Shown here: positions 1 through 64,000 of the stretch, piece after piece
Position numbering within the stretch: the stretch's first letter is position 1
How the letters are laid out: the number at the start of each line of letters is the position of its first letter
Virus record (IMG/VR): IMGVR_UViG_3300022699_000232
Location: 1 to 64,000 of that record
Source: a virus
DNA: 64,000 nt
Strand: one strand, 5' to 3'
The notes under the pieces: model-generated
The model's database searches: none
Told to the model about the DNA's origin: nothing
The model's input: the letters and a program-made list of their open reading frames with translations, nothing else
Translations under genes and position numbers: made by a program

Positions 1-80
1 ACGTTGCTGGAGTTCTTCTTGGGCAGACGATCCCCGAAGACATTGAGAAAACGCTTTGCCTTGATCTCATCCAGGGCCAT
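1..80 (-). CDS. hypothetical protein, N-terminal part (runs off window edge)
   Basis: ATG at 78-80 on minus strand with GAGG RBS upstream, reads MALDEIKAKRFLNVFGDRLPKKNSSN; follows the neck gene in the same orientation. Confidence 0.55.
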   Translation of the reverse strand, partial: MALDEIKAKRFLNVFGDRLPKKNSSN

Positions 81-90
81 GACTACCTCG

Positions 91-912
91 TTAGACCGGT
101 GGGTCCGGAGCGTCTCGCTTATCCTTTTCAGGGATCTTACGCTGCGGAGCGTGCCGCGACGAGCGAGAAAGTTGCATGGTAAACGCCGTGAAGAAGCCGG
201 TGCCACCGAACCGGGTGTCGTTGATGACGACCTCTTCGACGTCGTAGTAGTTGTCCTGGTCACGGGGCGGGTTTGCCAGGTTGGGGATCCGGACCATGTC
301 ACCGACGCGCGGGCGAATGTTCCACTCGGTCTCGCAGAGGATCCGTGCGAGTGAGAGTCGGATGCGCTTCGTGTAGATCGCCCCTCGACCGTCTGGGGTC
401 TCCGCGCGCTCGGGATCGTAGAGAACGCCGCGCACAAGGATCGGCTCGTCGAAATCCCAGGAAGGCGTGTACTCACGTTCGACGGTGCTGATCTTGTGAC
501 CGACGAGAATAGGTTCACCCCAGAGAGCAGAAAGCTGGCTGGTATCCTCCAGCATTTCCGGCTTTCCGCCTCCGGCGTGACGCGTTTGATCGTGCGGTCC
601 AGCGATCCTGTTCTCGGTAACAGGCAAGATGTCGTCGGTGCGCTCTGTCTGGGAGCGAAGGACGTAGTAGTAGACGTTGCTCCCTCGCAGCTTCGTCATT
701 CTGCGGTTCAGCACGTCCAGGTAGCGCTTGTCCGGCGGACCAAAGAAGGTGTCGCGGTAGGCGTCTGCGGGTTGCTCTGGTGATGGCTGACCGGCCGCAG
801 TATCGGGGGCTGCCCGCACACCGAGATCTTCCTCGGTGATGCCATCCGACTCCGGGATGTCGTCGTTCTCCCGGTCCTCGTCGAAAGCCTTGTTGGTGCG
901 GTCGTCTGCCAT
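91..912 (-). CDS. neck/head-completion protein, T4 gp14-like
   Basis: Motif order resembles T4 gp14 (RGSNVYYY..LWGE..PRVGDMVRIP..YYDVEEV..FG); lies next to a gp13-like gene. Confidence 0.7.
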   Translation of the reverse strand: MADDRTNKAFDEDRENDDIPESDGITEEDLGVRAAPDTAAGQPSPEQPADAYRDTFFGPPDKRYLDVLNRRMTKLRGSNVYYYVLRSQTERTDDILPVTENRIAGPHDQTRHAGGGKPEMLEDTSQLSALWGEPILVGHKISTVEREYTPSWDFDEPILVRGVLYDPERAETPDGRGAIYTKRIRLSLARILCETEWNIRPRVGDMVRIPNLANPPRDQDNYYDVEEVVINDTRFGGTGFFTAFTMQLSRSSRHAPQRKIPEKDKRDAPDPPV

Positions 913-918
913 CGGTCG

Positions 919-1524
919 TTATCCCACCACGGTCGGCGGGTTCATGTTCGCAAGGTGCTTCTGCACCGCGTCGTTTTCCCCTAGATCGCGCCTGTGCTTT
1001 TCCATTCTCCGCAGAACGGTGATCGTCTCGCGCCTTCTCTTAGGACTCAGGTAGTCCGCCATCTTCTCGCGCCCCTTACCAGGGTCCTGGACCAGGAGCG
1101 CAAGCGCAACCTCGCGTCCGTCTCCAGTGACGCGCTTCTTGATGACGTTGGGCCGCCTGAACAGTCCGTTCTCAACGTAGCTGAACGTGATGATGTTGAA
1201 GGCGCGCGCCCACTCCTGAGGTGAGATAACGATGGAGTTAGGAAGAGGGTCTTCTGGCTCTCGCTTCGACTTTCCCCGTCTGCGAAGCCACTGCTTCATC
1301 GTCTCCTTGTAGAGGATCTCGAACATACCTCTTACGAGGAGCGGCCAGGGCAGGGTCCGGTCGAGTTCCGGACCCTCGTCCTTGGCGGCATCCCTCAGCG
1401 CCTTCTCTTCACCTTCTTCGTCCGGAGCAACATCTGTGCGGCCGTAGTAGTAGTTGGCCATTGCAGTGTCGACCGCGAGGAATGGATTGAGCCCGAATCT
1501 GTTCGGTTTCCGGCTGAGGGACAT
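919..1524 (-). CDS. hypothetical phage protein
   Basis: 201 aa ORF tightly packed between GroES and the gp14-like gene. Confidence 0.7.
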   Translation of the reverse strand: MSLSRKPNRFGLNPFLAVDTAMANYYYGRTDVAPDEEGEEKALRDAAKDEGPELDRTLPWPLLVRGMFEILYKETMKQWLRRRGKSKREPEDPLPNSIVISPQEWARAFNIITFSYVENGLFRRPNVIKKRVTGDGREVALALLVQDPGKGREKMADYLSPKRRRETITVLRRMEKHRRDLGENDAVQKHLANMNPPTVVG

Positions 1525-1531
1525 CTAGCAG

Positions 1532-1897
1532 CTACTTCTGGTATTCGAAAGCTGTGCTTTCTCGGCGGGGAGGAAGCGCTTCCGTCTCGACTCCTTCTTC
1601 GTCACCCTCGATGACAGCAGCGACGTTTCCTTCACGTAGTACGCGGTAAACCTCGTCATCGACCTCGATGTCGGTTCCTGCGTAGGATCCGAATACCACT
1701 CTGTCGCCGGGCTTGAGGGTCGTCGCTACCCACCGTCCATCCGCGTCGTAGGTGCCCGGTCCGACTGCCAGAACCTCTCCCTTTCTCTGCGCCTTCTTGC
1801 CGGAGGGCGGAAGCCAGATACCTCCGTCCGTGCGCGTCTTTGGGCGGTCGACGCGGACGATGATGCGGTCGTGAATCGGGCGTGCCTTGATCGTCAT
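1532..1897 (-). CDS. groES: GroES/Cpn10 co-chaperonin
   Basis: Cpn10 signature RPIHDRIIV..TDGGIWLP..GEVLAVGPG..LKPGDRVVFGSYAGTDIEVDDEVYRVLREGNVAAVI, plus a ~20 aa C-terminal extension. Confidence 0.95.
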   Translation of the reverse strand: MTIKARPIHDRIIVRVDRPKTRTDGGIWLPPSGKKAQRKGEVLAVGPGTYDADGRWVATTLKPGDRVVFGSYAGTDIEVDDEVYRVLREGNVAAVIEGDEEGVETEALPPRRESTAFEYQK

Positions 1898-1918
1898 TTC
1901 TCTTACCTTGCCTTTTGG

Positions 1919-2728
1919 CTAACCGGAGATGAGGGGAGTCGCACGCTCCCAGTTGATCGCGTCTTGCTCCAGCTTCTCCTCAAGCTGATCGGCGCGCTGA
2001 AGAAGCGCGCCACCGTTCATGGTTCGTTCTCCGCCTACCGTCGGGTAGGCGTCGTAGGTGTCTCGGATCGTGCCGAGAGTGCGCATCGCCTCGATCATCA
2101 GCTTCCGTCTGTAGTAGTCGGAGAAGCGCGGGTCGAGTTGCTCGGGACGAACGTCAGACGAGCCTACCTTGAGGATCGCGCTCGAAATCTGTGTTCCCAG
2201 ACCTCCTGCACGCGGCGGAGGCGCGATCACAAGGCGCCGAAGCTCTGGTTGCCAGTCCCAGTCGCGGTCGGTCGAGAAGATGCGTCCGATCTGCTCCAAG
2301 TACTGGAGACGCTGCACCAGGTCGGAGTAGGGCATCGGCGCCTGTTGGGGCGAGGTCCAGGCGCCAAACAGACTCGTGAAGTAGGTGAAGGAGAAGCTAT
2401 CGACGTCCAGCGTGGGAAGCTGGAAGCTAGGCAGCCAGATGTCGAAGACCTCGATGACGTCGCTGGAGAGGTAGTAGTTCGACTGACCCGGCACGAGCGG
2501 AAGCTGCTGGTACTTGATGAAACCGATTCGTTCGGCGTACCAACGATCAGTGTCGTCGAGAGCATCCTTCTTGTGGTCGTTGGTGAGTTCGATGTCGATG
2601 ATCCCACCACCCAGCTTCCGCAGGGTGTAGCCCCACCACTCGTCCTTGGTCTTCCCTGTGGGTCCGGGCTGGCCGGCTGGGGTATCAGGCGGCTGTTGCT
2701 CGGGGATGTTCTGGCCGTCGGTCGCCAT
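1919..2728 (-). CDS. neck protein / head-tail adaptor, T4 gp13-like
   Basis: N-terminal LRKLGGGIIDIELT and C-terminal GGERTMNGGALLQRADQLEEKLE..PLISG match the gp13 pattern (LRRLGAPIINVELT ... GGVTIDGQRLIEEA..GILVG). Confidence 0.85.
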   Translation of the reverse strand: MATDGQNIPEQQPPDTPAGQPGPTGKTKDEWWGYTLRKLGGGIIDIELTNDHKKDALDDTDRWYAERIGFIKYQQLPLVPGQSNYYLSSDVIEVFDIWLPSFQLPTLDVDSFSFTYFTSLFGAWTSPQQAPMPYSDLVQRLQYLEQIGRIFSTDRDWDWQPELRRLVIAPPPRAGGLGTQISSAILKVGSSDVRPEQLDPRFSDYYRRKLMIEAMRTLGTIRDTYDAYPTVGGERTMNGGALLQRADQLEEKLEQDAINWERATPLISG

Positions 2729-2760
2729 AAGTCGCGCCTTCTACGTAGGGAGACACGACT

Positions 2761-2769
2761 ATCTTAGCA
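2761..2769 (-). promoter_or_regulatory. putative extended -10 promoter (TGCTAAGAT) for the neck/GroES operon
   Basis: TGn-TAAGAT about 30 nt upstream of the gp13-like start; same TGn-TAnnnT pattern recurs at 3883, 19212 and 29322. Confidence 0.4.
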
Positions 2770-2806
2770 GTTCGACGGCAATTACCGCACTAGGGTATAG
2801 ACGGTT

Positions 2807-3220
2807 ATGCGCGTCAAGATCGTCGTGAGAAGCCCGAAAGGACGACGCCTGAAACGGCACTGTGTCGACGGTCAGACGCTTGCATGGATCGTTAGCGAAC
2901 AAGCCGTTGCTGAGAACAGATGAGTCAAGAAACTTCGCATTGGGCTCGATCAGATTGGGAATCTGAACCGTCTACCGGTTCACGTCGAATGCGCTCTTGC
3001 TGTTTCAAGTCCGCTTGGGCTAGCTGTTGTCTGGATCGGCCGAACGTCGGGGCGTAGGAGAAATTCTAGGTCTGCCGTGGAGAGTTGCGCGCCGGAAACA
3101 GCGGCTCTGATGGACGTTGACGGGGATGCTGCCAAGAAAGAGGCTGCCTGGCGCACTCTTATGAGGGCCTACGACGACCACTGGACGCCGCTCGAAATCC
3201 TCGCGGCCGTGGCCGAGTGA
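2807..3220 (+). CDS. 137-codon hypothetical ORF with one in-frame TGA (2921-2923): readthrough/selenoprotein candidate or pseudogene
   Basis: Manual translation: MRVKIVVRSPKGRRLKRHCVDGQTLAWIVSEQAVAENR*VKKLRIGLDQIGNLNRLPVHVECALAVSSPLGLAVVWIGRTSG...AWRTLMRAYDDHWTPLEILAAVAE*; fills an otherwise empty gap; absent from the ORF track. Confidence 0.55.
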
Positions 3221-3329
3221 TGATGGCCTGCGCCGGTGCGCGTATCTTCTTCCAAACGAGAGACTTACTATTTTCTCGAATTCCTCTTGCGCCGACCCGG
3301 CGCATCTGGTCTAAACGTTCCTGCTCAGC

Positions 3330-3834
3330 GACGGCTGGGTGACGCAGTTTGACAACCGTACCGCCAAAGCCCAGGGCGCCAGGAACCACCAGGAGCCGTA
3401 CGGCTAACACCGTATGTCACCAGGAGGGGGAGTAGCGCCCACCGGCGGAAACTCACCGAACTTCGGTTCGGCAGAGAGTCGTCGGCACCAGCCAAGTCGG
3501 TTGGATGGGAGTCTGTGTAGGATCAAGACCGAAGATCTTTCGGGGTCTGACGTTGAGATTGAGTCGGCGCACGGGGATGCCTGGGTAACACCGGGGGGAT
3601 TCGGGCGTCGGTGCTCCGGTCAGGTCGTTTCGACGATCTGGTGGGAGGCGCAGCGGTGCGGTTGAGATGACAGCGTGCGTAACGGGTAAGGCCGTCGTGC
3701 GTGCGTCTGTTGATTGGATGTTCCTCACCGTCCAGCCAGTCTAACAGCCCGTCGGAGCGGAGCCGGGAAGAGGCGGCAGCGGCGAAAGCCGGTGCCGCTC
3801 TCTTCATGTACGGGCGATGCGCAGCCGTCGCGCA
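3330..3834 (+). ncRNA. large highly structured non-coding RNA candidate (family not identified)
   Basis: Closing helix 3330-3342/3725-3741, 12-bp helix 3353-3364/3653-3664, nested hairpins with UUCG and GAAA tetraloops, many G-U pairs on the + strand, no credible ORF. Confidence 0.75.
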
Positions 3835-3861
3835 ATACCCCATCGCTTACCATTCGGTTCC

Positions 3862-3891
3862 TTCACAAGTCCCCGCATGACGTGCCATAAT
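3862..3891 (+). promoter_or_regulatory. sigma70-like promoter TTCACA-18-CATAAT with extended -10 TG
   Basis: TTCACA 3862-3867 and TGCCATAAT 3883-3891, upstream of GAGG RBS and ATG 3909. Confidence 0.55.
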
Positions 3892-3908
3892 CATGCCGAG
3901 GGACCCGA

Positions 3909-4652
3909 ATGGCAGCCGTCGATCTCCTTACAACAAAGCCGCCGCAGAGCGTGCATCTGTTTCCGACGACGTCCGGTGCCATCCCGGCCGGCTCCGATCT
4001 TGTGCAGCGGCAACAGGAAGAAGCTCTCTTCTTCCAGTACTGGCCTCAATCGCTCGTCGACGACTACCAGGTCGAATACGCGGAGCATCAGGTCCCCGGC
4101 GGCTCGCATCCGCTCTATCAATGGGTCGGGGGGCGCGGTCGTGTGATCTCCTTCCAGGCGATCTTTACCTCCGAACTCAATACCTCCGGGTTAGGCCGAG
4201 TCAATGCTTCAGGCTTCATCCCATCTTCTACCGCTGGCGCTGTCGCGGTTGCGAGTAACCTGACGCCATCGAATCCCTTTACAGTCGATGTCTCGGCGGC
4301 GCTTAATCGACTTCGCGCCTGGCTGCGTCCTCGCTACCAGTCGGGTGGTCGACTGGGGGTAGTTTCTCCGCCCCCAAAACTGACGCTGGTTTTCCCTGGA
4401 ACGAGTCTCAACGGAACCAGTGACCTCATCACCGTTATCCTCAGAAGCGCTCCGGTCACTATCGAGTCGTGGTTCCCGGATGGACAACCGCGTGTGGCGA
4501 CAGTGGATCTGACGTTCAACGAGATCGTCCAGTCCTCGTCCGGCCAAGGCGATACGACCTCGGTCGAGTTCATCGGGCGAGACAACTTCGCAGAGGCAGG
4601 TCGCGGCTACCGCTTTCGTGGTCTCCCAGATCGACCCTTTGTGGGAGCGTAA
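3909..4652 (+). CDS. tail tube initiator / CIS tube-like protein (Afp7, T4 gp48/gp54-type)
   Basis: FQYWPQSL..YAEHQVPGGSHPLYQWVGGRGRVISF..PPPKLTLVF..VTIESWFPDGQPRVATVDLTFNE follows the CIS_tube family pattern. Confidence 0.8.
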   Translation: MAAVDLLTTKPPQSVHLFPTTSGAIPAGSDLVQRQQEEALFFQYWPQSLVDDYQVEYAEHQVPGGSHPLYQWVGGRGRVISFQAIFTSELNTSGLGRVNASGFIPSSTAGAVAVASNLTPSNPFTVDVSAALNRLRAWLRPRYQSGGRLGVVSPPPKLTLVFPGTSLNGTSDLITVILRSAPVTIESWFPDGQPRVATVDLTFNEIVQSSSGQGDTTSVEFIGRDNFAEAGRGYRFRGLPDRPFVGA

Positions 4653-4655
4653 AGC

Positions 4656-4970
4656 ATGGCTGGTACCGGCAAGTCGAGTATTCGCAGCTACAACTTCTTC
4701 GTGAACAGCACGGTCCAGTCCGGCGGCTTTCCTGCGAATCAGCACGAATTCGTGGATGTGGACGACGGAACTCCGTTCCTGTCCCATTCCGTCGTGATCG
4801 CCAACGACAGCGCCAACGACATCGATTTCCGGTTTTCGCCCGACCCCGGAACTGGGGCTTCCCACGGGCAAGTCTCGAACGGCGAGACGCTTCAGCTTGA
4901 CTTTAAGCGCGCTCGACGGATCTTCCTGTCTGGTACGGCTGGCAGCGCGTTCAGGCTTTGGGCCTGGTAG
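4656..4970 (+). CDS. small beta-rich virion protein
   Basis: 104 aa; SVVIAND..IDFRFS..GETLQL..IFL resembles the C-terminal domain of 6814-7371. Confidence 0.65.
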   Translation: MAGTGKSSIRSYNFFVNSTVQSGGFPANQHEFVDVDDGTPFLSHSVVIANDSANDIDFRFSPDPGTGASHGQVSNGETLQLDFKRARRIFLSGTAGSAFRLWAW

Positions 4971-5276
4971 CTACCACCAATCGTCGTCCTCGTCTTCTAG
5001 CAGCAGCGAGATAGCAAGCGCCTCTTCCTCGTTCTGCTCCCAGACGATCTCGGGAATGATGACGCGCGGCCGGCGGCGACGTGGGCGTCCGACCCCTCCC
5101 TCTGGCGGTGCAGCGACTCCGCCCGCCACGGCTGCTGCTCGTGGAAATTCACCATCCGTGAAGATCTGAAGGCAACGGTTCGGGCTCTGAAAGCACGGGA
5201 ATTCGCCGTCTGTGAACAGAGCACGGGAATCGAGCGTGCAGTCGGTCGGCGCAAACGGTAGTGAAGACGTTGCCAT
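4971..5276 (-). CDS. hypothetical protein with FTDGEFP x2, Arg run and acidic C-terminus
   Basis: Coupled to the upstream gene by a TAATG overlap; start codon ATG is at about 5273-5275. Confidence 0.55.
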   Translation of the reverse strand: MATSSLPFAPTDCTLDSRALFTDGEFPCFQSPNRCLQIFTDGEFPRAAAVAGGVAAPPEGGVGRPRRRRPRVIIPEIVWEQNEEEALAISLLLEDEDDDWW

Positions 5277-5818
5277 TAAGGCACCGTAGTACGCGAGCCG
5301 CCGTTGTTACGGTGCGTGAAGAGGTCGTTACCCTTCGCGTCCTTGTAGGTGGCGTCCACAGGCGGGCAGGGCGCCGGTGTCGGATCGAGGTCCACGTCGC
5401 CGACGAGCTTAGCGCGGACCTCCGACAGGACGGTCTTGCGCGACAGGCATCCGTCGACCAGGCACTTGAGACGGATCTCACCAGGCGCGACGTTGCGCGT
5501 GGGGCTGGTAACGGTGGGGATCACTACCCAAGAGTCATCGACAGATGGGTCGAGTGTGCTGATGATCGACGTATCGAGCCCATCCGGGTGGCTCGCAGAG
5601 GAGAGCGTGTAGACGCCTGGGGCGTTGGTCGCGTCTTTCTCCGTTAGTGCCTGGTCGAGTGTCGTAACAGAGCCGACCGCCTTGAATGTGTCGTCGTCCC
5701 AGTCGAGGAAGAACCCGTCGGAGTTTCGGCAGATGCGGATCGTGACCGTCTGTGCGGTCCGAAACGTGTTGATGACGATGGGTTCGACGTCGTCGTATTC
5801 GATCTCGCAACAAAGCAT
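5276..5818 (-). CDS. hypothetical virion protein
   Basis: 180 aa, beta-rich, within the minus-strand structural block. Confidence 0.7.
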   Translation of the reverse strand: MLCCEIEYDDVEPIVINTFRTAQTVTIRICRNSDGFFLDWDDDTFKAVGSVTTLDQALTEKDATNAPGVYTLSSASHPDGLDTSIISTLDPSVDDSWVVIPTVTSPTRNVAPGEIRLKCLVDGCLSRKTVLSEVRAKLVGDVDLDPTPAPCPPVDATYKDAKGNDLFTHRNNGGSRTTVP

Positions 5819-5835
5819 GACACCGTCAGTTTACG

Positions 5836-6807
5836 TCATTCGACTTCCGTGATGCCGTAAACGACGACAGATGCCCAGGTGCCCGTGAAAGGCTCGTTCT
5901 TACTGAGCGTTACCTTCATATATGCGGCGAGGTTACCGTCCAGAGGGATCTCCGAGAGATACTTCACTTCGTGGATGCGTACAGGCGAATCGAGTCCGCG
6001 AGGTGAGCCTGCCCCCTGAGCGGGGGCCTCGGGATGAGTGACGTGCGCCCAGTTGTGGATGTCTTTCTGGTTCTTGATGACGGTCGGTCGGCGAGCGGAC
6101 ATCGGGGTTCCAGCCGGAAGCCCAAATGCGCCGGAATCGACGTAGACGTTGTTGGTGATAGACGAAGTGATGACGACGTCAGCAGTAGTCTGTACCTCGA
6201 CCTTTTCGATGATGTATTTGGTTCCGACAGGCGGCTTCACGACGATCTGTGCTGCCGCGTCACTGTCCACCCAGTAGTAGGTGATCTCGACCGTCTCGGT
6301 GCCAGCGAAGGCGTTATAGAAGGTGACGAGCCCGGCCTGGTAGTCGATCTCGTAGTTGCCTCCGCTTGTCTCGCCGTAGGCTCGCTCGGTCTGCTCGACT
6401 CCGTCAACCGAGACAAGAGGCACGTAGCCGGAGAGGTCGCCGACAGCCGCGCCGTAGGGAGGACCCCAGATCGCGAACGGGTCAGATCCCGAGGGCGCGA
6501 TGTAGCCGCTGCCCATTGCTCGGTATTGACCGTTCGGGTTGACGATGTCGTTCTCGTCGCCGACCTTGCCGTGCGACAGGTCGATGACCGCTTCGTCCGG
6601 TGCTGCACCGTGTCCTAGCTGGATCGTTGTCTCACCGTTCGACGGATTGAACGTCTCCGTAGTGACCTGTGCATCGTGGTACCAGGTAGAGCGGTCGCAG
6701 AAGTTGACCGAGAAGCTGTAGACCCGGTCGTGTTCCGAGCCGTCAGGCTTACGTAGCTGCACCTGTGGTCGGTTTTCGACGGAGATCTTGCGAGGTGTGA
6801 TATGCAT
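5836..6807 (-). CDS. putative virion structural protein
   Basis: 323 aa with Ig-like module VSVDGVEQTE..NYEIDYQAGLVTF..VEITYY typical of large-phage structural proteins. Confidence 0.7.
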   Translation of the reverse strand: MHITPRKISVENRPQVQLRKPDGSEHDRVYSFSVNFCDRSTWYHDAQVTTETFNPSNGETTIQLGHGAAPDEAVIDLSHGKVGDENDIVNPNGQYRAMGSGYIAPSGSDPFAIWGPPYGAAVGDLSGYVPLVSVDGVEQTERAYGETSGGNYEIDYQAGLVTFYNAFAGTETVEITYYWVDSDAAAQIVVKPPVGTKYIIEKVEVQTTADVVITSSITNNVYVDSGAFGLPAGTPMSARRPTVIKNQKDIHNWAHVTHPEAPAQGAGSPRGLDSPVRIHEVKYLSEIPLDGNLAAYMKVTLSKNEPFTGTWASVVVYGITEVE

Positions 6808-6813
6808 GGCGCC

Positions 6814-7371
6814 CTAGCAGGTAATGATGATCTCGTAGTCGGCAGAACCGCCGGTCGTCTTCACCCAGACGGACGCCAACTCGACTTCGGCGGTCAGGAT
6901 CGATCCGGGGTCGAGCGTCTTGTAGTTGGCCCCGCCGTCTAGGCTGAGGAGCAGATCGGTTCCAGACGGACCAGGCGGGCCATCAGACTCCATGTTCTCG
7001 ACCAGAATGCTGCGAGATCGCATGCCGAAATCGACCTCAGCAGGTGATGTGGTGGCAGTGCCATTGAAGTGCTTCGCCGCGGAAGCGATACGCTGAGGCA
7101 GATTGACGGTCGATGACCAGTTGTCCTCGTAGTCCTGGCGCCAGGAGTCGTTGTCGCTGATCTGCTGCGGCGTCCAACCGTTCGGAATGAACCCCGACTT
7201 GAGGATCTCCGTGCGGTAGATGACCGACTCGTCGGCGACGAAGAGACTGATCGCGCGGTCCGACTCTTCAGCCTGGAGCCGGAGCGCCTTCTCAGTTTCA
7301 TCGAGAAGCTTCTTGAACTCCGGCCAATCTCGTTGGAACGAAATGGACTGTCGAGGATCACCGACGGGCAT
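6814..7371 (-). CDS. hypothetical virion protein
   Basis: 185 aa; C-terminal small beta-sandwich similar to 4656-4970. Confidence 0.65.
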   Translation of the reverse strand: MPVGDPRQSISFQRDWPEFKKLLDETEKALRLQAEESDRAISLFVADESVIYRTEILKSGFIPNGWTPQQISDNDSWRQDYEDNWSSTVNLPQRIASAAKHFNGTATTSPAEVDFGMRSRSILVENMESDGPPGPSGTDLLLSLDGGANYKTLDPGSILTAEVELASVWVKTTGGSADYEIIITC

Positions 7372-7429
7372 GGTCTACCTCTGAGCGGACGCCGGACACC
7401 TTGAGGGTGCCCGGCGTCCAGGACGCCTT

Positions 7430-9103
7430 CTAGGCCGACATGGTGCTGTGGTGCTCGTAGTCGTGGATCGCGTGACCAAGGAACACGCTGTTTTCCACGA
7501 CGTAGAACGTGTTGGAGGTCGTCGTGTGCGCGCTCTCCATCGACGCGCGCCCCTCATCCCACCAGGAGATACTAAGCGACACGTCGTCGCTCGTTTCGCT
7601 TCCCATGTAGAGCCCGACATTGCGACCACGGTCGGTTCCCGAGGCGGTTGCGTAGTCGTACCAGGACTGGAAGCGGTTGTCCTGTCCGCCTGCAATGTCG
7701 TCGTAGGCGCCGATCACGACGAAATCGGCGTAGTCGCACATGTGCTCTCCGTCCTGAGCGTTGATCCCTCGGTAGGAGATGTCCGAACGCGCTGCTACCT
7801 CATTGTCATTGCCGAGCAGATAGAAGGCACTGAAGACGCCGCACGGAATGTCCAGGTGATCCTGGAACTTACGCACCAGGTCCATCAGTCCCGGCAGGTG
7901 CGTGGCTGGCGGGTAGGTGACTTCGTCGGTCCAGTACTCGACGTCGAGGATGCAGCCGTCGAAGCGCTGCTGCTCGGTCGACTGGTCCTGGTAACGACGC
8001 AGGTAGAGGATGATGTTCTCCATCACCCACTTGTGGTTCTGACCCCAGTCGACATTGCCCCCGAGCGCGAAGACCTGGATGCCGCTCTGATGGCATCGCT
8101 CAACGAGAAGTTGCATTCGCTGCTGACGCGCACCGGTCCAGTTGGTCTTGCCCAGGTAGGGGAAGGTTCCGAGGAACAGAACGTTGATTCCGTACGTGTT
8201 GCAGTGGGTCAGAAGATCGTTCATCTTCTGATCCGTGTCGAGGATGTCGTTGGCTGTTCCGTCGTTCGCGGTCCATACGAACAGCGAGCGAGCGAGGTTG
8301 TTGTTGGGCGGCGTAGGCGCCGCGACTGTCTGAACGGACATGAACTCTTCCTCCGGAGATGACGGCTCGTAGAATCCGATTGATCCCTGAATGTCGACTA
8401 TCGTCGACGAATCAGGAGCTACGTTCAAAAACACAATCGCCGGTCCGTCGATAGTCTCCGGCACCGAAAACCTGTGAGTCGTCGACGTAGTCGTAAACCG
8501 GTACGTCTCGATGGTGACCTGTGGAATGGTCGGGTCAAGCGGATTACGCTTTGAAAGAATCGCGCGACCATCAACCGTGTTCGACCCGATGCGCGCCTCA
8601 GTGATGTGGGCGCTCAGGCCGGTGCGCACGTAATGATGGGACCAGAAGGTCCGGTTGTCGCTGGTGAGGATCGTTCCTACCGCACTACCTCCGCCGTCCG
8701 GGCTGTCGTAGAGCGTGATGACCGCTGCGTTCGAACCGTTGCTGCCGACCTCTGCGACTTCCATGCGCTCGATGAACGCGATGTTCGTTGCGATCGTATT
8801 GACCGCGTTTGCGCCGTTAAGCGCTACGGTCTCCTCCCAAGGTCCGTCCATGTTTCCGTCGTAGTAGACGATCTTTACCTGACGAGCGCCCGCTCCACTC
8901 GGGGCAACATCCTGACCGGAGGCGCTGGAGATGCTCCGTTGGCCCTCGGCTCCCGGTTCGACGTAGTCGGTTGCGCGAAGCGGTTGCGTAGACGTACCAG
9001 AGAGTGTTGTATATCCGACTGCTCGACCTGAGGTAAGCCCGCCAGCTTCCTGAGCGCCTGCTTGTTCGGGGGAGTAGGAGACCAGTTGCGGGGTTGCTGG
9101 CAT
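7430..9103 (-). CDS. virion protein with C-terminal glycoside-hydrolase-like TIM barrel
   Basis: N-terminal phage structural module (SSASGQD..GAGARQVKI..EETVALNGANAVNT); C-terminal alternating beta/alpha domain with FDGCILDVEYW and ADFVVIGAYDD, like GH18-type DGxxxDxE barrels. Confidence 0.6.
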   Translation of the reverse strand: MPATPQLVSYSPEQAGAQEAGGLTSGRAVGYTTLSGTSTQPLRATDYVEPGAEGQRSISSASGQDVAPSGAGARQVKIVYYDGNMDGPWEETVALNGANAVNTIATNIAFIERMEVAEVGSNGSNAAVITLYDSPDGGGSAVGTILTSDNRTFWSHHYVRTGLSAHITEARIGSNTVDGRAILSKRNPLDPTIPQVTIETYRFTTTSTTHRFSVPETIDGPAIVFLNVAPDSSTIVDIQGSIGFYEPSSPEEEFMSVQTVAAPTPPNNNLARSLFVWTANDGTANDILDTDQKMNDLLTHCNTYGINVLFLGTFPYLGKTNWTGARQQRMQLLVERCHQSGIQVFALGGNVDWGQNHKWVMENIILYLRRYQDQSTEQQRFDGCILDVEYWTDEVTYPPATHLPGLMDLVRKFQDHLDIPCGVFSAFYLLGNDNEVAARSDISYRGINAQDGEHMCDYADFVVIGAYDDIAGGQDNRFQSWYDYATASGTDRGRNVGLYMGSETSDDVSLSISWWDEGRASMESAHTTTSNTFYVVENSVFLGHAIHDYEHHSTMSA

Positions 9104-9105
9104 GA

Positions 9106-10059
9106 CTACTGCTCCAAGGCCGCAACGTAGACGACCGCGCTCGTATTCGAGCTAAGGCCGGAAGCTGTCGCTGGGAGCGCCGTGCCCGACGTGCTCTGAT
9201 ACTGCACGACGTTCTCCAAGAATTCGTTAGGGTAAGAAGAATCTGTTTGCTGGATGTTGAACTGGCCTCCAGCAGAACTACGTACGATAGCGAACCAGTA
9301 ATAGCCTGCCGTGGGCGTCGTATAAGCCGACGTCAGCGAGAGAACGTTCGCGGAGTTATCGCTTACTTCGACAGCATTGGTTTGTGCTTCGCGAGTATTC
9401 GGAGAACCTCCTGCATCGGTGGGATCCGATTGACTGTAGATCCCCATGCGAACACTCTTGGAGGGGCCTGTGGTGCCTCCAATCCACGTACGCATACGAT
9501 CGATGGTGATTCCGGCGGGCAAGTAAACCTTTGTGTACTGGACCTCGTCAGCGGAGAACGACCCCTGGCCCGAGTAGATCAGTGGCGAGCCGAGAACGAA
9601 CTGACCTGGGAACCCGCCTGGTTTTTCGGTGAGTTGCTTCCAGACGGCTGCACCTATAGAGACCGAGATGGCTTGCCATACTCGTGCTTCAGTCGTGTTT
9701 ACCCAGAGTGATCCGATATCGTAGCCCTGGGTCTCGTCATCGCTAGCGGTCGGATCAGATGTTGCGTCTAGGTTGTGGACACGCAGCCAAGGTCGTTGAG
9801 CGGTCGACGGTAAAGCGGCCGGCCAGAGGTCTGTCTCCAATACCTGAATGGAGCCTGTCTGAACCGAGTTCAGTGTGACAACGAACTCATTTGTTGGGTT
9901 CGTTGGCGTAGGTACTACCGACTGGATCAGATCGCCTCGGGCGATGTTGTCCACGAATACGCGGACGAAAAGTCCTTCGTGACCAGCGTTGTGGGTCACG
10001 GTGATTTCGTACTGTGACACGAAGTCCTGTGAAAAGATTTCGGAAAACAGGCCGGCCAT
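9106..10059 (-). CDS. fibre/decoration protein, paralog of 12344-13054
   Basis: DPTASDDETQGYDIGSLWVNT..GAAVW module; C-terminal domain shares FSADEVQY, GYYWFAIVR and GGQFN with 12344-13054. Confidence 0.75.
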   Translation of the reverse strand: MAGLFSEIFSQDFVSQYEITVTHNAGHEGLFVRVFVDNIARGDLIQSVVPTPTNPTNEFVVTLNSVQTGSIQVLETDLWPAALPSTAQRPWLRVHNLDATSDPTASDDETQGYDIGSLWVNTTEARVWQAISVSIGAAVWKQLTEKPGGFPGQFVLGSPLIYSGQGSFSADEVQYTKVYLPAGITIDRMRTWIGGTTGPSKSVRMGIYSQSDPTDAGGSPNTREAQTNAVEVSDNSANVLSLTSAYTTPTAGYYWFAIVRSSAGGQFNIQQTDSSYPNEFLENVVQYQSTSGTALPATASGLSSNTSAVVYVAALEQ

Positions 10060-12341
10060 TAGAGCTTGGCCCCATGCGTCCAGCGGACTCCGATCACTTC
10101 GAGCCCAAATACGCTGAGGTCGATAGCATCTGTACCGTCGGCGTCCAACTCCAATCGCACGAGCATCCAGTCGTCCTCAAAGTAGTCTCCGATATCGAAC
10201 GGTCCGAATTGCAGGGAGTAGAGCCGGTCGTTGAATGACGTATCGATGTTCTGACCTGTCGTCGAGTCCACCAGAGCCGCCTTAGACGTGAACGACTCTG
10301 TGTCCGCTGCCGGACGTGGGATTGGATCAATACCCCCGGCCGGGTCGGCAACAAGCGCACCGACAGTTTCTAGTGGGAGCAGAGAAGCAACGATGGATGC
10401 GTCGTCTGAGCCGGCTCCATTAATGATGCTGAAGACGAAGCCGATTAGCAACGGAAAGCTGGTGTCGACTCCACGCGGAAGCGAGAACTGTGCGTAGATG
10501 GCATCACCGGCAGCGGTCATTTGACTGTTCTTAACCTTGTGGTTCCAGCCTGTAGGAGCGCCGCCGCTGCCGACAGCAATCGTAGCGTCTGCTACCTGAC
10601 CCGACTCTCCGAATTGATTACCACCAGCAAGCAGCGTCTCTCGAAAACGGCTGCGTCCGAAGAAGGCGTGCGTGCCATCGTCCTTGAACTCCGAATGGTT
10701 CGGGTGGAGCTTTACCGTTTCGATGATCGGAGCAGAGGTCAAAGCGTTGACGTTGCGTACTCGTGACCAGTAGAGATTCTGGCCGTTGATGGTCTTCTTA
10801 GCCCAGGTGGTTGTTCGGTCGATTCCGTAGAGAACTTGGTCGTCGCTGTTGTCGCGAATCAGATGGAAGTTCCCGTATCGATGGAACAACTGTGAGTGGT
10901 AGCTCATCGCACCGATCTCAACCCACGCCGCTCCATCCCAGATTTCAAAGACGAAACTGCGAGTGTCGAAGTCGACTGCTCCGGTGGCGACCTCTAGATT
11001 CACGCCCCAGTGCTTTAGCACGTCTGTGCCGTCATCGAGCAACGACCCGAACAGGATTGAATGATTGGTGCCTGTGCCTTGCATGGTGAACGTTGAGCCC
11101 GAAACAGACTGCGACTCACTGGACACGTCGATAAGATTACCGCCATCTGACGTCGAACCAGCGGTCCCATCGGTTGTGATTACCACGGTACCGCGTCTGT
11201 AGGCGTCACCCTCTCCGAAGGTCGCCGAGGCTCCTCTCTCGGCGTGTCCCGTAACTAGCTCACCCCAGGTAACGAAGCCCTCGTCGCCGACGCTCCTGTC
11301 GATGATCGTGAGGAAGAATCCAGGTGAGTTTAGCCATGCACCTGGAGCGTCAATAGAGTCGACACGGCCTTCACTGAGCAGCCATGTGAAGTCTGCCGTG
11401 GTCAGCCCAGAATCGACCTTCACATCGGTGGTGACGACATCTGTGTTGATGCTAAGTGAATTGAGGCGGACAGTGGCACTGTCGCTAGTAATTCTAACGC
11501 CGTTGTCGATGCTGCCGACGCCACCGAATAGCGTAGACGTCATCTGAAGGTTACCCGCGCCGATCATGATTGCGTCCGTTAGGACCCCAGATCCCACGAA
11601 TGACAGGTTTCGGCAGACACACAGACCGCCGGTAACTTTCAGACCAGTGGTAGCAATTCCTCCAAGCACATCAAAGCCTGTAATGAGAGATGCCCCATTA
11701 CCACTTTGTTCGATGATCGTGTCGCAGGAACCTGCTTCGTAGATCGAGAACCCGATCCCCAAAGAACCGTCGCCTGAGTTTCGGATGCAGGTGCCGGAAC
11801 CGCCGTTTCCGATGAACAGGCAGGAGATTACTTCTCCTCTTTCCCCTACAGGCGCAACTACATCTACAGCAGGAGCCGCATCATCAGGAACTTCGACGGT
11901 GAAGCCAATGATGTTAGACCCACCGCTTAGCGTAACGCGAGTTCCAGTAGAGCTACTACCGGTGATGCGGGTACGAAGTGGACGAGGAGCGGCCAACAAA
12001 GTGACATCGGTTGGAACCGTGAAACTCTCCGCATAATCTCCCGGACCAACCCAGATGATCGAACCTGGTTGGGCCTCGTTAATTGCGTCGGTGATAGTAG
12101 TGAACTGCTTCTTCGTCAGTCCGAATACTAGCGTGACTCCAGACACACCGCCGACAGCGCCTTCCGGCGAGATAATCTTCCAGTTGGCCGCTCCGGTAGT
12201 CGAGTCCACCAACTCGTACTGAAAGCGTGTTGACGTGTCGAGCCATCTCCAGCCGAGGACGAATCCCTGCGACTCGTCGTCACTAACAGTCGGCGCGACG
12301 TTGGTGAGGGTAAGAGAGGCGTCTGTAGGAAAACCGGGCAC
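10059..12341 (-). CDS. tailspike-like protein with right-handed parallel beta-helix (possible depolymerase)
   Basis: N-terminal PTVSDDESQGF..WLDT..GAANW module, then the beta-helix cap FTTITDAINEAQPGSIIWVGPGDYAES and Gly/Ile/Ser-rich coils. Confidence 0.7.
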   Translation of the reverse strand: MPGFPTDASLTLTNVAPTVSDDESQGFVLGWRWLDTSTRFQYELVDSTTGAANWKIISPEGAVGGVSGVTLVFGLTKKQFTTITDAINEAQPGSIIWVGPGDYAESFTVPTDVTLLAAPRPLRTRITGSSSTGTRVTLSGGSNIIGFTVEVPDDAAPAVDVVAPVGERGEVISCLFIGNGGSGTCIRNSGDGSLGIGFSIYEAGSCDTIIEQSGNGASLITGFDVLGGIATTGLKVTGGLCVCRNLSFVGSGVLTDAIMIGAGNLQMTSTLFGGVGSIDNGVRITSDSATVRLNSLSINTDVVTTDVKVDSGLTTADFTWLLSEGRVDSIDAPGAWLNSPGFFLTIIDRSVGDEGFVTWGELVTGHAERGASATFGEGDAYRRGTVVITTDGTAGSTSDGGNLIDVSSESQSVSGSTFTMQGTGTNHSILFGSLLDDGTDVLKHWGVNLEVATGAVDFDTRSFVFEIWDGAAWVEIGAMSYHSQLFHRYGNFHLIRDNSDDQVLYGIDRTTTWAKKTINGQNLYWSRVRNVNALTSAPIIETVKLHPNHSEFKDDGTHAFFGRSRFRETLLAGGNQFGESGQVADATIAVGSGGAPTGWNHKVKNSQMTAAGDAIYAQFSLPRGVDTSFPLLIGFVFSIINGAGSDDASIVASLLPLETVGALVADPAGGIDPIPRPAADTESFTSKAALVDSTTGQNIDTSFNDRLYSLQFGPFDIGDYFEDDWMLVRLELDADGTDAIDLSVFGLEVIGVRWTHGAKL

Positions 12342-12343
12342 GC

Positions 12344-13054
12344 CTACACCTCCAACAACGAAGCTAAGATCACAGAGCTAGCAGGGTTAGAAAGACCGCT
12401 CGTTGTGGATGGAAGCGCAGTACCGGTGGTCGTCTGTCTCCTCACAGACAGAAAGTTGGCCGGGTACGTTGCATTCGTCTGAATCACATTAAACTGACCA
12501 CCAGCGCTTTCTCGAACAATTGCGAGCCAATAGTAACCGCTTTCAGGAACAGTCCAATTGCCCGCCGTGAAGGCAGCAGCAGTGAACACACCCGTGGAAG
12601 GTAATGTCAGCGCCGTCTCGCGAATCTTCGCGTTAGGAACTCCTGACCCATTAGACGGATCCGCCTGATCGTAGACGCCCATGCGAATATCTTTTGTCGG
12701 TCCAGTGGAAGAAGCGACATAAGCCCGCATGGATCCATATTCTCTGCCTACTCGCAGAAACGTCCTGGCATACTGCACCTCATCTGCTGTGAATCCTCCG
12801 GTCGTGCCGTAGAAATAGAGCGAACCGCCTGGTGTAATCACACCAGGTTCCTCAAGATTCGCCTGGATTAGCTCGTTTACGGTAACCCAAACGGCCGCGC
12901 CGGCAGTCGCATCGACGCATTCGAACACCGTATTCGTATCTACGTTCACCCATCGTGAGCCGATATCATAGGCTTGAGTTTCGTCGTCGTTGACAGTCGG
13001 ATCAGATGTGGCGTCGAACCTATTGGTGAGCGCGGCATTCGGGGTACGGGGCAT
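12344..13054 (-). CDS. fibre/decoration protein, paralog of 9106-10059
   Basis: DPTVNDDETQAYDIGSRWVNV..GAAVW module plus the shared C-terminal domain. Confidence 0.75.
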   Translation of the reverse strand: MPRTPNAALTNRFDATSDPTVNDDETQAYDIGSRWVNVDTNTVFECVDATAGAAVWVTVNELIQANLEEPGVITPGGSLYFYGTTGGFTADEVQYARTFLRVGREYGSMRAYVASSTGPTKDIRMGVYDQADPSNGSGVPNAKIRETALTLPSTGVFTAAAFTAGNWTVPESGYYWLAIVRESAGGQFNVIQTNATYPANFLSVRRQTTTGTALPSTTSGLSNPASSVILASLLEV

Positions 13055-13656
13055 TACGAGGTTGGCTTTTCCTTACAGGTTCGAACGGTATGCCCCTCCT
13101 TGTCGCAACGACTGCACTTGCGAGGCTTCTTCTCAGACTTTTTCTTAGACTTCTTCTCGGACTTCTTGCCGTTCTCGGCCGCCTTCAGCGCAGCAATGCG
13201 GTTCGGCGGACGAGTTCCCGTTGGGCGCGGGGGTCCGAGGCGCTCGACCGTTCCATCAGGCTCCTCCTCGGTGTGTTGGGAAACAGCCTGACGCTTCGCC
13301 TGCTCGTCGTCATAGAGCTTCTTGGTGATCTTGACCGAGGTCTGTAGTGCTTCGACGCGTCCGTGGGCACGTTGCTCCTTTACATCGGCCTGGATACGCA
13401 TGTTACGAACGACTTCGGCGGAGCGCTGTAGCCACTTCCGGACCAGGACGAACTGCTCTTCGTCGAGAATCTCGGCGTCCATATCGCGCTTGGCGTGCGC
13501 GATGAGCCCCTCAACAGCCTGTGCGGCAGACCTCAACGAAGTCTTGGCGCCGTCCCATCGATAGATGTCGTGTTGAGCAGACTCAAGCGCATCATCGAAG
13601 CCGGCGCCAAGTTCATGGGCGACCGCCATCTTGACCTCGGACTTGTCGACTCCCAT
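13054..13656 (-). CDS. coiled-coil protein with Lys-rich tail and C-terminal CCHC zinc knuckle
   Basis: Helical heptads, then KKSEKKSKKKSEKKPRKCSRCDKEGHTVRTC (C-x2-C-x4-H-x4-C); ATG 13656 preceded by GAGGTGG. Confidence 0.75.
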   Translation of the reverse strand: MGVDKSEVKMAVAHELGAGFDDALESAQHDIYRWDGAKTSLRSAAQAVEGLIAHAKRDMDAEILDEEQFVLVRKWLQRSAEVVRNMRIQADVKEQRAHGRVEALQTSVKITKKLYDDEQAKRQAVSQHTEEEPDGTVERLGPPRPTGTRPPNRIAALKAAENGKKSEKKSKKKSEKKPRKCSRCDKEGHTVRTCKEKPTS

Positions 13657-13684
13657 TACCACCTCACCCTATGGGGTCTTCAGA

Positions 13685-15262
13685 TTACGGCTCCTGGCCG
13701 TTGACGATCACGGTGACGACGTCGGGGTTACCCGGAGAAGCCTTGATGGTGAACTCGAAGCGGAGATCACCACTAGCGGGGCTAGTGCCGGGGTAGACGT
13801 CCTCGTTCGCAGCGGCGTTCGCGCCATTGCGCAGAAGCGCGCCGTTGTAGAACACGTCGACATCTTCGACGAACGTGACCTGATCGTAGGCCGGAAGGTC
13901 CGTGTCGAGGTTGTTGGCACCGCTCGGACCGTTGACGTCGTTGTCGGCAGTTGTTGTGGACGTCACCACCGCCTGGACCTTGTTCCGCGCTTCGGCCCTG
14001 GCTGCCTGGTAGATCGCGTTCAGCAGTGAGACTTCACCGAACTCAGTTTCGAAGTCGTCCCACTCCTGAGTCGTCTCCGACAGCTTGATACCGGTTGTCT
14101 GGGCCCAGGTAGAACCAGCCTGGTTACCGTCGTCGAGAAGAAGCTCGCCGGCGCCTAGGATACGAAGATCATCGGCGCCCGTAGTCTCGACAACTCCAGC
14201 GTTGACGCCGATGTCGACCTGAGTCCCGCCTGTATCGAGCGAGGCTCCGTTCGCGAAATCGTTGACCGCCGCATTGTTATCGAATAGGTCGACATCCGTC
14301 CCGAACTCGATCTCACTGGTGCCACCGGAACTCCCCTCGATGATTCGGAGGAGATCGGCTTCGAGATCGTCGCGGATCGACCAGATCAGTCCAGGGCCTT
14401 CAAGATCCAGGGTGGCGTTGGTAGTCAGGTCGACCGGGGTCGTGCCTTGGTTGTCGTAGGCGACCTGACGAGTGACCGTAGATCCGGCGGGGACATCTAC
14501 CACAGCGCCGTTAAGGAAGTCGTCTTCGCTCAGATCCTCGTAGCGCACACGCTCGTTCGAGCAGTAGTTGATGACTGCATTTTCGATGTCAGACACCGGG
14601 CACGCTTCGAGGTCGTCTCCCGTCGCGTTGACCCGGACGAAGCTGATCTGGACACGCGTGGTCGTCGTATCGGTGATCGTTGCGCCGTCCGTAACACCCG
14701 ACTCGCCTTGGAGAAGACCGTAGATCTGTCGACCACTGGAGAGAATCGGATCTCGCGTGGCGCCGTCAACGATCACCATCAGGTTCTTCGGCTTGATCGC
14801 GCTAGAGCCCGCAACTTCGTCGAGAGCATGAGTGCCGAAGGTTCCGCCGTGAGCGGCAACCACGGTGCCTAGTGTTGTGACGGCGCCGACAGCAGCCGTC
14901 GTATTCGACGGCAGTTCGCCGGTTCCAAGGATCACGAAATTCTCGCCGGCCCCGACCGTGACGTCTGTCAGGTTGTAGACGCAGCGCAGGATGCGCTTCT
15001 TCTCAACCAGGTGCAGCGCATCGTTTAGATCGCTGACACCGCGCTGGGAGCCCGACTCCAGCGTCGACGGTGTCGTGATGACGTCGTACCAGTTGCCCAC
15101 TTGCACGTCGAGCAGGTGCGAGACCATCGAACGCAGGTTGTTGAGGTCTTCCTCGACGTTGGCCGGGTTGGTCTCGAAGTTCGCCTCAGAAGGGGCGACG
15201 GTGTCATCGAAGACATCGCTCGACTGAATCTGCGTGTCCTGCCGAATGAATGTACGTGCCAT
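13685..15262 (-). CDS. acidic virion structural/fibre protein
   Basis: 525 aa, D/T/G/A-rich, with C-terminal VDVFYNGALLRNG..DVY module. Confidence 0.75.
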   Translation of the reverse strand: MARTFIRQDTQIQSSDVFDDTVAPSEANFETNPANVEEDLNNLRSMVSHLLDVQVGNWYDVITTPSTLESGSQRGVSDLNDALHLVEKKRILRCVYNLTDVTVGAGENFVILGTGELPSNTTAAVGAVTTLGTVVAAHGGTFGTHALDEVAGSSAIKPKNLMVIVDGATRDPILSSGRQIYGLLQGESGVTDGATITDTTTTRVQISFVRVNATGDDLEACPVSDIENAVINYCSNERVRYEDLSEDDFLNGAVVDVPAGSTVTRQVAYDNQGTTPVDLTTNATLDLEGPGLIWSIRDDLEADLLRIIEGSSGGTSEIEFGTDVDLFDNNAAVNDFANGASLDTGGTQVDIGVNAGVVETTGADDLRILGAGELLLDDGNQAGSTWAQTTGIKLSETTQEWDDFETEFGEVSLLNAIYQAARAEARNKVQAVVTSTTTADNDVNGPSGANNLDTDLPAYDQVTFVEDVDVFYNGALLRNGANAAANEDVYPGTSPASGDLRFEFTIKASPGNPDVVTVIVNGQEP

Positions 15263-15275
15263 GCCTTAGCTCTCC

Positions 15276-15572
15276 CTAAACGGGATCATAGTCGATAGTT
15301 ACCACGTCATCCGGTCTCGAACCAGGACGATCTCGCGGGGCTACCGCAAAGGTGATTGTATCGTAACCCGTTCCCGCCCCACCACTCTCTGAGCGAACGT
15401 AGTCGTTTCCCGCGCCCTCTCTTTGGCGCACACCGTTGAAGTAGACTGCTTCAGAACCAGGAGTGAAATCGCTCGCCGTCGTGAAGACGGTGTTGGAGTC
15501 GTTGATTGCTCCGGTAAGAACTTCACCGTAGACGCGTGTGGATGCTGCTGTTTCTGTAACGCTTAGGAGCAC
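15276..15572 (-). CDS. small virion protein with VYxNGxxQxxGxxxDY module
   Basis: GAINDSNTVFT..VYFNGVRQREGAGNDY..ITFAVAP..VTIDY; same module occurs in 13685-15262 and 46028-47029. Confidence 0.75.
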   Translation of the reverse strand: MLLSVTETAASTRVYGEVLTGAINDSNTVFTTASDFTPGSEAVYFNGVRQREGAGNDYVRSESGGAGTGYDTITFAVAPRDRPGSRPDDVVTIDYDPV

Positions 15573-15639
15573 GATTTAGACCGATCCGAAAGAAAGGCTC
15601 ACCTGAGATTACCTGGGCCTCCCGAGGGTCTAGCGTCGG

Positions 15640-16701
15640 CTATCGTTCGGGTGCATCAACGATCTTCGCGCCTTGAATGCTCCCGTGCCGATCTCGGTCG
15701 AACTGAACCTCTCGCGACCCCTTCTCGCCCTTGTGGAAGTTCACCTTGATAGCACCTTCGTCGAAGGTGACACTGGGCGGTTGCACGTTAACCGGAGCGG
15801 CGACCTTTACCTCACGCTCCGGGATCTCGAAGTTGTTCTGGACGGCGCCCTTGGCGATCTTGACGACTGTGTCCTTAGAGACCGCGCCTTCGATCTTTGC
15901 CATACGCGCGTCAAGCGTGTGGTAGTTATCCATCAGACGCTCGACGAGTCGCTGCAACGACGAGAACTCTTCGCGGACGATACGCGACAGTTCTTCTCGA
16001 ACAGCGCGGATGATCTCGGTACGCAGAACGGTCGCTAGCTCGGTCTTGATGAGCCGAGGGACCTCCGCACGGATGACCTTGGTTACGTCGTTTCTACTCT
16101 CGGCGAGTAGGTGGCGCTGTGTCGTTGTCAGTGCTGTAGAAGTAGTTGCTGGTTTCGGCGTAGGAGGAGGAGGAGGAGTTCCAACGTCCTCCTGCTTCGT
16201 CGTAGGTCTCGTCTGCTCTGATGGAACCGACTTCTCTGGGGAGGTGCCCCACAAGCCACCCATCCGCTCGAACAGGTTGTCGACGATGTCTCGCGCCCGC
16301 GAGTCATTCTTCTGCTCGCTCGACGACGTACCTACGAAGTTCGGAAGCGGCCGGGTTGATCTAACTAGGCTGTGCGGTGTCGCCGTGGAAGACGGCGCCT
16401 CTTCATCGAGAAGTTGCGACTCTTCGTCTTCATCCTCATCTTCCTCGATCTCTTCGACGATCTCGTCTTCGATTCCGATGTGGTCGTTCGATGGCTCGTA
16501 GTCAGGTTCCTTGGCTTCCTCTACAACCGGTCGTTCTCCTGTGAGCAGGGTATGCTTGACGTAGGAGGAGAACTCCGTCGGCTCTGGTGGCGGTGAATCT
16601 GCGGGCGAGACGCGCTCGAACAGAGAGCCATGGCTCCGCGACCTGGAGGGAGCGGATCTGCGCATGGGCTCGGTTGGCATGACCCTGGCGAACAGGCTCA
16701 T
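15640..16701 (-). CDS. hypothetical protein (disordered N-terminus, central coiled coil)
   Basis: ATG at 16701 with GGGAG RBS; acidic/Pro-rich region, helical middle, C-terminal FDRDRHGSIQGAKIV hairpin-like motif. Confidence 0.7.
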   Translation of the reverse strand: MSLFARVMPTEPMRRSAPSRSRSHGSLFERVSPADSPPPEPTEFSSYVKHTLLTGERPVVEEAKEPDYEPSNDHIGIEDEIVEEIEEDEDEDEESQLLDEEAPSSTATPHSLVRSTRPLPNFVGTSSSEQKNDSRARDIVDNLFERMGGLWGTSPEKSVPSEQTRPTTKQEDVGTPPPPPTPKPATTSTALTTTQRHLLAESRNDVTKVIRAEVPRLIKTELATVLRTEIIRAVREELSRIVREEFSSLQRLVERLMDNYHTLDARMAKIEGAVSKDTVVKIAKGAVQNNFEIPEREVKVAAPVNVQPPSVTFDEGAIKVNFHKGEKGSREVQFDRDRHGSIQGAKIVDAPER

Positions 16702-17138
16702 AGACGCTCCCTGGCGGTTAGAGCATACCACGACCTAACTGTCGAGATCGTATCGCCTTCCACATGGTAGCTTGAGTATTCCTCCCTTTTCCAGGAGGAG
16801 GAGGAGGAAGGGGATCTTCCTCGTTCTGCTTCCTGCGCCCATAATTTTTCTCGCACAGACTACAACCAACTCGGTAGAAATACCCAGCGCCTATTAGGCG
16901 CAACCTCAGAGCGGAAGTGCCTCGGTATCCCCCTTAAAGGGTTACCAACCGTCCTGGACACTGATCGTTCTTTGTTGGACCTCTTGGTCTGACGGGCAAT
17001 TAAGCCGGTCGATTGAAAGCGCGTTTACGAGACTCGCTCGAAACGAGACTCGTAAAATCGGACATAGTCCGTCTTTAGATTGACTGTCCTTGATAACTCG
17101 CCAAGAGGTGATTCGTGTCGGCACCCAGGAGGAGATGA

Positions 17139-17681
17139 ATGAGCGGGCTTCAGAGACCAACAACCGTCCAGGAATCTCGCGTTACGGTCAAAGGCGTCGT
17201 CGTCGATCCGCTTGTCGATGTCACTCAACCTGGCGGGCCTTACGACTACGGTGAGGCGATCCTCACAGATGGGGCAGGCAACTACACGATTGCCCCCACC
17301 CTAAGACCCTATCTGCTCGGGTTTACCCTTCGCGGACCTGTTCCCGATGACGATTACGGGCTCTCCGCCGACTACCAAGGTATCAGCACCGCTCGAATGG
17401 GGCTTGTACTGCCTTTCCAGGCAAATCTCATTGCCATCACACTCGCCGTCTCGGAGCCCTCGAAGAACTCCTATGTCTTCGAGGTCGTCCAAGAACCGGC
17501 AGAAGAAGCTAAGGTCTTGTCTGGTATCGTGTTAGAGCAGGGCGAGCGGAAGGTTTTCCGTCGCGATCTCAGCGTTGAGATCGAAGCTGGGTCGGAGCTT
17601 GGTGTCTGCGCACGCCTCGAAGGGGGAGAAGGATCGTCGTTCTTTGATGCCGCGATTATTGGCGTCGAGCTTGAGATCTAG
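17139..17681 (+). CDS. hypothetical beta-rich protein
   Basis: Strong GGAGGAG RBS; 180 aa. Confidence 0.7.
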   Translation: MSGLQRPTTVQESRVTVKGVVVDPLVDVTQPGGPYDYGEAILTDGAGNYTIAPTLRPYLLGFTLRGPVPDDDYGLSADYQGISTARMGLVLPFQANLIAITLAVSEPSKNSYVFEVVQEPAEEAKVLSGIVLEQGERKVFRRDLSVEIEAGSELGVCARLEGGEGSSFFDAAIIGVELEI

Positions 17682-18205
17682 GACTTCTTCTTCTTCTTCT
17701 TCTTCTTCTTCTGTTTTTTCAGCCGAGGCTTCTTCGTCTTCTTAGGCGGCACGATCTTCGTGCGAACCTTCGACTTCCGCTTCTTGTTGTCGGTCTGCCC
17801 GGAGAGTCCTTTCTGGGCGCCGGACAACGGCTTCGCGACGACCTCCCGCGATTCCTGTTCACCAAAGACCTGGTCTTCTTGGAAACGGAAGGATGGGTCA
17901 GAGTAGTTCGATCCCTCCATCTTCGGAAGCAGCGGACGTGAACTAACATCCTCGATGTCGACTTTCACGGTCCAGGGACGAAGTCGGTAGAGCAGTCCAC
18001 AGCACTCTGACTGCGTGTAGCTGATGTCTTGCGGACAGTCCCAGTTGAGAAGCGATCCGCACATCCGGCAGTAGCATCGAAGAGCATGCTCGTAGAGAAG
18101 CGACTTCCCCTCTTCCAGCTTCTCCGGTTCTCGGAGCCGGAGTAGACGCTCGAATCTCGCTGCACCCGGCCCCCGCTTCGCGTTCGGGTCTCCTTTAGCG
18201 GCCAT
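17678..18205 (-). CDS. zinc-ribbon protein with poly-Lys C-terminus
   Basis: CYCRMCG..SECCG motif; ends KKTKKPRLKKQKKKKKKKKKS. Confidence 0.7.
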   Translation of the reverse strand: MAAKGDPNAKRGPGAARFERLLRLREPEKLEEGKSLLYEHALRCYCRMCGSLLNWDCPQDISYTQSECCGLLYRLRPWTVKVDIEDVSSRPLLPKMEGSNYSDPSFRFQEDQVFGEQESREVVAKPLSGAQKGLSGQTDNKKRKSKVRTKIVPPKKTKKPRLKKQKKKKKKKKKS

Positions 18206-18284
18206 ACCTTGATTCTACTTGGGTCGACTCGTGCCGCCAGTTAGGATCGCCCAGGAAGACCCGGGGTTGGCGTGGTGCGGTCTC

Positions 18285-19169
18285 GTGAAAGAGAGAAAGA
18301 CCGTGCTGATCCTCAGTGTTGACGGTGGCGGCGTTCGGGGAATCGCCGCGGCCATCTTGCTGCGGCGCCTAGAAGAAGAGGTTCCCGGGTGGATCGCGAA
18401 GGTCGATCTTTTCACAGGTGCGTCGACTGGCGGAATCATCGCGCTTGCGCTTGCCTACGGTCTCCATCCCGATGAGATCGAGCGCTTCTATCGTGCCGAA
18501 CTTCCTGAGATCTTCTCTCAGTCTTGGTGGCGGCGGTGGATGGTGCTTTGGCGCGCCAAGTACAGCAACAAGGCGCTGCGCGAGTCGCTTAGGTCGGTCT
18601 TCAAGGACGCACGACTCGGTGATCTCGCACGAGAGACATTGATCTCCACCTACTTCTTGGGATCCAGGGAGCCCTTCGAGCGCGCGCATCCTAAGTTCTA
18701 CTCGCGGCGCCGCAATCCCAAAACAAAGCTCGCAGATCTTGCTCTCTGGACTAGCTCTGCTCCTACGTTCTTTCCGAGCGCAGATCGTCACGTCGATGGC
18801 GGTTTGTCGGCTAACAACTGTGCCGTCTGCGCCATGGCTTTCGCGGATCGTTACGGCGCGTCTTTGAGCGACATGACCGTGCTTTCGGTGAGTACGGGCC
18901 TCTCGCCAATGGTTCTAGAGGGTGGCGACCGAGGGCTCGCTTATTGGGGTCGATCCATTCCCGAGACGTTGATCGATGGTGGGGTCGATGTTGCTGACTA
19001 CCAGGCACGCCACTTCCTGGCCGACGAGGGGACGTATCATCGTCTCCATCCTGAACTTGGGGAGGAGATTCCCCTGGATGATGTCGCACGGCTGGACGAT
19101 CTCTGCGAGTTCGCAGAGAGCGTCGATCTTACTTCTGCTACTTCTTGGCTTGCGGCTCAGGTAGGCTAG
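18285..19169 (+). CDS. patatin-like phospholipase
   Basis: ILSVDGGGVRG oxyanion motif, GASTG nucleophile elbow, SSAPTFFP, DGG catalytic Asp, VLSVSTG; likely GTG start 18285 (track start 18219). Confidence 0.92.
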   Translation: MKERKTVLILSVDGGGVRGIAAAILLRRLEEEVPGWIAKVDLFTGASTGGIIALALAYGLHPDEIERFYRAELPEIFSQSWWRRWMVLWRAKYSNKALRESLRSVFKDARLGDLARETLISTYFLGSREPFERAHPKFYSRRRNPKTKLADLALWTSSAPTFFPSADRHVDGGLSANNCAVCAMAFADRYGASLSDMTVLSVSTGLSPMVLEGGDRGLAYWGRSIPETLIDGGVDVADYQARHFLADEGTYHRLHPELGEEIPLDDVARLDDLCEFAESVDLTSATSWLAAQVG

Positions 19170-19211
19170 AGGGTAATAGGCAGTAGTACCGACGAAAGTC
19201 TGAGGTAACGC

Positions 19212-19220
19212 TGCTATAAT
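19212..19220 (+). promoter_or_regulatory. extended -10 promoter TGCTATAAT
   Basis: Perfect TGn-TATAAT 54 nt upstream of the long plus-strand fibre operon. Confidence 0.55.
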
Positions 19221-19274
19221 GCTTCGGTCGCCACGACTTACGTCGTAACCACACTCCGCTCTTAGGGGTCGAGC

Positions 19275-21350
19275 ATGGCAACCACCAGGCAGAATCTCGA
19301 CATTCAGTCGGATAAGGTACTCACCGAACCGACCGTACAGACGCGGATGCGGATGGAGGACGATGGGGCGACCCAGGCTTTCTTCCTCGACTGGGATGAG
19401 CCGGCCGGCGCTGATAGGACCGTCAACTTCTCGGATCCCGGCGCCAACGATACTGTCGCCTACCTGGACAAGCCCCAGGTCTTCCAGAACAAGCAGACCA
19501 CGACGACCCCGACCGTTGGCGACGACATCGCCAACAAGGACTACGTCGATTCGACAGTGGCGGCCGGAACCCCTACGGCTACCTCGGCGCCCGGTGGTGG
19601 TACTGAGGGTAAGGTCACGATGGATGAGGACAAGGGTCTCCTCATCGTAGGTGGCGTGGCTGAGGTGAAGGTCGACGGATCGACCATCACCTTCAATGGA
19701 TCCGGTGAACTCGTTGGATCGGCCGCGATTCCTGACGCTACGGCCGGCTCTGGCGGTGCCACCAAGGGTAAGGTGACCGCCGATACCGACAAGGGGCTAG
19801 ACATCGTCTCCGGTGTTCTGGAGGTGAAGGTCGACGGCGTCTCTGTCGGTCTGAATCTCTCCGGAGAACTGGAGACTCTCAGTGGCGGCGGCGGTGGCGG
19901 TCCAACAGGCATTGTCTCGAACCAGCCGCAGTTCACCGAGGAGATCTCCGGTGTCACAGCACCCAACGATGGCACAACCGGCGGCGGTGACATCTCTACG
20001 CTGGAGTTCCCCACCAACGTCGAGACCGGGATTCGGTTCGCCCTTCAGATTCCAGAGGACTACTTCGATGGTGATCTGACCATCTCAGCCGTCCAGCAGA
20101 TGACCGGTGCTGATCCCGCCGGATCCATCGAGATCACGACGCAGGCCAAGATCGTCGACGTTTCAGCAGGTGTCATTGACTCGATCTCCTATCCCGAGAC
20201 TCAGGCGACGCATACGGTTCCAACCACGACCGACGTCGAGAGTCGGAACATTCTCACCATTTCCGAGGGCGACTTCGCTAAGGGCGACACCATTCAGGTG
20301 CTCGTCAAGCGTGTTGGCAACGACGTCGGCGATACGAACACCGAGGACTGGGGCGTCCTCGCTTTCAAGTTCGCCTACAACGCCATCATCAACGGTCGCG
20401 TTGCTACTGTCTCCTCGAAGTTCTTCGAGAATGCGCCAGGTGAGACGGCGACGACGCCGGACACGATCTCTGGCGGTGACATCACAGTCGAGGAGTTTCC
20501 GACGGCGGTTGATACCGCTCTCAAGTTCGAGTTCATCGTACCGGAGAACTGGGACGAGTCCTCCGAGGCGGACATCCGCATCAACTACACGATGTCGTCT
20601 AGCGACGCGGCAGGTGTGGTTCGGCTGGAGCCTAGAGCGAAGATCGCACGTATCAACGGCGGGACCGTCGACACTATCGCTCCGAGCAACTTCGACTTCA
20701 CCCCCGGTGCCGGCGACTCGACGGTTCCGAAGCAGTCCACCGCGATTCTCAGCATCCCGGCGACAGCATTCAGTCGTGGCGACGCTGTGACCATTGTCCT
20801 CGCGCGTCGCGGTAACGATGCGGCGGACACGCACACTGGTGACCTTCAGCTTATCTGCTCGATGGTCACGTTCGGAACGGTCTCTTCTCTCGGCGTGAAC
20901 GCTGTCACGATCCGCGAGGATTACCTGAATCAAGGCGTATTCGGCAACGCAGTTGGCGCCGGCGTCAACGGCGACACCGACTACCCGGATCTTCTCGGTG
21001 ACTTCGAGACCTACGACCGCCTGGAAGCGACGTCTGGTGCCGGTAGTCTGGACATCGCCTATGAGGGGCGCCTCGGATCACTGGCAACGCAGATCAAGCG
21101 CATTTCGTTCTTCATCAAGGGCACTCCAGCGAGTAGCTACACGCTGGAGATTCACGCCGAGGGTTCTGGCATCGTTCACTCGATCGGACCCATCCCTGTG
21201 CCGGCGACAAGCACAGAGATTATCCGAACGGACTTGGACCTGTCCGCACAGCCATCTGGCGCCGGTCGTTTCTTCGTCGTCATCGAGGTCACCTTCTCCG
21301 GCGGGGGTGAGAACGTTCTGGTCGGACGACCCTTCGTGAGGATGGAGTAG
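19275..21350 (+). CDS. tail fibre/virion protein, paralog of 23383-24891
   Basis: ANKDYVDS fibre motif, two GKVTxDxDKGL..EVKVDG repeats, two F-x-F-x-I/VP-E-D/N-Y/W..D-T-H-T-G-D beta-sandwich domains. Confidence 0.75.
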   Translation: MATTRQNLDIQSDKVLTEPTVQTRMRMEDDGATQAFFLDWDEPAGADRTVNFSDPGANDTVAYLDKPQVFQNKQTTTTPTVGDDIANKDYVDSTVAAGTPTATSAPGGGTEGKVTMDEDKGLLIVGGVAEVKVDGSTITFNGSGELVGSAAIPDATAGSGGATKGKVTADTDKGLDIVSGVLEVKVDGVSVGLNLSGELETLSGGGGGGPTGIVSNQPQFTEEISGVTAPNDGTTGGGDISTLEFPTNVETGIRFALQIPEDYFDGDLTISAVQQMTGADPAGSIEITTQAKIVDVSAGVIDSISYPETQATHTVPTTTDVESRNILTISEGDFAKGDTIQVLVKRVGNDVGDTNTEDWGVLAFKFAYNAIINGRVATVSSKFFENAPGETATTPDTISGGDITVEEFPTAVDTALKFEFIVPENWDESSEADIRINYTMSSSDAAGVVRLEPRAKIARINGGTVDTIAPSNFDFTPGAGDSTVPKQSTAILSIPATAFSRGDAVTIVLARRGNDAADTHTGDLQLICSMVTFGTVSSLGVNAVTIREDYLNQGVFGNAVGAGVNGDTDYPDLLGDFETYDRLEATSGAGSLDIAYEGRLGSLATQIKRISFFIKGTPASSYTLEIHAEGSGIVHSIGPIPVPATSTEIIRTDLDLSAQPSGAGRFFVVIEVTFSGGGENVLVGRPFVRME

Positions 21351-21353
21351 TTC

Positions 21354-21911
21354 ATGCGTCGCCTTTGCTACTGCACCGGAAGCGGGTCAACCATGGTTCG
21401 TTCGGAAAATTTCCGAGATGGCTATCTCGTACCGACGAGTGTGGGGCCTAAGCGTGCCGATGAGATTCAGCCAAATACCCCGGCTACGCTAAGTGTTCCA
21501 GGCGTCGACGCTGACGGCCTCGTTGTCTATACGGCGAAGTACGGTGGGTCTGCTGGCAACGACATCTTCGTCTCCCACGAAACAGGAGAGACCGGGCCGG
21601 GGCACGAGAGCCGTCCGCTCGCCGTGAGCTTCGATCCCGATGATGAAGATGGCCGAGCTATCGTTGTGACGTTTGGCACGACGAGTGGGGGCTTTACTAT
21701 GCTTCCGACTGCTCAACAGATTGCCGATCTAGTTAGCGCGGAAGCTGTGCTTCTCGACGTCGTGATGGTCGAGGCGGGCGGTGATGGGACAGGCGATGCA
21801 GGCGTCATCGACCCTACCTATCTCGGCGGAGGAGCAGACGACGGCGATTGGCGCAAGTTCAATGTCAACGGTGGGGACTGCATGAGAGTCAATGCGGTTG
21901 AGGTGATCTGA
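21354..21911 (+). CDS. small virion protein with a sheath-like domain insert
   Basis: TAKYGGSAGNDIFV..TAQQIADLV..TYLGGGADDG resembles sheath protrusion domains, flanked by GPKRADEIQP / GDW. Confidence 0.6.
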   Translation: MRRLCYCTGSGSTMVRSENFRDGYLVPTSVGPKRADEIQPNTPATLSVPGVDADGLVVYTAKYGGSAGNDIFVSHETGETGPGHESRPLAVSFDPDDEDGRAIVVTFGTTSGGFTMLPTAQQIADLVSAEAVLLDVVMVEAGGDGTGDAGVIDPTYLGGGADDGDWRKFNVNGGDCMRVNAVEVI

Positions 21912-23371
21912 TGGCACAACCGTTTCTCGCGCTCCAGCATCGTTCGGGCGGCGCACCGCAAGTTTATCGACTCCCCGGTGTGTCTCCGCAGGCGCTTGGT
22001 GATCCTATTGGCGCGGCTGTTGAAGGCACAAGCTCCGACGATATGTGCATCTTCAACCGCGTCATTCAGTTCCAAGGAGATGTCTACGCGGCGGTTAAGG
22101 GGGGTGTCTATAAGAAGGACGACCCAACTACCGATACTGGTGCATGGAGCTTGGACCACGCTTTCACGAACTTCACGACTTCATCTGCGATGGAGCACGC
22201 AGTATCCGGCATCTACCAGTTCGTGGATAACGGGGTAGAGAAGTTGTTTGTTTGTTGGCGCGCAGACACGTCCAACAGCACATGGAATGCTTCTATCTTG
22301 GATGGATCTACTGGACTGTGGAGCGATGCCGGCGAGCAGGCGGCTGTTACGGCCGGCAATAACGAGGCTACAGGGGCTCAGATCATTTATCGGGGCGTGC
22401 TCTACTGGGGTCTGAGGACCAGTCAAGAGTTTCTTACGTTCGATCCTGTAGCACAGTCGCTTGGGACCATCTCGGCGATGATTGCGGATGAGATCGGGTC
22501 CATGGGACTTTGTGTTTTCAACGACCGGCTTCTTACTTTTGGTCGAAACTCTTCTGGCAACGCAGCGCTCTTCGAACTCACTAGCACATTCAACGAACTA
22601 TTAGAGGTCTCTCCGGCTATCACTCTCAACGGAGGCATGGTCGAAGCGCTTGCATGTCTCGTTCCGAGCCCCGACGGATCGGTTCTCTATGGAATTGTGG
22701 TGGAAAACGGTAGTGGTAGTCACTTCCTGAAGTTCATCGACACTGCCGGTGTGATCTCATTTGACTCTGACTTGACGAGTACGGTATTGCCCGCCGCACG
22801 ACGTCCCGGAATGGGCGACAACAATACCGAGACACGTTGGTGGGCTGCTTTCGATCAGGAAACGACGCCAGGCTCCGCAACGCTGCTGATCTACTTCTCT
22901 GGAAATGGGTCAGTCGGGACGACTGTCACGCAGTATCAGTTCGTGAACGAATCCACCGAACTCTCGCAGGTAGATGTCGGTGGAAGCGCTGCATGGGGTT
23001 TCTCGACACCGACCACTGGCGGCGGAGAACGGATCTTTACGCCCGGTGAGCTTCACATCTCGATTGTGCAGAGACTTGCGGCCATCGGCGGCGAAGCAGT
23101 GCGTTTCAAGTGCTACGGAGACCCCGGCGCCGTCAACAAGAACGTCAGCTTCCGGTTCAACACGGAAAACGAAGTACCCCTGACCCAGGCCACGTTGATC
23201 GGCACACCGTCGGTCATTTCGGGCGGTGCCGCTGCGCCAACACGCGTCGGAGATACGCTTCAAGGCGTCGAAGCTGACGGCGTCTCTGTCTACGAGACGA
23301 TCTGGGATATCACGGCTGATGGTGTGACTGCCGGACAGCGCGCCCAGTTGGTCCCTAGGATCTTCATCTAG
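21911..23371 (+). CDS. beta-propeller-like virion protein (paralog family with 48187, 49810, 51270)
   Basis: NRVIQFQGDVYA..GVYK..W blade pattern and a C-terminal Ig-like domain ending in WD..DG. Confidence 0.7.
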   Translation: MAQPFLALQHRSGGAPQVYRLPGVSPQALGDPIGAAVEGTSSDDMCIFNRVIQFQGDVYAAVKGGVYKKDDPTTDTGAWSLDHAFTNFTTSSAMEHAVSGIYQFVDNGVEKLFVCWRADTSNSTWNASILDGSTGLWSDAGEQAAVTAGNNEATGAQIIYRGVLYWGLRTSQEFLTFDPVAQSLGTISAMIADEIGSMGLCVFNDRLLTFGRNSSGNAALFELTSTFNELLEVSPAITLNGGMVEALACLVPSPDGSVLYGIVVENGSGSHFLKFIDTAGVISFDSDLTSTVLPAARRPGMGDNNTETRWWAAFDQETTPGSATLLIYFSGNGSVGTTVTQYQFVNESTELSQVDVGGSAAWGFSTPTTGGGERIFTPGELHISIVQRLAAIGGEAVRFKCYGDPGAVNKNVSFRFNTENEVPLTQATLIGTPSVISGGAAAPTRVGDTLQGVEADGVSVYETIWDITADGVTAGQRAQLVPRIFI

Positions 23372-23382
23372 GAGCACGAGCA

Positions 23383-24891
23383 ATGGTCGTAAACATCGAC
23401 AAGTTTATCGACGAGACCGAACTCGGTGCTCTCAGTGGCGGGTTTGCGGTTGCACCTGTGTCTTTCTCGCCGGAGACGGTGCAAGACATCTCGGGTCCCC
23501 CCAGCTTCGGAACGCTGGGGTCGAGCATCAATACGCACGATCATCCTGACGGTTCGACGACAGGGCTCAAGTTCGAGTTCACAGTGCCCTCCGATTACGA
23601 CGCCGGTCCGCTTCAACTTCAAGCGGTCTACGCGATGTCGACGGCTGTTGCTTCGCCCAACAATATGGTCGTGCTAAGCGTCGGCGCCGAGATCGCTGAT
23701 ACCGCCACCGGAAGCATCGACACGGCGACATATGCACAGTCGCCCTTCATCCTTGTCACTCCCGACAACTCCACTGACGTGGACCGCTCTGGCACCATCC
23801 TCTCCATCGCAGAGGGTGACTTCCAAGCAGGAGACAAGATCGTCTTCCTGATCGAGCGACTCGGTGGTGACGCTTCCGACGACCATACGGGCGATTTCCA
23901 ACTCATCGACTACATGGTGATCTACGACGGACAGGTCGCTGCTCGTGCGTTCACTCACAACGTCGAGGTTTTTTCCGATACAGGCGGAACGGCGCCAGCC
24001 GCCGGAACCAAGTCCAGCTTCAACACGCTCGACTTCCAGGAGGGTTTCACCCACGAACAGAAGTTCCAGTTCACGATCCCCGAGAACTGGGATGGCGCCT
24101 CGGATTTCCACGTTCGCTTCATCTACGCGATGACCGCGGCGCAAGCAGCAGCGGTCAGGTTCGACTTCTCAGGCGAGGCCACCAATCTCGTCACCGGCGC
24201 CGTCGACAGTCTTCCCATCGATGCTCTGGTTCAAGGGACTACGGCCGATACGGACGTCCATAGGACTACGGTGGCCTATGCTGTTCCTGGCACGAACCGG
24301 TCCGCGGGTGATGCGGTCGTCGTCACCTTCAACCGTCTAAGCGGTGATGCGTCGGATACCCATACCGGCGATTTCCAGCTTATCGCCGCCACCGTATTCG
24401 TCGGGCAGGGCGGCAGCACAGCCGTCAGCACGCTGGTCACCGAAGACTACCTCACCCACAGGAACTTCCGGATCGTGTCCGGACCCGGCGTCGATGGCGA
24501 GCAGGAGTCGCCGGACTTCTCAGGTGATTTCGAGCTTTGGGCTCTCATGACGTCTTCTGTGTCTTCGGGGCGCATCGACGTCGAGTGGCAAGGACGGCTC
24601 GCCGCTTCGCAGACACAGATCTCATCGATCATCATCCCCATCGTCGGTCAAAGCGGGGGCCCAACACCTGAGTATCAGGTCAAGGTCTATGCCGAGGGCT
24701 CCGGGGCAACGCCTGTTTACACCGGTGCTCTTACGGCAGAGACGACTGGCTCACGACAGTTAGTTTCGCTCACCGACAGCGATCTCAGCGCACAACCGAC
24801 CGGCGAGAAGCGTTTCTTCGTGGTCGTCGAGGCTTCCTTGGACTCTGGAGAAGAGCTTCGCGTCGGAACGCCCTTCGTGCGGCAGGAGTAA
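23383..24891 (+). CDS. virion protein, paralog of 19275-21350
   Basis: GLKFEFTVPSDY..DDHTGDFQL x2; C-terminus DLSAQPTGEKRFFVVVE..VGTPFVRQE nearly matches the end of 19275-21350. Confidence 0.75.
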   Translation: MVVNIDKFIDETELGALSGGFAVAPVSFSPETVQDISGPPSFGTLGSSINTHDHPDGSTTGLKFEFTVPSDYDAGPLQLQAVYAMSTAVASPNNMVVLSVGAEIADTATGSIDTATYAQSPFILVTPDNSTDVDRSGTILSIAEGDFQAGDKIVFLIERLGGDASDDHTGDFQLIDYMVIYDGQVAARAFTHNVEVFSDTGGTAPAAGTKSSFNTLDFQEGFTHEQKFQFTIPENWDGASDFHVRFIYAMTAAQAAAVRFDFSGEATNLVTGAVDSLPIDALVQGTTADTDVHRTTVAYAVPGTNRSAGDAVVVTFNRLSGDASDTHTGDFQLIAATVFVGQGGSTAVSTLVTEDYLTHRNFRIVSGPGVDGEQESPDFSGDFELWALMTSSVSSGRIDVEWQGRLAASQTQISSIIIPIVGQSGGPTPEYQVKVYAEGSGATPVYTGALTAETTGSRQLVSLTDSDLSAQPTGEKRFFVVVEASLDSGEELRVGTPFVRQE

Positions 24892-24894
24892 GAC

Positions 24895-25650
24895 ATGCCT
24901 CTCTATGTAAACGACGGTCGAACTCCGCTCCAGGCTGCACCTTCGTCCCGTCAGGAGCTTTTGGCTCCCCGCGGGTTCGGTTACGGCGAGCTTCTTTCCA
25001 TCATCGGATCCTCCTCGGGAAGTGCCCCAGCACTGAGCGCTCTTGCGGTGCAAGGCATCGGAAGCCTGAGCACAGGCGTATCTTCGATCACGCCCACGGT
25101 TTCGGCTGCTGGTAGCGGCGGTGGCGGCGGGCTCGGAAACGAGACGACCTGGGCCTTGTCCGGCGGCGGCATTGCGAGTGTGACATCAGCCTTGCAGATG
25201 CTCGACGCCCCCTTCCGGCTCGCTGCTCAGGTCGCACTGCCTGCTGGTACGCCTGCTGGTGGCGATGAATTCTTCGTTGGTGTGACGATTCCACCGACGT
25301 CGCCTACAGCGACACTTCTTCTCGGAGGCGGTCCTGGTCCTTCGGTAGGGGTCGGCTGGAACTCCGGTATCGGACCGGATTGGCAGGTTCAGGCAGGCGG
25401 TGGTGCGGCTGTTCCTACTGGTGTCCCTGCTGCGGGCGGACCCATCGTCATCATCGAACTGGTGGAGAATCCGGCTACGACGTGGACGGTAGCTATCTAC
25501 GATGCCGTTTCCCTCTTGCCGCTCTTCCCTCCAACACCATTTCCCGGCGTTCCTGTTGGACCTTACGGGTTCACTCTCTACTTCAACGCCGCTTCAGGCG
25601 GCTCCGTCTCCAGTATCATCTGGGGCGTATCCATCGGACCTCAGCTTTAG
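24895..25650 (+). CDS. Gly/Pro-rich virion protein
   Basis: 251 aa within the fibre operon; beta-rich C-terminal half. Confidence 0.65.
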   Translation: MPLYVNDGRTPLQAAPSSRQELLAPRGFGYGELLSIIGSSSGSAPALSALAVQGIGSLSTGVSSITPTVSAAGSGGGGGLGNETTWALSGGGIASVTSALQMLDAPFRLAAQVALPAGTPAGGDEFFVGVTIPPTSPTATLLLGGGPGPSVGVGWNSGIGPDWQVQAGGGAAVPTGVPAAGGPIVIIELVENPATTWTVAIYDAVSLLPLFPPTPFPGVPVGPYGFTLYFNAASGGSVSSIIWGVSIGPQL

Positions 25651-25660
25651 GGCTTAGATC

Positions 25661-28234
25661 ATGCCTCTGAATCCGCACATCAAGGGTGGCGCTGACGTCC
25701 CGATCCTGGACGGCGGTACTGGTGCGTCTACAGCTTCAGGGGCCCGTACGAATCTCGACGCGCTCAATGAGGCGGCTCACGATCTACTCGATCACTCAGG
25801 GCTCACAGGTGTCGGCGATCTCACAACCGCTGCCCACGCTTCGCTCGATCACTCCACTATTCCGCACTCTTTCCTGAATATCGGGACGGTCACCGACGCT
25901 GCTGCCTCCGGCGATTTTGCGGCCGGTCTTACGGGTGACAGCAGGATCGTCTTCGATCAAAGCAGCGGTGTTCTCCGCGCCATTCGGACGACGACGTCCA
26001 CGAACGACATCGACACTGTCCTTCGTGTGTTTCGTGAGAACACTGGCGGAACGGCCACTGGATTCGGCTCGTGCATCTCTTTTGCGATGTCCGACGACGG
26101 TGGCGTCGAGGTTACCGGCGGGGACATCAGCAGTGTTCTCACGCAGTTCTCTCCGGTAGAGACTGAGGTCCAGATCCGACCGGTGCAGTCGGGCTCGACC
26201 GTCTCGGCGGTTACGGTTCGCGGGTCCGACCTCGGTCTCGTGACAGGCGGTCCCATCAATGCTGGGACATACGCACGCGTCGGATCGTCTACGGCGGCAG
26301 TCGCTCCTGGCGACCTATCCACCGGCAATGGCGCAAACTCGCTTTTCTATAACGCCAGCGGCAATCAGCTTCAGCTTGTCGGGGCATCTGCGATCATCAG
26401 TAGTGACGATGCCCTTACTGTTGCCTCTGGGACGACCGATGATGCTCTGACTCTCCGGTCCGGAGACAACGGCGCTGGCGACAGTGGCGACGTCACCATC
26501 GATGCTGGTTCAGCCACCGGCACCGCAGGGACCGTCACACTAGCCGGCACCAACGCTGCCTCGCTTGTTCTCGGACGAGCCGGACTCGCTACGAGTGTTC
26601 CCGGTAATCTGACGGTCACAGGCGACCTAACGGTCAACGGCACAACGACGACTGTCGATACGACGAATATCCTCGTTGAGGATGTGCTCGCGCTCTTCGC
26701 TGCAAACGCTTCGACCGCCGACGAGGCCGGTCTAGCTTTCGAGCGGGGCTCCACCGGCGACGATTCTTTGCTCCTGTGGAACGAGGCCGGCACTCGCTTC
26801 GAGCTTGGCCTGTTCGATACCTCTGGTGGAACGACGGCGCCCACTGGTGCGCTGACGTCGCTGTCGGACCTGCGAGTCAACGATCTCCTGCTCGCCGGCA
26901 CCGCGCTCACCGCAGACGGGGCTCTCACTGTCACGGCGACCGGTGCTACGCTTAGTCTTGACGGGTCCGCGCTCGAAACGAGCGCTACATCACTGACTGC
27001 GGACGGAGCATTCACCGTCGCTGCTACGAGCGCGGTGCTCAGCCTTGATGGTAGTGGCATTGAGACGAATGCCACAAGTCTCACGGCCGACGCGGCGATC
27101 TCTTTTCTTAGCGGTAGCGGAAATAACGCACTCACCCTGAAGTCTGGCGACAATGGCGCCGGTGACTCGGGGGACGTCACCATCGACTCGGGCACGGCCA
27201 CTGGCACGGCTGGTGATGTGCTTGTTGGCACGACGAGCGCGAATGCAGTCAGCGTTGGTCGTAGTGGTCAAGCCACCACTATCAACGGTACACTCACTGT
27301 TTCCGAGGCGGCTACCTTTACTCTCGCGGCTGACTTCGACGCCGGGGCGACTGTGGCCGCCGGTCAGGCGATCACCGGCGATGGTGCTCTCACCGTTGCG
27401 GCTACCGGCGCGGTTTTGAGCCTCGATGGATCCGGGCTGGAGACTTCAGCGACCACGTTCACAGCCGACGCTGCGTTTACGCTTGCGTCTGGTGTCTCTG
27501 ACAATGCTCTGACCCTGAGGTCAGGTAACAACGGTGCAGGAGATTCAGGCGACGTTACGGTCGACTCGGGTACGGCGACTGGTACCGCCGGCGACGTGTT
27601 GATCGGCACTACGAGCGCAAATGCCGTTAGTATTGGTCGAAGTGGCCAGGCTACTACCGTCAACGGTACTTTGACGGTGACGGAAGCTGCCACGTTCACC
27701 GCCTCCGCCGACTTCGATTCGGGGGCTACGGTCGCGGCGGGACAGTCGATTACCGGCGATGGCGCGCTTACGATTACCGCAACTGGTTCTGCACTGAGTC
27801 TCGATGGTTCTGGGTTGGAGACGTCGTCGACCACACTCACAGCAGACGCCGCGTTTACTCTGTCCTCTGGTACTGCCGACAACGTCCTCACGCTGAAGTC
27901 TGGCGATAACGGGGCCGGTGACTCAGGCAACGTGGTGGTAGATGCTGGCACCGCGACCGGGACCGCAGGTGATGTCAACGTGGGCACGACCAACGCCGCC
28001 AATGTCAACGTAGGGCGCGCGGCAGGCAGCATCGGGTTCTTCGGCGCGACCGCCGTTGGTCAGCAGACGGATGTTGGCGTTCTCACAGACTCTAGTGGTG
28101 GTAGCGTGGACGGAACGGTTGCGGCTGTTAGCGGTTCCGGCGATGACACGACCATCAACAACAACTTTGCCGACCTGGTAGATAGGATCAACGGTCTGCG
28201 AACTTCGGTCCGTAACCTCGGACTCATGGCCTAA
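25661..28234 (+). CDS. long tail fibre protein with internal repeats
   Basis: DGGTGASTASGARTNL fibre motif; four LxSGDNGAGDSGDVTIDxGxATGTAGDV repeats; C-terminal IGFFGATAVGQ..INGLRTSVRNLGLMA. Confidence 0.85.
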   Translation: MPLNPHIKGGADVPILDGGTGASTASGARTNLDALNEAAHDLLDHSGLTGVGDLTTAAHASLDHSTIPHSFLNIGTVTDAAASGDFAAGLTGDSRIVFDQSSGVLRAIRTTTSTNDIDTVLRVFRENTGGTATGFGSCISFAMSDDGGVEVTGGDISSVLTQFSPVETEVQIRPVQSGSTVSAVTVRGSDLGLVTGGPINAGTYARVGSSTAAVAPGDLSTGNGANSLFYNASGNQLQLVGASAIISSDDALTVASGTTDDALTLRSGDNGAGDSGDVTIDAGSATGTAGTVTLAGTNAASLVLGRAGLATSVPGNLTVTGDLTVNGTTTTVDTTNILVEDVLALFAANASTADEAGLAFERGSTGDDSLLLWNEAGTRFELGLFDTSGGTTAPTGALTSLSDLRVNDLLLAGTALTADGALTVTATGATLSLDGSALETSATSLTADGAFTVAATSAVLSLDGSGIETNATSLTADAAISFLSGSGNNALTLKSGDNGAGDSGDVTIDSGTATGTAGDVLVGTTSANAVSVGRSGQATTINGTLTVSEAATFTLAADFDAGATVAAGQAITGDGALTVAATGAVLSLDGSGLETSATTFTADAAFTLASGVSDNALTLRSGNNGAGDSGDVTVDSGTATGTAGDVLIGTTSANAVSIGRSGQATTVNGTLTVTEAATFTASADFDSGATVAAGQSITGDGALTITATGSALSLDGSGLETSSTTLTADAAFTLSSGTADNVLTLKSGDNGAGDSGNVVVDAGTATGTAGDVNVGTTNAANVNVGRAAGSIGFFGATAVGQQTDVGVLTDSSGGSVDGTVAAVSGSGDDTTINNNFADLVDRINGLRTSVRNLGLMA

Positions 28235-28263
28235 AATCGTGATCGGTAATTGAGGTAACCACG

Positions 28264-28605
28264 ATGAAGATCGACTTCTCTCAGGAACTCAAGACCATCG
28301 AAGGAGATACGCTGCACCGCGAGCGTGTCGATAGCGGCAAGATCGCGCGTGTCCCCGCTACGCTGAAGTGGGCGACTGTCGAGGCGCTCCTGTCGCCTCC
28401 GGCAAACGCGAACGTTTCCGGGGAAGAGAAGGCTCGACGCTATGATCTCGCCATCAAGATCCAGCAGTCGCACACACCCCTCGATCTTCCCGTCGACGAC
28501 GTCAGCTTCATCAAGAAGCTCTGCGACGAGCACTTCCCTCCGCTCGTAATGGGTCAGACACGCAAGCTTCTGGAAGGCCCGCAGACTGAAGGGAAGAGCG
28601 ACTAG
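28264..28605 (+). CDS. fibre-associated protein (possible assembly chaperone)
   Basis: GEEKARRYDLAIKI..DDVSFIKKL..PPLVMGQ, a small helical protein directly after the fibre gene. Confidence 0.6.
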   Translation: MKIDFSQELKTIEGDTLHRERVDSGKIARVPATLKWATVEALLSPPANANVSGEEKARRYDLAIKIQQSHTPLDLPVDDVSFIKKLCDEHFPPLVMGQTRKLLEGPQTEGKSD

Positions 28606-28622
28606 CGCTCCGGAGAATCGAG

Positions 28623-29276
28623 ATGCCAGTCAATCCACACATCAAGGGCGGACCTGACGTTCCTGTCACCGATGGCGGTACCGGTGCCTCTAGTGCCTCC
28701 ACTGGCCTCTCGAATCTCGGCGGAATCGATACCTCCGCACACTCCTCGATTGACCACACCGGCATTCCGGGTGTTGGCGATCTGACGACCGCTGCTCACT
28801 CCTCGCTCGATCACACCGGCATTCCCGGTGCCGGCGCTTCGCTCATTGGGCAAGAATCAGGAACTCCATCCTCGTCTGGAGGGACTACAGCCGAGGAAAC
28901 TCTGTCTTCAGTGAGCGTGCCAGCAAATACGCTGGCGTCAAATGGGGACTCTCTTCGAGCCAGCTTTCGCGTTCAGGCGGGAACCCACCTCTCTGGAGCG
29001 TCGGCAACTACTCGTATCCGTTGGGGCGGTAGTCAGATCTACAGCAAAGCGGCCTCTCCCGGAGCGAACCTTCTTCTGAACATCGACGTGCGTATTAAGC
29101 GCACTGGCGTCGGCACGCAGGTGATCTACGTCGACGATGGGACCGTGACACGGATGACGGGGTCAGCAGACGAGACCTCGGGAAACTCCATCGCCATCTC
29201 AAATCAAAACTCGTCCGGCTCGAACGATGCTGGCGGGCTAGTCGTGGATCTGTTTGAGGTCGAGGCCGTCATCTAA
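28623..29276 (+). CDS. short fibre protein sharing its N-terminus with 25661-28234
   Basis: MPVNPHIKGGPDVPVTDGGTGASSA and two HSSxDHTGIPG repeats. Confidence 0.75.
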   Translation: MPVNPHIKGGPDVPVTDGGTGASSASTGLSNLGGIDTSAHSSIDHTGIPGVGDLTTAAHSSLDHTGIPGAGASLIGQESGTPSSSGGTTAEETLSSVSVPANTLASNGDSLRASFRVQAGTHLSGASATTRIRWGGSQIYSKAASPGANLLLNIDVRIKRTGVGTQVIYVDDGTVTRMTGSADETSGNSIAISNQNSSGSNDAGGLVVDLFEVEAVI

Positions 29277-29387
29277 GACGTAACCTGCTGGATTACAGAA
29301 GTTTCTCTCTTCTATCCCGCCTGGTAGACTAAGGTAGCCTCTGCTCAATGCGAGGGCCTCAGTTCCAATCTCGGGGAGCAGCCGACC

Positions 29388-30422
29388 GTGCCGAGACAGA
29401 TCATCGACGGCGCAGACGCCGTAGACGCTATTGCTGGTCTCAGCTTCCCCGATTTCGGCACCGGTGCGCTCGGCAACGTCACCATCGCCGCACCTACGGA
29501 TGCTGCCGGCCGGAAGAACTACAGCGCTCTAACCATCGATCCAGGTGCCCATCTAGCTGTCACCGCCCGTCGCAAGCTCGTGGTGCTGGTGCAGGGAAAT
29601 CTTACGGTGAACGGGCCCCTAACCGCTACGGGTCGGGGTGGTCTTGGCGCAGTCGGCGGAGACGGCGGCAACGCGGGCAGTTCCGCCTCTATTGCCAACC
29701 CAAAGAACGCTTCGGCATCCGGTGGCGGGGGCAGCGGTGGTGATGGGCAAGAATCGCTTGGTGCGGGCGGCGATGGTGCGTCCAGATCAACATCTCTGCT
29801 TGACGGCGCAGGTGCAGGCACAGGCGGCCCGTCTCCATCCGGTGGCAACGGCGGCGTCATTTCAGCGCTTGACGCGACAGAAAGGGGGCGCATCGAGGAT
29901 GATCTGGGCGGCTCTCCTTTCACTTACGCTCCTGGCGGCGGTGGCGGCGGTGGCGGCGGTACTGACTCTGGTGAGAGCGGTACTTCAGGACTAGGCGGTA
30001 CGCCAGGATCTCAGACTGGTTCCGGTTTTGGTGTTGGGGAAAATGGCGGAGATGGTTCTGGTGGCGGTGCCGGCGGCGGGGGCGCTGGCGGCGCCGGCGG
30101 CGGGGAGCTAGAAGTTCGTGTCGGCGGCGATGTGTTGATCGACGCAGCAGCCGAGATCAGTGCCGACGGCGCTGTTGGAGGAACCGGCGGTGACGCCGGT
30201 GAACCCTCTGTCGCAGGTGCCGGCGGCGGCGGCGGGGGCGGCGCTGGAGGAATCATTCTTCTCATTTACCGCGGTACACCGACGAACGTAGACGCTGCGC
30301 ACGTACATGCTGACGGCGGAGCAGGTGGTAACGGAGGAGTCGAGACCGGCGGCGGTGGCGGCGACGATGGTTTCGACGGCTCCACCGGGGAAGACGGTTA
30401 TGCTGTCTTCTTCCAGGTGTAG
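29388..30422 (+). CDS. glycine-rich (polyglycine-II type) adhesin-like protein, copy 1
   Basis: FGTGALG..NYSALTI..RRKLVV; Gly runs; GGGGAGGIILLIY..ADGGAGG..GEDG. Confidence 0.75.
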   Translation: MPRQIIDGADAVDAIAGLSFPDFGTGALGNVTIAAPTDAAGRKNYSALTIDPGAHLAVTARRKLVVLVQGNLTVNGPLTATGRGGLGAVGGDGGNAGSSASIANPKNASASGGGGSGGDGQESLGAGGDGASRSTSLLDGAGAGTGGPSPSGGNGGVISALDATERGRIEDDLGGSPFTYAPGGGGGGGGGTDSGESGTSGLGGTPGSQTGSGFGVGENGGDGSGGGAGGGGAGGAGGGELEVRVGGDVLIDAAAEISADGAVGGTGGDAGEPSVAGAGGGGGGGAGGIILLIYRGTPTNVDAAHVHADGGAGGNGGVETGGGGGDDGFDGSTGEDGYAVFFQV

Positions 30423-30442
30423 GACGTAGGACGGTCGCGATC

Positions 30443-31348
30443 ATGATGATCCAGAAGACAAGTCCGTGCTGCGGAGAACTCCTGTTCCAGGCTGAGAAAC
30501 CCGACCATCTCGCGGCTGAGGTATTCCTTCAGGCGTGGAAGGACGACGCGAACAACCAGAACGGCCATGGATTCGAGTGTCCAGGCTGTGGTGGTTACTT
30601 CCGTACCCAGGATGACGGCATCCCCGCCGGCGATGGTGGCGGGTTGATGCTTCTCGACGAATCGAAGCCGCGCATCGACTCGCTGACCATCGGGTCGGGC
30701 TCTCGAACAGGCGGCGAGGCTCTCTACATCAACGGAGCGTCTCTCGACTCCGGGACCCTTAGCGTCACCTTCGCTGGAAAGCCCGTGAAGGAGTTGACCG
30801 ACATCACAACATCCAGTGCTCGCGTCGTGAGCCCCGTTGGTACTTATCGTCTCCTTCCAGAGGGTGATGAACTCGTGAAGCTCTCGCTTTCGAATCGGTC
30901 GGGGACGCCCGCACTCAACGAGGAACTCCGACAAGGTTCTAAGCGCGTGGGCGTCATCCGTTTGGTGGAGGCGGATGAGATTCGAATTACACTGGATTCT
31001 GGCTTCACGAATTCGATCACCTCTTTGATCGGTAACACGGTGAAGGGCAGTTCCTCCGGGTTTACTGCAACCGTCTCGACGGCGATTAGGCCGGAATTCA
31101 TCGATGGCGAGGAAGTTGTCGGACAGACTGGCGGGGCTAAGGGTGTTCTTAGATCTCGCGAGGAATGGATCGTTGATTCACCCACGCGGGCATATCAGGC
31201 TGGTGAGTTGGTAAAGGGTAGTTCCTCGGGCACTTACATCCGACTCGTTACTCCCGCTTACTCCGGTGCTGTGGACGTCGCGGTTTCCAACGAGCGCGGT
31301 CAGCGCGATGTTGGCAGCGTCCTCAAGAACGGGTTCACCTACCTGTAG
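30443..31348 (+). CDS. Zn-finger plus split IPT/TIG-domain protein, copy 1
   Basis: CCGE..ECPGCG; PRIDSL..SGSRTGGEALYINGASL..VTFAG ... GAVDVAVSN..GFTY, with an inserted FxxGExVxGxxSGAxG repeat region. Confidence 0.75.
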   Translation: MMIQKTSPCCGELLFQAEKPDHLAAEVFLQAWKDDANNQNGHGFECPGCGGYFRTQDDGIPAGDGGGLMLLDESKPRIDSLTIGSGSRTGGEALYINGASLDSGTLSVTFAGKPVKELTDITTSSARVVSPVGTYRLLPEGDELVKLSLSNRSGTPALNEELRQGSKRVGVIRLVEADEIRITLDSGFTNSITSLIGNTVKGSSSGFTATVSTAIRPEFIDGEEVVGQTGGAKGVLRSREEWIVDSPTRAYQAGELVKGSSSGTYIRLVTPAYSGAVDVAVSNERGQRDVGSVLKNGFTYL

Positions 31349-31360
31349 GGGATGATCTAG

Positions 31361-32362
31361 ATGCCCAGGCAAGTCACCGACGGACTGGAACTCACTGACG
31401 CGATTACCGCCGCAGGTCTAGACGCTCGATTCGGTAGCGGCGCCCTTGGTGATGGTACGATCTCCAGCCTCATGGAGGTTGGAGGCGAACTCAACTACAA
31501 CAACCTCGTCGTTGAGACGTCTGGGGCTCTTATTGCGCTGGTAAGGCGCAAGCTCACTGTTCGTTGTCGAGCGAATTGTGACATCCAAGGCAGCGGGGCA
31601 ATCCACGCTGACGGGCGCGGCGCTGTCGGTGTAGCAGGCGGTGCTGGGTTCTTTGGCGCTGGATCTGGCTTTTCCGGTCAGGCCGGCATTGCCGGTTTTT
31701 CCTTCGCCGGAGGCGGAGGCGGAGGCGGGGGCGGCGCCACCGCGGCCGGTGGAATCGGCGGTGATCGTAGTCCGATGCTCAACGGAGGGACCAGCACCGG
31801 CGGTGCCCCGGGTACTGCCTCGGTGGATGGCGCGGCCCCGACTGCCTTGAGTGGCGACGTTCGTCCGCGGTTGGAAGACGCTCCGATTTCGCAGATGTTG
31901 TTGTGGTCTTCGTCGGGTGGAAGCGGCTCCGGTGGTGCGGGCACCGGCTCTACTGGCTCAGCAGGTGCGGGCGGCGTCCCCGGAACTCAGACCGGCTCAG
32001 ACCTCGGTGGTGGCGGTGCTGGTGGCAGCGGTTCCATGGGCTCTTCAAGTGGTGGAGGAGCCAGTGGTGCAGGAGCAGGCTCCATTGCGCTCTTCGTCGG
32101 CAGTGATCTCACGATTGACGCTTCGGCTCGCATCTCTGCCGACGGCGGAGATGGCGGTGACGGTGGTGCTGGTGGTGCTAATGATGGTGGCGCCGGCGGG
32201 GGCGGCGCTGGCGGCATGGTCGAAGTGATCTACAACACGAGCACAACCCCCGGCAACATCGATGCTGCCCACATCCATGCGAATGGCGGCGCTGGTGGAA
32301 CTTCTTCTGAGGGCGACGGTGGTGCCGGCGAAGACGGTATCGCCGTGTTTAAGGAGGTGTAG
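31361..32362 (+). CDS. glycine-rich adhesin-like protein, copy 2
   Basis: MPRQVTDG..FGSGALGD..NYNNL..RRKLTV; colinear with 29388-30422. Confidence 0.75.
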   Translation: MPRQVTDGLELTDAITAAGLDARFGSGALGDGTISSLMEVGGELNYNNLVVETSGALIALVRRKLTVRCRANCDIQGSGAIHADGRGAVGVAGGAGFFGAGSGFSGQAGIAGFSFAGGGGGGGGGATAAGGIGGDRSPMLNGGTSTGGAPGTASVDGAAPTALSGDVRPRLEDAPISQMLLWSSSGGSGSGGAGTGSTGSAGAGGVPGTQTGSDLGGGGAGGSGSMGSSSGGGASGAGAGSIALFVGSDLTIDASARISADGGDGGDGGAGGANDGGAGGGGAGGMVEVIYNTSTTPGNIDAAHIHANGGAGGTSSEGDGGAGEDGIAVFKEV

Positions 32363-32365
32363 TCG

Positions 32366-33268
32366 ATGAGCTTTTCGGTCGACTGCGACTACTGCGCCCC
32401 TCCAGGCAACACCCTAGTTGCATTCCAACCTCATCCCGACCAAAAGCAGTCCGAGTTCGATGCTGCCTGGAAGGCAGCGGCTTCGCTGGTCGGCAACATC
32501 GAGTGCGCTAACTGCGGCGCCCGATATCAATTGGCCGACGATCCGGCTGGTTCCGTCCAGCCCATGAACATGTCCAGGCCGAAGATCACCTCGATCAACG
32601 CGACGTCGGGTTATCGCGCTGGCGGCAACGTTATCTTTATCTCAGGCGAGGCTCTTGAGGTCGGAGACCTCGTCGTGCGCTTTGCCGGCAAAGCCGCACC
32701 CACTGTGGATCAGCGAACGAAGACGACGGCACGCGTTGTAGTGCCGCAGGGATGCTACCGACTAAACGTCGAGGAGTTGCTCTCACGCCTGGTGGTCGCT
32801 GTTACCAACGGAAGCTTTCAGGTGGGCGAGTCGATCACGACATCCGACGGCTCGACAGGCGTTGTCAGGCACATCGCGAGCAGTGTCTTCATGGTCTACA
32901 TGTCTACGCTCGTCACCTCTCTCGATGACCTCGTGGGGCTGACCGTCAGTGGTGGTTCTTCTGGGGCGACGGGAACCATCAATGCTGTATCAATGCCGCT
33001 CTTCTCAGATGGTGAGATTGGCAGAGGGACTACTAGTCTCACGAGCGGGCTGATGAGAGACAGTGCTGCGACTCCTTACGCGCCGGTCGTCGATAACCCA
33101 ACTGATTCTTTCGCGCCTGGCGAGCTTGTCGAGGGCACGGTATCCGGCGCTATGGTGAAGCTGTCGGGCAGTCCGGCATATTCAGGACTCGTCGACATTA
33201 CGGTCGAGAACGAGTACGGTCAGAGGGACTCGGGAAATACCCTCGAAGACGCCTACACCTACCAGTAG
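32366..33268 (+). CDS. Zn-finger plus split IPT/TIG-domain protein, copy 2
   Basis: CDYC..ECANCG; PKITSINATSGYRAGGNVIFISG..VRFAG ... GLVDITVEN..AYTY; colinear with 30443-31348. Confidence 0.75.
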   Translation: MSFSVDCDYCAPPGNTLVAFQPHPDQKQSEFDAAWKAAASLVGNIECANCGARYQLADDPAGSVQPMNMSRPKITSINATSGYRAGGNVIFISGEALEVGDLVVRFAGKAAPTVDQRTKTTARVVVPQGCYRLNVEELLSRLVVAVTNGSFQVGESITTSDGSTGVVRHIASSVFMVYMSTLVTSLDDLVGLTVSGGSSGATGTINAVSMPLFSDGEIGRGTTSLTSGLMRDSAATPYAPVVDNPTDSFAPGELVEGTVSGAMVKLSGSPAYSGLVDITVENEYGQRDSGNTLEDAYTYQ

Positions 33269-33280
33269 GTCGAGTAGCTC

Positions 33281-34930
33281 ATGGCTAGGAACATCGACGA
33301 CTTCATCACTCCTACTGAGCACTCGGCCATCGACCATACCGGTATTCCCGGCACAGGTGGCGGTGGTGGGTCGACCATCGTAGGTGCCAGGGTTCTCTTC
33401 GCGGACGACAATCCGGCAGGCCAAGGCACCGTCTATTCGTTGACGGCCAATACTTTGACCGCCGACAACCAGTCCCTCGAAATCACGCTCAATTTCTCAC
33501 CCGGCACCGGGTCTGACCCAGACTGGAGTGTGACGCTAGGCGGTCAGACGCTCATCAACTGGACCTCGATCCCCGTTGGCACCAGCAACGTGGGGTTCGC
33601 GCGGATCCGCGTTTTTCGCACTGGTGCTACGACTGGTCGTGCGAGCGTTCATGCGTGGGTAGCTGAGGACGACACGGCGCAGGCCGGGTTATCTGAGGTC
33701 TACAGCAACGCGGCGCCTGGTCTCACTCTCGATTGGTCCACCATCCTGGACCTCGACTCTCTCTTTTCTGGCGGAACTGGAACAAGTCTCTCGAATTTCC
33801 ATGTCCTCCAGTGGCCCCAGGCCGGGGCTCTTGGCGTTTCAGGCATCGGTTCAGATACCCTTCCAACCGGCACCATCGTGCCCTATGCCGGCACAGTGTC
33901 CTCGGTTCCTGCTGGATTCCTTCCCTGCGATGGCTCGCTGGCAGATGAGACCGTGGAGACGGAACTCTTCGCCGTCATCGGGTCGACATGGAATACAGGC
34001 GGCGAGCCCGCGGGCTTCTTCCGACTTCCCGATCTACGCGCCAAGAGCGTCCTTGGCCTCAATGACGGAACTCTTCCGAACGGCGCGGATGGTGGTTTCT
34101 CGACGAGAAATCTCGCGGACACGGGTGGTTCAGAGTCGGGTTCAACGAGCAGTGCTGGCGCACACGTTCACACACAGCCCGATTCATTCTCTACGTCTAG
34201 CCTCGGCGGGTCTGCGAACAATGCGGATAGCGGCGGCGCGGGTACTATCGATCTGATTCCAGCCGGCACGGTCGACCACGACCACTCGCTGCAAGATACG
34301 GACAGTGCCGGTAGTCACAGTCACACGACCAGTCGGATGCACCCCTTTGCCGTGTGTCCCTACATCATCAAGTCGCAGCAGGTCGGCGGCGGGCTCGGGG
34401 TCACGGCGCAGAATAACGGCGGGGCGCTCACGGGAACCCAGCCGACGCTGAACTTCATCCCCACCGGAGGCGCCGGTGTCTCCGTGGTAGAGGACTCCGG
34501 TAACAACCGACTCGACATCACCATCTCCGCGCCGACTGCCGGACTCAGCAGCTTCACCAATTCGCGCGCTGCCGTGAGTGGAACAAACACCTTCACTAAC
34601 AACCTGAGCCTAAACTCGGGCGGCTCAGGTACGTCTGACCTTGCCATAGTGGTCGCGGCGGGTGCTATTCGTGGGGACGCGAATGCTGACACGAACCGAC
34701 AGATGTGCATCGGCGCCTACGAGTTTGACGATCCGTCTGGCGTGTTCATCTGCTTCACTACCGGTTTCGCGACGTTCAGCAACGGCTCGGGAAATCAAAC
34801 CATTCTCGGACACCCCGATGGCACGCGGTACACTGTGAATAACTCTGGCGGTGGCGGAAACCCTGCTATTGATCGATCTGCCGGGTCGAGCGATTTCTCT
34901 GGGTTTGGTCTGGGTTTGAAGATCTCCTAG
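33281..34930 (+). CDS. tail fibre protein with phage tail collar domain
   Basis: LPTGTIVPYAG..PAGFLPCDGS..LFAVIGSTW..FRLPDLR..AGAHVH..HDHS..AGSHSH..HPFAVCPYIIK. Confidence 0.9.
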   Translation: MARNIDDFITPTEHSAIDHTGIPGTGGGGGSTIVGARVLFADDNPAGQGTVYSLTANTLTADNQSLEITLNFSPGTGSDPDWSVTLGGQTLINWTSIPVGTSNVGFARIRVFRTGATTGRASVHAWVAEDDTAQAGLSEVYSNAAPGLTLDWSTILDLDSLFSGGTGTSLSNFHVLQWPQAGALGVSGIGSDTLPTGTIVPYAGTVSSVPAGFLPCDGSLADETVETELFAVIGSTWNTGGEPAGFFRLPDLRAKSVLGLNDGTLPNGADGGFSTRNLADTGGSESGSTSSAGAHVHTQPDSFSTSSLGGSANNADSGGAGTIDLIPAGTVDHDHSLQDTDSAGSHSHTTSRMHPFAVCPYIIKSQQVGGGLGVTAQNNGGALTGTQPTLNFIPTGGAGVSVVEDSGNNRLDITISAPTAGLSSFTNSRAAVSGTNTFTNNLSLNSGGSGTSDLAIVVAAGAIRGDANADTNRQMCIGAYEFDDPSGVFICFTTGFATFSNGSGNQTILGHPDGTRYTVNNSGGGGNPAIDRSAGSSDFSGFGLGLKIS

Positions 34931-35400
34931 TGCTGGGACTGCTCGAAAAGATCCTTCAGGCGAAGGCAGCCGTTGAAAGTGGAGATGCTCCGCACGTCAC
35001 CATCTCGCTCGACCTGAGCGATCCACGCGCGCAACGGCTTGCTGAGCTAGCAAAGAAGTTGTTGCTTCCGACGACCAAGATCCACAAGACCGGACTCACA
35101 ACGAAGACCGGTATGATTATTCCCGAGCGCGCCGAGGAGTTCATTGAAGTGCTGAGAAGGGAGGTCGGTGACGAGGTCATGGACGATCTCGCTTCTGACC
35201 TGAGGGCTCAGATACAAGCGCGACAGAGGAACACCGCCTCCGGCCTTGGCAAACAACTCGTCTCTGATCCGGGGGCCATTGCAGCTACTACAAAGAGCCT
35301 GCTCTCTGAGGAGAGCTTCCGAGACGCACTCTCGCCGAGCGAGAAGACTGCTTTCGGAAACATCGCAGACGCGCTGGAGCGCGGCGAAGCGAGTATCTAG
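34930..35400 (+). CDS. hypothetical helical protein (possible fibre chaperone)
   Basis: Coupled to the collar gene by a TAGTG overlap. Confidence 0.65.
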   Translation: MLGLLEKILQAKAAVESGDAPHVTISLDLSDPRAQRLAELAKKLLLPTTKIHKTGLTTKTGMIIPERAEEFIEVLRREVGDEVMDDLASDLRAQIQARQRNTASGLGKQLVSDPGAIAATTKSLLSEESFRDALSPSEKTAFGNIADALERGEASI

Positions 35401-35419
35401 CCTCGTTTTCCCTATCACC

Positions 35420-35447
35420 TTGCAACGGGTTTCTGAGCAGTTATACT
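35420..35447 (+). promoter_or_regulatory. sigma70-like promoter TTGCAA-16-TATACT
   Basis: In the intergenic gap upstream of AGGAGG RBS and the RHH gene. Confidence 0.55.
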
Positions 35448-35477
35448 CGCGAGTAGACCTACTCAGGAGGCTAGTGG

Positions 35478-36005
35478 GTGGCTGAGGAAATTAGCGGCAA
35501 CGACTGGTTAGGACCCGTTCCGGCACCAGCACCGCCTGAAACACAGACGCGTTTGAACTACGTGATTCCGGGTAACCTGGAGCACCTTCTGGCGCGCTAC
35601 TGTGTACAGACGGAGATGAAGCCTGGTCCCTTGGTTCGGCGACTCATCACTGATTTCATGAAGGGCGAGATCGTGCTCACACAAGCCGACCTCGATCACC
35701 CCAGGGGCAAGCGAACATCCGTCGACCTCCCCGTACGCCTTCTGGACGCGTTCGAGGGGCGTTGCGAGGAGATCAAGGCACCAACGAAGGCAGCCGTAAT
35801 CGCTGCGCTTCTTCGTGAGTTCCTTCCTCCGCGTGTAAGCACTGAAGGAATCGAGAAGATCGCGGTGTCTGTGCCCACCACGATCTACAACAAGATCTAC
35901 AAGCGCTACGGGCCTGGTCCGGCTGAAGAAGTAATCGTCGAGGCCCTCTGCGACCTGATCCAAAAGAACGAGTCTCGTGCCATTCCGGCCGAGCAGGAGG
36001 CGTAG
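35478..36005 (+). CDS. tandem ribbon-helix-helix DNA-binding protein
   Basis: Three RHH-like units: RLNYVIPGNLEHLL.., KRTSVDLPVRLLDAF..TKAAVIAALLREFL, KIAVSVPTTIYNKI..EVIVEAL. Confidence 0.7.
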   Translation: MAEEISGNDWLGPVPAPAPPETQTRLNYVIPGNLEHLLARYCVQTEMKPGPLVRRLITDFMKGEIVLTQADLDHPRGKRTSVDLPVRLLDAFEGRCEEIKAPTKAAVIAALLREFLPPRVSTEGIEKIAVSVPTTIYNKIYKRYGPGPAEEVIVEALCDLIQKNESRAIPAEQEA

Positions 36006-36842
36006 GTGCCTGGTATCGCTGACATCCCCGGTGTACAGATCCACGGTAAGGGGCAGATGGACTTCGTCCTCCCCGTCGGTTACGTGGACGCAGAGAACAA
36101 GGTCCACAACAGCATCGTTCTTCGCGAGATGACCGGTGTCGAAGACGACATGATGGGCAACGCAGACCTGCCCATCGGAGAACGTGTATCCAACGTCCTC
36201 TCGGCATGCATCGTCAAGCTCGGCGACGTCGAGGATCCGGAGACGATCAAGAAGGCCGTCTGCGACGAGTTGGAGAGCGGTCTGCCTCTGACTGAACAAG
36301 ACCGCATCGCAGCCATGATCTACCTGCGTCGCGTCACTGTCGGTGATCTCTACAAGTTCGAGCGCTCTTGCCCTCGGTGCGGGACTGAGGCCAAGAACCG
36401 AGCCGTTGACCTTCGTACGCTCAAGATCGAGCAGTCGGAGCACCCGGAACGACGGCGAGTTAAGGTCGAGCTTCCGCGATCCAAGAAGGTCGCGATCATC
36501 AGGGTGCTCACGGCCAAGGGCGCCATCGAGATCGGTCGTCTGCGTCCTACTCAGGATGATCTCAAGAGCCTCGCCATCGTCGCCCGCATCGAGACCCTTG
36601 ATGGAAAGGCGCTTGGTGACCCCAGAACCGCTCTCGGCAAGATCAAGGCGCTTCCGCAGGCGGACCGCAACCTCATTCGGCAGGTCTACAACGCCATGGA
36701 GACGAACGTCGAGACCGACATCGACGTCGAGTGCCGGAATCCGATCTGTCTGAACAAGTGGCAGTTCCCACTGGACGTGGGGCAGGGTTTTTTCTTGGAC
36801 CTAGGGGGTTCCGTTTCGGCAGAGGATCTGAACTGGTTGTAG
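36006..36842 (+). CDS. tail/baseplate assembly chaperone, T4 gp26-like
   Basis: LREMTGVEDDMM..DRIAAMIYLRRVTVGDLYKFERSCPRCG..VDL..VELPRSK..ECRNPIC; directly upstream of the tape measure gene. Confidence 0.8.
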   Translation: MPGIADIPGVQIHGKGQMDFVLPVGYVDAENKVHNSIVLREMTGVEDDMMGNADLPIGERVSNVLSACIVKLGDVEDPETIKKAVCDELESGLPLTEQDRIAAMIYLRRVTVGDLYKFERSCPRCGTEAKNRAVDLRTLKIEQSEHPERRRVKVELPRSKKVAIIRVLTAKGAIEIGRLRPTQDDLKSLAIVARIETLDGKALGDPRTALGKIKALPQADRNLIRQVYNAMETNVETDIDVECRNPICLNKWQFPLDVGQGFFLDLGGSVSAEDLNWL

Positions 36843-36875
36843 GACACCGGTTTAGTGGATTCTGGCCCCTAGGTC
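36785..36875 (+). promoter_or_regulatory. -1 programmed ribosomal frameshift signal
   Basis: Slippery G GGT TTT at 36785-36791 in the chaperone frame, 6-nt spacer, 10-bp stem GACCTAGGGG (36798-36807) / CCCCTAGGTC (36866-36875). Confidence 0.85.
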
Positions 36876-37114
36876 TAAAATCGAATCTGGAGTACGACTG
36901 GCTTTTCCTAGCGGAGGCTTACAAGTACACCCACGAAGAAGTGTTGGCTATGCCATGTTCCCGGCGGCACAAGCAGGTGAAGTTCCGCCAGGAAGCGGTT
37001 AACCAACAGAATTCGGGCGGCGGAGACGTAGGCGCGGGTACTGGTGCTCGCCTACCGGCGACCTGGTGGCAAGCCCATCAGCGAGCCAAGGCGGTTGGGC
37101 AAGCACAGGGGTAA
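36791..37114 (+). CDS. frameshift-accessed C-terminal extension of the tail chaperone (lambda gpT / T4 gp51-like)
   Basis: -1 frame reads ..LEYDWLFLAEAYKYTHEEVLAMPCSRR..; no good own start; ends 3 nt before the tape measure start. Confidence 0.75.
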   Translation, partial: FLGPRGFRFGRGSELVVGHRFSGFWPLGLKSNLEYDWLFLAEAYKYTHEEVLAMPCSRRHKQVKFRQEAVNQQNSGGGDVGAGTGARLPATWWQAHQRAKAVGQAQG

Positions 37115-37117
37115 TCC

Positions 37118-40100
37118 GTGGCGCGCGTGTTCGACTTCGGGATCGGCATCACGGCGGAAGACGAAGCCTCTTCCGTCATCCAGAACGTCATCCAGGACGT
37201 CGGAAACCTCAGAAATTCACTCACCTCGATGTCGGACGCCGGAACCGTCGAGGACATCATGGGTGGCTGGGATCCGACGGCACTCATCCCCGCCGAAGAT
37301 GCGCTCGATGACATGCGACGCATCCTCGGAGACGTTGGCGAAGTCCTCGTCGACATCTCCAAGGATACGGAGTTCATGGCGAAGGCGCTCGGTCGTGGTG
37401 CGACCGACTTTGCTGTTGAGCTTGAAGAGGTCAAGCCTGCGCTGGAGCAGGTGAAGCCGGAGCTTCACGAGGTCACTAGGGGACTTTGTGCTATCGACGA
37501 GTGCGCTGATAAAGCGTCTGTATCCCTGAAGGAAGTTTCCGATAGTTCCTCTGGTCTTGGAAAGATCCTACGCAAGCTCGATTCGGGCTTAGGGGACATC
37601 GTGGACGGGTTCGCCGATCTTGTCGGACTCGTTGGTGGTGCCGTTCCTCTCGGTCTTTCGAAGATCGAGCATGAATCTGTTCGACTCAACGCCTCTCTCG
37701 GTCAGTCACGCGACCAATCGATGGAGTTCGCGCGCAGCGTAACCGAGATAGCAGAGAGTACTGGTCTCTCGACTGATTCGATCCTGAAACTTCAGACGAA
37801 CCTCGCGAAGGCAGGACTACGCTTCGATGAGACTACAGAGGCAGGTAGGCGGCAGATCGAAACGTACGCGCACTTGCAGGAGACCTACAAACTAGGTGCT
37901 GAAGAAACACAGCGTCTTGCCGGTGCAATGCACGCCATGGGCAATTCTGTAGAGGATCTGGCCGGCGTCGGTCGTCGCTTTGAGAAGGAATTTCAGGTTC
38001 CAGGCATCATTGCGACGCTACCTGAAGCTGCCGACGCCGCGATGGATGCGCAGGCACAGTTCGGCTCACTAGTGGGTCGATCCTCGCGTGACATCATGGT
38101 CAACATCCAACGCATGACGGGTGTATACGCTCGCGCGCTCGGCACAACAGCCGCCAATGCCGCCGACAAGGCACGTCAGACCTTCATGCACTTCCAGGGC
38201 GAGATTGAGCACTTCGAAGATCTCTTCCTTGGTCTGGAAGATGATGTATCGCCGATGCAGCGGGCATTCCTGGAGACCGGAATGTCGTTTGCCAGTATGG
38301 AGGACATGATCCGCATGGGCGCAGAAGCGCCCATGGAGTTTGCTCAGAGCGTTCTTGCCATCAGAGATCAGATGGACCCGCAGATGGGTCAGCGCTTCTT
38401 CCGTCAGATTCTTCGTGCTAGCGACGAGACTACACGCAAGATTCTTACGCAGCAGGAGATCTTGCGGCACGGTACGGAGCAAGAGAAGAAGGATCTCGAA
38501 GAGCTAATGAAGAAGGAGGAGGACGCTCAGAAGCAACAAGAAGCCTTCAACAACATGATCTCTGAGATGCGTCGTAACGCCGTCGACGCTTTCGACATCT
38601 TCAACAACCTGCTTGGTGTATTCCGAGAGGAGGTTAAGCTCGATTTCGCCGATGCGATCCAGCAAGGACTGACACATCTCATCAAGCTGATTCCGAAGGG
38701 AATCCAGCTATGGCGCGACTTCAGTGGATTCGTGCGCGGAACCAGCGACGTCTTTGAGGGCTACGGCCCCGTCTTGTCATCTGTCGCCGGTGCATTGCGC
38801 GGACTCTTTACGAACGCCGAGGACGGAAGCAATCAGTTCAACGAGATCACCGGTAATGCCGTTGCGTTCGGGGTCGGTTTGTCTACGGTTGCTGGTGCTG
38901 CTGGCGTACTAGTGAAGGTTGTCAAGCCGCTTTGGAAGATCCTCAAGGGTGGTGGAAAGATCCTCAAGTCTATCGGGAAGCACCTACTGTCCGTTGGGCG
39001 AGAGGCTGCCGCCGCAGGACGCGGTGCAGGTGCGATGCGGGGATCGATGAAGGCTCTCGGCGTCGTTGTCAAGCGTATTGCTGTACCTCTCGGCATCGCT
39101 ATCGCGGCCTTCGACAACGTCAAGGAGGCTGTGCTCGGAGTTGCCGACATCATCTCAGATCCAAATAAGACCGGTTTCGAGAAGTTCGAGGACATCGTCG
39201 GTGAGGTGCTCGGCGCGGTCTGGGGCACTTTCGACGACTTCTTCCTCGGCCTCCCCGGCAAGTTTGTGGAGGGCTTCAATAACGTCGGTCGTTCGATCAG
39301 TACAGAAGGAGCCGAGGATTTTGGTAAGGCAGTCGGCGACTTGCTCGGCAACGGGCTCGCGACGATGGTCAGTTGGTTCAGCGAGTCGGTCATTCCGTGG
39401 TTCCGGAATACTCTCGTGCCCGGCATCCAGGACACTCTGTCTGCTATGGGCACGGGTGAATTCTGGAAGGATCTGGGTCTCAAGCTCCTGAGTGGATTCG
39501 CGGCTATCGGCGACCAGATCCTCGCTTTCTTCAGTGGTCTTGGCGAGGGTTTTGTCAATGCGTTTAGTGTTCCCCTCGAAGGGCTCAAGCCGACCGTGGA
39601 GATCATCTGGCTCAAACTCCAAAAGGCTCTCACGATAGGTATTTTGGGGTGGGTCGACACGTTCATGAACCAGATCTCGACGATTAAGTTGGCCTCGACA
39701 AACGCATTTGCTTATATCGAAAAGACCTGGGAAACGGTCACTTTCAAGCTGGAGCATAATTTCCAGTTGTTTGTCGCCAGCGCTCTCAGTCACTTGGCAG
39801 CGTTGGCGCAGGCTGTTCTTGATAATGCTGCTGTACTCGGAATTACCGTAGATCAAGCGAATCTAGGTGTCGACGCAGTCCGCTCCGCCGCTAACGCTGT
39901 TCTGGCCGCAGCGGGGACTGCTCGTGAGGAACACGAAAATGAGATGGAGCGGATTGAGGATGAGCGTGCTGCGAGTCAATCAGCCATCATCGATGAGATC
40001 AGGATGCGCGAGGCGGCCACGGATGCTGCCGCCGCGGACTTTGATAGACGTGTCGAAGAGCAGCAGGAAGTTCTCAACAAGCTCGCTGAGCAGCGTGCCG

Positions 40101-40492
40101 AAGCTGATGCGGCGGCTGCGCGTGAAGCGATGGGCATCGCCGCGCGCGAGGACGAGCCAGGGGCCGAGACCGGCAGTACTGCTACGTTGACCGCCGGACC
40201 GCCACCTGCCGGGGCCGGCGAAATTCCCCCGATGATCGCTGCTCCGGAGGGCACAGCCGGTGTTTCACAGGTAGTTCAGACCGCCGGCGTCGGTGCTGGC
40301 GGTGGCGGTGGTGGTGGAGCTACACGTCCAACCCCATTGGGTCCTGTTCCCGTCAATCTCAATGGGCAGATTACGGTTGCCGGTATGGGTCGTTGGGGGG
40401 CGATGATCGCCGAACAACTCGATCTCGCCCTTGCGCCCGGAAACGCCCCAGAAGATATGTCGAGCCCACATCATCAAGGGATGAACCAGTAG
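37118..40492 (+). CDS. tail tape measure protein
   Basis: 1124 aa, Ala/Gly-rich helical protein with a hydrophobic middle; N-terminal FDFGIGITAEDEAS; follows the frameshifted chaperone. Confidence 0.85.
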   Translation: MARVFDFGIGITAEDEASSVIQNVIQDVGNLRNSLTSMSDAGTVEDIMGGWDPTALIPAEDALDDMRRILGDVGEVLVDISKDTEFMAKALGRGATDFAVELEEVKPALEQVKPELHEVTRGLCAIDECADKASVSLKEVSDSSSGLGKILRKLDSGLGDIVDGFADLVGLVGGAVPLGLSKIEHESVRLNASLGQSRDQSMEFARSVTEIAESTGLSTDSILKLQTNLAKAGLRFDETTEAGRRQIETYAHLQETYKLGAEETQRLAGAMHAMGNSVEDLAGVGRRFEKEFQVPGIIATLPEAADAAMDAQAQFGSLVGRSSRDIMVNIQRMTGVYARALGTTAANAADKARQTFMHFQGEIEHFEDLFLGLEDDVSPMQRAFLETGMSFASMEDMIRMGAEAPMEFAQSVLAIRDQMDPQMGQRFFRQILRASDETTRKILTQQEILRHGTEQEKKDLEELMKKEEDAQKQQEAFNNMISEMRRNAVDAFDIFNNLLGVFREEVKLDFADAIQQGLTHLIKLIPKGIQLWRDFSGFVRGTSDVFEGYGPVLSSVAGALRGLFTNAEDGSNQFNEITGNAVAFGVGLSTVAGAAGVLVKVVKPLWKILKGGGKILKSIGKHLLSVGREAAAAGRGAGAMRGSMKALGVVVKRIAVPLGIAIAAFDNVKEAVLGVADIISDPNKTGFEKFEDIVGEVLGAVWGTFDDFFLGLPGKFVEGFNNVGRSISTEGAEDFGKAVGDLLGNGLATMVSWFSESVIPWFRNTLVPGIQDTLSAMGTGEFWKDLGLKLLSGFAAIGDQILAFFSGLGEGFVNAFSVPLEGLKPTVEIIWLKLQKALTIGILGWVDTFMNQISTIKLASTNAFAYIEKTWETVTFKLEHNFQLFVASALSHLAALAQAVLDNAAVLGITVDQANLGVDAVRSAANAVLAAAGTAREEHENEMERIEDERAASQSAIIDEIRMREAATDAAAADFDRRVEEQQEVLNKLAEQRAEADAAAAREAMGIAAREDEPGAETGSTATLTAGPPPAGAGEIPPMIAAPEGTAGVSQVVQTAGVGAGGGGGGGATRPTPLGPVPVNLNGQITVAGMGRWGAMIAEQLDLALAPGNAPEDMSSPHHQGMNQ

Positions 40493-40496
40493 CGCT

Positions 40497-40826
40497 ATGG
40501 GCACTCTGAGAAACCCGCAAGGACCGTTGCAACATGCCGAACTCGTTCAGATCAACGAGGTCGTCTTCTGGGATCGCACTATGCCTCCCGTGGTCGACCC
40601 CGTCGATACAGACGAGGACTACATCGTTCAGATGGCGGATCGCTCAGATCTGTTGACGCAGGTCAAGATGTCGAACTCACAGTGGCCTTGGGTCCTCATG
40701 GAGCGGAATCGAAGCGAGGAGGATGGCGAGATCGATATGCGCTTGTGGCCGAACGACTACGTTCCCGGCGCAACGATCAAGCTCCCTAGCCGAGACTCTG
40801 TAATCCAGCGAGGCATCTCTCCGTGA
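40497..40826 (+). CDS. baseplate LysM-like / gp53-like protein
   Basis: DEDYIVQMADRSDLLT..WPWVLMERN..PGATIKLPS, a degenerate LysM/tail-X pattern. Confidence 0.7.
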   Translation: MGTLRNPQGPLQHAELVQINEVVFWDRTMPPVVDPVDTDEDYIVQMADRSDLLTQVKMSNSQWPWVLMERNRSEEDGEIDMRLWPNDYVPGATIKLPSRDSVIQRGISP

Positions 40827-42427
40827 GTTCGCTGGGCCCTAATCAGAGCGGCGGGGTCTTCAACATCCCGCAGCAGCGTGTCCCAAAGCGAAAGGGAGAG
40901 AATTTCTCTCCCGTCAATGACCTGTACGCGCCCTACTTCGACGTCGTGTTCTATCGCCCCGAGGAGGAGACGGGGACGAGAGAGTCGGACGAGATGGAGT
41001 CGCAGGGCGTGGGTGCGTTGACTCTTAGAGAGGTTGAGGCGACCGACTCGATTGGTGCGTCGAAGATTCAGCTTCGGAGCACAGGCGGCGGCACTCAGAT
41101 TCTCAACCCTCAGGGGCCGGACAGCCCTATGGGACAACTTCTTAACTACAAGTCGAACCTTCAGATCACGATGGTTTCGGCAGCCGCACTTCAGGCAACC
41201 CTCACGCTTCAACCGCCCTACTTCGACGCGATCAACATCATCGACAGTCGTCTCATCAAGTACGGATCGTTGATGGAGGTCCAGTGGGGCTACATCAACA
41301 CAGAGACAAACCAGCCAGAGATCTCGGATAAGGGGCTCTTCACCATCGTCCAGCCGTCAATCAAGTTCGGACGTGAGGTGACACTCACGCTCGGCGGTTT
41401 CGACACTCTTTCGACTTCGCTTAGGTCTATCGATTCACGTCGTGAGTGGTCGCGCGAGAACTTCGAGAACGATCTGCTGATCCTTCGAGAGATTGTCTCC
41501 AAGGCCGGAACGGGACTCGTCATCGATGATTCTGGAGTTAAGCCCGAATCCTCTCTTCGGAAGTCGAAGTCTCGTAGCATCACTCAGGCTACCGACAACT
41601 GGACTTTCTTTCGTCGCCTCTGTCGCCAGAACGACGTGACGTTCACGCAGGTCGGTAGTACTGTCAAGCTCAGCGACCAAGAAGAACGTGATCTCGCTCC
41701 GCGAAAGTACCGGCTCATCTGGTTCATGCAGCCGCAGAAGGAGTGGGACATTCCCATGGTCTCGTTCGAGACGAATCCGCACATCGGCTACTTTGCCGGT
41801 CAGGGTTCACGCGGGCTGCTTACTATCTGCCGTGACTCAGAGACAGGCGAAGTTCGTCAAGTCGAGAATAGCCCCGTCGACCCGGGTGTTGGTCAGACAG
41901 GCGAGGGTCGGGCGCAGACAGCAGAGGGATCGCACAAGAAGGATGTGGTTAAGACCGCCGAATCGGGAAGTGTTGCAGCCTTCGGCAAGTCGGATGACAA
42001 GACCAGCACATCTGCCGGACGCGTTTACGTCCAGCCGTGTGGGAAGCCAAACCAAGACGAGGAGACAGATCGCACCAACCGTGAAATTCTGCGCAACTTC
42101 AACACCCGAGCGAGCGCGCTTTGCCCGGGTGTTCCGGGGATGGTTCCGCAGATCATTACCGAGGTGGCGAATGTCGGTAAGGTTTTCTCGGGTCACTATC
42201 GAGTGATGAAGGTCGTTCACGACATTGGTGTCGGCGGCTACACGATGCAGATCGATCTTCTACACGCCGCCAGCAGCGGCGATCCGCGCTCATCTGATAC
42301 CGATGTTCGTGCTCAGACGAAGCAGGGGCCAGAGAATCCAGATCAGCCGCCGTGTCCCGCGTCTGGCGAACTCGTCGAACCAAAGCCCGGCGATGACGCA
42401 ACTGCGGCTGCTTCGGGGGGCGCTTAG
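40823..42427 (+). CDS. baseplate hub protein (gp27 / P2 gpD-like)
   Basis: MEVQWGY..QATDNWTFFRRLC..GVPGMVP..VGKVFSGHYRVMKVVHDIGVGGYTMQIDL. Confidence 0.8.
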   Translation: MSSLGPNQSGGVFNIPQQRVPKRKGENFSPVNDLYAPYFDVVFYRPEEETGTRESDEMESQGVGALTLREVEATDSIGASKIQLRSTGGGTQILNPQGPDSPMGQLLNYKSNLQITMVSAAALQATLTLQPPYFDAINIIDSRLIKYGSLMEVQWGYINTETNQPEISDKGLFTIVQPSIKFGREVTLTLGGFDTLSTSLRSIDSRREWSRENFENDLLILREIVSKAGTGLVIDDSGVKPESSLRKSKSRSITQATDNWTFFRRLCRQNDVTFTQVGSTVKLSDQEERDLAPRKYRLIWFMQPQKEWDIPMVSFETNPHIGYFAGQGSRGLLTICRDSETGEVRQVENSPVDPGVGQTGEGRAQTAEGSHKKDVVKTAESGSVAAFGKSDDKTSTSAGRVYVQPCGKPNQDEETDRTNREILRNFNTRASALCPGVPGMVPQIITEVANVGKVFSGHYRVMKVVHDIGVGGYTMQIDLLHAASSGDPRSSDTDVRAQTKQGPENPDQPPCPASGELVEPKPGDDATAAASGGA

Positions 42428-43801
42428 ATGGCTACTTGGACACTATCTCAAACCCTCACGAATATCCGTGAACGTGGTCTGGAGAACACATTTCAGCGCT
42501 TCTACTCGTTCTACCAGTCGCGGGTAAAGAGCACGGCCGATCCGCAACAACAGGGTCGCTCTCGCGTTCATGTCGATAGTCTAGGCTACCCGCGCGAGCA
42601 TCCCGAGTTTGCGGATACGATGAGTCCTTTCGCCAGCGACGACGCTGGCTTCTACTTCCCGCCTTACGAAGACGATCTTGTTTATGTGTCCTTCGACCAA
42701 GGCGATCACTCATCGCCTATGGTGGTGGGCTCCTTTTGGAAGACGCGCGGTAATAGGCAAGTCTCTGATTCGGGGGTGCCCGCCGAATTCGTCAGGTCTG
42801 ACGAATCGGCCCCGACTGTGCGCGGCATCAAGGTCCGCGTAGGTAGCGGTCTTGCCTTCGACGAGACAGAAGACCAGGTCAAAACCGAGATGTGGACGGG
42901 TGCGTCCCAAGGTGTGGGGCAGCCTGCCGAGAAGCACCACCGTGTGCTGCTGGACGACACGACAGAGGACGAGAAAGTGGTCGTGGCTTCGTTCGGGGGT
43001 CACGAGAGTCGATGGCAAGACAAGGCCGGAGAAGTCTACCTCCGTCATAAGACTACCGACGGCCATGAAGTTCTGCTCGATGACACAGGGAAGAAGATTC
43101 TCATCAAGAGTGTTGGTGACCACGCGATCACCATCGACGACAACGCCAACACCATCGAAGCTGCAACTCAAAGTGGAAGTCGCATCTTCATCGATGGGGC
43201 GGCTAATGACATCACGTTGGAGACGCCCGGACAGAATTCGGTGTTGATCTCTGATTCGCAGATGAAGATCGAGGCATTGACGACGGGGCAGCGTAAGCTC
43301 GCACTCGACGATGCACTGCAAGTGATTCGTGCTGAGTCGCCTGGAGGGGTTCAAGTCGTTCAAGTCAGTCCTCTGACGGGCACTCAGATCACTGACAACA
43401 CGGCCGGCGGTGTTACGACACTCGCCTCTGCTGGTCCTCTGATCTCTACCGGACAAGGAACGGCTATCACGTCGGCAGGCGGAGCCCCGGCTACCATCAA
43501 CAATACCGGTACGGCTACGAGCACTTTCCAAGGGCTCATGACCGAGGATCTTCTTGGAGCCCAGACCAAGAACGTTACGGGTACGTGGAATGTCCTTGGG
43601 GGATTCATCGGGGTAATCAACGCCTTGTCTTTGGCGCTGGGAACCGGGCTTCAGCTACGACTCGTCAACGAGAACTTCTTCGCTGCTGCCTATAATGTCC
43701 ACACGCACACTACGACCATTGCCGGCGCACCAACGGGTCCGCCGATCACCGGTCTCGGTGTTGTCGGCACTCACACGACTACGCAGGTCACAGGTTCTTA
43801 A
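42428..43801 (+). CDS. baseplate central spike (gp5 / gpV-like)
   Basis: OB-fold DPQQQGRSRV..GFYFPPYEDDLVYVSFDQGDHSSPMVVGSFW, beta-helix G-H-x-I-x-L-D-D repeats, C-terminal NVHTH metal-binding tip. Confidence 0.88.
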   Translation: MATWTLSQTLTNIRERGLENTFQRFYSFYQSRVKSTADPQQQGRSRVHVDSLGYPREHPEFADTMSPFASDDAGFYFPPYEDDLVYVSFDQGDHSSPMVVGSFWKTRGNRQVSDSGVPAEFVRSDESAPTVRGIKVRVGSGLAFDETEDQVKTEMWTGASQGVGQPAEKHHRVLLDDTTEDEKVVVASFGGHESRWQDKAGEVYLRHKTTDGHEVLLDDTGKKILIKSVGDHAITIDDNANTIEAATQSGSRIFIDGAANDITLETPGQNSVLISDSQMKIEALTTGQRKLALDDALQVIRAESPGGVQVVQVSPLTGTQITDNTAGGVTTLASAGPLISTGQGTAITSAGGAPATINNTGTATSTFQGLMTEDLLGAQTKNVTGTWNVLGGFIGVINALSLALGTGLQLRLVNENFFAAAYNVHTHTTTIAGAPTGPPITGLGVVGTHTTTQVTGS

Positions 43802-44170
43802 ATGTCTGTTCCACAAGGTATTAAGGCACCCTTTGAGGTAAGCAAGACGCGCGGTTCGCCCGTCATTGTTCAGAACAACGAACTCCTTAGTAGTTCGATT
43901 CGCACAATCCTGCTGACGACGCCCGGAGAGCGTCCGTATCGGCCAACCTTCGGGTCCTGGCTTCGGAGGATGGTGTTTGCGAACATGACGGAGGGCGCTG
44001 CCTTCCAGGCGGCTGCTGAAGCTAAGCGCGCCCTAACTGCCTGGGAGAAGCGGATTACCGTGCAGGACATCCTGTTTGAGTTGGCGGAAACCTCGATCTT
44101 CCTGACCGTGATTTGGCGCCCAAATGGCGCATCAAGTCAGTTTCGAACGACCGTAGAGTTTAGGACGTAG
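43802..44170 (+). CDS. baseplate wedge / sheath initiator, gp25 (GPW)-like
   Basis: SIRTILLTTPGERPYRPTFGS..WEKRI. Confidence 0.92.
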   Translation: MSVPQGIKAPFEVSKTRGSPVIVQNNELLSSSIRTILLTTPGERPYRPTFGSWLRRMVFANMTEGAAFQAAAEAKRALTAWEKRITVQDILFELAETSIFLTVIWRPNGASSQFRTTVEFRT

Positions 44171-44173
44171 CTG

Positions 44174-46015
44174 ATGGCCGTTTTCCTCAGCACAACCGCA
44201 AAGGATCTTATTCGTTCGAACTTCTTCGGTAAGGATTTCGACAGCTACGTCACTGAGATTAACAACCAACTCGTTCTCCAGTTCGGAAACGAGGTCGCGG
44301 GGAATATCGTCACCTCGGACTACGGCCAGTATTTGGTCGAGATGCACGCCTTTGCCCTTTCGACAATGTCCTGGTACGGAGATAGGCAGGCAGATGACAC
44401 AACGCTCCAGTTCGTCCGCCTTCGCTCGGCCGCGAACGTCATTGCGCGTCAGCTTGGCTACAAGCCGAATGCGGCTGTTCCCCCGGCCATCGAACTGACG
44501 ATGACACTTGCATTCGCGCCCACCCTCACGCGATTGACGCTGGAGGCGGGTCGCGTTCTTGTTGGTCCTGCTGGACTGTTCTACGTAACCACCGAAGAGG
44601 TCATCTTCGATGTCGGTGAAGTGGGGCCGAAGACCTTTTCTGCTATAGAGGGCGAGGTCATCGAGGAGATCTTCACCAGCGACGGAACTCCGAACCAGTT
44701 CTTCTTCCTGGAGTCGGTTCCGACAAGTAAGTCTATCGCGCAGGACTCTCCGCGCGTATTCGTGAACAACGTCGAGTGGGCTGAGAATCCGCTGCTCACC
44801 TTCAAGCGAACCGACCAGTTTGAGATCCAGTACGGGTTCAATCCGCCGCGGCTTCAGTTCGGCGATGGTATCGCTGGAAACATCCCTCCCGTTGATGCTG
44901 AGATTCGCGTCACGTTCCTTGCTACGTCGGGACCTGCCGGTGCTGTCCAGGCCAACACGGTTACCAACTTTCAGGCGCCGCTAGTTGCTGGGTCTCAGAC
45001 GCTTCAAGCGACTCTGACGCACGATGACCCGTCGACGCCTGGTTCACCGCGCGAGAGCATCGACTCCATCAAGATCAATGCGCCGCTGGTCACGCAGACG
45101 GCCGACCGTGCTGTCACCCAGAAGGATCTGGATGCGCTCATCAACGCGTTCATCGATCCGGTCTTCGGTGCTGTAGCTGTCGGGCGCGCCACCGTACCGC
45201 GTACTGTGGACGAAGACGCCGAGGCGCTGACGATTATCGGGTTGATCGACGCCTGCTGTCCGGTGGTCCTGACCCACGGTGCAACCGACCCCTCTGGCAG
45301 CACCTTCACCGTTGGTTCGACGGTCACGGGCAACCTGTCAGAGGCAACCGGCACCATCGCGCGCGTTACGTCATCGACGACGCTGGAGGTCGTGGATGTC
45401 GGAGAAACGACACCGTTCGTGGTTGGAGACGTAATCACCGAGTTTGGAACGGGTGTTACGGCGACGCTTACTTCAGTTGCGGACCCGGGCATCGCATCTC
45501 GGCTGCGAACCTACTGGGACGCTGTTCTCTCCTCGAACTGTAAGGTCAACATCGTCAACGCACAGGTGCTTGCGGCAGACGCTACTGGTAGGTATGTATC
45601 CGCACCTGTCGGGCTCGCGACGGCCTTGGAGACGTTCCTCAACGAGCGTGCCGAGAGCACGGTTGAGGTGATTGTGACCGACGGGTCCATCAACCTCTTT
45701 AGCGTTTCGTTGGAGGTTGAGATCGCGTTGGCCGAAGGTTTCAACAACGAGGTTGCTCGTCAGACCGTCTTCGCCAATGTCATCGCTGTGCTGGAGACTG
45801 AACTTCTGGGTCGGTCTTACGGTGAGTCACTGCGCATCGGCGATCTCTACGCACTTGTTGAGGCGGTCGAAGGTGTCCGTTACAGCCACATTGCTGTGAG
45901 CGCGATCAACGGGGAAACCCCAGGTATCGGTGCTCTGAATGAGTTCGGAGACCTGGTCATCCGCGACTTCGAGGTCATCACACTCGGCGAGCAACCGGCG
46001 CTGTCTCAGATCTAA
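44174..46015 (+). CDS. baseplate wedge protein J / T4 gp6-like
   Basis: KDFDSY..ARQLGYKP..SDGTPNQFF..LQFGDGIAGNIPP..ESIDSIKINAP..DRAVTQKD..AVEGV. Confidence 0.9.
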   Translation: MAVFLSTTAKDLIRSNFFGKDFDSYVTEINNQLVLQFGNEVAGNIVTSDYGQYLVEMHAFALSTMSWYGDRQADDTTLQFVRLRSAANVIARQLGYKPNAAVPPAIELTMTLAFAPTLTRLTLEAGRVLVGPAGLFYVTTEEVIFDVGEVGPKTFSAIEGEVIEEIFTSDGTPNQFFFLESVPTSKSIAQDSPRVFVNNVEWAENPLLTFKRTDQFEIQYGFNPPRLQFGDGIAGNIPPVDAEIRVTFLATSGPAGAVQANTVTNFQAPLVAGSQTLQATLTHDDPSTPGSPRESIDSIKINAPLVTQTADRAVTQKDLDALINAFIDPVFGAVAVGRATVPRTVDEDAEALTIIGLIDACCPVVLTHGATDPSGSTFTVGSTVTGNLSEATGTIARVTSSTTLEVVDVGETTPFVVGDVITEFGTGVTATLTSVADPGIASRLRTYWDAVLSSNCKVNIVNAQVLAADATGRYVSAPVGLATALETFLNERAESTVEVIVTDGSINLFSVSLEVEIALAEGFNNEVARQTVFANVIAVLETELLGRSYGESLRIGDLYALVEAVEGVRYSHIAVSAINGETPGIGALNEFGDLVIRDFEVITLGEQPALSQI

Positions 46016-46027
46016 AGGATTCTAACC

Positions 46028-47029
46028 ATGTCTGAGCTTTCCCCGCGCAACCTGTTTCCTTACCCTTCGGAGCGCGAGCAGCCCTTCTTCGATCTATTCA
46101 AGGCCGGAGAGCTTGCGAAGGATGCGGCCATCTTCGCGAACTCCGACAACTCGAACATTGTCTGGCAGAAGGGTGGAATCTTCTCCTGGGATGCGGCGAC
46201 GGACACCCTCTTTTGGACCGACACGATCTACGTGAACGGTTTCCACGCACCGTTCGGTGGGTTCATTCCAAGTGGGTCTGTGACGCTTCAGGAGAACGAG
46301 GTCATCTACTTCAAGATGCCTCGGTTGGTTCAGAATCAGGATGTGGAACTCGAACTCTTCCGTTCGAGTCGGATCTTCCTGGAGGGTGTGCGTCTGCACG
46401 ACCTGAGACTCTTCGTCACACGACGTGACGACGTCATCTACTTCGCGAACGGCATGTCGCTCAACGACGGCGATACAGGCCCCTTGTTCGAAGCAGGGCT
46501 CATCAAGGTCACCACTGTTCTTCCACACCAGCACGAGCCTGCTTGGCTCTTCATTGCTCCGGCAGCCGGCCTCAATACGCTGACTCCTTCTCCCGTCATC
46601 ACGACGCCCGATCTCATTCGTGTCGACGTCTTCCGGAACGGACAACTTCTGGTGGAGGGCGCCACCGAAGACTACACGGTGGACCTGAACACAGGTGTCA
46701 TCACGCTCAACACGGCGACCGTTGTCGTGCCGAACCCCGACAAGTTCATCGTCTTCCGTGAGACCCGAGACAATTCCGGCGTCTCCGTGTCGAGTCACCA
46801 ACACCCTGCGCCGCTGCTGCTCAAGCCGACACCGGGAACGGCCGTCCTAAATGCTCTCGCGACGTCTCCCTTCCTGCTTCGCGTCGACGTGTTCCGCAAC
46901 GGTCAACTCCTCGCCGAAGGGGCAACGGAAGACTACACCGTAGACCTGGGCACGGGTCTCATCACCCTTGCCGTGGCGTCCGTAATCAACGACAAGTTCG
47001 AGATCTGGCGTGAGTTGGCGATCCCCTAA
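46028..47029 (+). CDS. baseplate/fibre attachment protein with two VFRNGQLL modules
   Basis: RVDVFRNGQLLxEGATEDYTVDLxTGxITL x2. Confidence 0.75.
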   Translation: MSELSPRNLFPYPSEREQPFFDLFKAGELAKDAAIFANSDNSNIVWQKGGIFSWDAATDTLFWTDTIYVNGFHAPFGGFIPSGSVTLQENEVIYFKMPRLVQNQDVELELFRSSRIFLEGVRLHDLRLFVTRRDDVIYFANGMSLNDGDTGPLFEAGLIKVTTVLPHQHEPAWLFIAPAAGLNTLTPSPVITTPDLIRVDVFRNGQLLVEGATEDYTVDLNTGVITLNTATVVVPNPDKFIVFRETRDNSGVSVSSHQHPAPLLLKPTPGTAVLNALATSPFLLRVDVFRNGQLLAEGATEDYTVDLGTGLITLAVASVINDKFEIWRELAIP

Positions 47030-47913
47030 TGTCTGGTAAGCCTTCTGCAATTGGGTTTGGATTCCAACCCTTCGGGGAATTCCCGTTCGGTCACGCGGAC
47101 TGGGCAGAGGAAGTTACGTTCGCCGTCGCGCCTCAGCACGTCAGGGACGACGACGCCCTTTGTCCGTTCGACCCGCCGGTGCCGTTCCGGAAGCTGGCGG
47201 ATTCTTACAAGCCGCAGCTTCAAGATCTACTGGACAATTGGGACCTGTTTCCGTCCCTGTGGGACGCCAACCGTGTTCCCATCGAGCAGCTAGCTCAGCT
47301 TGGCTATAACTTCAACATCTCGCCTAGTTCGCTGAAGAGTGAAGCTCTTCAGCGATCTGAAGTCCTCAACGCGGTTCAGTTCTTCCTCAACAAGGGAATC
47401 GATCAAGGCTACGAGATCGCTGCTGCTTTCTCTGGTCTGATCGTTACGATCACTCCGCTTTGGGCCGATTCGTGTGATGCCGGGGCCAACCTGATTGAAG
47501 AGGGGCCGACCGAGTTCTTCGCTACCTTCAACACGATTCCGGCGGACGCCATCTCAGCAGACGCGGTTTTCACCGATTTCTTCGCACGATGGCCGGGGAT
47601 GCTCACCTGGGATCTTCCTTGTCGAACCTCTTGGCTCAAGCTCTTCTTCACGACACCTGACGATACGGAGATCGAAGACTTCTCGGCTGTTGCTGAGGAC
47701 GTCATCAACAACGTGGAGCGCGTCCGCCCAATCCACGTTCGTATCGCGCAGTTCAGGTTCGACGGACCGAGGGCTGTAGGAGGCGGATGGACTCTTCCTG
47801 TTCAGGCCGAGAACGCAGCAGTCGGCGGCGGCTGGACGCTGCCTGTAGTGGGCGAACTTCGCGCAACTGGTGGTGGCTGGACACTGCCCGTCGTTGGAAC
47901 CCCATCGCCGTAG
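47029..47913 (+). CDS. baseplate protein I / gp7-like with C-terminal triple repeat
   Basis: LAQLGYNFNI..QRSEVLNAVQFFLNKGIDQGY..VRPIHV pattern; AVGGGWTLPV x3. Confidence 0.75.
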   Translation: MSGKPSAIGFGFQPFGEFPFGHADWAEEVTFAVAPQHVRDDDALCPFDPPVPFRKLADSYKPQLQDLLDNWDLFPSLWDANRVPIEQLAQLGYNFNISPSSLKSEALQRSEVLNAVQFFLNKGIDQGYEIAAAFSGLIVTITPLWADSCDAGANLIEEGPTEFFATFNTIPADAISADAVFTDFFARWPGMLTWDLPCRTSWLKLFFTTPDDTEIEDFSAVAEDVINNVERVRPIHVRIAQFRFDGPRAVGGGWTLPVQAENAAVGGGWTLPVVGELRATGGGWTLPVVGTPSP

Positions 47914-47925
47914 GAGACAGAGGTC

Positions 47926-48183
47926 ATGAGCACGACGATGACTTGGGAGGAGTTCATCTACGAGCTTTCTGCGCTGGGTTTCGTCTACGACAAGCGTGAT
48001 CGAAGCTGGAAGCGTGAGGATGGTGTGGCTGCTTGTGATGAGGCACTACGCGATCTTCATCGTAACTGGCCAGCTATGATGGGTGCTGTGCTGCATCTCT
48101 ACGCAGAGGGGTCGAAGACGGTCTACATCGAGTTCAACCGCGAGGGCAACACCTTCGTCGCGCGTCTACGCTCGGAGAAGTAA
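47926..48183 (+). CDS. hypothetical protein
   Basis: 85 aa, GAGG RBS, tightly packed. Confidence 0.65.
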   Translation: MSTTMTWEEFIYELSALGFVYDKRDRSWKREDGVAACDEALRDLHRNWPAMMGAVLHLYAEGSKTVYIEFNREGNTFVARLRSEK

Positions 48184-48186
48184 GAC

Positions 48187-49632
48187 ATGGCTAAGTTCCT
48201 GGCATATAAGCGCGACGACCGGCAAGTAGTCACCGTCAACACCATCGATGTGCTCGTCGAGAGCCTCGGAAACCAGGTTGCCGGTGCAGATGTCCTGTCG
48301 GACTTTCCGAATCGGTGCGAAAACGTCGTTTGTGAGTTCAGGGGCGACTACTACCTCCTCTACCGCACACCCAGCAACGAGATTCGACTCTCCCTTCTCG
48401 ATCTTGGGTCAGGAGTCTGGGCCGATGTAGTCGGGTTTACCGCCATCACGACAGTTTCGGGCACTCTCGTTCCTATGTGCCTTCAGGTCGTTCGTGACAG
48501 GCTTGTTGCCATCGCGACGGTTGCTAACTCGGTCGGCGTCGACGGTGTGATCGCGCGTCGTAGCGCATCAGACGACGGCTCGACGTGGAGTCCCATCAAC
48601 ACTCAGAACTTCGCAACCCAGCCTACGGACTCTCGGGCTGGGCCCAGCATCGTCTGGCACAACGCCGTCTTCTTCACCACATCTGAGGGGATCGGTTACT
48701 ACGATCCTGCTTCTGACACTCTGACGTCGACTTTCGACGACGGCGATGACAGCAGTATCACGGGCCAGAAGGCGAACTTCGGCGCCTTCACGTTCTTCGA
48801 GAATGATCTCTACTACGTCCTACCGACGGACAATCCGAGCGGTGCCCCCAACATCTACAGGCTGGACAAGACGTGGTCAACGACTGCGCCGACACCAACT
48901 TGGCAGAATCTTCTGATCGTGATTCCGGGAACAGGAGAGGTTGTTCTCAATAACGATACCGGCAACTACTCCATGTTCGTGAACCGGAACGGCATCATCA
49001 GCTTGCTCTACAGCGGAACGCTCGGCTCGAAGTTGGTCACGATTGAGGGATCTGGTTCGATGTTCACGGTCACAGACCTGTCGGACACGCTTGTTCCGCT
49101 GACGATCCGGGGTGAGCCGAACCTCGGCTTTGCCTACTACGTCGATGACCGCCGCCGGACCAACGAGAGGCACACGATCATCGTCCGGTTCCGGCCCTCG
49201 ATTCCTCAATCAGTGCTTCTCTATTCCTGGGATGGCGTCTCTGAATTGGAGCAGGTCGGCACGCTCGATGGCGGTGGAACCGGTCTCGACCTTATGGTGC
49301 CAGAAGTCGAGCGCGGCGACTTTCGCACCTTCACCGACAATCAACCGTCGGTGTTCGTTGACGACGCGAGCCAACCCTTTCCGGGGCGCGTGCGAGTCGA
49401 CTACACGATTCGCGACGACAGTTCTCGCCCCATCGACGTGATCCCGGAGTACTCCATCAACGGTCAGGATTGGTTCGAGATGACTCAGGGCGACGGAGAC
49501 TCTGGTAAGGAAAACCTGACTTCCTCCCCCACCGGTCTCTCCTACTTCTTCAACTGGGATGCCTTCGTTGATCTCGACGGAGACTTCGACAACGTCGACA
49601 TCCGCGTCGTCGCCAGGATCGCAGGAGTCTAG
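48187..49632 (+). CDS. beta-propeller-like virion protein, paralog
   Basis: NVVCEFRGDYYL, BNR-like SDDGSTW, C-terminal Ig-like domain EYSINGQDW..FNWDAFVD. Confidence 0.7.
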   Translation: MAKFLAYKRDDRQVVTVNTIDVLVESLGNQVAGADVLSDFPNRCENVVCEFRGDYYLLYRTPSNEIRLSLLDLGSGVWADVVGFTAITTVSGTLVPMCLQVVRDRLVAIATVANSVGVDGVIARRSASDDGSTWSPINTQNFATQPTDSRAGPSIVWHNAVFFTTSEGIGYYDPASDTLTSTFDDGDDSSITGQKANFGAFTFFENDLYYVLPTDNPSGAPNIYRLDKTWSTTAPTPTWQNLLIVIPGTGEVVLNNDTGNYSMFVNRNGIISLLYSGTLGSKLVTIEGSGSMFTVTDLSDTLVPLTIRGEPNLGFAYYVDDRRRTNERHTIIVRFRPSIPQSVLLYSWDGVSELEQVGTLDGGGTGLDLMVPEVERGDFRTFTDNQPSVFVDDASQPFPGRVRVDYTIRDDSSRPIDVIPEYSINGQDWFEMTQGDGDSGKENLTSSPTGLSYFFNWDAFVDLDGDFDNVDIRVVARIAGV

Positions 49633-49634
49633 TC

Positions 49635-49799
49635 ATGCTCGTCTACACGCTTGCCGATGGCTCCAAGTTCTACGTCAAGGAATCTGCGACCATCATGACC
49701 AACATGGGGCCGAAGCAGGCCGATGAGGCCCAGGTCGGTCACTACATCCGACTCGGGGGATGCCCCTTCTGTCGGATCGATATGATCGTCCAGAAGTAG
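49635..49799 (+). CDS. 54-aa protein with a Hint-fragment-like GPKxADExQxG motif and CxxC
   Basis: Manual translation MLVYTLADGSKFYVKESATIMTNMGPKQADEAQVGHYIRLGGCPFCRIDMIVQK; AGGAG RBS; fills the gap (shorter than any ORF in the track). Confidence 0.65.
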   Translation: MLVYTLADGSKFYVKESATIMTNMGPKQADEAQVGHYIRLGGCPFCRIDMIVQK

Positions 49800-49809
49800 G
49801 GAGCGCGCT

Positions 49810-51252
49810 GTGGCTGAGACTTTTCTCGTCCTGCGAAGCAACGATACGAGCCCGCAACTCTTCTTCCACAATGGGTTCACCATCGATTCCTCAGGACTCG
49901 GTTCTCTTCCGGGCGCATCGCTCGAAGACCTAACCGCGCTCGGAGGCGTCCGCGACAACGTCAAGCAGAACAACCGCGTATTTACCTTCCTGGACATGAT
50001 CTTCGTGATCCAAGACGGCGTGATCTACCGGAGCACGGACGAGGCAACGACGTTCGCTTCGGACTTCACGTTCACCGGGACAACGGACGACTGGTACCCG
50101 CAAGTCATCGGACCCGTCCCGGTCATGGTCCAAGGCGCCATCAAGCTCGTGGGCTTCTACATGAGCGGCGTCAACATCTTCGTGTTCGAGTACGACCTCG
50201 CGGGCGATACCTGGTCGGACAGCGATACGACCGTAGACGTGACGACCGGAACTGCTGGTCAGACGGTTCCCGTCGTGTCTAACAACCTCGTCTATGTGCG
50301 CATCGGCGACATGTTTATCGCCTACGATCCGTCCTCTGGCGGAACCATCACCCTCTCAAGCTCCCTCTCGAATGAAGGCGCCGACCAGATGGTTCTCTGG
50401 AACGGCGGATTGTGGCTCGGTCCCATTACCGACGGCGCCCCAGCCCACGCCGGCATCGCGACGCTGGATGGTGCTTCCTGGGACGTGGATACGAACGGTG
50501 CCGACCTCGGCGTAGGGGCTTCGGACTTTCCTTCGACATCGAGCAAGGCGGGTCTCTTCGTCGACCCCAACACCAACAATCTGATCGTGATGTGGACGTC
50601 GGATGCAGGCAACTTCTTCGTCCACAGCATTACTCCTGGTCTTGTTGTCACAGACCTTACGGGAACCGTCGCCGGGTCATCGCTTACGACCCTAGGCACT
50701 TTCGGCGCTAACACTCGGTTCTGGCCTCACGTCACCCGCCAACCGGGGGGCACTTACGGCGTATTCATCTACGCCGCTCGTGGTCCGACGCCGAGCGATC
50801 CCATCGAGAAGTTCGAGTGGGTCGACGATGCAACGCAGATCATCGAGCACGGTGTGGTCGGTGGCTCCGGTGATATGGCGTTTCCTTACGCCATTCACGG
50901 CGGCGACTACAACGGGTTCTTCGTGGACGAGAAGCGCGTCCTTCAGACCGCGCAATCAGTGAATCCGAGCGGAATCACCGTCACTTGCCAGGTCTACCAG
51001 AACGGCGGAACGGTCCTCTCAGTGCGAGGACACCACGACAACGTGCAGGCGAACGTCAATAACCTGACCCTCGATCCGATGACCATCCTCAATCCGGCGG
51101 GAGATCCGGGTCTCTCCTTGGGCGGGTCGAACCCAGGTGCCCAAGTCGACAACGTTCCCGCCGACAAAACGCCGATCACCTTCGACTGGGATCAGATCGC
51201 TGATGGGTTTGTCACTGGCGACACCTACAACTATCAGCTTGAGGCGTTCTAG
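49810..51252 (+). CDS. beta-propeller-like virion protein, paralog
   Basis: NRVFTFLDMIFV..GVIYRSTD..; C-terminal FDWDQIADG. Confidence 0.7.
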   Translation: MAETFLVLRSNDTSPQLFFHNGFTIDSSGLGSLPGASLEDLTALGGVRDNVKQNNRVFTFLDMIFVIQDGVIYRSTDEATTFASDFTFTGTTDDWYPQVIGPVPVMVQGAIKLVGFYMSGVNIFVFEYDLAGDTWSDSDTTVDVTTGTAGQTVPVVSNNLVYVRIGDMFIAYDPSSGGTITLSSSLSNEGADQMVLWNGGLWLGPITDGAPAHAGIATLDGASWDVDTNGADLGVGASDFPSTSSKAGLFVDPNTNNLIVMWTSDAGNFFVHSITPGLVVTDLTGTVAGSSLTTLGTFGANTRFWPHVTRQPGGTYGVFIYAARGPTPSDPIEKFEWVDDATQIIEHGVVGGSGDMAFPYAIHGGDYNGFFVDEKRVLQTAQSVNPSGITVTCQVYQNGGTVLSVRGHHDNVQANVNNLTLDPMTILNPAGDPGLSLGGSNPGAQVDNVPADKTPITFDWDQIADGFVTGDTYNYQLEAF

Positions 51253-51269
51253 GCGGATCGAGTTAGAGC

Positions 51270-52841
51270 ATGGCTACCGAATTCCTTGCGATGCACAACA
51301 AGTTCTCTGGCACCATCGGCAACGGTGTTGCCGTCTTTCGTGTGCTCAACGCAACTTCGGCCCAAGTCGGAAATGGGTTCGCCAGAAGAGAGCAGTTCTC
51401 CTCACAGTTTACCTTCGGGCTCCAGCGTGTCGTCCAGTTCAAAGGGGCCGAGGATCTCTATGCTGGGACTGGATCCGAGGGTGGTTCAGCCGGCGACGAT
51501 GGTGGAGTGTATAAGTACAACCCCTCAACAAGCAATTGGGACCAAGTGGTTAGTGAGGGGAGCTTTACCGAGGGATTCGATACCACAATGGGGCATCTCT
51601 TCGTGGGCCCTTACGTGGTATTCGTTAACGGCGAACCACATCTTGCTGTTCTAGCGCCCGGTAATAACAACGCTCGATTCCAGGGCGCCCGCTCGGTCGA
51701 TGGTTCGACCTGGTCATTTTCGGCCGCATCCGATTTCTCTGGGTCTGTAGATGCCGAGCGTGAAGCGGACTGCTGGAACAGCCATGTCTTCGGAAACGCT
51801 ATCTATACGTTCATCGAGGACGATGTCACCTTCTCAGCAACCGAGGGCTGGTTTGCCGTCTCTTATGATCCCGCAGCACAATCAGTCTCGCTTCACACGG
51901 TCGACTCCGGCTTGCACGGAGGCGGCGGCTCTAACAAGCAGGCGGCTGTTTGTTTTCTCAACGGACGACGATGGCTCATCAACTCGTGGCCCGGCGGCGG
52001 TGCGGACGAACCTCCGGTGGTTGTCGAATGGCCGGCGGGTCAGAACATTTCGTCCTCGCTTAATCGTTTGGTGCTTGAGTCTGGCGGTACTCCTTTTGGA
52101 AACAATCGTTGTGCATTATTCACCGACGGGACATTCCTTTACGCCCTCTACTACTACCAGAGTGTTGGGGACTCTGGTGGTGGCTGGCACATGATGAAGC
52201 TGCAAGAGAGTGGTGCCGGTCTTGCAATCGTGTCGGACCTGACCGATGTCGTACTTCCGGCCTCTGTCGGTCGAAATAGTGGTGCGGGTGGCCACTTCAC
52301 TTGGATGTTCGACCAGGAAGTCAATCCAGGCGGTGTGCCTGAGATTCGTCTCTACCATGATTCTGGTGCGTCGTGGGATGTCTACAAATGGAATGGTGAC
52401 TCTGCTTTGATCGGTGCTGGCGGATCACCAAATGATTCTGGAGCCACTGATGGCATCATGATCCCTGGCGGACCAAACTCAGACGACCAACCGATCTGGT
52501 GGTCCGACGGTCCCGATGGCGGTTCCGTCAACATCGAGTTTGAGCCGGCGACAAGCGGAGATGTAATCACGCCTGCGCTAGGCGGAGAGAGGCTGCGGTT
52601 CAAGATCTATGGACCGCTCGGAACTGAGACGGTAAACGTCAGAGTCTTCTTTGGCGAAGATGACGAATTTCAATTTCAGCAGGCCAGTCTCTCAGATGCT
52701 TCTCACGGCACCATCGTCAGTGACGAAATCCAGGGTCTCACGGCTGACGGTTCGACGATCTACGCCGTCACGGCCGGCTATCCCGGTGTTACGACCGGCG
52801 AACCGATCACAACGCAGTTGTACGTAGAGATCCAACCGTAG
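51270..52841 (+). CDS. beta-propeller-like virion protein, paralog
   Basis: QRVVQFKG..GVYKYNP..W, RSVDGSTW, SDLTDVVLPA, FDQE, GGERLRFKIYG shared with 21911-23371. Confidence 0.7.
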   Translation: MATEFLAMHNKFSGTIGNGVAVFRVLNATSAQVGNGFARREQFSSQFTFGLQRVVQFKGAEDLYAGTGSEGGSAGDDGGVYKYNPSTSNWDQVVSEGSFTEGFDTTMGHLFVGPYVVFVNGEPHLAVLAPGNNNARFQGARSVDGSTWSFSAASDFSGSVDAEREADCWNSHVFGNAIYTFIEDDVTFSATEGWFAVSYDPAAQSVSLHTVDSGLHGGGGSNKQAAVCFLNGRRWLINSWPGGGADEPPVVVEWPAGQNISSSLNRLVLESGGTPFGNNRCALFTDGTFLYALYYYQSVGDSGGGWHMMKLQESGAGLAIVSDLTDVVLPASVGRNSGAGGHFTWMFDQEVNPGGVPEIRLYHDSGASWDVYKWNGDSALIGAGGSPNDSGATDGIMIPGGPNSDDQPIWWSDGPDGGSVNIEFEPATSGDVITPALGGERLRFKIYGPLGTETVNVRVFFGEDDEFQFQQASLSDASHGTIVSDEIQGLTADGSTIYAVTAGYPGVTTGEPITTQLYVEIQP

Positions 52842-52850
52842 GCGTTCGCA

Positions 52851-53615
52851 ATGCCGTTTAGCTCCGGATTACTCCACAGCTTTAGGCCGCGACAGCTTGC
52901 TTCTTTCTCCTCCGGTCTGCTCCACTCACTGGTGCAGGGACCAGGTCGTCAGTTCACTGGTCTTACGGAAGACGAGGCGGAGTTCCCGCCGGCACAGGTC
53001 TACAGCGCCTCTACTGGGGATGTCATCATCACCGCTCCAGCACGTCAGTACGGGGGTACGTCGAGCGCCATTACGGTCTTGCCGCCTGCGCAGGTCTATA
53101 GTGGTAACGTTGGTGATGTTGTCCCTCCTATCGTCAGCGCATTTGGCTTCGGCGGCACAACCGGTGGTGAGGTGATCTTTACCATTCTCCCGGCCCCTCT
53201 CAATCTGACGGCTACGGTTGTGGACGCGGGCGATGTGGACCTGGTGTGGATCGATGCAAGTAGCGGCGGAGCCGATGGGTTCCGCGTCGAACGCTCGTTG
53301 ACGGGGCAGAATACCTGGGAAGAGATCGGCGAAACCGAGCCCACGGAGACGAGCTTCCGGGATCGGTTCGCCATCCCCCTTGTCACCTACGACTACCGCG
53401 TATTCGCCTTCGATTCGGTGGGTGATTCGCTTCCATCGAATATTGCGATGGCGACGACGCCTCTTCCTCCGAACATCTCGACTCCCCCACCGCCAACGAC
53501 TCCTGCTGACCCACAGCGCAATAAGCTGAAGCCATCGGAGGTCGAGTTCCTCAGTCCTGGTGTTTACGGTCTCGAAGAGGATGATGAGGGGAACATCACT
53601 GGGAACAAGCTATGA
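52851..53615 (+). CDS. fibronectin type III domain protein with C-terminal FLSPGVY motif
   Basis: PAPLNLTA..VDLVW..GFRVERS..W..FRD..TYDYRVFAF..GDSLPSN is a canonical FN3 pattern. Confidence 0.85.
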   Translation: MPFSSGLLHSFRPRQLASFSSGLLHSLVQGPGRQFTGLTEDEAEFPPAQVYSASTGDVIITAPARQYGGTSSAITVLPPAQVYSGNVGDVVPPIVSAFGFGGTTGGEVIFTILPAPLNLTATVVDAGDVDLVWIDASSGGADGFRVERSLTGQNTWEEIGETEPTETSFRDRFAIPLVTYDYRVFAFDSVGDSLPSNIAMATTPLPPNISTPPPPTTPADPQRNKLKPSEVEFLSPGVYGLEEDDEGNITGNKL

Positions 53616-53660
53616 TGGTCGGCGCAATTCGTCGCCGCCTTACGATTTGCGAGTAATCCT

Positions 53661-54203
53661 GTGCCACCTCCTCAGTCGTCTATAGGACCGACGTTCGATC
53701 ACTTTACGACCAGTGGCGCACCTAGCTCTAGCGGTCCGATCTTCGATCACGTCGCAGAGGCAGCACCCACAACCTCACTCGGTGCGGTTGCAGATCGGTT
53801 CACCTCCGCAAACCCCAGCGATTCCGCCGGACCGATCTTCGATCACATAGCGGAAGGGATTCCGGGGGCCTCGTTCGGACCAGTAAGCGACGCCTTCTCG
53901 CTCATCGGAATTTCGGCTGTTGGGCCCGTGTTCGACCACGAAACCGAAGCCACGCTACCAGCAAATGACGTGCATGGACCCGTCATCGACTCTTTTGCCC
54001 AGAAGGGGGTGGATGCCGTCGGCCCTGTGTTCGATCATGTGGTGGCAACTATCTCACCTCTTACCGTCAGCGACCCTGAATCGCTCATCCCGGTCGACGT
54101 CGAGCGTAACCAGTTGGATCCTCAGGACGTAGAATACCTTAGCCCCGGCGTCTATTCTGGCGAGAAGGATCCTGAGGGGAACATCACAGGCAATAAGTTC
54201 TGA
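53661..54203 (+). CDS. repeat protein (GPxFDH-like x8) with C-terminal YLSPGVY motif
   Basis: Eight ~14-aa repeats; last 32 aa paralogous to the end of 52851-53615. Confidence 0.7.
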   Translation: MPPPQSSIGPTFDHFTTSGAPSSSGPIFDHVAEAAPTTSLGAVADRFTSANPSDSAGPIFDHIAEGIPGASFGPVSDAFSLIGISAVGPVFDHETEATLPANDVHGPVIDSFAQKGVDAVGPVFDHVVATISPLTVSDPESLIPVDVERNQLDPQDVEYLSPGVYSGEKDPEGNITGNKF

Positions 54204-54218
54204 GGATGTGGAGCAGCT

Positions 54219-55286
54219 ATGGCCTTTGTCTACCCTGACCGAGTCAAGGAGCAGTCGTCTACTACGGGTACCGGCGACCTTACCCTTGCTGGGGCCGTTC
54301 CGGGGTTCCGCACCTTCGATACAGGCGTGGCGGTTGGCAACCAGACCTACTACACCATCGTCTTGGACTCCAACAACACCTGGGAAGTGGGTATCGGCAC
54401 GCTCACAGGAAGTAACATCCTTCAGCGCACAACCGTCCTCGCTTCCTCGAACGCGAACCTCCTCGTCAACTTCGCTTCCGGAACGAAGATCGTCAGCGCT
54501 GTCGTTGCGTCTCAGTTCTTCGCTCAGACGCTTCTCACCTCAGCCCACGCTACGCTCAACCATTCCGGAATCCCCGGGGTCCCGGCTCCCGAGTCCTTCA
54601 CCTCCGCCAGTCATGATCTCGTCGACCACACGGCAGCACCCTTCAATCTCCTCGACGTAACGGCACACGAGTCGGTCAATCACCTCGCTCCGCCCTTCAA
54701 CTTGCTGGACGAGCCGACGCATGATCTGTTGGACCACACCGGTCTTCCGGGCGTAAGCAGCTTCGATTCGTCTGCTCACGCTACTACTAACCACACAGGT
54801 CTTCCGGGTGTTCCGCCTCCAGAGTCTTTCACCAATGCGGTCCACGCTGTCACAGACCACGCCAGTATCCCGGGCGTGTTCTCGCTTGCGACTCACGCGG
54901 CGACTAACCATGCCGGAATTCCGGGTGTTCCCGGGGCGCTCCAGTTCGCGACGCACACGTTCGGTCCGACCTCGTCCAACATCTCCTTCTCTGTCGGGTT
55001 CACACCCTTCATGCTGGTCGTGCTTTACGAGCTTTCCGACACAGGAGGCGGAGTCGGTGTTGCATTCGGAACCAATAGCGGAGATCAGTCGACTGGCACT
55101 CTGAACTTCGGCGCTACGTCATCCTGGGAGCATATCCCCGAACGTGTGATCTCGTCGTCCTCTCAGAATCCGGACAACGTCATCTATACGCTCTCCACGT
55201 TCGGCGGGGGCACGGTCACGCTTACGAGTTCCGGCGACACCTCGGCCGACACCGTGAGCGGCAGAGTTTTTGTTTTCGGTAACTAA
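54219..55286 (+). CDS. tail fibre protein (DRVKE N-terminus) with His repeats, copy 1
   Basis: MAFVYPDRVKEQSSTTGTGDLTLAGAVPGFRTF..WEVGIGT..VNFASGTK; seven H-x3-D/N-H repeats. Confidence 0.8.
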   Translation: MAFVYPDRVKEQSSTTGTGDLTLAGAVPGFRTFDTGVAVGNQTYYTIVLDSNNTWEVGIGTLTGSNILQRTTVLASSNANLLVNFASGTKIVSAVVASQFFAQTLLTSAHATLNHSGIPGVPAPESFTSASHDLVDHTAAPFNLLDVTAHESVNHLAPPFNLLDEPTHDLLDHTGLPGVSSFDSSAHATTNHTGLPGVPPPESFTNAVHAVTDHASIPGVFSLATHAATNHAGIPGVPGALQFATHTFGPTSSNISFSVGFTPFMLVVLYELSDTGGGVGVAFGTNSGDQSTGTLNFGATSSWEHIPERVISSSSQNPDNVIYTLSTFGGGTVTLTSSGDTSADTVSGRVFVFGN

Positions 55287-55300
55287 AGGAACCCGAGCAG

Positions 55301-57268
55301 ATGTCGATCAGCGAATTTTCGATCTCTGAGGGCTCCGTTTCTGAGACGGAGGCGGGTTCCGGTGTCCTTGCCGGACCGTCGCACCAGTTCGATGCGGTGA
55401 ATGTCAAGTTCCGCCACGGCGAGCGCTACATCTCGGATGCCGCAGACAAGAAGTTCTTGGGCATCCCAAGAGGTGTCTATCTCGGATTCGTACCCTCTTT
55501 CGGCACTAACGATGTGCTTACTCTCTCGCCAGATCCCATGTTTGGCGTCTCGTTCGCTCGCGTTACGTCACAGGACGACCCGCTCTACAGCGTGGATGTC
55601 TTCGTGCAGACAGACGTGATACTCGACTTTTCAAATCACAATGCGTTCCCTGTGAACGTCGTCTTGAAGACGCGAGGTGCTCTGGGCTTTCCTCACTCAG
55701 CCGAGATCGTGACTCAATCGGCGGCTCCTACTCAGCCGACCGAGATCTTGCTCGGCGTGGTCACGGCTCCTCAAACCATCAGCGTCGCGGAGCCGTTCAA
55801 CCGCGATACGCCCTATGCCTATTCAGGCGCACCGCTCGGTTATGGGTTCATGAAGAGTAATGCGGTCGATGAGCTTCTGGCCGCCATCGCCCTCAATGCC
55901 GAAATTGCCGACGCGCGCGTAGACCTGGCGGGGACGACTCAGGCATCCTTGGATGATCGTCTGGAGGCGGATGGTGATGCCTCTGCAATGGCGGATCGAC
56001 TGGGTAAGGAGACGCAATCCATCCTGGCGGGCGATTTCGTTCTCACCTCGCCGACCTCGGTCGTCAACATCAGCAGTGGGTTCGCTGCCTTCCATCGCAG
56101 CGCTGCCAGCCTAACACCTATCGAGGACTTCGAGGGATTCGCCTCCGAGACGCGTCCTGGTGCCGTGACGAGTGGCACTATCCCCTCTCCTTCACCAGCC
56201 GGTGCGATGACGGACAATGTTCGCAACGTCTGCGCGATCATCGATGCGACGACGCAAGCTCGAATTACCAGCGACGCGCGAGCGGTCGCGTTCGGACGTC
56301 TCAGTCTTGACGAGATCACACTATCTGGGACGGAGATCACGTTCACGAACTCCAGCACCACGGTTACCGGTGTCGGGACCCTCTTCACATCTGAGGTGGA
56401 AGAGGGGGACATCATCCAAGACCCTGTGGGGGGCGGGCTTTACGAGGTTGCTTCGACGCCCGTCAGCGATACGTCGCTTACGCTGTCTGACCCGTTTCCA
56501 GGAACGACGACTCCTCCGGCAACGGCGCCGACGCTACGACGTCGATTCGAGTTGAACGCGCGAACGCGCACTGGGCCCGACTCAGACACGCCCTTCACCC
56601 TTCCGGCAAGTACGATTCGCGTCTTTTTTACGGCTTGGCGCAAGATCGAGGAGAGTCAGTTCGACTATCTGCCTTTTCTTTCCCGCGGCTTCGAAGAGGA
56701 ACCGATTCCGACGGCTACGACCTCTCTCGAAGGCAAGGCGTTGCTGGCCTCCAACATCTCAGAGGGTCAAGCTGGATCTGTCTTTCAGGTGCAGCAACAA
56801 AGCGCGCAGGTCGGACCGAATCACATTCACACGATGGATTTCGATGGTGCTGTCCTCGGTGCGCCCGGCATCGCTGACATCACACAACGTGGCCCCATCG
56901 GAGCGCCTGGACCGCCCGGCTCTGGTGGAGTTCCGGGTCCGGCAGGTCCTACCGGATCTACAGGAGTCGGTTTCACGAACTTCGATTCAGCGAATCTCTT
57001 CCGTGAGAGCGGACTCTTCCAGCACGCAGTCTTGGGGAGCGGTGCTCAGTACAGCTTTTCCACAACAATGTCTGGGACGGAGGTCTTGTTCCTGACCGGC
57101 GGTAACTCTGAATGGTACTCACCTTTCGTATTCGACTCCGACGATCATTGGCAGATTGACGACATCACCATCGTAAGTGGATTGAACGTCCGGTTGGACG
57201 CACGCGTCCCGACCGGAAGCACTCCATCGGCTGAAGTACGTTTCTTTCTTAACGCGGCTACTAGGTAG
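55301..57268 (+). CDS. tail fibre/baseplate protein with collagen-like segment, paralog 1 of 3
   Basis: KKFLGIPRGVYLGF..ITFTNSSTTVTGVGTLF..GDIIQ; GPIGAPGPPGSGGVPGPAGPTGSTG. Confidence 0.78.
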   Translation: MSISEFSISEGSVSETEAGSGVLAGPSHQFDAVNVKFRHGERYISDAADKKFLGIPRGVYLGFVPSFGTNDVLTLSPDPMFGVSFARVTSQDDPLYSVDVFVQTDVILDFSNHNAFPVNVVLKTRGALGFPHSAEIVTQSAAPTQPTEILLGVVTAPQTISVAEPFNRDTPYAYSGAPLGYGFMKSNAVDELLAAIALNAEIADARVDLAGTTQASLDDRLEADGDASAMADRLGKETQSILAGDFVLTSPTSVVNISSGFAAFHRSAASLTPIEDFEGFASETRPGAVTSGTIPSPSPAGAMTDNVRNVCAIIDATTQARITSDARAVAFGRLSLDEITLSGTEITFTNSSTTVTGVGTLFTSEVEEGDIIQDPVGGGLYEVASTPVSDTSLTLSDPFPGTTTPPATAPTLRRRFELNARTRTGPDSDTPFTLPASTIRVFFTAWRKIEESQFDYLPFLSRGFEEEPIPTATTSLEGKALLASNISEGQAGSVFQVQQQSAQVGPNHIHTMDFDGAVLGAPGIADITQRGPIGAPGPPGSGGVPGPAGPTGSTGVGFTNFDSANLFRESGLFQHAVLGSGAQYSFSTTMSGTEVLFLTGGNSEWYSPFVFDSDDHWQIDDITIVSGLNVRLDARVPTGSTPSAEVRFFLNAATR

Positions 57269-57275
57269 GAGAGCG

Positions 57276-59141
57276 ATGGCCGTCTACCCACGCCAGGTTT
57301 TCACGCAGGAGAACGCTCTCGTTGGCTTCAACGAGGACTACAAGTCCTCTCCGCTCGGGAAGAAATTCGCCGGGCAGCCGAAGGGCGTATACGTGGGATT
57401 CGCCCCGACTACCGCTGGTTCTGTGCTGTCGCTGGAGACGGATACATCAGAGGGCTATTCGGTCGTAAAGGTCCCATCACAGGCTGATCCAAGCGGTCTC
57501 GATATCATCACAGATCAATCCATCGCGCTTGACTTCAGCAGTCAAACCATCGGCGATTTCCCGATGCAGGTACTTGCGCGAGCAAGCTACATGGCAGACG
57601 GTAGTGTTCCGACAACAGCGGAAATCTTCTCGCGCTCGGGCAGTGCCACGCCGGCCTTCGACGAGGTGCTCATCTGCGTCGTCGATGGTCCGCCTGGAGC
57701 CATCAGCGCACGATTCGACGCATCTCTAGGTGAGCGCGATGAGCCGTTGGCGTTCTCCGGCGTCAACTTCGGCTTCATGCCTGGCGGGTCAATCGAGGAT
57801 TTGCAGGCAGCGGCCGACATCGTCGACGAGGTCGTCGCCGCGAGGCAAGGGTTCGACGGGACCGACCATCCTGATCTAGATGCTCGTATCTCCGAAGACT
57901 ACAGCGCGGAGTCGATGGCGGGGCGTCTGTCGCCGCTTTTCAGAGCATTGCGCAGCAACGACTACGCGGTCTCCGCAGGCGATTCGAGTGTTGTCGTCTC
58001 CGGCTCGTTCACAGAGATCGACCGCGACTTCGGCCCGGAACTGACTCTGAGCGGGAACGGTGACGAGACGACCGTCGGCGCCGTTGCGGCGCCTAATGAT
58101 TCGATCCGAAACGTTGCCATCGTCGTCGATGCCGATACGGGATACCGCCCCGTAGATGATCCGACGGATCGCCGCATCGTCTTTGCGCGTATAGAGGGTC
58201 CGAACGAGACCGCCGTTGGTGGTACGTGGACATTCACTAACGCGCTCACGGATGTAAGCGGGGCTGATGGGCAAGCAACAACCGAAATGGAGGTTGGCGA
58301 TACTATCCTCGGCGCTGACGGCAAGTACTACGAGATCGAGACGATCATCGACAACAACAACATCGAGCTTCGTACGGCTTACCAGGGTCCGACTGCGACG
58401 GTGGATACGCAGACCATCCGCCGTTGGCAACTGCGTCTGAAGAAGATCAACGACCTCAACGTAGAAGTCGATGCTTCCTTCGCATCACAGGTTATCGTTC
58501 GATTCTTCTTCCCGGCATTCGTGTCGATGGAGCAAAGCAACTTCGACTGGAAGATGGCCATGCATACGGCAGGGGAGCGAGAGCCGTTGCCATCTGCATC
58601 TACGACTGTCCCAGGTGCCGTGAGGCTCGCTACCTCCGGCGCACGTCTCGGCGCCGTCAAAATCCAGAACGCTGGTGTACCTGTTGGCGGCGGACCCTTT
58701 CATACGATCAACTTCAGCGCTCCAAACGCCTCAGTTGTCACAGTTTCAGGGTCTCCTGGCGAGGTCGAAGTTGTTGAAATCGGTCCACAGGGTGCTACCG
58801 GCCCCCCGGGGGCAAGCGGTGGCCCAGGTCCGCCGGGGGGCCCGGGTCCTGGTTATAGCGCCCTAAACACGTTCGAACTCAGTAGTGAGTTCGCCGGCGT
58901 TAGTGGGTCGGCTATGATGTTCTCGTTTACTCGGGATATGGGACACAACATCCGGTACTTACACGGCAATGTCGCTAGATTCCGAGACTTCGGCTCTTTC
59001 GTTTCCACGCAAGACCCACTGGAAATTCTCGACGTCACCGCAGCTAGTGCGACGGAAGGGAAGATCGACGTCTCTCTCGGAACCTCCGGTTCCACAAACG
59101 ATCATGCCGCTACACTGTTTCTTAGCTCGGCAGGTGACTAG
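57276..59141 (+). CDS. tail fibre/baseplate protein with collagen-like segment, paralog 2 of 3
   Basis: KKFAGQPKGVYVGF..GDTILGADGKYYEI; GPQGATGPPGASGGPGPPGGPGPG. Confidence 0.78.
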   Translation: MAVYPRQVFTQENALVGFNEDYKSSPLGKKFAGQPKGVYVGFAPTTAGSVLSLETDTSEGYSVVKVPSQADPSGLDIITDQSIALDFSSQTIGDFPMQVLARASYMADGSVPTTAEIFSRSGSATPAFDEVLICVVDGPPGAISARFDASLGERDEPLAFSGVNFGFMPGGSIEDLQAAADIVDEVVAARQGFDGTDHPDLDARISEDYSAESMAGRLSPLFRALRSNDYAVSAGDSSVVVSGSFTEIDRDFGPELTLSGNGDETTVGAVAAPNDSIRNVAIVVDADTGYRPVDDPTDRRIVFARIEGPNETAVGGTWTFTNALTDVSGADGQATTEMEVGDTILGADGKYYEIETIIDNNNIELRTAYQGPTATVDTQTIRRWQLRLKKINDLNVEVDASFASQVIVRFFFPAFVSMEQSNFDWKMAMHTAGEREPLPSASTTVPGAVRLATSGARLGAVKIQNAGVPVGGGPFHTINFSAPNASVVTVSGSPGEVEVVEIGPQGATGPPGASGGPGPPGGPGPGYSALNTFELSSEFAGVSGSAMMFSFTRDMGHNIRYLHGNVARFRDFGSFVSTQDPLEILDVTAASATEGKIDVSLGTSGSTNDHAATLFLSSAGD

Positions 59142-59149
59142 GAGATCGG

Positions 59150-60193
59150 ATGGCCTTCGTATTCGCTGATCGCGTCAAGGAGACTTCCACTTCGGTGGGT
59201 CTTAGCAGCTTCACTCTCGATGGCGCTGCTGCCGGGTTCCGTACTTTTCAGGCTGGCGTTGGGAACGGCAATCAATGCTTCTACGCCATCGAAAACGACA
59301 GCGACAGTACTTGGGAGGTAGGCATCGGGACTGTGAGCGGGGCGTCCTTGGCGCGAGACTCCGTCATCAGTTCTTCAAATGGAAACCTCCCGGTCAACTT
59401 CGCCGCCGGAACGAAGCAGGTGTTTGCGACCGAGGCGTCGGACTTCTTCAACAACGCGCTTGATGAGACCGCCCACGATCTTCTCGATCACACAGGGCTT
59501 CCTGGTATTCCGGCACCGGAGAGTTTCACTTCTTCTGCTCACGCACTGACAGACCACACGGGACTTCCCGGGGTTCCGGTTGCTGAGACGTTTACGTCCT
59601 CAGTTCACGAGTCGGTCGATCACACGGCTTCCCCTTTCGATCTGCTCGATGTTCCGGCGCACTCCTCTCTAGATCACACAGGTATTCCAGGAGTTGGTGG
59701 CAGCGAGACCTACGATCAAGCCGTTCACGATGCTGACGATCACTCCGGTGTTACGGCGATCCAACCGCCGTCCCAAGCTGAGGCTGAAGCAGGAACGGCC
59801 ACGACAGCCCGTCTGTGGACTGCTTTGCGTGTTGCTCAGGCTATCGCCGCACAGACCGGACTTGAGGTCGTGGCCGACTTCTTCACCGCTGTCAACACGA
59901 TCAGCATCTCGACGGGGTTTGTTCCGAAGATTGCCGTCTTCGCGGGTCGCTACGTCGGCCTAACTGGGGCACCTACAATCGGGTTCGCGCTCGGTACGGG
60001 CGGTGGAAATCAGGGTTGTACGGTGTCTGGTGGGCTGGAGGGTGTTTCTGGGTTCGTTGCCGCCGATTCCGGCGGAGACGCTGTTGTGGATGAAGCTCAC
60101 GAAGTGACTACGTTCAACAACACCCAGGTGCAAGCGACTCAGACAACGGGTACTACCGCTTGGACTGGTATCGTATTCGTTCTCGGGGGCTAG
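59150..60193 (+). CDS. tail fibre protein (DRVKE N-terminus) with His repeats, copy 2
   Basis: MAFVFADRVKETSTS..WEVGIGT; five H-x3-D-H repeats; SQAEAEAGTAT..WTALRVAQAI fibre motif. Confidence 0.8.
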   Translation: MAFVFADRVKETSTSVGLSSFTLDGAAAGFRTFQAGVGNGNQCFYAIENDSDSTWEVGIGTVSGASLARDSVISSSNGNLPVNFAAGTKQVFATEASDFFNNALDETAHDLLDHTGLPGIPAPESFTSSAHALTDHTGLPGVPVAETFTSSVHESVDHTASPFDLLDVPAHSSLDHTGIPGVGGSETYDQAVHDADDHSGVTAIQPPSQAEAEAGTATTARLWTALRVAQAIAAQTGLEVVADFFTAVNTISISTGFVPKIAVFAGRYVGLTGAPTIGFALGTGGGNQGCTVSGGLEGVSGFVAADSGGDAVVDEAHEVTTFNNTQVQATQTTGTTAWTGIVFVLGG

Positions 60194-60196
60194 TCC

Positions 60197-62125
60197 GTGG
60201 CAGGCGTTTTTCCTACCGCTTCGACACCTACTGCATCGACGTCGTCGCTCACAGCGCCGCCGCCTGGTCCCGGTACCTTCCCTTCGATGACACTGTCGAA
60301 CGAGTTTGTGAAGGTGAGGTTCTTTGAGGAGAACGCTGCTGAGGCCATCAATCGTCGCTGGCTTGGAATGCCTCGTGGCGTCTATCTAGGGTTCAACCCA
60401 AGTGTCTCTGCTGGCTCCCCTGTGCTCACACTGAGTGTTGACGCGAGCCACAATTTCTCGCTACTCAGAGTGCCCTCTGGCGTCGAAGCAGCGATGGTCG
60501 ATATCTTCACAGCCTCGCCGATCACGCTAGATTTCACCGCCCACCAGGTATTTCCCGTCTACGTCCTCGCCACAGCCGATTACCGTGAGAACTCTCCTAC
60601 GCAAGGACGCATCTTCACTCGTGCTGCCGGGCCCACGTCGGAGACGGAGGTACTGATCTGCATGGTCGACAAGTCCGGGGACGACCTCGTTGTTTCATCA
60701 TTGTCTCCGACGACACGTCAGCCACCGGTCGCCTTCAACTCACAGCCTTACGGTTACATGCCGGCTGATTCCATTGACGACCTAGCAGCGACAAACGCTT
60801 CGGTTGCCGAGGTCATCGCCGCACGCAATTCCTCGTTCACCGGTCCGCACGCGAGCCTGGATGGTCGTATTGATGCTGACATCACGGGCGAAGCCATGGC
60901 CGACCGTCTTGGGCTACGGCTCGTTCATCTGATTTCTAATACCCATCTCCAGAGAACCGGCTCTTCGCCCAATGTTTCGGCTTCCTTCACAGAGACAGGT
61001 CGTGAGTTCGGACCCAACTTCACCATTGGAGCCGGCGGCAACGAGACTACAGAAGGTGCGGTAACCGATATCACTCGCGGGTTTTGCTTTGTGATCGATG
61101 CGCAGACGAAGAAGCGCATCGTCAGCGCTACGACCAAAGAGCCCGTATTCGGAACCCTTTCGTTCACCCAGACATCGCTTGGTGCGGGTAAGGAGATCCA
61201 GTTCACCAACGCTTCTACCGCCGTGAACGGTAACGGTACGAACCCGTTTGCTTCGCCGCTCCAAGAGGGAGATATCGTTCAAGGACCAGATGGACTCTTT
61301 TACGAGGTCGAGAGCTTCACGGATCCAGACAACGCTGTGCTGGGCGCTGCGTTCCAAGGAACCAGCGGTTCGATCACCAACTCACTCTTCAGGCGTTGGC
61401 TTCTGTTCCTTGCGACCGCGTCAGGCGGTGCCTTTTCCCTGTCATCTGCCACAGATATCCAGTTCGTCTTTCCATCGTTCTTCCGTACTGATAGAGCCAT
61501 CTTCGACGGCTACCTGCTAATCAAGCAGGATGGAGAGTCACCCTCGCTAGAGGTCGCAACTTCAACGGAAGCGGGTAAAGCACTTCTCGCTACACCTGGT
61601 GGATTAGTCGGATCAGTTCGAACCATCGAGGATTCGAATACTCCTATCGGAAACGACTTCCATACGCTCAACTTCATCTTCGGCGGCGCTACGAACGCCG
61701 GTAGTGGAGTGCTTAACGTTTCGGTTCCAGGGGCTACTGGTCCCGCAGGTACGCCATCGAATACCGGACCCCCTGGTGCAACTGGACCTGCTGGATTCGG
61801 TTACTCGGTCAACAACTCCTTTGAGGGTTCAGCAGAGACCGGAGACACATTCACCGCGGTGGGTCCTGTTACCCTCTCGTTTACAAACGACTGGACGTCT
61901 CCATCCTCTACACCGACGTTTGCATCCTTGTCGCCACGGTCTTACGCCCACGTAAGTGGTGGATGGGCTAAGATCAACGGATTCACGACTGCTGGGTTCG
62001 AGCGGATTCACATTGACGAGCTAACAGACGTCGACGCTGATCGAACTCGTATCACTATTCGGATCCAGCCGGATCCTAATACGAGCCTGACGACGTTGAA
62101 AGCGTTCATGGGGGCGTCCCAGTGA
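60197..62125 (+). CDS. tail fibre/baseplate protein with collagen-like segment, paralog 3 of 3
   Basis: RRWLGMPRGVYLGF..GDIVQGPDGLFYEV; GATGPAG..GPPGATGPAG. Confidence 0.78.
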   Translation: MAGVFPTASTPTASTSSLTAPPPGPGTFPSMTLSNEFVKVRFFEENAAEAINRRWLGMPRGVYLGFNPSVSAGSPVLTLSVDASHNFSLLRVPSGVEAAMVDIFTASPITLDFTAHQVFPVYVLATADYRENSPTQGRIFTRAAGPTSETEVLICMVDKSGDDLVVSSLSPTTRQPPVAFNSQPYGYMPADSIDDLAATNASVAEVIAARNSSFTGPHASLDGRIDADITGEAMADRLGLRLVHLISNTHLQRTGSSPNVSASFTETGREFGPNFTIGAGGNETTEGAVTDITRGFCFVIDAQTKKRIVSATTKEPVFGTLSFTQTSLGAGKEIQFTNASTAVNGNGTNPFASPLQEGDIVQGPDGLFYEVESFTDPDNAVLGAAFQGTSGSITNSLFRRWLLFLATASGGAFSLSSATDIQFVFPSFFRTDRAIFDGYLLIKQDGESPSLEVATSTEAGKALLATPGGLVGSVRTIEDSNTPIGNDFHTLNFIFGGATNAGSGVLNVSVPGATGPAGTPSNTGPPGATGPAGFGYSVNNSFEGSAETGDTFTAVGPVTLSFTNDWTSPSSTPTFASLSPRSYAHVSGGWAKINGFTTAGFERIHIDELTDVDADRTRITIRIQPDPNTSLTTLKAFMGASQ

Positions 62126-62721
62126 GGCATTATTTCGGCTACGACACCAACGGAGTGCTGCGGTCTGTTGAGGTCTACGGCCCCGCAGGTTGGCCTTCGT
62201 CCCACTGCGTGGAAGACCCTGACTGTCAGGAAGATGCTGTCACGAGTCTTCGTGAGGGCCGGGCCAACAACGCACCAGACGTAATCGACTGGGTCCTTTT
62301 CGATTGTTCGTGCGATCCAGCACAAGGCGCGTTGCTCAAGGATTGCGTCTGCTACAACGCGGAATTTGCCGAGAGCTACGTCAACACGCAGACCAAGACG
62401 CTCGTCAAGAAGCCTCTCCGAACTGTCCAACTCGACAATAAGACCATCTCAAACAACGAGACAATCACTCATCCTCCCGGGACGAAGGTTGTTCTCAAGA
62501 TCATCTCAACGGGAATGCCGGACGGGGAGACGGCTCACTGCACCCAGAAGGGTGCTGTGGATCTAACGCTCGATGATGAGTGGGATCTCACCTTCGAGGG
62601 TGGGGTTACGGACGCGAAGACTCTCACAGCCCCGGCCCAGGGTACGAAGGGTGTTGTAGCTATCAGCGGAAAGATGATGCGCCCCATCACGTTCTGCCTG
62701 CGCGGCTTCGAGGACGAGTGA
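62122..62721 (+). CDS. Cys-rich hypothetical protein (possible fibre assembly factor)
   Basis: GTGA overlap with the preceding gene; 199 aa. Confidence 0.65.
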   Translation: MRHYFGYDTNGVLRSVEVYGPAGWPSSHCVEDPDCQEDAVTSLREGRANNAPDVIDWVLFDCSCDPAQGALLKDCVCYNAEFAESYVNTQTKTLVKKPLRTVQLDNKTISNNETITHPPGTKVVLKIISTGMPDGETAHCTQKGAVDLTLDDEWDLTFEGGVTDAKTLTAPAQGTKGVVAISGKMMRPITFCLRGFEDE

Positions 62722-63554
62722 GCAAGATCGACGATATCCTGCCGCTTCCAGAGCAAGCAGACGTTCACCTCATCTGCCCCGATATCCTCGCCGTCAAGCG
62801 CATCGTTCCGTGGGGCGATGAACTGATTCGAGTCTCCGAGAACATCAACAAGTGGAAGCAATCCGATCAGGTTCATGCTGGTAACGCTGGGCCCGGCTAC
62901 ACTTCCGAGCACCGGACCAGCAGAAGCTTCTACGTCACGAGCGCTCATCCGGATTTCGGTCCGTGTCTCAGACGCTTCGAGCACGGTCTGATGCGCGCAT
63001 TCCATACGGCCGCAGTTGCCTACAAGAGCTACAACTCAAGCCTCGTGGCGACCGACGACTCAGGCTACGAACTCCTTCGCTACCGCGAGGGGGAGATGTT
63101 CTCTGCGCACGTCGATACGATTGTGGGTCGCCAGAAAGCGTTTCGGCAGCTTAGCGCAGTTTGCTATCTGAATGCCGACTACAGTGGGGGCGAAACCTTC
63201 TTTCCGAGGCAGCAGGTCAAGTTCCGCCCGGAACCTGGAGACATCCTGATGTTTCCGTCTAACTTCTGCTATCCTCATGCTTCCCTTCCAGTAATCTCCG
63301 GTACCAAGTACGCTGTGGTGACGTGGTTCGTCGCCTACCCGGAGAGACCGCAAGAAGACAAGCAGGAGGTCGATGGTGAAGAGGAAGAGCCACTGGGCGC
63401 TGACGATGGTGATGATCCTGCTCCCGGTCACGAACGGGTGCGCATGGTTCGGGACGCCGCCGGAGGCGGAGCTTCTACAGGAGAACCGCAAGCATCTGGT
63501 CGAGAGCATTCGGCCTGCGCTAGTGGATGCGCTTCACAAGGCCAAGGGTCCTGA
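62718..63554 (+). CDS. 2OG-Fe(II) oxygenase, prolyl 4-hydroxylase-like
   Basis: LLRYREGEMFSAHVD..RQLSAVCYLNADYSGGETFF..PGDILMFPSN..YPHASLPVISGTKYAVVTW (HxD..H..K); likely GTG start 62718 overlapping the previous stop. Confidence 0.9.
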   Translation: MSKIDDILPLPEQADVHLICPDILAVKRIVPWGDELIRVSENINKWKQSDQVHAGNAGPGYTSEHRTSRSFYVTSAHPDFGPCLRRFEHGLMRAFHTAAVAYKSYNSSLVATDDSGYELLRYREGEMFSAHVDTIVGRQKAFRQLSAVCYLNADYSGGETFFPRQQVKFRPEPGDILMFPSNFCYPHASLPVISGTKYAVVTWFVAYPERPQEDKQEVDGEEEEPLGADDGDDPAPGHERVRMVRDAAGGGASTGEPQASGREHSACASGCASQGQGS

Positions 63555-63714
63555 TGGAGAGCCTATCTACATCGACGCCTACCGAACCGAGAAGGTGAAC
63601 CTGCTCGACGAGATCATTCGTCAGAGCGCTCGCGTCGCTCCTACCGACGAGGATCAGGGGCAGTACACGCCGGAACCGCTTCCCTGGAAGCGCGACGGCG
63701 AGGAAGACGAGTAG
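63373..63714 (+). CDS. putative lipoprotein
   Basis: Basic N-terminus, hydrophobic stretch and lipobox-like VTNG|C; AGGAGG RBS; overlaps the low-complexity tail of the oxygenase ORF. Confidence 0.65.
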   Translation: MVKRKSHWALTMVMILLPVTNGCAWFGTPPEAELLQENRKHLVESIRPALVDALHKAKGPDGEPIYIDAYRTEKVNLLDEIIRQSARVAPTDEDQGQYTPEPLPWKRDGEEDE

Positions 63715-63717
63715 ATC

Positions 63718-64000
63718 ATGCCGCTCGATGCTGACAAGATCCTCGCGGACCTGAAGGCTGCTGCTACCCCCGAACTGGAGAAGCGCGCCGAAGAACTGCG
63801 AGCTACGTTCCTGAAGAACGTCGACGACTTCGTTGACTCGTCTCGCGTCCACGTCCTGGATGACCTGCTCAAGAAGGCCGCCAAGTACGAGATCTCCGCC
63901 ATCACCGAAGATGATCCGGACAAGGCACGTCAGTACGCCGAGGCGGCTGAGGATGTTCTCCGCCAGGTCTCCGTGGTGCTCGTCGCCGAGAAGGTCGTCG
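63718..64000 (+). CDS. helical hypothetical protein (partial)
   Basis: ATG 63718 reads MPLDADKILADLKAAATPELEKRAEEL.. open to the window end. Confidence 0.65.
   Translation, partial: MPLDADKILADLKAAATPELEKRAEELRATFLKNVDDFVDSSRVHVLDDLLKKAAKYEISAITEDDPDKARQYAEAAEDVLRQVSVVLVAEKVV

Follow-up and report, generated by a model that had tools for sequence, protein, structure and literature searches.

Genomic context of the locus

The stretch of DNA analysed here, referred to as the window, comprises the first 64 kb of the 74-kb IMG/VR record IMGVR_UViG_3300022699_000232. This record has a G+C content of roughly 60 % and a CheckV completeness of 26 %, and the latter value identifies the window as a piece of the genome of an uncultured jumbo phage. 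The locus under study is a divergent intergenic region (positions 2729–3908) within the virion gene cluster, bordered on the left by genes for a neck protein and GroES and on the right by a tube-like tail gene (Table 1). Homologs of the neck protein that carry Pfam PF26809 numbered 108, and the protein encoded in the window shares 25–28 % identity with its counterpart in Rak2-like phages of 350 kb, Salmonella phage Munch among them. The tube-like gene lies on the same strand as the RNA described below and its homologs flank this RNA in relatives. Farther along the window a tape-measure protein and tail-fibre-like proteins are encoded, and most of the remaining proteins were without a match.

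The last credible reading frame upstream of the tube-like gene ends at position 3220, which leaves a gap of 688 nt (3221–3908). This agrees with the description in an earlier note on this DNA, made from the sequence by a model, of a gap of about 690 nt without a credible open reading frame. Every frame of every homolog of the RNA region contains several stop codons, the longest open stretch in one of them (L011) being 69 codons, and the alignment gaps among the copies are mostly not multiples of three. A protein-coding frame conserved across homologs, the finding that the earlier note had set against its own reading of the gap as RNA, was looked for in all copies and none was open across them.

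Immediately 5′ of the RNA lies a second optional unit, ORF-X, whose frame is broken in the window by a TGA codon that aligns to an invariant tryptophan of its homologs. Intact versions of ORF-X (~136 aa) occur at this position in L002/L090, L006/L094 and L084; it is absent from the RNA-bearing loci L004 and L005, and matched no family in Pfam or PHROG. It was considered as a partner protein of the RNA and rejected, as it is without a family match and missing from two loci that carry the RNA.

Table 1. Genes, promoter-like sites and RNA elements at the neck–tube locus, in window coordinates
Feature	Position	Strand	Remarks
GroES gene	1532–1897	−	
Neck / head–tail adaptor (Ad2-like) gene	1919–2728	−	PHROG 211, E 9e-07; left neighbour, transcribed away from the RNA
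ORF-X	2807–3220	+	Second optional unit, just 5′ of the RNA; frame broken by TGA at 2921–2923
Upstream block, promoter-like	3287–3315	+	TTGCGC-N17-TCTAAA, preceded by TG; conserved; ends 7 nt before H1
RNA body, H1–H22	3323–3763	+	Closed by H1; RNAalifold consensus of six sequences
H1, closing helix	3323–3340 with 3747–3763	+	Joins the 5′ and 3′ ends; 15 pairs, 95.5 % paired
H2, H3 and H4, 5′ strands	3341–3365	+	H2, 3341–3345; H3 and H4, 3347–3365
Domain I	3368–3510	+	H5 closes a three-arm junction: arm H6–H8, arm H9–H10, hairpin H11
Domain II	3514–3652	+	H12 closes a junction of arms H13–H14, H15–H16 and H17–H18
H21, hairpin	3673–3702	+	Invariant CGG/CCG tip; 11 pairs, 95.2 % paired, 3 double changes
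H22, enclosing a 27-nt loop	3709–3713 with 3741–3745	+	4 of 5 pairs change on both sides
H23, G+C-rich terminal hairpin	3768–3806	+	Terminator-like 3′ end; double changes at 3 of 18 pairs
Promoter-like site of the tube gene	3862–3891	+	TTCACA-N18-CATAAT with TG; 3′ of H23; 10 of 12 matches
Tube-like tail gene	3909–4652	+	Weak matches: Pfam CIS_tube, E 0.0059; PHROG 76 tail protein, E 4e-04; right neighbour

Architecture of the RNA

Our analysis indicates that the gap probably encodes, on the plus strand, a highly structured non-coding RNA that stands alone and extends from about position 3322 to 3808 of the window. The RNA is ~490 nt long in the window, compared to ~545 nt in relatives, and is built of some 22 nested helices in three parts, which are followed by a separate terminal hairpin. 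The three parts are a closing stack (H1–H4), a pair of domains with several arms each, and a 3′ part consisting of one hairpin and a helix around a conserved loop of 27 nt.

The closing helix H1, of which GCCCGUCGG is the conserved 3′ strand, is nearly invariant on both sides, with a single double change, and was found by single-sequence minimum free energy folding in both the window and L011. A different closing helix had been proposed in the earlier note (3330–3342 with 3725–3741), but this pairing is specific to the window, the relatives having CCAGUA, CCAAAC or CCAGCA in place of CCAGCC. Within the stack, H2 pairs with 3703–3707, H3 with 3669–3671 and H4 with 3653–3664, and double changes were seen at three of the five pairs of H2 and five of the 11 pairs of H4. 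The internal loop between H3 and H4 is near-invariant, with UGA (3350–3352) facing AGAU (3665–3668); the UGA side does not vary, whereas the AGAU side reads AGCU in one relative and AGAG in another. Judging by these bases, tandem G–A pairing in this loop is a possibility.

Each of the helices of Domain I (H5–H11) has between one and five pairs changed on both sides. In Domain II, seven of the nine pairs of H18 are changed on both sides, and all five relatives possess an additional hairpin (H19–H20) that the window is without, corresponding to a 52-column alignment gap. The long-range helix drawn by hand in the earlier note is H4, and this helix, together with the junction, the long arm and the further hairpins described there, was recovered in the consensus of the six homologs with compensatory changes. 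The UUCG loops (3462–3465 and 3629–3632), the GAAA loop (3784–3787) and the two related loops CUAACA (3404–3409) and GUAACA (3585–3590) likewise lie where they had been reported. Terminal loops are not conserved among the copies, and the six-sequence alignment showed none that was both conserved and self-complementary.

The loop enclosed by H22 has a core, UGUUCCUCACCGUCCA (3719–3734; consensus across copies UGUUCYUCACCGUCCA), which is the longest conserved unpaired stretch of the RNA and also the most conserved one. Fifteen positions of this loop are invariant, and invariant columns make up 56 of the 244 unpaired columns in the RNA as a whole. Candidate long-range partners of the loop are AGGAAC (3381–3386) or GCGGAGC (3757–3763). 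Pairing with the latter shows one double change, from U–A to C–G, and one mismatch, both partners being otherwise invariant, and a wider pseudoknot scan returned candidates with no decisive covariation. As the H1 strands and the conserved loop hardly vary, covariation cannot speak on H1 or on any pseudoknot. When the window was searched for complementary targets of this loop, the sole match was the loop itself.

The terminal hairpin H23 begins after H1, the 3′ strand of which ends 4 nt upstream, and in relatives a U-rich run, UUCUUUC(A/G)U(U/G)U, spans its 3′ strand and tail. The earlier note had described a 3′ domain with an inner and an outer part; the inner hairpin is real, as the separate element H23, whereas the outer pairing of GCCCGT with ACGGGC is specific to the window and was rejected because GCCCGUCGG belongs to the closing helix H1.

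Evidence for a conserved and selected fold

Folding of positions 3320–3840 on the plus strand gave −248.9 kcal/mol (z −4.30), and none of 100 shuffled sequences folded as well, whereas the minus strand of the same interval gave −201.9 kcal/mol (z −1.50). When the RNA proper (3321–3810) was folded, the z-score was −4.65 on the plus strand, and the homolog in L011 reached −6.68. The comparison with shuffled sequence that the earlier note had put forward as a check on its reading was thus favourable to it.

Covariation was assessed in a MAFFT alignment of the window with five relatives (L012, L011, L010, L013 and L084), the remaining loci being duplicates, and it therefore rests on six distinct sequences of a single clade with few independent events. 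RNAalifold returned 167 consensus pairs from this alignment, 61 of them compensatory. Across these 167 pairs, 90.5 % of cells were paired, compared to 34–44 % when the 3′ partners were slid by one to three columns, and changes on both sides were found at 65 pairs, compared to 12–22 after sliding. None of 500 column shuffles reached the observed value on any of five measures; covariation in homologs, which the earlier note had also asked for, is in favour of an RNA structure. Cells that differ from the commonest pair number 302, and 69 % of them can still pair, against a shuffle mean of 50 % and a shuffle maximum of 56 %. The other 31 % of changed cells fail to pair in the MAFFT alignment, and we think that this is partly explained by helices H5, H8 and H14 of the window, which look out of register there.

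G–U combinations outnumber A–C combinations at paired positions by 160 to 23, and this excess identifies the plus strand as the RNA. Together, the folding statistics, the compensatory changes and the absence of a conserved frame show that the structure is real and selected, compensatory mutations having kept the fold across six diverged copies. The proposal of a multi-domain, plus-strand non-coding RNA has therefore stood up, on the folding contrast between the strands, the 65 double-changed pairs and the excess of G–U.

Distribution and loss among related phages

Relatives were found using the neck protein as an anchor and then by searching IMG/VR and the JGI metagenomes with conserved words of the RNA as DNA patterns. 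Five further distinct copies were obtained in this way, all from uncultured relatives whose neck proteins share 83–88 % identity with that of the window; the columns of the RNA itself are 73 % identical on average. Every copy occupies the same slot, the neck gene lying beside six of six and the tube gene beside five of six (flanks on the contig). The metagenome-derived copies are all at this one site, and the 74-kb record, at 26 % completeness, holds one copy.

The content of the slot between the neck and tube genes varies. Both ORF-X and the RNA are present in the window, L002, L006 and L084, the RNA occurs alone in L004 and L005, and neither is found in L003/L091, where the neck–tube gap is reduced to 115 nt although the neck protein is 84 % identical to that of the window. 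Both neighbouring genes are complete in L003. The middle of its short gap matches positions 3557–3578 of the window at 18 of 22 positions, a match that none of 200 shuffles equalled, and this 22-nt relic indicates that the RNA was lost there by deletion. Loss in so close a relative implies that the RNA is dispensable and argues against a core role in virion assembly. The earlier note had taken the position of the RNA to hint at virion assembly or late-gene control; this is not favoured by L003, by the more distant relatives that are without a copy, or by the promoter-like site that the tube gene has of its own.

Two covariance models were built for wider searches and were used alongside nhmmer: R1, which covers the 5′ 195 nt (the 5′ strands of H1–H4 and Domain I) and scores 147–206 bits on the six copies, and a second model of the RNA, R2. 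None of these methods found a copy at 15 more distant neck-gene loci or in five whole related records, one of which is complete at 275 kb with terminal repeats. At loci where the neck homologs share 41–66 % identity, the gene order differs and the RNA is absent. The pattern scan of the JGI metagenomes contributed one new copy (L084). IMG/VR pattern hits L007–L009 and L014–L081 were attributed to chance after nhmmer and model searches on part of them, and L085 and L086 were ruled out as copies by alignment and scores. A pattern scan of 185,579 prokaryote genomes, one per species, gave 18 hits, all of which scored ≤24 bits with R1, and therefore no cellular homolog; blastn in distant mode against the INPHARED phages gave no match. 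The flanks were searched for repeats, direct or inverted, indicative of a mobile element, and none was convincing. By pattern, HMM and covariance-model searches, copies are confined to one narrow clade of uncultured jumbo phages, and the RNA looks like an optional accessory gene of that clade, kept at a single site.

Searches for known RNA families

Comparison with the 4227 families of Rfam 15 gave no match at the gathering threshold in the 64 kb, nor at E≤10 in positions 2700–4200, and no family matched in three related loci (E≤1). Hits to BSnc120, RT-11, BjrC68, isrK and CsrC were at chance level, far below their thresholds, and were discarded. No Rfam model of a group I or II intron, RNase P, tmRNA, SRP or small self-cleaving ribozyme matched, and ARAGORN found no tRNA or tmRNA gene within the window. 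The earlier note had seen no signature of RNase P, tmRNA, SRP or tRNA and had raised the possibility of a new class; the first statement is upheld, and the Rfam comparison that bears on the second included GOLLD, ROOL, OLE, HEARO and the introns and likewise gave no match. The RNA represents a family that is absent from every catalogue compared.

Transcription unit and alternative explanations

A promoter-like block precedes the RNA, and its TTG and TGGTC.A are invariant in six of six copies. With H23 at the other end, this is the layout that an RNA gene would be expected to have. A consensus sigma-70 scan did not call this block in the window, L011 or L084, and a strict terminator scan did not call H23 as a canonical terminator in the window or in the same two relatives, so that both ends of the RNA were placed by conservation and geometry. 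On this basis, we infer that the RNA is transcribed as its own unit from the TTG...TGGTCTAA block to H23. The tube gene would be served separately, as its promoter-like site is the sole promoter site called in positions 2650–4000, and the block containing it is kept in L003, which is without the RNA. Elsewhere in the window, neither the upstream block nor the tube promoter recurred above chance.

The arrangement invites an alternative reading in which the RNA works in cis on the tail-tube operon, as a leader or attenuator whose giant sensor domain governs read-through past H23 to the tube gene, 100 nt farther on. The RNA and the tube gene point the same way, with the tube gene following directly in five of six copies (flank on the contig). 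The closing helix runs almost up to H23, and words resembling GAAGAG and CUUCUU recur in the conserved loop, in both H23 strands and in H1 on its 3′ side, which makes alternative pairings possible. However, the promoter-like site of the tube gene stands between H23 and the tube start codon, L003 has the promoter block and the tube gene without the RNA, and no riboswitch family in Rfam was matched. We know of no leader with 22 helices and 490 nt, and a leader role is considered unlikely.

Somewhat less probable again is a ribozyme, whether self-processing or acting on another RNA, with the conserved junctions and loop as its active site. The size, the multi-domain build, the closing helix that joins the ends and the proportion of unpaired columns that are invariant (56 of 244) are as in large ribozymes. 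Against this, group I and II introns, RNase P and the small self-cleavers gave no match even at E≤10, the RNA interrupts no gene, as shown by the intact neighbours in L003, and no catalytic motif was recognized.

The RNA could also be a very distant member of the GOLLD or ROOL families, or of the family found in Munch, a Rak2-like jumbo phage. It falls in a similar size class, is phage-borne and apparently forms its own unit, and the similarity of the neck protein (25–28 %) to those of Rak2-like phages is in line with such a link. The 350-kb genome of Munch contains five copies of a large RNA, near 40.5, 100.1, 182.0, 263.0 and 316.4 kb. Nonetheless, the GOLLD and ROOL models gave nothing and there are no tRNA genes nearby. 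Profile HMM searches with nhmmer between the present RNA and the Munch copies found nothing at E≤10 in either direction, and R1 and R2 had no hit in the Munch genome. The conserved words of the two RNAs differ, and no Munch copy lies near the Munch neck gene. The Munch copies are five and spaced apart, whereas the present RNA is single-copy in 74 kb, mostly nested and always found at one site. Membership of any of these families is accordingly held to be very improbable, and this RNA and the Munch RNA are treated as separate families, between which a deep structural relation is conceivable. Least plausible of all is a DNA-level element (a site of recombination or packaging, or an origin) or the remains of a former protein gene, for although the divergent slot also gains and loses ORF-X and so appears prone to recombination, the strand asymmetry in folding and the ratio of G–U to A–C (160:23) would be unexpected in DNA palindromes, 22 helices are maintained by compensatory changes, no frame is conserved and no terminal repeats flank the RNA.

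Proposed mode of action

Having weighed these alternatives, we favour a reading of the RNA as an accessory molecule that is separate, acts in trans and belongs to a new family; this we consider likely, its function being a matter of inference. The transcript would start after the conserved upstream block and end at the terminal hairpin H23. Once folded, the invariant H1 strands, the UGA/AGAU internal loop and the conserved loop would come together as a tertiary core, possibly via long-range pairing, and the RNA would then act in trans through its shape.

What such an RNA might do is more tentative. Modelled on what is proposed for ROOL, GOLLD and OLE, the RNA may bind a protein of the host or the phage, as a scaffold or a decoy, or may assemble with itself, in host takeover or counter-defence and not in virion building. 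This suggestion is offered as a working guess that could well be mistaken. A bolder and slightly more doubtful version would place the RNA on a par with GOLLD, ROOL and OLE, as a new class of large ornate RNA acting purely by its three-dimensional fold, which would either assemble from RNA alone or trap, with high affinity, a factor of host defence or translation, and would form an optional weapon of a clade of soil or sediment jumbo phages.

Significance and comparison with known large RNAs

To our knowledge, very few natural RNAs of more than 400 nt have elaborate conserved folds and no known job, GOLLD, ROOL, OLE and a handful more being the examples. Each such large RNA solved so far has revealed an unexpected RNA architecture (PMC12286853), and a survey of structured RNAs in IMG/VR reported only motifs of 29–151 nt (PMC10690425). 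The present RNA is a compact and well-delimited further example with clean covariation support. Nature supplies it in a minimal version, that of the window with one hairpin fewer, and in extended versions, while L003 is a natural knock-out. The family is small, at six sequences from one clade, and its phage is uncultured; the large structured RNA is nevertheless real and new to the catalogues, and nature provides a clean deletion control for it. Alongside the different large RNAs of Rak2-like phages, it points to such RNAs being common in giant phages, which would make their function a tractable comparative question.

The nearest comparison is with ROOL (RF03087) and GOLLD (RF01998), which phages and prophages encode and which assemble in vitro into nanocages made of RNA alone (PMC12286853, PMC5737381). 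Like them, the present RNA is phage-borne, non-coding and several hundred nucleotides long, with an elaborate fold that is backed by covariation. Unlike them, it is known from six sequences of one clade, and their covariance models find no similarity in it even at E≤10, the conserved 3′ half of GOLLD included. Whereas ROOL and GOLLD are often found near tRNA islands (PMC12286853), this RNA lies between neck and tube genes in a window with no tRNA gene.

Two further RNAs are relevant to what the position and the build of this RNA might imply. The one well-known phage RNA that takes a direct part in building the virion is the pRNA of phi29, which measures ~120–174 nt, is restricted to phi29-like podoviruses, and is essential for packaging, for which it forms a ring on the portal. 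The present RNA differs in having no Rfam match, in being three times larger, and in its absence from the close relative L003. OLE RNA (RF01071), by contrast, is an ornate RNA of ~600 nt that acts as a protein-binding scaffold. It is a chromosomal RNA of anaerobic Firmicutes and its protein partners are encoded beside it (see also PMC12286853). Our RNA has no match to the OLE model and no conserved partner gene at its side, yet the two are alike in being large and ornate, and the scaffold action of OLE is the kind of action thought likeliest for the RNA described here.

Loss of the RNA in a relative and a minimal copy in the window

The relative L003 (= L091), which lacks the folded non-coding RNA, was found to retain within L003:1884-1998 a 22-nt match to the middle of the RNA (window 3557-3578; 18/22 identical). 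This match was equalled by none of 200 shuffles and has a conserved block on either side, one towards the neck gene and one towards the tube gene. Because this relic remains, the absence of the RNA from L003 reflects a deletion, rather than a new gain of the RNA elsewhere. Variation was also seen among the copies themselves, as a hairpin module of 52 columns (helices H19-H20; columns 337-388 of A4, the alignment of six copies) was present in all five relatives and missing from the window RNA. Without this module, the window copy thus represents a natural minimal version of the RNA.

Sequences flanking the RNA and other genes

ORF-X, the reading frame adjoining the RNA, contains a single in-frame TGA (2921-2923), aligned to a tryptophan that is invariant in three intact homologs of ~136 aa (L090, L084 and L094). 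The stop codon that ends ORF-X is TGA too. The internal TGA would represent either a TGG-to-TGA nonsense mutation, making ORF-X a pseudogene, or a codon that is read through. The ORF-X protein matched no family in Pfam or PHROG, and most of the remaining large window proteins were without a family match in these databases; three matches are listed in the table.

On the downstream side, CAGCCGUCGC (3823-3832), 17 nt past the terminal hairpin, is perfectly complementary to GCGACGGCUG (3328-3337) in the 5' strand of the closing helix H1, and this pairing dominated the first fold, that of window 3320-3840. The complementarity is not present in relatives and is probably due to chance. An inverted repeat (3850-3864/3898-3912; 15 nt, 87 % complementary) flanks the promoter-like site of the tube-like tail gene and extends to its start codon; it may form a 5' structure of the tube mRNA.

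Features of the window and of Salmonella phage Munch (MK268344)
Feature	Position	Strand	Basis or remark
GroES co-chaperonin	1532-1897	-	E 4.9e-25
ORF-X	2807-3220	+	Adjoins RNA on upstream side
Site of missing H19-H20 module	about 3640-3644		A4 comparison
Patatin-like phospholipase	18219-19169	+	E 2.6e-26
2OG-Fe(II) oxygenase domain protein	62580-63554	+	E 1.7e-15
Munch element copy L141	about 40495-41180	+	MK268344
Munch element copy L144	about 100116-100682	+	MK268344
Munch element copy L148	about 182040-182618	+	MK268344
Munch element copy L152	about 262986-263503	+	MK268344
Munch element copy L154	about 316421-316849	+	MK268344

Comparison with Salmonella phage Munch

A profile search found no relation between the window RNA and a conserved element of the Rak2-like Salmonella phage Munch. 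This element is free of ORFs and occurs in Munch as five spaced copies, with long words common to the copies including CGGCAATGCGGC, GATAGACATAT and GAAACAGGGCAACCCGC.
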